Part shown: positions 1 through 33,183 of the stretch, in pieces
How positions within the stretch are numbered: position 1 is the first letter of the stretch
Layout of the letters: every line of letters begins with the position of its first letter
DNA from: a virus
Taxonomy: Duplodnaviria; Caudoviricetes
DNA length: 33,183 nt
IMG/VR virus record: IMGVR_UViG_3300016265_000187
Coordinates: 1-33,183 of that record
Direction: 5' to 3' (one strand)
Notes under the pieces: model-generated
Database searches by the model: none
What the model saw: the letters and a program-made list of their open reading frames with translations, nothing else
Told to the model about the DNA's origin: nothing
Position numbers and translations under genes: made by a program

Positions 1-836
1 ACTACTGAGCCTATGATTGTTACTGAAGTACCTGCAGGACCTGTTGCTCCTGAATTGCCTGAGAAGCCAGACATACCTGAATAACCAGAAATGCCTGAGT
101 AACCTGAGAAACCAGATATGCCAGAATCACCTGAGTAACCACTGATACCTGAATATCCACTAAACCCTGATACACCCGTTGCGCCGGTTGCTCCTGAGCT
201 AGGAGTTATCCAAGTTAAGTTTCCAGAACCGTTAGTAGATAGCACATACCCTGAACTTCCGCCAGTTATTATAACATTGCTTTCTGGTCCTAAACTAGTG
301 ACACCATTAACAGTAAGTCCGGTTAATGTTCCCACGCTGGTAATGTTTGGTTGTGCTGCGGTTGTCAATGTAGTAGCAGCGTAATTTGCTGTTAATAAGT
401 TTCCTGAATTTATATTATTAGCAGTGATATTTCCGGTAGTAGTAATATTACCGCCTGTTATAGCTGTATTAACTGTAGCATTACCTACAAATAATGATGT
501 TGAAATAGTAGTGTTTGCAGGTAAGTCAATATATATAATTTGCCCAGAAGAAGTAAGTGTAGCACTTAAATTAGATCCGGGAGCAGATAATCCTAAAGCT
601 AATGAAGAAGTTTGTATTTGAACTTGTGCAATATTAGCAGCAATTAATACGTTACCTGTACTGCTATTAACAGTAATACCAGGTTGATTAGTTCTGTTAA
701 TTGATTGAACACCTTGAACTGATTGAGCATCAAAAAGTTCAGTAAAGTTTTCTTGTGTTTTTTCAAATGCTGTTCTTATCGCATCTGCGCTAGGATCATT
801 AGGAAACGAACCTACATCTATATTTTTTTGACTCAC
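1..836 (-). CDS. Tail fibre/baseplate-associated protein with collagen-like repeats (partial, runs off the left edge; missing from the ORF track)
   Basis: GTG at 836 with AGAGGA SD and a late box at 864-871. Translates as MSQKNIDVGSFPNDPSADAIRTAFEKTQENFTELF, resembling the T4 gp9/gp10-type baseplate N-terminal motif. It later has LTTAAQPNITSVGTLT and a Gly-X-Y run (GATGATGVSGFSGYSGISGYSGDSG...). The start codon and the left-edge codons are in the same frame. Confidence 0.8.
   Translation of the reverse strand, partial: MSQKNIDVGSFPNDPSADAIRTAFEKTQENFTELFDAQSVQGVQSINRTNQPGITVNSSTGNVLIAANIAQVQIQTSSLALGLSAPGSNLSATLTSSGQIIYIDLPANTTISTSLFVGNATVNTAITGGNITTTGNITANNINSGNLLTANYAATTLTTAAQPNITSVGTLTGLTVNGVTSLGPESNVIITGGSSGYVLSTNGSGNLTWITPSSGATGATGVSGFSGYSGISGYSGDSGISGFSGYSGISGYSGMSGFSGNSGATGPAGTSVTIIGSV
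40..195 (-). repeat. Collagen-like Gly-X-Y coding repeat, mostly G-X-S
   Basis: 9-nt periodic cctga/ccaga units on the + strand encode GVSGFSGYSGISGYSGDSGISGFSGYSGISGYSGMSGFSGNSGATGPA. Confidence 0.85.
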
Positions 837-863
837 CGAGAAATCCTCTATAATCTATTATTG

Positions 864-871
864 TATTTATC
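864..871 (-). promoter_or_regulatory. Late promoter box GATAAATA
   Basis: Matches the T4 gp55-type late -10 element (TATAAATA) and lies just downstream of a terminator and upstream of a structural gene. Confidence 0.7.
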
Positions 872-883
872 ATTCCTATAAGT

Positions 884-910
884 AAAAAAATACCCGGCGA
901 ACCGGGTATT
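884..910 (-). terminator. Intrinsic terminator with UUCG loop
   Basis: Minus strand reads AATACCCGG-TTCG-CCGGGTATT followed by TTTTT, 30 nt after the stop of the 988-aa ORF. Confidence 0.9.
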
Positions 911-940
911 AAAACAGTGCTTTTCAGAATTTTATTATTA

Positions 941-3907
941 TTATATTCCGCTTAGTTTTTTCCACTCATTTAAAGCTTGTATACTTTCGTCAACTTTAAC
1001 TCTTGTGTGAGGTAAAGTAGTTTGATCTTTCTTAGGACCATTCAACCCACCTGAAATTACTCTGGTCATAAAGTCAATGTCTTCTTCAAAAGTATTGTCT
1101 TTAGTATTTTCAGAACCAGTGTATCCAGCGTCATTGGCCCACTCTGTTAGTTCTTCGTCTTCTTCGCTAGCTTCTCCACCATCACCGCCTTCGTTAAAAG
1201 TATCAGTTTTGTTTTGTTGCGCTGCTTGTGCTAATGCTTTATCTTCTTCAGCTTCAGCATCTTCATCAGCAGTAGTTTCAGCTTGATCAGAATCTGGAGC
1301 ATTTGCTTCAGCTACTTCAAATTCCATTTGATCTTCAGTTTCATCTTCGCCTACTACTAAAGCTTTGCTGTCTGATTCATCGTCACAACCGCAATCGCTT
1401 GATCCACATCCCGGGCATGTTGAATCATCATGTGATTCTTCATCTTCATAATCATTACTTCCGCTAGACATTTTCTTAATCAAAGACATCATAGAATCAT
1501 GATCGCCTACATCACCGCCTTGAGGTGCTGTTACTTGATCTTGTGAAACAGGGGCGCCATAATTGCTTGCTTGTTGATCGTCACCACCAAACAAACCCAA
1601 TCCAGCTTGCTTGATCAAGCTTAATAGTGCATCAGCTTCTTGATCTTGTGCTGATACAGTTACAGAATCAGGTGCACCTTGCTGTCCTTTAGATACTGAA
1701 ACAGAAATGCCTTCTTTTACAGGTGTCTTGTTCTTAGAATCAGATGATAATGACTTTTTCATTTCAGCTTTAGTCTTGCCGTACTTTTCTTTAAACTTAG
1801 CATCAGACAATGCGGGTTCACCTTTAGCATTACCTAAGTCCATGTCTAAATCTTTCATTTTGCCTTCATTTAAAAGTTCATTTAGTTCACGATCCCAAGC
1901 TTCAAATGCCATGATGTCCATTTCATCTACTTTAGTATCGTAACTAGTTCTATCAGTGAAAGTTTTTCCACCTACAGTAAACTTACCGCCTTTTGGTGTT
2001 CTAGCAAGGGCAGCAGTAAATGCGTTGCCTTCTTCCATGTCAGCTTCCATAGCAGGCATTGCGTTAGATGCCATGCCGGGAACAGTTGCTGGCATTTCTT
2101 CACCTACAACTAAGCCTTGAATAGGCATTACACCATAGCACTCATCTAAGCCTTCTTTGAAGCCTTCATGATAAGCGTTACGCTCTTCAGTGCCTTCATC
2201 ATATTTGCAGTTATAGCTTTCTTTAGCTAATGCATGTGCTTTACCGCGTAAACGAGCGGCTTCTAATTTATTGTGGTTCATAGATTCATTTACCTTTTTC
2301 TTTTTCATATCATACTCAATGTCTGTAGCAACCTTTTTGCCAGCTTTTTCTGCTTTATCATCTTCAGCCTTACGCTTTTTACCATGTATCTTATCTTTTA
2401 CTTTTTCATCGTACTCAATGTCTTTAGTAACTTTTTTGCCAGCTTTTTCTGCTTTATCATCTTTCTTGACAGTTTTCTTTGCTTCTAAAGTTGTTTGACT
2501 TCTACCAGCACCCAACCCTGCACCAAAGTCACCATCGTGAGTTGGCATAGCTGCTTCATCAGTCTTTTCTTTCTTGTCAGGCAAGCCTTTGTGCTTAGTG
2601 CCAGCAAACTTTTCCAACTCTTTAGTAGACATTTTTGCCATTTCCTTTGAAGCACCTTTTAGTTTAGATTTTGGAGCATCACCGCGCTTGGCTGCTAATG
2701 CTGCACCAGCTGCTTGTTGTTGTGATTTGCTTACTGCTTTTTCGTTTATTACTGACTCACTAACTTTCTTAGTAAGAAGTTCTGGATCAGCATCAAGTTC
2801 TGCGCGGAGATTTCTTGATTTTTCTCTGGTTCTAGAGAATACTTTCTCTTGTTCTTCTTTACTAGAAGGTGCAGACTTTCTAGCATCTGCTTGGCCCATG
2901 TCAGTCTCATCAACTTTGCCCCAGTCAGATTTTGCTCTGATAGCAAAAGCTAGTTCGCGCATTTTGCCATAATCTGGTGAGCCTTTTTTATGAGGTCCTT
3001 TAGCTTTTAAAGCGTTATACTGTTTAAGTAACTCAGCTTTTGTTTTACCTTCATACTTACCTTTTTCACTTGGGGCTACTTTAGTTTCAGTACCCCACTT
3101 TTCGTTTAGTTCGGATTCAGATATGCCGTACTGTTGCTTAATGCTTCGTTTCATAGCTTCAGCGTCCTGACGGTTTATTTTACCTGACTTAGTAACTCTA
3201 GGAGGAAATTTATTTGCTAAGGGATCATATACACCCGAAACATGACCCGGTCTCGGATAATGCATACTAGGGCCTTGTGATATAGTGTCTGCTATCTTGT
3301 CACCAAATTCTTGTCTAATCCGATCAATAACTACGCTGGGGTCGAGATCGTACTCACTGCCAAAAGGATCAGTAGCATCTCTATACGCATAAATTAAACT
3401 TTTTAATTTTTGTTTTTGTGCAGGGTCTAAGCCTTCTGCCATGTCATCTTCTTGTAACTCATCACCAGCTAAAGTCATTTCACCTTTGCCAATGCTTTGC
3501 TTGATTTGTTGTGCTAACTGAGGATTCTCAACAGTGCCAAGAGTCTTTTGACCTTGCTTGATTACTTGTGTATTTTGTTTTGCTGGTTGAATAGTAACTT
3601 GTTCTGCTTCACTTAACATTTCATTAAAGATACCTTTCAATGAAGGCTTGGATTCTTTAACTTCATCTTTGGCTTGTTTAAGTTCAGTTTGAGTAGCTCC
3701 AGCTTTTCTAGCAGCTTCAGCGTCTTTTGGATCTTTAGAATTAGCATACTTTTTTAATGCTTCTGTTCTATTCACACCCTTCTTACCTTCATAATCAGTA
3801 GCACCTGTATTTTCAGTCAATACTTTCTTACCAGTAGAAACAACTTCAGCACTCGCTTGAGTACCGGTGAGTTCAGTCATTTTGTTTAATAAGTCTTTCA
3901 TGCTCAT
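941..3907 (-). CDS. Large charged/acidic protein, probable prohead core or internal head (poly)protein with an embedded DUF3008-like segment
   Basis: 988 aa with AAGGA SD. Many [LIVMF]-x-E motifs (LTE, LSE, LQE, MAE, LNE, VDE, INE, VNE, VGE, VKE, FNE) resemble T4 gp21 protease sites. Also a D/E-rich tail, a CPGCGSSDCGC cluster and C-terminal WKKLSGI. Confidence 0.6.
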   Translation of the reverse strand: MSMKDLLNKMTELTGTQASAEVVSTGKKVLTENTGATDYEGKKGVNRTEALKKYANSKDPKDAEAARKAGATQTELKQAKDEVKESKPSLKGIFNEMLSEAEQVTIQPAKQNTQVIKQGQKTLGTVENPQLAQQIKQSIGKGEMTLAGDELQEDDMAEGLDPAQKQKLKSLIYAYRDATDPFGSEYDLDPSVVIDRIRQEFGDKIADTISQGPSMHYPRPGHVSGVYDPLANKFPPRVTKSGKINRQDAEAMKRSIKQQYGISESELNEKWGTETKVAPSEKGKYEGKTKAELLKQYNALKAKGPHKKGSPDYGKMRELAFAIRAKSDWGKVDETDMGQADARKSAPSSKEEQEKVFSRTREKSRNLRAELDADPELLTKKVSESVINEKAVSKSQQQAAGAALAAKRGDAPKSKLKGASKEMAKMSTKELEKFAGTKHKGLPDKKEKTDEAAMPTHDGDFGAGLGAGRSQTTLEAKKTVKKDDKAEKAGKKVTKDIEYDEKVKDKIHGKKRKAEDDKAEKAGKKVATDIEYDMKKKKVNESMNHNKLEAARLRGKAHALAKESYNCKYDEGTEERNAYHEGFKEGLDECYGVMPIQGLVVGEEMPATVPGMASNAMPAMEADMEEGNAFTAALARTPKGGKFTVGGKTFTDRTSYDTKVDEMDIMAFEAWDRELNELLNEGKMKDLDMDLGNAKGEPALSDAKFKEKYGKTKAEMKKSLSSDSKNKTPVKEGISVSVSKGQQGAPDSVTVSAQDQEADALLSLIKQAGLGLFGGDDQQASNYGAPVSQDQVTAPQGGDVGDHDSMMSLIKKMSSGSNDYEDEESHDDSTCPGCGSSDCGCDDESDSKALVVGEDETEDQMEFEVAEANAPDSDQAETTADEDAEAEEDKALAQAAQQNKTDTFNEGGDGGEASEEDEELTEWANDAGYTGSENTKDNTFEEDIDFMTRVISGGLNGPKKDQTTLPHTRVKVDESIQALNEWKKLSGI
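2311..2465 (-). repeat. Imperfect duplication DDKAEKAGKKV(T/A)(K/T)DIEYD, 99-nt spacing
   Basis: Two near-identical copies of ...tactcaatgtct...tttttgccagctttttctgctttatcatct at about 2313-2363 and 2412-2462. Confidence 0.85.
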
Positions 3908-3917
3908 AGTATATTCC

Positions 3918-4538
3918 TTATCTTCCAGCGCCAGTTTTAGGCTTTGCTGGTCTAGTAATCGTAGTCATTGGTCCTTTGTTACCCATAGACTTCATGTATT
4001 CTTCTGGTTTGAATGGATCAAATGCTTGTTTAGTTTTTTCACCAGCATATGGACTTTCAATCTTATGATCTTTCATTTGCTTTTCAATTTCGTCTAGATA
4101 AGAATTACCATAAGCTTTAGCTGCTGCTTTTGCGTTAGCGTCATCAGGATAATCATTAGTTAAAAGCGGTGACTTATCTGCTGAATTTTCATACTGTTCT
4201 GCTTCAAGATCAATACTGTCGTCAAACTTAGTAGTTATTAAGCGAACACGATTTTCATCCATGTTTAACAATCTTGCCATTTGTTTAATCATTGGCTCAG
4301 TTGCAGGGTATCTAAACTTTGCTTTGATGATGTTTACTGATTGATTAGAAACACCAGGAAATCCATATGGTGATTTTTGAATAGGAGTAGAAGTAGGTCC
4401 TGAAATTTCAATAGGATCAAACTTGCTCAAGTTATGTTTGAACATATCCATCCAATTCTTTTCTACCTCACCTACAATCTTAATAGTGCAATCGTAAGTA
4501 TGGATACTTTCTACAATGTATTGTTTTAAGCTTCGCAT
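3918..4538 (-). CDS. Hypothetical phage protein, probably head-associated
   Basis: 206 aa. N-terminus MRSLKQYIVE resembles the T4 internal-protein capsid targeting sequence (MKTYQEFIAE). Has its own late box at 4569-4576. Confidence 0.6.
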   Translation of the reverse strand: MRSLKQYIVESIHTYDCTIKIVGEVEKNWMDMFKHNLSKFDPIEISGPTSTPIQKSPYGFPGVSNQSVNIIKAKFRYPATEPMIKQMARLLNMDENRVRLITTKFDDSIDLEAEQYENSADKSPLLTNDYPDDANAKAAAKAYGNSYLDEIEKQMKDHKIESPYAGEKTKQAFDPFKPEEYMKSMGNKGPMTTITRPAKPKTGAGR

Positions 4539-4568
4539 AGTTAATCCTTAAATATGTGTAATATCTAT

Positions 4569-4576
4569 TATTTATC
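4569..4576 (-). promoter_or_regulatory. Late promoter box GATAAATA
   Basis: Intergenic, upstream of an AAGGA SD and the ATG at 4538. Confidence 0.7.
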
Positions 4577-4592
4577 TTTGTAGTTTAAAATT

Positions 4593-5075
4593 TCACTTGT
4601 CTTTGTTAGTGTAAAACTTTAATAATTCGTTTCTGTCTAGTGCTTTACCTTCACCTAAAGGAGTAGCTTCTACTTCTTCTTGTTTGCTTTGTTGTTTCTG
4701 ATCAAGTGCTGCTTTCTTTAATTGAAGTTCAATTTGTTTTAGTTTCTTATTAATCTTGGCAGTTTTAGCCTGGATCGCATGTCCAAGCATTGTACCAGCA
4801 GCAGAAAATATTTCACTAGAAAACCTTGATTCTACTTGCATACCCAAGTCTTGTAAGTCTTTAAAACTGTTAGTAGCTAGTGCAGCTAATTCATCTAGTT
4901 CTGAATCTGCTGCTTCTAATCCACGAACTTGCGGCAATGCTGCTTCTATTTTCTCTAAATTAGAATAAGCGGTTTCTGTTATTTCTTGATAATCACTAAC
5001 GGGTTCTAATAATTCGTTTTCTGAATCATTAATATCTTGTGGTAGTTCAAACAGTTCTTGAAGTTTTTTAGTCAT
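4593..5075 (-). CDS. Helical/coiled-coil protein, possible terminase small subunit (T4 gp16-like)
   Basis: 160 aa with a helix-rich core (DLGMQVESRFSSEIFSAAGTML...KKLKQIELQLKK) and C-terminal DRNELLK. Size and layout recall gp16-family proteins, and it sits next to gp4. The function call is tentative. Confidence 0.4.
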   Translation of the reverse strand: MTKKLQELFELPQDINDSENELLEPVSDYQEITETAYSNLEKIEAALPQVRGLEAADSELDELAALATNSFKDLQDLGMQVESRFSSEIFSAAGTMLGHAIQAKTAKINKKLKQIELQLKKAALDQKQQSKQEEVEATPLGEGKALDRNELLKFYTNKDK

Positions 5076-5082
5076 CTTGTAT

Positions 5083-5523
5083 TTATTTTCCCTTTCTTCC
5101 GTTCATGAAAATATCGTTTTCGTTTATGACTCTGAATACAAAACCATTTGCTTTACAGTACGCCATAGCTGCTTGCCATTTTGTATGATTGATTGCAACT
5201 GTAATTTTATCTTTTGCGCTTGCTGCTTTGCTTTCAATTAAACTTTGCTTTTTTGGTTTTATCTCTACAACTTCAGCCATTCGCTTTTTGAATTTATTTT
5301 CATAAACTACAAAAAAGTCTGGAACATATATAGTAGGCTTTCCAGTAAATGGGTGTTTATATGGGATACGTATAGCTTCACTTGCCCAGTGTGTTATGTT
5401 TTTATTGTTGTCGCAAAACTGCATAAACACCAGTTCCCATGAGCTACGATATTTGGGAGCGTGTTTACCTATATACTTCTCAGGATTCTTAGGAGTATAT
5501 ATACCTTGTGCCCATTTAGCCAT
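5083..5523 (-). CDS. Head completion nuclease (T4 gp4-like, TnsA-type PD-(D/E)XK fold)
   Basis: Motifs PKNPEKYIG, YRSSWE..FM.FCD, WASE..IPY, YVPDF, EIKP and K.(Q)AA..YC...G..F..INE are characteristic of the gp4 family. Confidence 0.9.
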   Translation of the reverse strand: MAKWAQGIYTPKNPEKYIGKHAPKYRSSWELVFMQFCDNNKNITHWASEAIRIPYKHPFTGKPTIYVPDFFVVYENKFKKRMAEVVEIKPKKQSLIESKAASAKDKITVAINHTKWQAAMAYCKANGFVFRVINENDIFMNGRKGK

Positions 5524-5524
5524 T

Positions 5525-5887
5525 TTACTGAACTACATTTCTAGCAGCAAGTTGATTTGGTCTAGGTACTACCCCTACGCCATACAGTGAGGTATTAGAC
5601 TTAAAGTTATTCAAGAAATAACAAATAACTTTATTCATTTCTAATTTATTAGGTAAGCCTCGTAATTGATCTAGTAATTCTAAAACAGGTATATCGGCTT
5701 CTTGTGATATTCTAAACAAATTAGCAGTAAAGTTACCTGCTATGGTATCATTGTTAGAAGTTGATTTAAAAAATGAAAATACAATGTCAAACTCACTAGC
5801 ATTTATATTAAGTTTGGTGTTATAGAAATTATCAAAAATTTCTATAGTTCTATCAGGATTTGTTTGGTTATCAATTATAGTAGGCAT
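5525..5887 (-). CDS. Hypothetical phage protein
   Basis: 120-aa ORF packed tightly between neighbours. CATAAATA box at 5893-5900 lies 5 nt before the ATG. Confidence 0.7.
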   Translation of the reverse strand: MPTIIDNQTNPDRTIEIFDNFYNTKLNINASEFDIVFSFFKSTSNNDTIAGNFTANLFRISQEADIPVLELLDQLRGLPNKLEMNKVICYFLNNFKSNTSLYGVGVVPRPNQLAARNVVQ

Positions 5888-5902
5888 AATATTATTTATG
5901 CT

Positions 5903-7120
5903 TTATGGAAATGGTCTTCTATTAAGAGGTTGACCTAAGTTTGCAGGATAAGATGTAGCACCGCTTTTGTTTATCTGTCCGCCTGCATTAGTTGTAGTTT
6001 TAACAGTAGTATTGTTATTTGCGCCTGAAGTAGGTGCTCCAGCAGTTGCTATAGGAGAAGGAGTAGATCCTATCTTCTGAACCCAAGCCCCTATATTTCT
6101 TGTAACGTTAGGATTAGTTAAGGCATAACTAACGCCATTTAATAATTCTTGTTTAGCTGTTTGTTTCAAGTCTCTATCCTTAAAAGTATAATACGCGGAT
6201 CCAGCAGTTTTAATTGCACCTAATATGTTACCAGAACCTAATGCTTCTAGCGTACCTCCCACCGAATCTACTAGTCCGCCAGAGCCTAATATTCTAGCAT
6301 TAGAATTAGGTAGTGCAATAGGACTGCGTCTTCTATCATAATTTTCTTCTGATCCAAATCCTGTAACAATGTTATCGGGATTATTACCATCAATTGCTCC
6401 ATAGTTATAAACTACAGTTTCATAGTCAATTGTCATTGTGTTTTGCATTATTCCAGCACCTTCGCTATAATTATAGGTATCATGCTGGAAACTTGTAATG
6501 ATGGGATTGATTAATGTATAAGCAGTAAAATTATGCTGATAAAAACCAAAAACAGTAATATTTTTAAAGAAAGGAATTTTTCTATCAGAACCAGTAAAAG
6601 TATCGCCTATGTAACCCCAGTCAGCACCGTCTACTTTAGAAGAATATATATTTCTGTTATTGTATGTTATATCTCCGCCTGAGTTACTTCCTCTATTACC
6701 CGAAAACATTACGTTAGGTTTACTGCCATCTCTATAGTTATATCTGTAATAAGCTTCCCAAAGTTTAGTAGCTTTACTAGCATTATCATCATGAAATGTA
6801 ATAGTGATAGGCTCGTACTTTATTTTAGTTTGTACAATCCTTTTTCTGTTGTACTGATTTAATTGAGCGGTGTCAAAAGTATAACTAGGTAGTTTTATTT
6901 CTTTTACCAACAAGCCGTAATTTTGTCTGCCATCTACTCCTGCGTCAAATAATTCTTGATTTATTTCAAAATAAGTATGAAATAAAAACTTTAACTTAGG
7001 AGCGTTTTCGTAAGCATTAGGTCTAAATGTCTTAGATGCGTGTGTATAATCTCTCAAGTAGTCGCTGCCGAAGAATCCTCCGACAGCGCCACTTAATAGA
7101 TCCTGAAAAAATCCAGACAT
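5903..7120 (-). CDS. Tail-tube-like baseplate/tube initiator protein (gp48/gp54/gp19-fold)
   Basis: Directly follows the tube gene. Tube-fold pattern LVKEIKLPSYTF...NQYNRKRIVQTKIKYEPITITFHDD...LINPIITSF.HD..NYS...MTIDYE, with a Gly/Thr-rich C-terminal extension. Confidence 0.7.
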   Translation of the reverse strand: MSGFFQDLLSGAVGGFFGSDYLRDYTHASKTFRPNAYENAPKLKFLFHTYFEINQELFDAGVDGRQNYGLLVKEIKLPSYTFDTAQLNQYNRKRIVQTKIKYEPITITFHDDNASKATKLWEAYYRYNYRDGSKPNVMFSGNRGSNSGGDITYNNRNIYSSKVDGADWGYIGDTFTGSDRKIPFFKNITVFGFYQHNFTAYTLINPIITSFQHDTYNYSEGAGIMQNTMTIDYETVVYNYGAIDGNNPDNIVTGFGSEENYDRRRSPIALPNSNARILGSGGLVDSVGGTLEALGSGNILGAIKTAGSAYYTFKDRDLKQTAKQELLNGVSYALTNPNVTRNIGAWVQKIGSTPSPIATAGAPTSGANNNTTVKTTTNAGGQINKSGATSYPANLGQPLNRRPFP

Positions 7121-7139
7121 TTATAAACTACCTAAAGTA

Positions 7140-7811
7140 TTATACACTAGGTGTATTTGAACCTACACCAGTAGCGATACCTTGAGCAGCAGCATCAGCA
7201 ACAATTCTACCAATACGCTGACCAACACCAGCAGTACCAAGAGTATCACCCTGAGTTTGAACTGCGTTGTCATAAGCAATTGATAAGCCTATAGTTACTG
7301 CTTCACTAGTTCCATAGTTTAGAGTATTATAGTTTGCTGCTTTTAAAAAGCATCCATATAATTCCCAATTTTCTAATACTACTGGAACAGCAGTACCGTT
7401 ACCACCATCTAATATCTGAACGTTAACTTGAAACTTATAATCTTGTCCAGACGCTGCTGAAGCTTGTTCAACAAAATCTAATTGCTTTTGTAACTGTTGA
7501 CCTACTGCTTTTGCTACACTACCTGATGCATCATCACGAATGTTTATACTCATGTCTGCCCAAGTGTGCTTACCTGCAATTTTAATCGTTGAGTTATATA
7601 CTTGTAATGGGATTTCAGCAAAAGACAAATTAGGTCTTGAGCAATCTATTACTTGTTTTGTTAAACTTAATCCACCATCAACATCAACACCAAAGTTCAA
7701 GAAGTTAACTCTAAAGCGGTATTGTAGTTTAGGCATCAACAAGCCTTGGTTGCCACCTGCGTTATCAGATGCAACTGTCATGTTAAATAAACTATTACTG
7801 GCTGTTGCCAT
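7140..7811 (-). CDS. Tail tube protein (gp19-like)
   Basis: 223 aa downstream of the sheath. Pattern PKLQYRFRV...RPNLSF.EI...AGKHTW.D..INIRDD...WELYGCF....Y..LNY.......I.LSIAYDNA. Own late box (7832-7839) and AGGAG SD. Confidence 0.88.
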   Translation of the reverse strand: MATASNSLFNMTVASDNAGGNQGLLMPKLQYRFRVNFLNFGVDVDGGLSLTKQVIDCSRPNLSFAEIPLQVYNSTIKIAGKHTWADMSINIRDDASGSVAKAVGQQLQKQLDFVEQASAASGQDYKFQVNVQILDGGNGTAVPVVLENWELYGCFLKAANYNTLNYGTSEAVTIGLSIAYDNAVQTQGDTLGTAGVGQRIGRIVADAAAQGIATGVGSNTPSV

Positions 7812-7831
7812 TTTATTTCTCCTGTTTTATA

Positions 7832-7839
7832 TATTTATC
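7832..7839 (-). promoter_or_regulatory. Late promoter box GATAAATA for the tail tube gene
   Basis: Lies immediately after the sheath terminator, 20 nt upstream of the ATG at 7811. Confidence 0.75.
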
Positions 7840-7842
7840 TTT

Positions 7843-7872
7843 AAAATAGAGAGGGTTTTCCCTCTCTATTTT
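7843..7872. terminator. Intrinsic terminator hairpin after the sheath gene (symmetrical)
   Basis: Perfect 13-bp inverted repeat AAAATAGAGAGGG-tttt-CCCTCTCTATTTT. Confidence 0.8.
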
Positions 7873-7878
7873 TATCTT

Positions 7879-10800
7879 TTATACCTGACCTGACAACTCA
7901 CCTGTGTTCAATACACGAACTGGTATGTAAATAAATTCAGCAGCTTTAACTGGCTCAATTGCTACATCTACCCAAAGTTCATTTCTATCTATTCTAGCAG
8001 GTGTATTGTTAGATTCGTCACATACTACTAAGTAGTCATAAACTCCTCTCTTAGCTACAAGATCAACTAATAGTGTTTGAATTACACTAGTAATTTGTTG
8101 TCTAGTTAGTGCATCGTTAGGTTCAAACACAAAAGGTCTTGCTGCTAGAGTTAATTGACGACGAATATAAGCTACCAATCTTGCTACGTTAACACGATCA
8201 AGTGCGCTTTGTGAGTTAAAGCTAGACTTGTTACCATAGTTTAACAATCCATTACCTGTGAAGAACACTAATGGATTTATAAAGTTAGTATATAGAACAT
8301 CTCTGATTCCTACACGAGTTTTAGTAGCAACAAACTCACCTGTTTGTGCATCTAAATATCCAATGCTAGCTGCGTTATCAATTACACCTCTTCTTACCCC
8401 AGCTGGTGCAAACCAAGGATAAGCGATAGAATCGTTTCTTAGTAATGTTCTAATCATCATATGTGATGCTGGAACTACTACTTCGTTGCCTGACAAGTCA
8501 TTAGTCAAACCAGCTGGATAGAATAGACCCATGTATGTGCTTCTAGTTACTAATCCATCATCACCTGTAGAAGTTGCTCCGGCAGCGTTGGTTGCCCATG
8601 CTTGAATCGCAGTAGCACTTTCAGCAAGTCTCATTGGAGTATCACCAATGATAAATCCAGTTTCTCCACGATCAGCGTTTAGCACAATCATGTTAGGCTG
8701 TAACTCTGGATAATTTGGTGTAGCCATTAAGTTAAAGAAGTTATCTTCATCTCTGATAGCAGTATTAGTATCAATTGCTGCTCTTAGTGCTTGTACTACC
8801 ATTGCTCTTTGAGCCTTACGACCCATATAAGGAGCACCATTTGACTGCAATCCAGACACCGAAACCCAAGCATCTTTTTCTGTTGGTAATGAGTCATCTG
8901 GGAAGTTAGTAGCATTAAAGTAATTAGTTCTAAACTCTTTAACGTTATATCCTGAACGTCTAGTATTGAATAACAACATACCTGTTGGATATAAGCTTGA
9001 TGAAGGAGCATCTATGTCTAGATAGTTGCTTGTTAATAAGCTAACAATAGTTGGTATGTCGTCAGTTGCTGGGTTAGTTGTTCCGTTAGTAGCCCAACGA
9101 GCATCTGCAAACACAACACCTGTAGAGTTAACTTGATCAGTGTTATTAATTACAACCCACTGATCTGTGCCGTCAACACTTTGCCAACGATTAATAATAG
9201 GATAGTTTTCTAAGTCACTTGTATCAATCCAAAGATCACCATATACTAATGCAGTACCATCAGACTGAAGAGTAGGTGCGCTTGCACTTACTAAAGGTCC
9301 GTTAGGATCAGTTGCGTTTGCACCTGTTGGTGTTGGGAATCCACTAGAATCGTAATTTTGATTCTTATAACCTTTCCAGTTACCATTATAGTTTACCATG
9401 ATATCTACTTGATCAACTACGCTATAGAACCAGTTAGTGTTATTAGCAGGAGCTTCTGTTAGTGCTGTTGCACTAGCAGTAATATCAGCTTCTACCCAAT
9501 CAGATAATAAAGTAGTAAATATTACGTTGGGAGTACCTGATACAAAAGTAATACCTTCTACTACACCGGCAGCAACTTGTGTTACTTCAACTACTAGATC
9601 ATTAGCAGGAGAAGTTCCTCCTAAGTCAGTTCCTAAGAAAGTTACTTGATCTCCTACTGCGTAACCTGTTCCGGCGTTTACAAAAACTATGGGGTTAATA
9701 AAATATATTCCATTAGTTTTTGTTACGGTAATTTCTAAGGTTACACCTGAACCTGTAGTACTACTTTGAGTAGGTGTGAATACTTCAGTTATGAATAAAC
9801 CATCTTTCACATAATCAGTAGTTCCTACAATGAATCCTGCTTCAGTCATGATACCTGTTTGATCAGGATCTGATATTGAAATAACACCGCCCGCTGTGTG
9901 TGTAATTACTAATTCACCTGAAGAATTTGTACCTACAGTAGTATACGGAATAGCAGCAGTAGTCCATGCTGTAATAAAATCTGATGCAGTAGTAGTATCA
10001 GCAAGTGTAACAGTATATGCTGAAGACAAAGAACTACTTCCCGGTGTTGACACCTGAACTGTAAAAGTATAAGGTCCGTTAGTAAAAGTAGGATTGTTTA
10101 CTGTTCCAGTTACAACGGTTTGTCCAGTAGTTGCTTTCTGCCAATAGTAAACAGGACCTTGATTATACTGTGTATTATAATCATATTGAGCATAAAGAGT
10201 GCCAGCCGGAATTAGTGCTCCACCTGTAGCATCTAATTGGCTTGTAACTGCATAATCAGAAGTGGCAAGAGTTACTGTTCTGCTGTCCCAAGTTGCTGTG
10301 TCGTTATTCCATTCGCTAATAACAGGGTTCAAACCATTACCTAGTGTGCCTACTTTAATCCAAACAGAACCTGTAGGTCTAGGATTAGTTTGTCCAGTTT
10401 GCCATGATGGCTGCTGAGAAGAAGTTCCGTAATATACACTCGGCTGATTATAAGATCCTGCAGTAATTCCCAAATCAGTTAGTACTGTACCAGTCCCAGC
10501 GACTATATTGATAGATTTAGGAAAAGCAGTTAAATCGTTCAACTGTGAAGAATAAATGTTTAATTTACCACCTACATTTGCAGCAGATACTCCTGCCCAT
10601 CCTAAGTTGTTGATTTGAGTTGCTACGCCTGTTACTGTATTATTAGGCGATGCAGGTACTGTAATAGTTGCATCCACTTGCGTTAGTCCATTTAGTCTGA
10701 CTACAAAAGTGTTAGTAGCAGTTAACGAAGTAGGAGCGTTTGAACCTTGAATTGCAGGTACATCTTCTAACCACTCAGTACTTCCTATAACTACCCAAGT

Positions 10801-11433
10801 ATTATCTGTTGCTTTATAGAAAAACTGTTTACCAGTAGAAGTAGTAGGTGCATCATACGTTGGGATAGTAATTACTGCATAATCACCAATGTTACCTAAT
10901 GTGTTTAAAGGTGATCCTGATGATACATCTGTGCTGTCAGTAATTACGATTGGAGTTTGCAATGTAAACTGACTAGTAGTTTGATTGAAAACATAGATTC
11001 CCCAAGTTGTATCAGAAGTATCTAACCAAAGAGTACCATCTGCTGGATTACCTGAAGGTCTTCCTGTTTGACCTACTAATGAAGCTAAATCAATATCTGC
11101 TCTCATACAATATACAGTGTTAGTTGCACCTAATGCAGAGTAAGCAGCTAACAAACCATATTCATTTAACTCGTACCCTTGAATAGGAGTACCGTTAGTT
11201 GATGTATAAAAGAATGGATTACCATATAAGTTAACAAGATCACGTTGACTTGTTACTCTAAATAATTTATTAGCATTTGCCGCAGTAGTACCTTGTGCGA
11301 TACCTGTACCTGCAGGGTTTGACTTATCTTGTGCTGTTGCTAAAAGCACAAAAGGGATTGAGTTTGTAGGCGCTGGAAGATACTGTGATTCATCAGTTAT
11401 TGTTACTTCTACGCCTGGAGATACTAGTGCCAT
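7879..11433 (-). CDS. Contractile tail sheath protein (gp18-like) with large inserted domains
   Basis: Start reassigned to ATG 11433 (MALVSPGVEVTITDES; SD AAGGA) rather than GTG 11475. C-terminal sheath motifs: PWFAPAG.RRG, LY...INP, G.KS, ALDRVNVARL..YI, FVFEPND, VVCDESNNTP..IDRNEL.VD.AI.PVKAAEFIYI. Confidence 0.95.
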   Translation of the reverse strand: MALVSPGVEVTITDESQYLPAPTNSIPFVLLATAQDKSNPAGTGIAQGTTAANANKLFRVTSQRDLVNLYGNPFFYTSTNGTPIQGYELNEYGLLAAYSALGATNTVYCMRADIDLASLVGQTGRPSGNPADGTLWLDTSDTTWGIYVFNQTTSQFTLQTPIVITDSTDVSSGSPLNTLGNIGDYAVITIPTYDAPTTSTGKQFFYKATDNTWVVIGSTEWLEDVPAIQGSNAPTSLTATNTFVVRLNGLTQVDATITVPASPNNTVTGVATQINNLGWAGVSAANVGGKLNIYSSQLNDLTAFPKSINIVAGTGTVLTDLGITAGSYNQPSVYYGTSSQQPSWQTGQTNPRPTGSVWIKVGTLGNGLNPVISEWNNDTATWDSRTVTLATSDYAVTSQLDATGGALIPAGTLYAQYDYNTQYNQGPVYYWQKATTGQTVVTGTVNNPTFTNGPYTFTVQVSTPGSSSLSSAYTVTLADTTTASDFITAWTTAAIPYTTVGTNSSGELVITHTAGGVISISDPDQTGIMTEAGFIVGTTDYVKDGLFITEVFTPTQSSTTGSGVTLEITVTKTNGIYFINPIVFVNAGTGYAVGDQVTFLGTDLGGTSPANDLVVEVTQVAAGVVEGITFVSGTPNVIFTTLLSDWVEADITASATALTEAPANNTNWFYSVVDQVDIMVNYNGNWKGYKNQNYDSSGFPTPTGANATDPNGPLVSASAPTLQSDGTALVYGDLWIDTSDLENYPIINRWQSVDGTDQWVVINNTDQVNSTGVVFADARWATNGTTNPATDDIPTIVSLLTSNYLDIDAPSSSLYPTGMLLFNTRRSGYNVKEFRTNYFNATNFPDDSLPTEKDAWVSVSGLQSNGAPYMGRKAQRAMVVQALRAAIDTNTAIRDEDNFFNLMATPNYPELQPNMIVLNADRGETGFIIGDTPMRLAESATAIQAWATNAAGATSTGDDGLVTRSTYMGLFYPAGLTNDLSGNEVVVPASHMMIRTLLRNDSIAYPWFAPAGVRRGVIDNAASIGYLDAQTGEFVATKTRVGIRDVLYTNFINPLVFFTGNGLLNYGNKSSFNSQSALDRVNVARLVAYIRRQLTLAARPFVFEPNDALTRQQITSVIQTLLVDLVAKRGVYDYLVVCDESNNTPARIDRNELWVDVAIEPVKAAEFIYIPVRVLNTGELSGQV

Positions 11434-11492
11434 ATTAATTTTCCTTTTAGTTGTAATATTTTGAGGTTTACTCACCTGTACTGCGTTTCTTT

Positions 11493-11560
11493 TATTTATC
11501 TAACGTTGATAAAAATACAAGGATAAGGCACATCACCATACCTTCAAAGGCAAATAAATA
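11493..11560. promoter_or_regulatory. Divergent late promoter pair: GATAAATA (-, 11493-11500) and AATAAATA (+, 11553-11560)
   Basis: One box upstream of each of the two divergent genes (sheath and the HNH-like ORF). Confidence 0.65.
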
Positions 11561-11565
11561 ATATT

Positions 11566-11913
11566 ATGACTAGACCTATATGTTCAAAGTGTAACAAAGA
11601 AGTATGTGCTATTAATTATATCAAGAATGGCAAGTACCATTATAGATCAAGTTGTCACGAATGCGGCAAAAAGAAAACTAGAAAGAAGCCACGAACTTTT
11701 CTTTGGCAAAAAAGTGGATACAAAAAGAAAACAGTATGTGACTTGTGTGGATTTAGATGTGTGTACACTACTCAAACAGTAGTGTACCATATCAACGGAG
11801 ATTTAACTGATATAAGCTTGAACAACCTCCGCAGTATATGTTTGAACTGCGTAGAAGTTGTTAAGCGTAAAGAAGTGACTTGGAAAAGAGGAGATTTACA
11901 AGTGGACTATTAA
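11566..11913 (+). CDS. Zn-finger / degenerate HNH-fold protein
   Basis: CxxC pairs (CSKC, CHEC, CDLC, CLNC) and VYHINGD...NNLRSICLNC resemble an HNH motif, but the terminal His is replaced by Val. Confidence 0.65.
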   Translation: MTRPICSKCNKEVCAINYIKNGKYHYRSSCHECGKKKTRKKPRTFLWQKSGYKKKTVCDLCGFRCVYTTQTVVYHINGDLTDISLNNLRSICLNCVEVVKRKEVTWKRGDLQVDY

Positions 11914-12513
11914 GTTTAATGCTTTGAATAATTCTTCTTTAGTTCCATTGTTATCTAGATAGTAATCGTAGTCTAATCCAACTGAACTGTATTCACTAGC
12001 ATGAACTCCTTCGGGTGGTAACCACCCTTCTAATCCTTGATTAAATCTTGCTGCTGAATTATACCATTCAGGCCTAGCGCCGCGTTCTATTCTAATCAAT
12101 GTGCCATTCATGTTTTTAACAGCACTAAGTTCATTTGCGAATCTAGCGTCAGTAACTACTATATTACCCACAGCTTTATTAAGTTTGTTTTCTAATGCTG
12201 CTACCCAAATATCTTTATGAAAGCCTTGTCTACAAACTTCAGTACCCCAGTATTGTAGTACCCATCGTGGAGTCAAGTTGGGCATGTCTAACCGTTTAGC
12301 CCACCATGGATCTATTTGTTCACGCCATTGTCTGCTTTCTAGTGTTTCACCTTCTAACAACACTCTGTCCCAACCAAAAATAACTGAAACAGCATCTTTA
12401 AGTGCACCAGCAAAGCTAAGCTTAGTAAAGTTGTGATTGTTGATTAAGTATTCTGCTGCTGTGTCTTTTCCTGATCCTATAAATCCTGCGATTGCTACTA
12501 TCTTGTCAGCCAT
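11896..12513 (-). CDS. Deoxynucleoside monophosphate kinase (T4 gp1-like)
   Basis: P-loop G.IGSGKDT, SFA..LKD, TPR.VLQ..GTEV.R, D.RF.NE and H.SE motifs. Confidence 0.92.
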   Translation of the reverse strand: MADKIVAIAGFIGSGKDTAAEYLINNHNFTKLSFAGALKDAVSVIFGWDRVLLEGETLESRQWREQIDPWWAKRLDMPNLTPRWVLQYWGTEVCRQGFHKDIWVAALENKLNKAVGNIVVTDARFANELSAVKNMNGTLIRIERGARPEWYNSAARFNQGLEGWLPPEGVHASEYSSVGLDYDYYLDNNGTKEELFKALNLIVHL

Positions 12514-12535
12514 AGTATTCTCCTAGTATCATAAG

Positions 12536-12565
12536 AGAATAACAGAATGAATAGTATAAAGTCAA
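12536..12565 (-). promoter_or_regulatory. Sigma70-type promoter TTGACT-N18-TATTCT (extended TG) for dNMP kinase
   Basis: -35 at 12565-12560 and -10 at 12541-12536, preceded by TGT. Confidence 0.6.
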
Positions 12566-12574
12566 TTAAAAAGG

Positions 12575-13360
12575 TTAACCTTGCACCCAAGTTAATGGTT
12601 GGGATCCATCCACATATCGTCTTAAATCTTCTAATAGCTGGGCCTTTGCTTCTTTGCCTTCAGCTTTCATAGCAGCACCGTTTAGTGAAGTGCCACCTGA
12701 CGGACCTGCGATACTGTTAAACTTTTCACGGGCTTCACCAATGATACACTTTAGTTCTGCTAAAGTAAAATCTTGTAACCAAACGCCAATGCTGGGGTCT
12801 TGTAGCAGCACTACTTCAGGGCGCTGGATGTCCGCCCAAATAAGAATTCTTTCACCAGACCCTTTGAAATCTCTAACTATACGCAACACCTTTGTTACCG
12901 GATCAAAAGTATAAGTTAAATAACCACCAAACATTCTTGCTGCTAACTCTACATAACCAGCATAAAAGTCATAAGTTGCCAAACCACCTGCATAGTTATA
13001 GTTTAACAAATAAGTATTAAGTATCGCACTTGAGAAAGGATCAAATGAAGTAGAAGAAGGACCAGTTTCTAGTCCAACAGTTCTACGATATAAACATCGC
13101 ACATTTATAAACTCGCTGGGTAAAGTATATGTGTCAATATTTTTTTCTACGGTAAAAAGTGTATAAGATTCTTGTGTTGCGTTTTGTGCCCTTGCACGAT
13201 AAGTGGCAATAGTATAGTTATACGCGGCTTCTAAATGCGTAGGATCAACTTCAAGATCAATGATATCTTGTCCTAAGCGGTACAAGCATTGATCAAATAA
13301 TTGTTCTTTTAATTGTGTTAGGTTAAGATTGGTTGGTACACTTAGTGGTGTTGTTGCCAT
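12575..13360 (-). CDS. Neck protein / head-tail adaptor (T4 gp13-like)
   Basis: 261 aa with RLG..IID.E near the N-terminus and W...F..A..K..IGEAREKF..I.GP.GG.SLNG..MK.EG at the C-terminus, typical of gp13 homologues. Late box at 13385-13392. Confidence 0.85.
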   Translation of the reverse strand: MATTPLSVPTNLNLTQLKEQLFDQCLYRLGQDIIDLEVDPTHLEAAYNYTIATYRARAQNATQESYTLFTVEKNIDTYTLPSEFINVRCLYRRTVGLETGPSSTSFDPFSSAILNTYLLNYNYAGGLATYDFYAGYVELAARMFGGYLTYTFDPVTKVLRIVRDFKGSGERILIWADIQRPEVVLLQDPSIGVWLQDFTLAELKCIIGEAREKFNSIAGPSGGTSLNGAAMKAEGKEAKAQLLEDLRRYVDGSQPLTWVQG

Positions 13361-13384
13361 AATATTTTATCTCAATAATATGTG

Positions 13385-13392
13385 TATTTATC
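13385..13392 (-). promoter_or_regulatory. Late promoter box GATAAATA
   Basis: Upstream of the gp13-like gene. Confidence 0.7.
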
Positions 13393-13426
13393 ACTTAGAG
13401 TAATAGAAAAGGATATTCTAAGGGCA

Positions 13427-13825
13427 TGGCGAGTAGATATGAACCTACTCGGCCAAATCTATCTTATTCTTGAGGTACTTAGGCAACGATGAATTCAAAC
13501 ATTACAGTGGAGGATTGTCTATGTCTCACTAACCCTAAGGGAGTTTGCCGTATTCGCTGTTATGCTAAAACGCGATTCACCGAGGAGTTTTAGCCAGCCC
13601 AAGAGTATCTATCGCAATTACCATCTCTTGGCAACTTCAACCAATAAGACACAAGAAACGTTACCAACAAGGGTTGGTCGTTTTAGGCATCCCTGTTCGG
13701 GGTAGTCTTGTGAATGGAGCCACTGATCTTACTCAGTTCAAGCTTAGGCCCACTTCCTGTACCCACACAACACGGATTGAGGTGGGATTTGGGTGCTGAT
13801 TATGGCCAGCACTTGCCTCGCTTGA
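13427..13825 (-). ncRNA. Candidate large structured non-coding RNA (family unrecognised)
   Basis: Only long intergenic gap in the window, visibly more GC-rich than its flanks. At least 11 mutually compatible nested helices; two stem mismatches resolve as G-U pairs only on the minus strand. Confidence 0.7.
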
Positions 13826-13840
13826 TATGTTATAGACGTA

Positions 13841-14269
13841 TCAGAGGTCGCCCTCTTTTCTGTTCTCAGAGTAGTAAGGGTCAAATTGTCCACCGGGATA
13901 TCTAGCTTCAAGCTTCTTTACATTTTCAGCAATAATATCGTTTGGATCGTAACCCAATGCTCTACACGCATTGATCCAGTACCAGATAATATCACCTAAT
14001 TCCCTTTTCATATGAAAGCGATTTTCTTCATTATATGGCTTTCCTTGAAACGCCATCTTTTTAACGATCTCGCTAAACTCACCGCCTTCACTAGCCAATC
14101 CAATAGCAGCAGTAAGCAGCAATGGAAAGTTAAGTTGAATACCATCTAGTACTGCTTGTTTCTCTAATCGGTGTGCGTTATCTACAAATGCTTGTAGATC
14201 GTTTGACTCATTGCTGGTTACTGTGGCAACGAATCCTTGATATTTGTTCAAATCAACTTGCTTGCTCAT
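13841..14269 (-). CDS. mazG: MazG-like nucleoside triphosphate pyrophosphohydrolase
   Basis: All-alpha NTP-PPase motif GLASEGGEFSEIVKK...KRELGDIIWY...N..KL..RYP. Confidence 0.88.
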   Translation of the reverse strand: MSKQVDLNKYQGFVATVTSNESNDLQAFVDNAHRLEKQAVLDGIQLNFPLLLTAAIGLASEGGEFSEIVKKMAFQGKPYNEENRFHMKRELGDIIWYWINACRALGYDPNDIIAENVKKLEARYPGGQFDPYYSENRKEGDL

Positions 14270-14278
14270 TCTTGCTCC

Positions 14279-15460
14279 TTAAAATGCTTTCAATATGATC
14301 ATGTTGGCATTGAATCTGCCGTTAGGTTGTGTAACAACAGCTTTAATTTCTTTAAAGAACTTTCTAGCTGCTGGTTTGCTACCTGTAATTTGTTTTAGTT
14401 GTTCTTCAGGCTTGCGTAAAATCTTAGCTTCACTTTCTTTTGTGTCAAAGCCCAAAAGTGTATTACCTTTAACGATCAAACACTTGCTCATTTCGTCAGC
14501 AACATAATGATACAACTTTCGCTTAGCTGTATCATAAACCCAAGCCTCTGAAGAATTGTGGAGCTTAGTGGGTTCAATACTAACCAAGTTAAGTTTTGTT
14601 TTTTCGTCAACAAACTTACGCAAGTATTTTAGTTTAGATACTTGTTTTTCTACTGAGATAGGCTTGCGAACACGTTTAGCTTTAGTTGTTTGCTTTAGCG
14701 CAACATATGAATTTATGTTGCTGATTATTTGTTCAACAAATTTAATCAAATTCTTGATTTGTGCTTTACCTAAATGAGAATAGCCTTCAGCAAGTTGTTC
14801 GTCTGTATCTTTTTGAACTTCCAAAAGTTCTTGTTTGATATCATCAAAAGGACTGATAATAATAGAAACATGTTGTGGCAAAATACTTTTTTCAGACAAC
14901 ATATTGATTACTTTGCTAGAAGTATCGGATACGGTTTTACAACCTTCAGCTATGTAATCATCTACCATACCCAGTATTTCTCCAGATACATCGTGTGCTC
15001 GCTCACGCATAACTACTTGAACGTTTCGCTTGTTTGCTTCTTGTTCTTCTGTTGCGTCTAGTTCAGGTTTCTCTGGCTCTTTGTCGCCTTCAATCAACCG
15101 ATTGATTTCTTTTGTCAATCTTTCTTTTTCTTCATCTAGCAGATTAAATCCGCGTTGCGAAAAACGTGCTAACCAACCATATGTAGCAACAATTTTACTA
15201 TCGGATACACGATTTAGTTTTTTCGCGGTGGCAGCATCACCAGTTTGAATTACATAATCTACTATAAACTGTTTTGCTTCTTTATTAGAACAAAAGTAAT
15301 TGTACCAATTAAATGCTTTACCCAAAATAGATGATCGTTTATCAAGTGAAGGTTGCTCTAAAACTTTGGGTTCACCACCATGCCCTTTTAGACCCATTAA
15401 GTCTTTGGGTTTCAAATCTTTAGCAATTTCGCCCAAAACAACAGTCTTAGTTCTAGCCAT
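14279..15460 (-). CDS. Hypothetical phage protein (early)
   Basis: 393-aa basic ORF with a strong AAGGAG SD, behind a near-consensus sigma70 promoter. No motif recognised. Confidence 0.75.
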   Translation of the reverse strand: MARTKTVVLGEIAKDLKPKDLMGLKGHGGEPKVLEQPSLDKRSSILGKAFNWYNYFCSNKEAKQFIVDYVIQTGDAATAKKLNRVSDSKIVATYGWLARFSQRGFNLLDEEKERLTKEINRLIEGDKEPEKPELDATEEQEANKRNVQVVMRERAHDVSGEILGMVDDYIAEGCKTVSDTSSKVINMLSEKSILPQHVSIIISPFDDIKQELLEVQKDTDEQLAEGYSHLGKAQIKNLIKFVEQIISNINSYVALKQTTKAKRVRKPISVEKQVSKLKYLRKFVDEKTKLNLVSIEPTKLHNSSEAWVYDTAKRKLYHYVADEMSKCLIVKGNTLLGFDTKESEAKILRKPEEQLKQITGSKPAARKFFKEIKAVVTQPNGRFNANMIILKAF

Positions 15461-15490
15461 TTTTTACTCCTTGAGTTAAAGTTACAAAGT

Positions 15491-15519
15491 ATTCTAGCAT
15501 TATATATCGGTGTTGTCAA
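15491..15519 (-). promoter_or_regulatory. Strong sigma70-type promoter TTGACA-N17-TAGAAT (extended TG)
   Basis: Perfect -35 at 15519-15514, 17-nt spacer, TGC then TAGAAT at 15496-15491. Confidence 0.85.
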
Positions 15520-15527
15520 CTGTCTAC

Positions 15528-15535
15528 GATAAATA
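15528..15535 (+). promoter_or_regulatory. Late promoter box GATAAATA, 5 nt before the ATG
   Basis: Reads GATAAATA-ctatt-ATG, back to back with the sigma70 promoter. Confidence 0.75.
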
Positions 15536-15540
15536 CTATT

Positions 15541-17256
15541 ATGCCAAGATTATCACTTTACAGACCAAATAAGCAAAACGACTATAGATTTATGGATCGT
15601 ACCATTTCTGAACAGCTAACTGTGGGCGGTACTGACCTTTATATCCATAAATATTTGGGTCCTGCCAATCAGGGTCCGTCTACTGACTATACTCAGCCCG
15701 AATATGATAGTTTAGATCCAACTAATATTCAAGACTTGTTATTTCTTGAAAACAGGGACAGAGCATATGATCCTGATATTTATAGATTACGCGGACATTA
15801 TGCGGTTCAAAACTTAGATTTTGACTTGTCTCAATTTGGATTATTCTTAAACAATGATATTATTTTTATTGTAGTTCATTACAATGACATGATTGATATC
15901 GTTGGTAGAAAGCTAATGGTAGGAGATGTGTTAGAACTTCCACACTTATTAGATTATAATCCTTTAAAAGAAACAATACCAGTAGCATTAAAAAGATTTT
16001 ATCAAATAACAGATGCTAATTATGCTAGTGAAGGATTTTCACAAACTTGGTACCCTCACTTGTGGCGTATCAAATGCGAACCATTAGTTGATAGTGAAGA
16101 GTTTTCACAAATACTTAATGAACCTATTAACAAAGATAACTATCTTGGTCCTTGGGAACCTGACAAAGTTTATCCTCAAGGTTATGTAATTAGCTATGGA
16201 GACAAAAATTACATAGCTAAACAAGAAGTGCCAATTGGCAAACTTCCACCTGATCCAGAATATTGGGAACTAGATACAGCAGAAGATTTAAAAGATATTC
16301 TAAGCACATACAATAGAAATATCAGCGTGAATAATGCTGCGTTAGAAGAAGCTAAACGTTTGGTGCCTAAAGCAGGTTATGATACTAGCAAGCTTTATAT
16401 AGTACCTACATATGGTCCGTTTGAACAAAACGGTGCATTGTCAACTAAGTATAGACAACCCGCTCCACCATACAATGTTATTGCTAATTTAAATGGTCCT
16501 CCTAATCCAGCTACCGCTTCAGTAGTATCAATGAGAAATCCTAACTACAAGACACCCAGCGTGGGTATTAAAATATCTAAAGATTCGCTAAAAAGTATTT
16601 GGGATATGACTGCTGATATGGATCATATTGATCTTTTAGATAAGTTTGTTCAAGCTAGTTTACAAGTTGTAGTAGAAGCTCCTGAATTAACTGATACTGG
16701 TTCAGGTTCAGTTGAAGGCACTAAAGTATTAACTGTACAGTCTTTGGGTGTAGTAACAGGTCCTTATGGCACGGCAGACAACACATATGCGACAGCAGAT
16801 CAAGATCCTACACAGCCTGGATTTACAGATGAAATAACTCCTGTAATGGACTTTAGAGCAGACTGTGATCCTAGATATCAATTTATTGTTCGTTCTACAC
16901 CGCAAACATTTGGTTATACTAGTGGTTACTTAACAGGTGACGGTTCTGCACCTAACGGATTCCCTACAGGTGCAGGCATCGCATTCCCGCAAAATCCACA
17001 AGTGGGTGATTACTTCTTGCGTATAGATTATTTGCCTCAGCTATTATACCGCTGGGACGGAAGAATATGGGTAAGAATTTCTGAAAACGTAAGAACAGAA
17101 ACAGGCTTTACATTTGAAGATAAGTCATTGCTGTCAGGATTTATTAATGACCGTGCAGAAATTTATCTAAATAATACTGAAGAGATTACTCCTGAATCAC
17201 AGGGTCTTTCTACAATATTACAACCATCGCCTGATGTGTTGCCTCCGGAGGAATAA
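15541..17256 (+). CDS. Neck / head-closure protein (T4 gp14-like) with accessory domains
   Basis: N-terminal region (GG.DLYIHKY, DL.LSQFG-like, GDVLELPH, W..KC.P) and position directly before the gp15-like gene fit gp14. Extended to 571 aa. Confidence 0.65.
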   Translation: MPRLSLYRPNKQNDYRFMDRTISEQLTVGGTDLYIHKYLGPANQGPSTDYTQPEYDSLDPTNIQDLLFLENRDRAYDPDIYRLRGHYAVQNLDFDLSQFGLFLNNDIIFIVVHYNDMIDIVGRKLMVGDVLELPHLLDYNPLKETIPVALKRFYQITDANYASEGFSQTWYPHLWRIKCEPLVDSEEFSQILNEPINKDNYLGPWEPDKVYPQGYVISYGDKNYIAKQEVPIGKLPPDPEYWELDTAEDLKDILSTYNRNISVNNAALEEAKRLVPKAGYDTSKLYIVPTYGPFEQNGALSTKYRQPAPPYNVIANLNGPPNPATASVVSMRNPNYKTPSVGIKISKDSLKSIWDMTADMDHIDLLDKFVQASLQVVVEAPELTDTGSGSVEGTKVLTVQSLGVVTGPYGTADNTYATADQDPTQPGFTDEITPVMDFRADCDPRYQFIVRSTPQTFGYTSGYLTGDGSAPNGFPTGAGIAFPQNPQVGDYFLRIDYLPQLLYRWDGRIWVRISENVRTETGFTFEDKSLLSGFINDRAEIYLNNTEEITPESQGLSTILQPSPDVLPPEE

Positions 17257-17259
17257 AGC

Positions 17260-18630
17260 TTGGCAGATTTTCATTATGATAACCAGATTAGAAGGTTTCT
17301 AATTCAATTTGGAAAAATTTTCAGTAACTGGTACGTAACAAAAGGTAAAGACCCTGCTGGTAATAAAATATTAGTTCGTGTTCCTGTTATGTATGGTGAC
17401 TCTAGTAGACAAGCAGCTACTATTATAGCTAATAATAGTGCTAGTAATTTACCTTCAGCACCTTTGATTTCATATTACATTTCTGGTTTAGAGTACGATC
17501 AAAAAAGAACTCAAGAACCTTTCTTTGTAGACAGAATAAATGTTCGTCAACGAGCATATGACCAAGATACACAATCTTATGAAACTACACAAGGACAAGC
17601 TTTTACAGTAGAAAGATTAATGCCAGTGCCCTATACTCTACGATTAACTGTAGATGTATGGACTACTAACTATCAACAAAAGTTAGAGTTAATGGAACAG
17701 TTGGGTGTATTATTCAATCCTTCTTTAGAAATACAAAGTACAGACAATTACATTGACTGGACTTCATTAACAGTTGTGTATCAAGATGGTTTAACGTTCA
17801 GTAGCAGAAGCATACCTCAAGGAACTGGTAATCCTATAGATGTGTTAAGTTGGAAGTTTTATATGCCAATTTGGATTAGTGCGCCCGCCAAACTAAAAAA
17901 GATGGGAGTAATTCAAAAAATTATTGCGTCTATTCATGAAGGTAGCTCAATAGACGATATTCAAAATGATGATATATTGTTAGGAACTAGACAAAAGATT
18001 ACAGCATATGGTTACAAAGTATTATTGCTTGGAAATTCTTTACAACTGTTGCCTAACAATGAAGCTTTTTATCCGCCTAACACTGATTTAGCATTACCTG
18101 ATTCACCTAATACTTCATTGTATTGGTCTAGCGTATTAAACGTGTATGGTGCAATTAGACCAGGTATATCACAAATATGGTTACAAAATCCATATATGGA
18201 AACAGACATTGTAGGTACAATAGTACCTGACCCATTAGACGATAGATTATTGATTTATAACATTGATCCTGACACCTTACCTCAGAATACATTAGATCCA
18301 GTAGACAGTGTTATCAATCCTTTGCTAACAGGCCCTAACGCAGGGTTACCTGGACCTATCAATGGTAAGCGATACTTAATAGTAGAAAATATAGGATCAG
18401 ATAATGCTACAACAGTTGCTTGGGGAAATTTAGTAGCGAACGCTAATGATATAATTCAGTATAACGCAAGTGCCGGAGAGTGGCAAGTAGCATTTGATAG
18501 TCAAGATTCGGAAGATGTTGAGTTTGTAACTAATATTACAACAGGTGTTCAGTATAGATATATAAACGGTTCATGGATGAAATCAGTAGATGGATGGTAC
18601 TCCGAGGGAGACTGGTCTGTGGTGGTATAA
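17260..18630 (+). CDS. Tail sheath stabiliser / tail terminator (T4 gp15-like) with C-terminal extension
   Basis: TTG start. Motifs FHYD.QIRRFL.QF..IFSN, VPV.YG, P.IS, PVPY.L....D.WT, EQ...LFNP. Confidence 0.82.
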   Translation: MADFHYDNQIRRFLIQFGKIFSNWYVTKGKDPAGNKILVRVPVMYGDSSRQAATIIANNSASNLPSAPLISYYISGLEYDQKRTQEPFFVDRINVRQRAYDQDTQSYETTQGQAFTVERLMPVPYTLRLTVDVWTTNYQQKLELMEQLGVLFNPSLEIQSTDNYIDWTSLTVVYQDGLTFSSRSIPQGTGNPIDVLSWKFYMPIWISAPAKLKKMGVIQKIIASIHEGSSIDDIQNDDILLGTRQKITAYGYKVLLLGNSLQLLPNNEAFYPPNTDLALPDSPNTSLYWSSVLNVYGAIRPGISQIWLQNPYMETDIVGTIVPDPLDDRLLIYNIDPDTLPQNTLDPVDSVINPLLTGPNAGLPGPINGKRYLIVENIGSDNATTVAWGNLVANANDIIQYNASAGEWQVAFDSQDSEDVEFVTNITTGVQYRYINGSWMKSVDGWYSEGDWSVVV

Positions 18631-19041
18631 GTGAAGCAAGCCGCGGGTATTTTCTTTTACAGCACATCAACTAATAGATATCTATATTTGCTTAGATCAG
18701 ATACTAGAAATCCAAGTTGGAGCATGCCAGGTGGAGGCATTGAAAAAGACGAAACTCTTTTAGAAGGTCTTACTAGAGAATGTTTAGAAGAAATGAATAT
18801 AGATATTACTGGATTCAAACTTATACCTATTCAAAAATTTGTAAACAATGATTTTACATACAACACTTTTTATTGTGAAGTAGAAAAAGAATTTATACCT
18901 AACTTAAATTACGAACACATAGGCTATGCATGGGTGGGAGGAGATCAGTATCCTAAGCCATTGCATCCAGGGTTGTTTTCTACTATTAACTTTGATTTAG
19001 TTCAAGATAAATTAAAAGCATTAAAAGAAAAACGGCTCTAA
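18631..19041 (+). CDS. NUDIX hydrolase
   Basis: Nudix box W.MPGGGIEKDETLLEGLTRECLEEM and downstream LN.EH..YAW. Confidence 0.92.
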   Translation: MKQAAGIFFYSTSTNRYLYLLRSDTRNPSWSMPGGGIEKDETLLEGLTRECLEEMNIDITGFKLIPIQKFVNNDFTYNTFYCEVEKEFIPNLNYEHIGYAWVGGDQYPKPLHPGLFSTINFDLVQDKLKALKEKRL

Positions 19042-19055
19042 GAGCCGTTTTCTTT
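19028..19055. terminator. Bidirectional intrinsic terminator
   Basis: AAAAACGGCTC-taa-GAGCCGTTTTCTTT between convergent genes. The loop is the NUDIX stop codon. Confidence 0.85.
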
Positions 19056-19073
19056 ATCTTGATATTGCTATAA

Positions 19074-19388
19074 TTAAAACAGTATACCTAAAACAAAAGA
19101 ACCCAATGAACCGATAACTATACCTGCACCCATGATCATCCATCTCCACTTTTCTAAATTAGAAATCTTTGATGACATTTCCTTGTGTGACTTGATGTTA
19201 TCAGCTTGAAACTCTCTTATAAGAGTAATAGCTTTATCAGAAGACTCCTCGATATCCTCTCGGAGTCCTGTGATATCTGTTTTTATTTCGGCTATTTTTT
19301 CATCCAAATTGGTAAATCTAACCTGCAAAACAGCAATATCTGTTTCAGCTTGTTTGAGTTGTTGCGGTACGGATGTTGAAGTAGCCAT
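19074..19388 (-). CDS. Coiled-coil protein with C-terminal transmembrane helix (holin/XhlA-like architecture)
   Basis: Heptad pattern followed by LEKWRWMIMGAGIVIGSLGSFVLGILF. Confidence 0.55.
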   Translation of the reverse strand: MATSTSVPQQLKQAETDIAVLQVRFTNLDEKIAEIKTDITGLREDIEESSDKAITLIREFQADNIKSHKEMSSKISNLEKWRWMIMGAGIVIGSLGSFVLGILF

Positions 19389-19395
19389 AATTTAA

Positions 19396-20646
19396 TTACG
19401 CATTTCCTATTGTTACTATTGGGTAAGGCTGTCCGTCATATGTGTTAGCAGCATACGCAGTATTAAACGTACCAAATGCAGGATCAGCATTAGCAAGTAC
19501 TATGTTACCAGTAGCTACCGGGCCTGATGTAGAAGTAAATAGCTCAGCAGTATGATCGCTCAAGCTTTGAACTTTTACAGTGCTTGAGTTAGCGTAAGTA
19601 GCAGTAACAGTCATAGTATTAGGTAACATTGCTGTGTTTGCTACGTTTGCAGTATATACAGCACCTACTAAACCTGAGCTAGTTCCTTTAACCAAATACT
19701 TTTGCTTGCCTTTCTGACGAACAATATAACCAGCTTCTGGAGTAGCATATACAAATGATGCTCCTGAAATATTTGCTGAAGCGTTAGCGGTTAATAGTGT
19801 TGTATCTTGCAGTGCGTATGATTCTGCATCTTCGTCAGTTAGTCCAACGTTTGCTCCGCCAGCAGTTAGTGATACAGTAAATGCAGCAGCGTTTGGAATA
19901 GCTTTAACAAAGTATGTAGTTCCTGCTGTTAATCCGCCTATATTAGCAGTTAATGTAACAGGAAGATTTGCAAACAATGTTTGAGCATTACCTACAGTAG
20001 TCAAGAAATTACCAGTTGCAGTTGCATTTGAAATTTCAACGTTAGCAGTACCAGTTGCAGTATCAACGTAACCTAGAGTTACTAATGATCCGTCAGTGTC
20101 TACGTACTGGATAACTGAATCAGCAGCAATGTTGGCCAAATCAGTTCCTAATCCACCTACTACGTTGCTGTCATCAAAGCCGTACAATGTACCGGTACCG
20201 TTTTGACCAATAGCTACGTTACACAAAACTTGTGAACCATAGATAGCAGTATTACCACCTACTACTGAGTAAGTGTTAGCATTTGATGCGGGATAACCTG
20301 CGCCGCCTGTTGGGTTGTTGAAATATCCATCAACAACATTAACTGAAAGTGCTACGCTTTGACTACTAGTTGATGATAAGTTAACTTTTGTATAGTTTGG
20401 GTTAGCACTTAGTTCAGTTGCAGAAACAGTAAATGTACTATTGTTACCTGAAGTAATAACTTCTAAAATCCAATATGTAGTTCCACCAGTTAATCCGCCT
20501 ACTGTACTAGCTGGAATAAATGGCATACCTGCAATAATACCTAATGTAGTAAAATTTGCTGATGTAGTTACAATTTCAGTTGAGCCATCAGTGTCAGTTA
20601 AAGTAATAACTGCCTGTGCTTTTGCGATTTTTAAAGGACGTCCCAT
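19396..20646 (-). CDS. Virion structural protein (beta-rich, internal repeat)
   Basis: 416 aa, T/G/A/N-rich, with two related segments GGLTGGTTYWI...FTVS and GGLTAGTTYFV...FTVS. Late box at 20732-20739 and AAGGAG SD. Confidence 0.7.
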   Translation of the reverse strand: MGRPLKIAKAQAVITLTDTDGSTEIVTTSANFTTLGIIAGMPFIPASTVGGLTGGTTYWILEVITSGNNSTFTVSATELSANPNYTKVNLSSTSSQSVALSVNVVDGYFNNPTGGAGYPASNANTYSVVGGNTAIYGSQVLCNVAIGQNGTGTLYGFDDSNVVGGLGTDLANIAADSVIQYVDTDGSLVTLGYVDTATGTANVEISNATATGNFLTTVGNAQTLFANLPVTLTANIGGLTAGTTYFVKAIPNAAAFTVSLTAGGANVGLTDEDAESYALQDTTLLTANASANISGASFVYATPEAGYIVRQKGKQKYLVKGTSSGLVGAVYTANVANTAMLPNTMTVTATYANSSTVKVQSLSDHTAELFTSTSGPVATGNIVLANADPAFGTFNTAYAANTYDGQPYPIVTIGNA

Positions 20647-20667
20647 TTGTTTTCTCCTTGAATAGTT

Positions 20668-20726
20668 GGGGGTTCTAGCCCCTACGCGGTGGGGACCGCA
20701 TAAAATTCTCCCTATGAGAATGTTAT
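20668..20726 (-). promoter_or_regulatory. Structured 5' leader with three adjacent hairpins
   Basis: Minus strand: ATTCTC-ATAGG-GAGAAT, TATGCGGT-CCCC-ACCGCGTA, GGGG-CTAGAA-CCCC, located between the late box and the SD. Confidence 0.65.
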
Positions 20727-20731
20727 AAAGC

Positions 20732-20739
20732 TATTTATC
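20732..20739 (-). promoter_or_regulatory. Late promoter box GATAAATA
   Basis: Intergenic, upstream of the structured leader. Confidence 0.7.
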
Positions 20740-20753
20740 TATTCAGTTAAAAA

Positions 20754-21293
20754 TTAGTAGCCAGTAGTACCCGTATTCGCATGTGGTTCACCTAGTTCTG
20801 TAATGCTAATCTGACTATTTGCGCCTACACTTAGAAACGATACTACGTTACCTTGTCCTACTATTACTGTATTAACTATAGTGTTTGCAGGAATGATACC
20901 GCTAGCAGTAGGACAACTAGATGGATCTAGTGTTTCATCTACAAAAGGTACTCCATAAGGTGAATATGTAAATGCAGCATCACTTACTGCCACACCTGAA
21001 TTAGCGGTCAACGTTAAACTAGTATTATTTGCAATTGAAGATACTATTCCTACTGTTGTGCCAGTAGCGTTTCCAATCCAATATCCTTCACTTAGTTGAG
21101 TTGTAAAACTAGTACCATTTCCTGTAACTGTTGTTGTGTTAGTAGCAGCAGTTATATTGCCTGTTCCAGCAGTGTTAGGGAAGCCTACTGCATAAAGAAC
21201 GGGTTCTAATGTTGCGATGCGTACTCTATCAGTAGCTATATTAGCTGATACTGTAGCTGCCGCATTGCTTGAATTGTAAACGTAAGTTGTCAT
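20754..21293 (-). CDS. Small virion structural protein
   Basis: 179 aa, T/N/G-rich. GTGNITA...TTVTGNGTSFTTQL...IANNTSLTL is a module common in phage tail/baseplate proteins. Late box CATAAATA at 21312-21319. Confidence 0.65.
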   Translation of the reverse strand: MTTYVYNSSNAAATVSANIATDRVRIATLEPVLYAVGFPNTAGTGNITAATNTTTVTGNGTSFTTQLSEGYWIGNATGTTVGIVSSIANNTSLTLTANSGVAVSDAAFTYSPYGVPFVDETLDPSSCPTASGIIPANTIVNTVIVGQGNVVSFLSVGANSQISITELGEPHANTGTTGY

Positions 21294-21314
21294 TTTTTAT
21301 CCTTATAATTATAT

Positions 21315-22976
21315 TTATGCGTATGTAGCACCTATTGTGTACCACTTAGTAGTGCTTACAGCATAGTATTGTAAACTAGCTCCAGCAACGTGCGTATAAG
21401 CAGCATTTGTTGCTAATGAATTAATTGCTGCGCTGGTAGCAGGGTATACATTCATATCAGTAGCACTTGTATTATTTACAATAATAACCATACCAGCTAC
21501 TGCTGTAGGTAGTCTTACACCTTGACCTGCACTAACAGTAGAAATAACATTGATATCTTTAGTTAACGCTGTAGCATCACCTTGAATTGAACCAGCTGCG
21601 CTTATAGCAGTAGCTACACTGCGAATTACATAACTTGAAGTTGTAACGTTAGCACCAGTGATATTACCAGTAACTGCAAGTGATGTTAATGTACCTACTG
21701 AAGTAATGTTAGGCTGAGCAGCAGTAGTGAGTGTTCCAGTTAATAATGAAGCGCCTATAGTACCCGTGTTAGCGTACACATTGCTAGCTAATAAATTACC
21801 AAATATCTCTGCCCCAGAAGTAGTAGCTCTAATTCTTTCAGTTGACGCAACTGTAGTTGAAACATTGCCTCCAGAAGTAATTACAATATTACTAGTTCCG
21901 TTGAACACACTATTGGTATTAATATTATTTGCTAAAATATTTGCGCTAGCATCGCGTACTACAATAGTAGTAGCACTAGAAGCTACTGAAGTATCGTATC
22001 CATCTACTAAGTCTACGTTTAGATTAGCTACTTTTGTAGTAGAAGTCACCGTTAGTGGAGCGGTACCTGTTGATATATTAGAAACTAGTCTAGATGCGGT
22101 TACAGTGCCAGTTGCATTTAAGTTACCAACATTAGCATTACCTGAAACTGTTAATAAACTATTACCGTTGTCCCAAGTAAAACTAGCACTACCTGCAAAA
22201 CCTGAACCATCATTATACTGTACTGAATTTGTAGTACCACCTACGACCCCTGCACCACCACTGCCACCAACTGTAGAAATAGCAATGCCGTTGGGAGAGT
22301 TGTCATACTCAATAGAACCATCTATGAATACGTTTGCGTTTGCTAAATCGTCAGTAGTAAATAATATTGTGTTGCCTGAACTAGGATAATCGTTAGATAG
22401 TTTTACATAAAATATCTGTGAGTTAACGTTAGCATTTCCGTTACCCTCAACGCCGGTTATTGTTATTTCAGAACCATTAGTATAAGGTGTGTTACCGTCT
22501 ACTTCCATTATTATAGCGTTAGCACCATACCCGAATGTATTAGAAACGTCGGGTGATAAATTTGCTATAGGGGTATACAAAGCACCTTTGGGTGTCCAAG
22601 ATAGATTACCTAAACCATCAGTGGTTAATACATAATTGATAGCACCGCCGGTTATTTGAACGTTTGATGCAGTACCAAGCGATATAAATCCACCTACGTT
22701 GCCGCCTCTATTTACCCAGTTATTGCCGTCATAAACAAGCACTTGACCATTAGCAACGGTATTGCTAATGTTGATGTTACCCACAACACCTTCTATTTGA
22801 CTAAAATTAATTCTTGAATAAGAGGTAAGAACTTCAATATTTTCGTTGGGAGTTTCTTTACCTATGAATAAACGCTTTTCATCAGAAGCCCAACCGAATT
22901 CGGCTTCGGATAACTGCGGAAGATCAACTAAGTTTCCTGATCTTTGCTGAAGTTTTGAAATCTGGATAATGGCCAT
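21315..22976 (-). CDS. Tail fibre-like protein with Mtd-N-like N-terminal domain
   Basis: N-terminus IQISK.Q.R.G....LPQL..AEFGWA.D.KRLFIG resembles the major tropism determinant N-terminal module. The remainder is N/G/T-rich fibre repeats. Confidence 0.7.
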   Translation of the reverse strand: MAIIQISKLQQRSGNLVDLPQLSEAEFGWASDEKRLFIGKETPNENIEVLTSYSRINFSQIEGVVGNINISNTVANGQVLVYDGNNWVNRGGNVGGFISLGTASNVQITGGAINYVLTTDGLGNLSWTPKGALYTPIANLSPDVSNTFGYGANAIIMEVDGNTPYTNGSEITITGVEGNGNANVNSQIFYVKLSNDYPSSGNTILFTTDDLANANVFIDGSIEYDNSPNGIAISTVGGSGGAGVVGGTTNSVQYNDGSGFAGSASFTWDNGNSLLTVSGNANVGNLNATGTVTASRLVSNISTGTAPLTVTSTTKVANLNVDLVDGYDTSVASSATTIVVRDASANILANNINTNSVFNGTSNIVITSGGNVSTTVASTERIRATTSGAEIFGNLLASNVYANTGTIGASLLTGTLTTAAQPNITSVGTLTSLAVTGNITGANVTTSSYVIRSVATAISAAGSIQGDATALTKDINVISTVSAGQGVRLPTAVAGMVIIVNNTSATDMNVYPATSAAINSLATNAAYTHVAGASLQYYAVSTTKWYTIGATYA

Positions 22977-23016
22977 AAGATATAACTTTCCATAATAGTG
23001 TTATATCTTATTTATC
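22975..23016 (-). promoter_or_regulatory. Late box (23009-23016) overlapping a 12-bp hairpin that covers the translation start
   Basis: ATAAGATATAAC (22975-22986) and GTTATATCTTAT (23000-23011) form a perfect inverted repeat. Confidence 0.75.
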
Positions 23017-23027
23017 TTTGTTGAATG

Positions 23028-23726
23028 TTAAACGAACTTGGAGTAGTATTGCTCTAATCTTTTAAACCATTCATTTACATAATGATCAAATTCATTGCCT
23101 TCTATAATAAATTCTTGATACTCATTATCTTTAGAACACATAAGAATAACACCTTTGCGAATACTAGTGCCCCAAACTTCATTATGTGCTGTAGCGTATG
23201 CGGCCGTTTGTATGAAATAGTCGTCAATCCATTCGCGTTTTTTAAGTTTATTCGTTTGCTTAAAGTCCATGATAGCTTCTTGATTTTCATGAACACCTAC
23301 TAAATCAGTAGTACCTGCGTACATTTCTGGAAAGTAAAGTGATGCTTCAGTTCCCCAAAATTCATTACACTTAGACAATCCGTTTGTAATAATAGAAGCT
23401 GCCATTTTATAACTTTGTTGACTATAAGGATTTGAGCCGGGCTCACCGGTTTCTCCAAGCTTTATATAGTTTTCTAACCACTTGTGCATCCTAGTTCCAC
23501 GTCCAGCAGCTTCAGTAGTGATTGCTTGTGCTTGTTTATGTCCTACACGATTACGCCAGTTTTGTAATGCTTGTTTAGCTTCTTCTGGTTTGGTAGCGTC
23601 TAATATTGTAGTTACACTGGGAACAGCGAAACCGTCAGGTGTTAGGTATTTTCTAGAACCATTTGTGTTAGTTCTTTTTAACTCTTGATAATTAAACTTG
23701 TTTGGGTTGTAAATAGGGTTTGTCAA
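23028..23726 (-). CDS. PD-(D/E)XK exonuclease (RecB/Cas4/MGME1-like phage exonuclease)
   Basis: TTG start. Motifs PSVTTIL, RGT.MH..LE, E..LY, YAGT.DL, IMDFK and Y.IQ..AYA.A. Confidence 0.88.
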   Translation of the reverse strand: MTNPIYNPNKFNYQELKRTNTNGSRKYLTPDGFAVPSVTTILDATKPEEAKQALQNWRNRVGHKQAQAITTEAAGRGTRMHKWLENYIKLGETGEPGSNPYSQQSYKMAASIITNGLSKCNEFWGTEASLYFPEMYAGTTDLVGVHENQEAIMDFKQTNKLKKREWIDDYFIQTAAYATAHNEVWGTSIRKGVILMCSKDNEYQEFIIEGNEFDHYVNEWFKRLEQYYSKFV

Positions 23727-23749
23727 TTGATTTTCTCTTATAATGTTTA

Positions 23750-23778
23750 ATTATACTTTATATTCTTAAACATAGCAA
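23750..23778 (-). promoter_or_regulatory. Sigma70-type promoter TTGCTA-N17-TATAAT
   Basis: -35 at 23778-23773 and perfect -10 at 23755-23750, upstream of the exonuclease. Confidence 0.75.
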
Positions 23779-23790
23779 GTAGATAAACAA

Positions 23791-24120
23791 TTATTTCATG
23801 GCGCTTTTAGCCATTTGTGCTACAGTTTTTTCTTGTTCGGTTTCTTGTTCAGGATTATCTGAATCGTCTGTTTGTCCTTTAAAAACAACTTTGTCGCCTT
23901 GTATGTTTTTAACAACTTGTTTTAATGGAGGAACTTGTATCATGTTGTACAAGTCAGTTACGTCTAGAATAATATCATAATCTTGAAAATAATCTAGCAA
24001 CTGATCTGTTGTCATGCCAAAGTTAAGTTTGCCATTATCCAGATCAGTTTTTAGTTGGTCGGTTACAGCAACAAGTTTTGTTGCTAATCCCGGGTCAGCT
24101 TCAAGTTCAAAAAGACGCAT
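23791..24120 (-). CDS. Hypothetical protein (possible head-internal protein)
   Basis: 109 aa, starts MRLFE, and its start overlaps the upstream stop (TAATG). Confidence 0.65.
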   Translation of the reverse strand: MRLFELEADPGLATKLVAVTDQLKTDLDNGKLNFGMTTDQLLDYFQDYDIILDVTDLYNMIQVPPLKQVVKNIQGDKVVFKGQTDDSDNPEQETEQEKTVAQMAKSAMK

Positions 24121-24821
24121 TATCTTTTTGCTCTACCTACTCCACCTACAGCAGGTTGCTCAGGTTCTTCTACGTCAACATCTAGATCCAAATCTAAATC
24201 AGCTTCGGGTTCTACTCCCATGTCAGTATCCATGCCTTGCTCCATATCACCCATAGCTGTATCAGTTGGCGCAAACGAGTCCATACCGCCCTGACCTGTT
24301 ATGATACCAAGTGCGCTTTGTAGTGAATTCTTAGAATTCAACAATGCATCATTCAATGCTTTCAATGCTTCACCGGCTTGAGTATTAAATTCAGTACTTT
24401 CGTTAGCTCCGATTTCAGATTGAATGCTGCTTACTAATGCAGGAAGTTCTTTAACCATCATGTCGTTAACATCTTCGTACATTTTTTGAACAGTGTCAAT
24501 CATATCTTGTGCAGCTAAGATTACCTGTGATTTTTCAACTTCTTCGTTTTCTATAACAATTCTAGGCTTAGGAGCATTTAATAAATCTTTGTAATGAGTG
24601 CTTAATGCTTGTTCCATAAAAACTAGCTTCATGTATGAGGAAGAAGTTTGGTTCTTATAAAAATCGCTAGACTGTTTAGCTTCTTTGATAAGACCAGTAA
24701 CTTTAGATAGCATAGTTTTTGTTTTTATTTTATCCAAAGAGGATACATCAAAAGACATTTCAAAGCTTTCTTTTAATGCTTCTTTTGCGTAATTCTTATG
24801 TTCTAGATCATTTAGTTTCAT
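24120..24821 (-). CDS. Acidic helical protein, possible prohead core/scaffold component
   Basis: 233 aa with xxE motifs (LKE, IKE, VIE) and an acidic C-terminus. Late box at 24847-24854. Confidence 0.55.
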   Translation of the reverse strand: MKLNDLEHKNYAKEALKESFEMSFDVSSLDKIKTKTMLSKVTGLIKEAKQSSDFYKNQTSSSYMKLVFMEQALSTHYKDLLNAPKPRIVIENEEVEKSQVILAAQDMIDTVQKMYEDVNDMMVKELPALVSSIQSEIGANESTEFNTQAGEALKALNDALLNSKNSLQSALGIITGQGGMDSFAPTDTAMGDMEQGMDTDMGVEPEADLDLDLDVDVEEPEQPAVGGVGRAKR

Positions 24822-24849
24822 AATAATGTGTCCAATGTTGATTAAGTAT

Positions 24850-25335
24850 TTATCTTTTGTTTAATGATTTTGCAGCATTAAAACTTTTATCTTGCCACTC
24901 TTTAGATTTACTTATATATCTATTTAGCTGTTTTAATAGCATTTTCTTCTTTCTGTGGTCTTCGTCTATTTTAGTAGTATATATTAACTTGTTTGCTTCA
25001 TCTTTTATATTATTTAGAACTTTGTTTTTTTGACATATATCTATTTCTAAACTGGATAACTTGTAGTCAATTGATTCTATGTTTCTACATTCAGTAAACA
25101 GTCTTTTTTCTCGGTATACTCCCCAAGTGATAGCTGTTTTTATTGTACTAAAAATCTTTTTGATATCAGTGTGTTCACTTGTTAGTACGTACCAGTCTTT
25201 TTCTTGTGCGATATAATATTTCCCAAAAAGAATATATGTGTTATTCACATTAAGTAATGATACGTTGAAAACTGGATTATCTTCATTAAGATGTTTAGAT
25301 AAAAATTTATCAACTTTAGCTTCTTTATTTTTCAT
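24850..25335 (-). CDS. Hypothetical protein
   Basis: 161-aa ORF with an ATGA overlap with the upstream gene. Confidence 0.7.
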   Translation of the reverse strand: MKNKEAKVDKFLSKHLNEDNPVFNVSLLNVNNTYILFGKYYIAQEKDWYVLTSEHTDIKKIFSTIKTAITWGVYREKRLFTECRNIESIDYKLSSLEIDICQKNKVLNNIKDEANKLIYTTKIDEDHRKKKMLLKQLNRYISKSKEWQDKSFNAAKSLNKR

Positions 25336-25757
25336 ACAACCTCAAAATGTATATTTTTAAATTCAGGAGTAGCATCTAAAAAAGCAGAGATGCCTTCTGT
25401 ACCTATAACAATCATAGGAACACTGTCGCAATCTAAATAAAGAGCCCCTAATTTATCTATGTCATTATCAAACACGCTAGAATGCTGTACTTCAAATTCA
25501 AAAACCCAACAATGTTCTAATTTTTCAGAGTTGTAAAGAAATCCAAAAATAGACTTATCGCTTACTGATATCTTTTCAGGATTTTTAACAACTTCAGGTT
25601 GAGAACGCAATGATATGATTTGTAATATAGTGTCAAAATTACACTGAGTATTTCGTTTTGTGACCCAATCACTAACCTCGTCACTTGTTTTAGTACGACT
25701 TGTTATACCAGTTTTAGTAATATCAAATAGTGTATAGCATTTAATTCTGTATGACAT
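25332..25757 (-). CDS. Hypothetical protein
   Basis: Start reassigned to ATG 25757 (MSYRIKC), 5 nt after the AATAAATA box at 25763-25770. The track's start at 25775 abuts the terminator U-tract and lies upstream of that box. Confidence 0.65.
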   Translation of the reverse strand: MSYRIKCYTLFDITKTGITSRTKTSDEVSDWVTKRNTQCNFDTILQIISLRSQPEVVKNPEKISVSDKSIFGFLYNSEKLEHCWVFEFEVQHSSVFDNDIDKLGALYLDCDSVPMIVIGTEGISAFLDATPEFKNIHFEVV

Positions 25758-25775
25758 ATCACTATTTATTGGCAT

Positions 25776-25802
25776 AAAAAAACCCTGAGAAAATCTCAGG
25801 GT
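25776..25802 (-). terminator. Intrinsic terminator
   Basis: Minus strand ACCCTGAGA-TTT-TCTCAGGGT followed by TTTTTT. Confidence 0.88.
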
Positions 25803-25827
25803 CTTTGTGTTGCGCTAAACTAAAAAA

Positions 25828-26223
25828 TTAGTTAGTGAATGTAGCAGTGGCTGCTGTAGTAACAGCGTAGTTTAGACCAGTAGCTGCTGTTAGAGCAGCG
25901 TCAAGATCACCACCGTTAGTAAAGTCCCATGCATCTACTGGGTAGATAGCAACTGCTAATGTGTCGCTGTTGTCACCTACTTCAGTGAACTCGTACATGT
26001 AGATTGTAGCAAGTTGCTGAATGATTTGGAAAGTTTTTGCTAAGTCAGCACCAGAAGGAGTAGCTGCACCAGTAAAAGTGATTGTCCCAAATGCAAGCTT
26101 TGGACCCTGTGGCTGAACAGTAGCCGCAGAAGTGATTGTGTTTACACCAGTGTTGGTGTAAGATGCGCTGTCTAAGTGTAATACTGGTTTAAAGTCACCA
26201 TTAACTCTTGTAAATTGAGCCAT
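25828..26223 (-). CDS. Small abundant virion protein (possible capsid decoration protein)
   Basis: 131 aa, A/T-rich. Monocistronic unit with its own late box (26268-26275), 5' hairpin GAGAC-AGTAG-GTCTC, GAGGA SD and terminator. Confidence 0.55.
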   Translation of the reverse strand: MAQFTRVNGDFKPVLHLDSASYTNTGVNTITSAATVQPQGPKLAFGTITFTGAATPSGADLAKTFQIIQQLATIYMYEFTEVGDNSDTLAVAIYPVDAWDFTNGGDLDAALTAATGLNYAVTTAATATFTN

Positions 26224-26308
26224 TTTTTAATTCCTCTATATTTTTGAGACCTACTGTCTCTTAAAAATATTTATCATTAGTGGCAAAAAAAGCTGGTTTA
26301 TGGCTAAA

Positions 26309-28156
26309 TTATTTGTTAAAATGGGCGGCTCCAAAGCCTTCTCTGTTTACTATTTTGACCAAGCCCGCACTAGTAGGGAACACGAACCCTTCACCTTCTT
26401 GTTTACCACCAGTCCATTGCTCAAATCCAGTAACTTGTGATTCTAATTGTTGTGCGATATTTGCTTTTAGTTTATAGATAGCATTCCAAATTTTAATAAC
26501 AGCATCAAGACCTTGTTTGTTTTGTACTAAGTAACCATCATTGCTATCACCGACTAAAGATTGGTATTGCTTGCCGCTAATATTTTTAGATAACCACTCA
26601 GGTAAATCATCGTTAGTTTGCTTAGTTATTTTATGATTAGTATATTTTTTGATAGCTTCTTTAGCGATAGATGATAGACCATTCAAAAACTCGTCAGCAC
26701 TTTTACCATACTTTGCTAATATTTGTTCTGCTGAACTTATTAAAGATTTTGGAGCTTTTAATGAAAAGTCTATTCCAGCTTTGGGTGTAATGATTGCTAC
26801 ATTAGAAGGATTCATAGCAGGTTCGCCGTTCCATGGTTTACCGTCATATTGATGTGCTACTATTATTCCCACTTTTCCGCCAATTGCTTTACCTAGCTCA
26901 GAATCTACAGGTACTTTATATTCTACTGTAGTTGGCTTAAAAGTATAATAACCATTTACAGGCTTTAACTTACCTACAGCCATTAAGTCACCCTTAAATA
27001 AGCCTTTTGTATTACCTACTGCTTTTTCTAAGCCTGGCCAAATCAAATTAATTTTGCCGTATAAATCATTACGATCAGCACCACGATTTCTATCATATTC
27101 TACCCACTCTTCAGGACTTTTAGGATATACGCCTTTGTTTGGCATATACTTATCTGCTACTACAAATGTTCCGTCAGCCAGTCTACCAAAGTATAACGCT
27201 ATGCCACCGTCCCACTTAATACTTCCTGATTTAGGATTAGCAATTGCTTGTTTAAGTGCTTCTAAATATTTTTCTGCTTCTATGCTACCATCAAAGATCG
27301 CGTCTTCGGGATGAGGTATTCTAGGACTAGGTGCTGCTTCATTTAGTTGTATTGAATTCTCTACTACTATATTGCGTAATTTTGCCATTGTATCTGACAA
27401 ACTTTCCTGCACTTTAGTTCCGGGAGGTTCTACTCCCATTGATCTAGCGTATTCTTCAAACTCGCTTACTTTCTTTTCTTTATTAGGATCGTTAGCTAGT
27501 TTAGCGTAAATATTTTCTACACTCATCATATCTTTTTTAGAACCACTTGGTCCAAATAAAGTTTTAGCAATTGTATCAATGTCAAATGTGATAAACTCGT
27601 TAGTAGCACGATCTACTAAGCCTTTCATACTTAATCGTAAGCCTTGAGGATACTCAGAACTTACTGTGCCTTTAGCTACATTGTTAAGTAAGACTTCTCT
27701 AAACATACCTTTATAATCACTGGGCCCTTGACTTAACAAGAATGTTCCCCATTCAGGATTATCTAAGAACATAAAATCTGCTTGAACAAATCCATTTTTA
27801 GTATCTCCTAAAATAGGAGTTTTAAAGTGAACTGATATACCTGACTTTGCTACCCATTCTTTTGGATTCAAGCCCTGTTGTGTAGCCCAATTTTTTAATT
27901 GTGATTCTAATTCAGCTTTAGAAATTTCTTTACTATTGACGGCTAAATCTAAATCACCTGAAGATTCTTTTCTACCAGTAGAACCTAACCATTTCGCAGG
28001 TAAACCATCTTCTGCTTTTTCTTTTGTTAAGTCTAGTCTAGTTAGTTTTTCTAACCATTTTATAGTATCAGGTATTTCATTTTTACTGATGCGGCGAGTA
28101 ACAGGAACTCCCTGCTCATCTTTAAAAATATTTCCGCCTTCAAACAGTCTAATCAT
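26309..28156 (-). CDS. Fusion: Pol-beta-type nucleotidyltransferase domain plus ATP-dependent RNA-ligase-like domain
   Basis: N-half has LGSTGRKESSGDLDLAV (hG[S]..DxD) and VQADFM. C-half has SIKWDG (KxDG motif I), GDLM, GEGFVF (motif IV-like) and LVKIVNR (motif V-like). Confidence 0.65.
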   Translation of the reverse strand: MIRLFEGGNIFKDEQGVPVTRRISKNEIPDTIKWLEKLTRLDLTKEKAEDGLPAKWLGSTGRKESSGDLDLAVNSKEISKAELESQLKNWATQQGLNPKEWVAKSGISVHFKTPILGDTKNGFVQADFMFLDNPEWGTFLLSQGPSDYKGMFREVLLNNVAKGTVSSEYPQGLRLSMKGLVDRATNEFITFDIDTIAKTLFGPSGSKKDMMSVENIYAKLANDPNKEKKVSEFEEYARSMGVEPPGTKVQESLSDTMAKLRNIVVENSIQLNEAAPSPRIPHPEDAIFDGSIEAEKYLEALKQAIANPKSGSIKWDGGIALYFGRLADGTFVVADKYMPNKGVYPKSPEEWVEYDRNRGADRNDLYGKINLIWPGLEKAVGNTKGLFKGDLMAVGKLKPVNGYYTFKPTTVEYKVPVDSELGKAIGGKVGIIVAHQYDGKPWNGEPAMNPSNVAIITPKAGIDFSLKAPKSLISSAEQILAKYGKSADEFLNGLSSIAKEAIKKYTNHKITKQTNDDLPEWLSKNISGKQYQSLVGDSNDGYLVQNKQGLDAVIKIWNAIYKLKANIAQQLESQVTGFEQWTGGKQEGEGFVFPTSAGLVKIVNREGFGAAHFNK

Positions 28157-28770
28157 GTTTTGAGTACATCCTGTGCACCCGAGGGTAATTTATATTTTGC
28201 TTTACTAACCAAATCCCAAGATTTACTAGCAAGCTTTTGAATTGCTGCCTTACCGCGATCTTTACTATATGATGATTCTATTTCTTTTGCAATAGTTTCA
28301 ACATTAGTTTTTTCATTTGTCCAATTTACACCTTTCATATAAGCTGTAAACCATCTCATTATCCATGATGATAGTGACTCAGTTGTTTGTTCATTTATAT
28401 AATTTTCTACTAGCGCATTTAAAAAAGAATTATAACCTTCATTATACCCTAAATCAGCTATACCTGTTAATTCTTTTTCACGATCAACCGGCGTTGTCTG
28501 AGGTACAGGTATACCCGTTGCCTTTAAATCTATAGTTTTTCTTTTAATAGCAGCATCTAAATCAACTATAAAATCCTCAATAAAGTCTTGTAAATATCCT
28601 TTTTGTATTCTAGGCAACATTTCCGCTCTTTGTTTTTCGTATTCTGCTTTAGTCATTCTACGAGATCGGGTACCTGATTGTGATTTAGCAAAAGAAGCGG
28701 CATCTGAACCAATTTTTACTAAATCAGAAAAGAATCCTTCTTCTAGTTTTTTGAATTCACTAACTTTCAT
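28153..28770 (-). CDS. Hypothetical protein (possible head-internal protein)
   Basis: 205 aa, starts MKVSEFKKLEEG, with internal YNE/LVE/INE motifs. Confidence 0.65.
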   Translation of the reverse strand: MKVSEFKKLEEGFFSDLVKIGSDAASFAKSQSGTRSRRMTKAEYEKQRAEMLPRIQKGYLQDFIEDFIVDLDAAIKRKTIDLKATGIPVPQTTPVDREKELTGIADLGYNEGYNSFLNALVENYINEQTTESLSSWIMRWFTAYMKGVNWTNEKTNVETIAKEIESSYSKDRGKAAIQKLASKSWDLVSKAKYKLPSGAQDVLKT

Positions 28771-29005
28771 CTTTTTTCCTTAAAGATTTAGAAAATCTGT
28801 CTTGGTCACGGCTCTTGATAGCACTTAGCAGTTTTCTTTCTAACAGTTCGGCTTTTTCAGATGAATAGTGTTTTTTCATCAACTCTAACAAGTTGATAGC
28901 ACTTGTGATAACATTGTTGGCACGGTTCTCAATAAGATGATTAACATCTTTATTGTTTCCCATGCTTTCTAATTCTTCTAAAAGACTACGTGTTTTCTTT
29001 TGCAT
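28760..29005 (-). CDS. Hypothetical small helical protein
   Basis: 81 aa, first gene after the late box GATAAATA at 29022-29029. Confidence 0.7.
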   Translation of the reverse strand: MQKKTRSLLEELESMGNNKDVNHLIENRANNVITSAINLLELMKKHYSSEKAELLERKLLSAIKSRDQDRFSKSLRKKDES

Positions 29006-29033
29006 ACTGTGACCTTTATTATATTTATCTTGA

Positions 29034-30452
29034 TTAACTATTCTTTAAGGAACTTAACATACTTCTAAGCTTACTACCTTGAACATCTGCTACTACTTTC
29101 TTTTCAGGATTTATCTCACCTGTGTTTGTATCTACAGTTTCATTTGAAGACATAGTACTCATTGGCTTAATCTTGCTCATAATATCAGTAGCAGATTGAC
29201 GACCACCAGAAGAACTATCATCACCTCCTTCGTCTGTAATTCGCATAGTATCCATGTTATAGTCTAGTTCAATTTGATGACCTACACCAGTAGAACTACG
29301 CGACTTCATACACTGAATTTGATATTTACCTCGTTCTTTTAACGATCTGCTAGTAATAATACCAAATACATAGTCAGCAGTATTGATTTTAGAAATACCA
29401 CCAGCAATGTGACTATGATCAAACGATACTTCTTCAACAGCCGATCTGTTTAGTTGTGAAGCAGTTACCATTAGTACGCCCAATTCTTTTGCTAAGTTTC
29501 TTAATTCTTCTGAAACATACTTGTCTTTAATAAACTGATCAGTGGGATTTACTTTTACTGATACAGGCATTACAAGATCCAAGTAGTCAATCATTACAAA
29601 GTCTACTGGCATTCCTGTTTGTATCTGAACTTCTTTGATATAGCTTCTGATAGCGTTTACATTGCTTTGTGCAGGTAATCCTTTAACACGATATTGGCCT
29701 GACTTTTTTGCAGCCATTTTGACTTTTAGTTCTACAGTATCTAAGTCTTTTCTGATATCTTTTGTGCTCATGCTGGTTAACATAGCATCTGTTCTTAGTG
29801 CTGTTAACTCTTCAGAAAGTTCTAGTGTGATATAAACACCGCTTAATCCTTGTGACAAAAAGTTAAGAGCTATGTTCATCATTACTAGCGACTTACCTGA
29901 TCCTGAACCACCTGCAAAGATGTTTAGTTCGCCCCTGCTCATACCACCATACATGATTTTGTCTAACTGAGGCCAACCTGTGCTTACTTGTCCACCTTGA
30001 TTGAAGTATCTGTTCAATCGTTCTTTAGGGTCACCAAAGTAATTTGTACCCATATCTCGCTGAAGTGATATTTGAACTGCGTCCTTTACCAGTTTTTCTA
30101 CTGGATCGTATTCACCCTTTTCTAATAGTTCGGCTGCTTTTAAAATTGCTCGTTCTAATTCTTGTCTTTTAGTAAAGTTTTCAAACTCAGTTAGAAAAAA
30201 TTCAATATGTCCTTGTGAGTCTAAGTCAGCTATTCGTTCAATTTCTACACCAGTAGCTGCTTTAATTTGTGTAGGATCGGGCAAAATATTATATTTTTGT
30301 GCGTGTTCAACCATAAACTCTGCTACATGTCTTACACTTCTATCAAAGTTTTTAGGGTTCATGATATTCATAACTCGTGTATAAAGATCCGAGTTAGTTA
30401 CCATCATTCGTAAGAATAATGTTTGTACTTCTGTATTAAACTCTTTTAACAA
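29034..30452 (-). CDS. Replicative DnaB-like helicase (T4 gp41-like)
   Basis: Walker A GGSGSGKS, YITLELSE, Walker B VMIDYLDL, SEELRNLA, TASQLNR and MKSR. TTG start with GAGGAG SD inside the primase 3' end. Confidence 0.93.
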   Translation of the reverse strand: MLKEFNTEVQTLFLRMMVTNSDLYTRVMNIMNPKNFDRSVRHVAEFMVEHAQKYNILPDPTQIKAATGVEIERIADLDSQGHIEFFLTEFENFTKRQELERAILKAAELLEKGEYDPVEKLVKDAVQISLQRDMGTNYFGDPKERLNRYFNQGGQVSTGWPQLDKIMYGGMSRGELNIFAGGSGSGKSLVMMNIALNFLSQGLSGVYITLELSEELTALRTDAMLTSMSTKDIRKDLDTVELKVKMAAKKSGQYRVKGLPAQSNVNAIRSYIKEVQIQTGMPVDFVMIDYLDLVMPVSVKVNPTDQFIKDKYVSEELRNLAKELGVLMVTASQLNRSAVEEVSFDHSHIAGGISKINTADYVFGIITSRSLKERGKYQIQCMKSRSSTGVGHQIELDYNMDTMRITDEGGDDSSSGGRQSATDIMSKIKPMSTMSSNETVDTNTGEINPEKKVVADVQGSKLRSMLSSLKNS

Positions 30453-31425
30453 GCTTTTTTCTCCTCAATTCTAATTTTATTCTACTCATTGTCGCTGATT
30501 GTATGATACTTAGTAGTGTAGGTAATCTACCGTATTTTATGACGGCCTCGTTTACATCTTTGATAGGTATACCTTTGTCATTCAATCCCCACTCAGGTAA
30601 GCTTACTTGATACCCTAATTCTAATGCTTGATCAATCAAATCTAATCCTGTTTTGTCTTGATCAGGGACTACAATAATAGTTCTGTTTAATCGTCTTAAC
30701 AATTCTTGTTGTTCTAAACTGATCGTACTAGTACCCAATGCACAAGCATCTATACTTAATGCGTCAAATATACCTTCAACTACGATACAAATAGACCAAT
30801 CAGGTTTTTGAAAATCATACCCAAATAGATAACCAGTGGGCTGATCGTTTAGATACTTTGGCTTTCTGTCGTCTAAAAATCTGCTAGTGTTGCCAACAAT
30901 CTTTCCTTTGTATGTAAAGGGAATAATAACTCTGTTTGCGTTTCTACCTATCTCATTAGGCGTGATTAAAAACGGATATTCATCATAATGTATTTTTCTA
31001 TTTTCTATGTATTCAATAAATTTATGATGATTTGGATTGTTGATATCTAGTGCTTCGCTGTTTTCAGGGAGTTCTTTTTCTTTGAAATTGATAGTTACGT
31101 TACGAACGATTGGCGTAATGTAATCTAAGATATCTTTATTTTGTATGCTTTCTAAGCCGATTTTAGTAATTAGATTTTCATCAGCACCGCACCATTTTAA
31201 AAATAGTTTAGTATTAGCAGAAAGAGGTTTACCAAGTTCAAACCTGCACTTGAAATGACAATTAAAACAACTGTATGTAAAGTTATAGTTGTCTTTTATC
31301 AAGCCGCCACGCATTCTTTTATCGGGCTTGTGACCACGATGATGACAACAGGGCGCGTTAAAACTTATCCAACCTTTAGCAGTTGATTTTCGTTTACCAG
31401 GAATAATTGTTATAATATCAAACAT
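30436..31425 (-). CDS. DNA primase (T4 gp61-like)
   Basis: N-terminal Zn-binding region (PCCH...CFNC), R.IIPF, KY, and TOPRIM motifs VEGIFDA, PDQD..G, KDVNE. Adjacent to the helicase. Confidence 0.92.
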   Translation of the reverse strand: MFDIITIIPGKRKSTAKGWISFNAPCCHHRGHKPDKRMRGGLIKDNYNFTYSCFNCHFKCRFELGKPLSANTKLFLKWCGADENLITKIGLESIQNKDILDYITPIVRNVTINFKEKELPENSEALDINNPNHHKFIEYIENRKIHYDEYPFLITPNEIGRNANRVIIPFTYKGKIVGNTSRFLDDRKPKYLNDQPTGYLFGYDFQKPDWSICIVVEGIFDALSIDACALGTSTISLEQQELLRRLNRTIIVVPDQDKTGLDLIDQALELGYQVSLPEWGLNDKGIPIKDVNEAVIKYGRLPTLLSIIQSATMSRIKLELRRKKLVKRV

Positions 31426-31431
31426 TCACTA

Positions 31432-31459
31432 ATTATAACAGATTTATATAGTAAATCAA
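31432..31459 (-). promoter_or_regulatory. Sigma70-type promoter TTGATT-N16-TATAAT (extended TG) for primase-helicase
   Basis: TGT-TATAAT at 31440-31432, only 6 nt before the ATG, with no SD. Confidence 0.7.
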
Positions 31460-31463
31460 TATG

Positions 31464-32228
31464 TTATCTTGCCAAGATGTTGGCAACTTCACCCTGTTCA
31501 CTGTTAAACTGTAATCTAATAAATGGATGAAATCCATTAATAGTATACCCTTTAGTTTCAGAAATATTAGAATATTCCGCTGCGGTAATGTCGTACCAAT
31601 CATTATCTACTATAGTTGAACCTTGAATAACTATATTACCTTCATATTCATTATACTGTGCTTGTATGGTAAGAATAGGATTGTCTTGAGTATTAATTAC
31701 GCTGCTATAGTATGTAAAGTTAGACCCACTTGAGTTGGGATGTAAATTAGGAAAGTCTTGACCAGTAGGTATAGTAACTACTTCAGAAGGGACAAACGAA
31801 GGTAGTATAGAATTGACTATGTTCATGTCACCTCTTGCTCCAGAGTTTTGGTCTACAAAAACAGGAAAATCAAATTCTCCAACTGGTATTTCTAAACTAT
31901 AAAAAGCTTTTTGTGCTGGGATATCTTCTATTTCTGCTGCGTTTAACTGAAGCACCGCAATGCCAGTTACTGGTAGTTGTAAAGTTAATGCTTTTCTGAT
32001 AAGTACCTCAGTACCATTATAGTTTAAAACGCGACAAGTAATTGTTTTACCTGTAATATTTACTGGCTTTTGTTCTTGATTTAAGAACTGGAACTGAATT
32101 TGATTGTCTGTACCCTTATGTAAGGTCAATGGTTTGCTGTACTGTGGCATATAACTCCTAGGGCTATTTCCGGATAAAAGTATTACTATTTGTCTTGGTA
32201 TGTAATAAAAAACTTGTGTTGAATACAC
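31464..32228 (-). CDS. Hypothetical beta-rich protein, probably virion structural
   Basis: 254 aa, GTG start with AAGGA SD. Variant late box ACTAAATA at 32248-32255. Ig-like strand pattern. Confidence 0.6.
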   Translation of the reverse strand: MYSTQVFYYIPRQIVILLSGNSPRSYMPQYSKPLTLHKGTDNQIQFQFLNQEQKPVNITGKTITCRVLNYNGTEVLIRKALTLQLPVTGIAVLQLNAAEIEDIPAQKAFYSLEIPVGEFDFPVFVDQNSGARGDMNIVNSILPSFVPSEVVTIPTGQDFPNLHPNSSGSNFTYYSSVINTQDNPILTIQAQYNEYEGNIVIQGSTIVDNDWYDITAAEYSNISETKGYTINGFHPFIRLQFNSEQGEVANILAR

Positions 32229-32311
32229 GAATGATATCCTTTAGATATATTTAGTCTTGTTAGTAATTAAATTTATTTGATTTGTTTTGAAAAGGGTATA
32301 AATATCATTAT

Positions 32312-32692
32312 ATGAGTTCAGAAGATTTTTTCAAAAAACTAAGCGATAGTCACCCCTTTATAACTGTGTGCCATTATGCCAGCCAAGATTATGTAGGCAT
32401 AGTTCAAAACAGAGATGATATTGTTACTACCATATATGATTATGGTGCTATTGTAGAAGCAGAATTAAAAGAAAGATTTTTAGAGTTAGGTGATGTTTGG
32501 TGGTGGGAATCAAATAGAATGCTGCCCATCAATATCTTTTTAAAAGAAGAATGGGCAGTTTTTAAACCCTACATAAGAACTTTTAATAATAAAAGTTTGA
32601 CTATATTACATGGACCAACAGTTAGTTTAACTGATTTAGGTAAAAGAAGATCAAAAAGACGTTCTATTACCTTAGTTAAACGGCTTTTCTAG
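32312..32692 (+). CDS. Hypothetical phage protein
   Basis: 126 aa with a WWWESNR..PI motif. Perfect TATAAATA box at 32297-32304. Confidence 0.75.
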   Translation: MSSEDFFKKLSDSHPFITVCHYASQDYVGIVQNRDDIVTTIYDYGAIVEAELKERFLELGDVWWWESNRMLPINIFLKEEWAVFKPYIRTFNNKSLTILHGPTVSLTDLGKRRSKRRSITLVKRLF

Positions 32693-33173
32693 CTCTTATC
32701 TTTTTTCTCTTTTCTTTTGCTCTATCAAGTACTAACTTACTAACTTTAGTGTCAAAGCAAATGCCGTCTAAATGATTGTGCTCGTGCTGAAATACTCTTG
32801 CCATCAAACCAGTTAATTCTTGTTCAACTTTTTCACCGGCTACATTGTAATATTTTACACTAATATCTTTATAACGTTCCACATACATCCAAAGATCAGG
32901 AAAGCTTAAACATCCTTCTTGATCTCTAACTCGCTCAGCACCTGATATGATTTCAGGATTGATACAAGCTACTAAGTGATCAGGATTGCCCATAACAAAT
33001 ATGCGTTTAGATATGCCGCATTGTGGCGCAGCTAAACCTATGCCATTGTGAAGAACCATTAGCTTAGCCATTGCTTTTACTAGTTCGCTAGGATCACCGT
33101 CTTTTTCCCAGTCCCATGCTTCTGCTACTTCTCTTAGTATTTCACTATCTTCTGGTATTAATTTAAGATCCAT
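32676..33173 (-). CDS. def: Peptide deformylase
   Basis: All three PDF motifs are present: GIGLAAPQ, EGCLS and QHEHNHLDG (HExxH). Confidence 0.95.
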   Translation of the reverse strand: MDLKLIPEDSEILREVAEAWDWEKDGDPSELVKAMAKLMVLHNGIGLAAPQCGISKRIFVMGNPDHLVACINPEIISGAERVRDQEGCLSFPDLWMYVERYKDISVKYYNVAGEKVEQELTGLMARVFQHEHNHLDGICFDTKVSKLVLDRAKEKRKKIRARKAV

Positions 33174-33183
33174 TTTGTTCCTC

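Follow-up and report, generated by a model that had tools for sequence, protein, structure and literature searches.

A conserved structured RNA, predicted ahead of a late virion gene, in jumbo phages and small tailed phages

A predicted structured non-coding RNA of about 410 nt, recognised as a new family from homologues and covariation, occupies positions 13415..13830 on the minus strand of the viral DNA analysed here in full (33,183 nt, hereafter the window), which is a 33-kb fragment of a T4-like jumbo phage and about 10% complete. The RNA is common to jumbo phages and to small phages that likely live off a jumbo phage, and it likely ends the early transcript ahead of a late virion gene. 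Few RNA classes are both large and densely conserved, and where a function has been assigned to one, it is mostly that of a catalyst or of a component of core machinery. Beyond what GOLLD and ROOL offer, this RNA provides three functional handles: its tail pairs in two conserved ways, the silencing hairpin downstream is measurably lost, and jumbo phages share it with small phages that appear to depend on them. Its length of about 410 nt and its many natural variants open it to direct assays of cleavage, termination, switching and structure. The original prediction of a large, uncatalogued minus-strand RNA at the end of an operon stands in outline, but its third domain and its kissing pair are not supported, and the 393-aa protein proposed as a partner is an unlikely dedicated one.

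The gap between mazG and the neck gene

Profile scans recognised sheath, tube, neck, primase and helicase genes in the window. Downstream of the RNA lies the head-tail adaptor Ad2 (neck) gene (12575..13360; phrog_211, E 1.7e-22), and upstream a mazG-like pyrophosphatase gene (13841..14269; phrog_229, PF03819) that is preceded by the first gene of the operon, encoding a 393-aa protein with no assigned function (14279..15460; phrog_11903); these, like all features below unless stated, are on the minus strand. A sigma70-type promoter-like site with an extended -10 (15491..15519) matches at 11/12 and is the likely source of the transcript, in agreement with the proposal that the RNA ends an operon driven from 15519. 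The candidate RNA also stops, as had been supposed, ahead of a late box: the late-promoter-like GATAAATA (13385..13392) lies within a weak hairpin (-4.4 kcal/mol) over the ribosome site of the neck gene, and it is read as a putative late promoter by its likeness to TATAAATA of T4 (PMC3014915).

The 393-aa protein (pI 9.2), which had been put forward as a partner of the RNA, is unlikely to be a dedicated one: it is encoded by phages whether or not they carry the RNA at the mazG-neck site, it has relatives in 26 records of a cultured-phage collection in which blastn detected no RNA homologue, and in those small phages that had their genes scanned it is not encoded beside the RNA. Searches returned no Pfam family and no usable Atlas match for this protein. 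This basic protein is conserved ahead of mazG, with relatives in Cr30, phiM12 and PA5oct-like phages. Elsewhere around these genes, a terminator-like hairpin on the plus strand lies at the mazG stop (window 13843-13856), and just 5' of the RNA several relatives carry a GC hairpin accompanied by runs of A or U. The interval between the neck and dNMP kinase genes (window 12514-12574 and homologues) holds a promoter-like site, to which many relatives add a strong hairpin that covers the ribosome site; such promoter-like sites precede the dNMP kinase gene in RNA carriers and non-carriers alike, so that they do not discriminate the two classes by their need for read-through.

The gap itself (13361-13840, 480 bp) is the sole long non-coding one, the next largest between listed long ORFs measuring 107 bp, and it is GC-richer (0.46) than the neck gene (0.39), mazG (0.40) and the window as a whole (0.36), as first noted; all 11 helices originally named pair at their coordinates in this window. 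Folding energy is weak on both strands: the minus strand scores a z of -1.9, matched by 3 of 100 shuffles, and the plus strand -1.4, and 14 homologues average -1.0 for the RNA strand and -1.5 for the other. It is the comparison across homologues that settles the matter: the observation is confirmed, and it is a larger finding than first noted.

The first homologues came from loci reached through the neighbouring proteins (73-97% identity), and further ones from scanning viral, metagenome and GTDB contigs for sequence patterns, followed by a profile search, in which members scored >70 bits (nearly all >120) and chance matches <15. The family comprises about 90 distinct phage sequences. Among these, 86 are distinct and full-length, with a mean identity of 69% (lowest 48%), and 53 fall below 90% identity; rows discarded were 19 chance matches in an earlier set, and 3 chance and 7 short ones in compiling the 86-sequence set. 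A later scan added five further types, including locus L394 (about 660 nt). GTDB genomes yielded no member (three pattern matches, all chance), and blastn with three divergent queries gave no true match in cultured phages.

In the alignment of the 53 members below 90% identity, from which the fold was itself derived, 94.6% of 4268 cells across 82 pairs are paired and 61 of the 82 pairs change on both sides, with many single pairs showing three or four swapped types. None of 500 shuffles reaches the family's pairing and slid partners reach 37-43%, although these controls lean toward the fold because the structure was drawn from the same sequences. Across the 53 rows, 54 columns are invariant, many of them in joining strands. 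The strand first proposed from G-U extensions of two stems is borne out, since G-U cells in the alignment outnumber A-C cells by 167 to 45, which fixes the minus strand as that of the RNA. Relative to the neighbouring neck gene (75-76% DNA identity), the RNA element is the more conserved, at 93, 88 and 89% in three homologous loci (L003, L006 and L031). Protein coding was considered and rejected: no reading frame is conserved across homologues, the longest stop-free frames in 11 sampled rows span 46-80 codons with strand and frame varying, and indels are of all lengths. Among four wastewater runs, one 200-nt contig over 13651-13850 appeared in two, with other genes at similarly low cover, which speaks neither for nor against expression.

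Conserved fold and comparison with known RNA classes

In the predicted fold of the family, five helices (P1, PK0, PK1, PK2 and PK3) cross as pseudoknots, all of them missed in the original fold, and four of the pairings named there are not those of the family. The closure of its domain 3 (13462-68/13643-49) is only 50% paired across members, the pairing 13482-86/13545-49 within that domain 63%, and the GCGAU/AUCGC kissing pair 65%, while 13782-86, assigned to 13749-53, pairs in the family with 13762-66 instead.

P1 (13825-20 with 13743-38; 13738..13825 overall) changes on both sides at 6/6 pairs, its columns following the majority register, and it is a pseudoknot because its 3' strand sits in the loop of hairpin P3b (13751-47 with 13721-17); a hairpin over the 3' segment of P1 is found in 53/53 rows, and in some it pairs into part of the strand. 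P2 (13812-07 with 13798-93) lies with PK0 in 13793..13818; PK0 joins 13818-15 to the P2 loop (13806-04), is 95.7% paired and changes on both sides at 3/4 pairs, this window having only 3 pairs. The P3 hairpin (13762..13786; 13786-82 with 13766-62) is 99.2% paired. The P4 domain (13640..13712, PK3 included) is built from 13712-06/13656-50, 13682-79/13660-57 and 13678-73/13668-63; P4 changes on both sides at 7/7 pairs, and the crossing helix PK3 (13688-86 with 13642-40) is 98.7% paired, with C-G in 28 and U-A in 23. Hairpin P5 (13599..13631) is 100% paired, with 6/7 pairs changing on both sides, and its loop (13616-13608) forms the 5' strand of PK2. P6 and P6b (13556..13598, placed by the alignment) carry in loop 13582-75 the 5' strand of PK1, whose 3' strand at 13487..13494 is 99.1% paired with it and changes at 6/8 pairs on both sides; L394 retains 10 pairs of PK1 in a different sequence. 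P7, a three-way junction (13496..13547), contains a nearly invariant 12-nt loop (13523-13512) for which we found no partner inside the RNA.

No Rfam model (4227 families, E up to 5-10) matches over the RNA in the window or in 21 homologue loci, consistent with the initial view that the family is uncatalogued, and the same library finds a true GOLLD (203 bits) elsewhere in the complete carrier genome G002. A literature search judged by titles and the starts of abstracts returned no description of the RNA. Its motifs are absent from four of the six supplements of PMC10690425, and the remaining part of that source may hold the family as an unnamed candidate. The family fails every family test run, "ornate phage RNA" serving as a descriptive umbrella only.

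Its nearest analogues by general character are GOLLD (Rfam RF02032) and ROOL, which are likewise large, phage-borne and rich in pseudoknots, with function unassigned and no known protein partner. Both form RNA-only particles, and some of their covariation-predicted pairings proved intermolecular (PMC12286853). Unlike them, the present RNA has about 410 nt, matches no model, precedes a late promoter, and has a two-way 3' tail and paired repeats. GOLLD often lies beside tRNA arrays, whereas the window contains no tRNA and the RNA of G002 is at 81.6 kb, its array being near 225-241 kb.

The absence of tRNA, tmRNA, RNase P and group I signatures, noted at the outset, extends to the family. Two-piece tmRNA is similar in size, has several pseudoknots and occurs in the same carrier phages, but ARAGORN found no tmRNA or tRNA in the window, the T-arm word is in 0/53 members, there is no tag frame, and the permuted tmRNA of genomes G001 and G002 is a gene separate from the RNA. 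In RNase P, the CR-I and CR-V motifs form P4; here the CR-I word (2 mismatches) occurs in 4/53 on the RNA strand and CR-V in 0/53 and 1/53, the CR-I matches in 42/53 on the other strand being the complement of a conserved loop. In group I introns, the R and S elements form P7, with R following P4-P6; among the 53 members R is found in none, S in five and a complementary pair in two, and an R-like word precedes a P4-like helix, which is the wrong order for group I. No gene is interrupted, the RNA sitting between intact ORFs, and no group II core motif is in the right place in the 53 rows. Group I introns, the lariat-capping ribozyme GIR1 and RNase P RNA have conserved joining strands and a bulged long-range helix involving the 3' end. 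The present RNA shares both traits, but its 5' end pairs locally rather than with its 3' end, and it has no Rfam match.

Two other candidates were rejected. A template RNA for a reverse transcriptase (retron, DRT or DGR) was sought through PF00078, which is present in 0/5 carrier contigs, one of them complete, with a control positive in 3/14. For a fragment or mimic of 16S, 23S or 5S rRNA there was no profile match, and words shared with E. coli rrnB are at chance level.

The 3' tail and the leader of the neck gene

In mazG-neck spacers that lack the RNA, a hairpin spans the late-promoter-like ATAAATA and covers the ribosome site of the neck gene. T4 silences late genes on early read-through transcripts by such a hairpin over the ribosome site (PMC3014915). 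The neck leader resembles the T4 silencing hairpins of gene e and I-TevI in having its late promoter in the 5' part of the hairpin; it differs in that hairpin decay is here accompanied by a 400-nt RNA, and no such RNA figures in the available portion of the T4 description (PMC3014915). The mean energy of the neck hairpin is -3.9 kcal/mol with the RNA (49 leaders) versus -11.9 without it (44 leaders), and hairpins of -4 kcal/mol or lower are found in 25/49 and 44/44, respectively; the hairpin is weaker with the RNA in 8/8 independent contrasts on the neck tree, and spacers carrying extra ORFs keep it. The weakening behind the RNA suggests either that the RNA is where early transcripts end or are cleaved, or that its tail covers the site. 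With the tail included in the fold, the ribosome site of the neck gene is mostly paired (33/52 at <0.2 unpaired).

The tail can pair in two ways. A 3' hairpin (13427..13457) has a 3' arm (13437-13427) that doubles as the 3' strand of PK2, and because both use this arm, the two are mutually exclusive. In PK2, eight pairs are 100% paired, with a further pair, 13616/13427, that is U-A in 27 and A-U in 23, and the helix has six invariant pairs, two swapped pairs and two bulged C; predicted mean energies are -13.2 kcal/mol for the 3' hairpin and -11.9 kcal/mol for the PK2 duplex. Position 13427 varies in step with both of its partners, and L394 retains both the 3' hairpin and PK2 across a 115-nt insert, which argues that both tail folds are under selection; the 3' hairpin is weak in 2/53 rows. 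Two direct repeats flank this hairpin, copy 1 (13466..13475), with an anti-Shine-Dalgarno-like CCU core, changing in step with copy 2 (13415..13423, placed by sequence comparison) in several lineages. The repeat words occur rarely in the remainder of G001 and G002, no partner strand for them was found inside the RNA, and an extension of PK2 overlaps copy 2. The hairpin's U-tract is poor, with only 3 U in the 8 nt past it in 44/52, and its strength does not track that of the neck hairpin (rho 0.12). A TAAATA word lies within 120 nt past the tail in 47/53 rows versus a 6% background, which favours early transcripts ending at the RNA, though most rows share the neck context.

The reading that we prefer, at a probability of roughly 0.45, is that of a discrete RNA whose 3' hairpin ends the early mazG transcript and whose tail then locks the core, after which the RNA would act in trans as a free particle in the infected cell. 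Comparison establishes its base, namely the fold, its strand and the tail's two exclusive pairings, and the later steps would run as follows. On the growing RNA, the local 3' hairpin would form first and mark the 3' end, which, given the poor U-tract, would arise by pausing with factor-aided release or by trimming. The tail would then dock onto the P5 loop as PK2, closing the core and hiding the 3' end. Early transcripts would cease to run into the neck gene, and for that reason its silencing hairpin would decay. Least certain, and modelled on GOLLD and ROOL, is a last step in which the closed RNA might serve in trans as a scaffold or decoy, possibly oligomerised through loop-loop pairs, its target being a host or helper factor on which jumbo phages and small dependent ones both draw. 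We hold a discrete RNA to be the best reading because the RNA moves from one backbone and promoter to another, occurs by itself in one lineage and retains 54 invariant columns. That lineage is L394, where a separate 11/12 sigma70-type site lies 150 nt ahead of the RNA and the roughly 1 kb past it holds no same-strand ORF >38 aa. Counted against the discrete RNA are the poor U-tract, a 3' hairpin whose strength does not track that of the neck hairpin, the mostly paired neck site when the tail is present, the small phage G016, in which the stretch from the RNA to the next gene is free of TAAATA, and the repeats, for which it does not account.

The paired ribosome site and the repeats would also fit a switch in cis for the next late gene, in which the 3' hairpin frees the CCU repeats to block the ribosome site, PK2 over copy 2 opens it, and the core senses a ligand, a protein or time. 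Repeats do form better duplexes with their own leader than with shuffled ones (37/39 and 26/39, 14 of the 53 rows being left out for lack of a clear leader or repeat), a weak local hairpin goes with a stronger repeat-leader duplex (rho -0.34, p 0.035, 39 rows), and the overlap of the PK2 extension with copy 2 is what such a switch would use. However, any CCU pairs with AGG, and specificity for the own over other leaders is weak (p 0.21, 0.15 and 0.10; 0.04 only as the best of two, over 17 types and uncorrected). Late transcripts, moreover, begin downstream of the RNA and bypass it, and L394 has no nearby gene to control. Overall, we consider a switch of this kind unlikely.

The arrangement of PK2, which puts the tail beside the most conserved bases, could alternatively be that of a self-processing ribozyme of new fold, cutting at or near the repeats and thereby freeing the RNA and uncoupling the neck gene. 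The invariant columns, many in joining strands, the six invariant pairs and two bulged C of PK2, the lack of a good terminator, the lack of a conserved promoter close upstream in jumbo members, and co-varying repeats that would suit two sites read by one pocket all speak for catalysis. The family nevertheless lacks correctly placed core motifs of group I, group II or RNase P, has no Rfam match and no internal guide complementary to the repeats, and a downstream cleavage piece would still carry the ribosome site of the neck gene; we rank self-processing behind the switch in cis, as a doubtful alternative to a discrete RNA.

Occurrence across phage genomes

Among 93 distinct members, 75 lie upstream of a neck gene, nine have too little flank and nine have no neck gene in the flank examined; several further members have other ORFs, or up to 1.4 kb, between RNA and neck gene, an independence from any one gene that favours the discrete RNA. 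At loci reached by protein, the RNA is found in 10 of 55 distinct mazG-neck spacers, the rest holding ORFs or only 27-63 bp, and the site is thus a hot spot. On a quick neck tree, with carriers sampled by motif, the RNA label changes 7 times versus 36.8 when shuffled, at least four gains or losses are forced, and carriers sit on deep branches. Carrier genomes that were checked have one copy each. The complete carrier G002 (364 kb) has its copy at 81.6 kb, together with a separate GOLLD, a permuted tmRNA, >40 tRNAs and no RT, and a relocated copy was found in none of five contigs with an empty site, which are 15-29% complete.

Patchy presence at the site and occurrence in unrelated backbones might suggest a selfish mobile RNA or, given the S-like word in 5/53, the diverged form of a known class (group I-derived, GOLLD, tmRNA, RNase P or RT template RNA). 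The RNA, however, interrupts no gene, is single-copy and follows clades, the five carrier contigs (one complete) have no RT, and the scans that miss this RNA find a true GOLLD and a permuted tmRNA elsewhere in a carrier genome; of all the readings considered, this one seems to us the least probable.

The carriers are an RNA-rich phage group, and loci L367:7205-7668 (G002), L374:2011-2432, L359:12208-12284 and L383:8987-9409 (G001) include GOLLD in a large tRNA array, permuted tmRNA and freshwater-2 RNA.

The RNA is present in at least three phage backbones. Several members away from the mazG-neck site belong to phages estimated at ~34 kb that encode terminase, portal, capsid and tail proteins; the tailed phages G016 (L428, L429) and G012, G014 and G015 (L420-L423), of 34-35 kb, are of at least two types. 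Jumbo-type (G)ATAAATA words precede structural genes in the small phages, with coding versus other strand counts of 9 vs 2, 9 vs 3 and 3 vs 3 in three stretches, and in L421-L423 the word also occurs 120-280 nt upstream of the RNA. A third backbone type is represented by G016 (35.3 kb, 99% complete by CheckV), in which the late-promoter word occurs 15 times on the coding strand versus 2, and none of the 30 scanned ORFs matches a polymerase, primase, helicase or sigma factor, 18 having no PHROG match. We infer that the small phages probably depend on a jumbo helper, and they may be satellites of the jumbo phages.

A bolder synthesis would have a new large RNA machine or ribozyme with five pseudoknots time the change from early to late expression by cutting or ending its own transcript through the tail switch, and have it captured by small, replication-less phages that live off the late transcription and replication machinery of the jumbo phage. 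We put this forward tentatively, as improbable on the whole.

Carriage by small phages with no recognised replication gene would also suit a replication primer RNA or a DNA-level element, such as an R-loop origin with the repeats as protein sites, for which ColE1 RNA II and the T4 origins are models. The 3' end does combine a pair of direct repeats with an inverted repeat and an AT-rich stretch. Against an origin, the element of G002 (81.6 kb) is far from the turning points of GC skew (about 5 and 195 kb), the spacing of the repeats runs over 46-55 with no helical phase, and the long-range pseudoknots and G-U pairs indicate RNA, which makes a role as primer or origin very unlikely, though not quite as much so as a mobile or diverged element.

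Several smaller features accompany the family. Two members, L146 and L159, have near-identical 5' and middle parts and different 3' modules, each with matched repeats, from which the RNA appears to recombine by modules. The far member L394 (L394:1915-1255, minus strand, and 1 kb beyond), on a jumbo phage fragment, has long inserts and lies in a mostly gene-free stretch that may hold further RNAs. In the small phages, the RNA and a TAAATA word are followed by a second small conserved hairpin motif (L421:4195-4265), which is also found after the RNA in L124, L132, L350, L279 and L240, has a 98% match in G015, and finds no more than weak short matches in G002 and G011. At the other end of the window, positions 1-940 hold the start of a long minus-strand open frame that has Gly-Ser-rich repeats, runs off the window end and is tail-fibre-like by composition.
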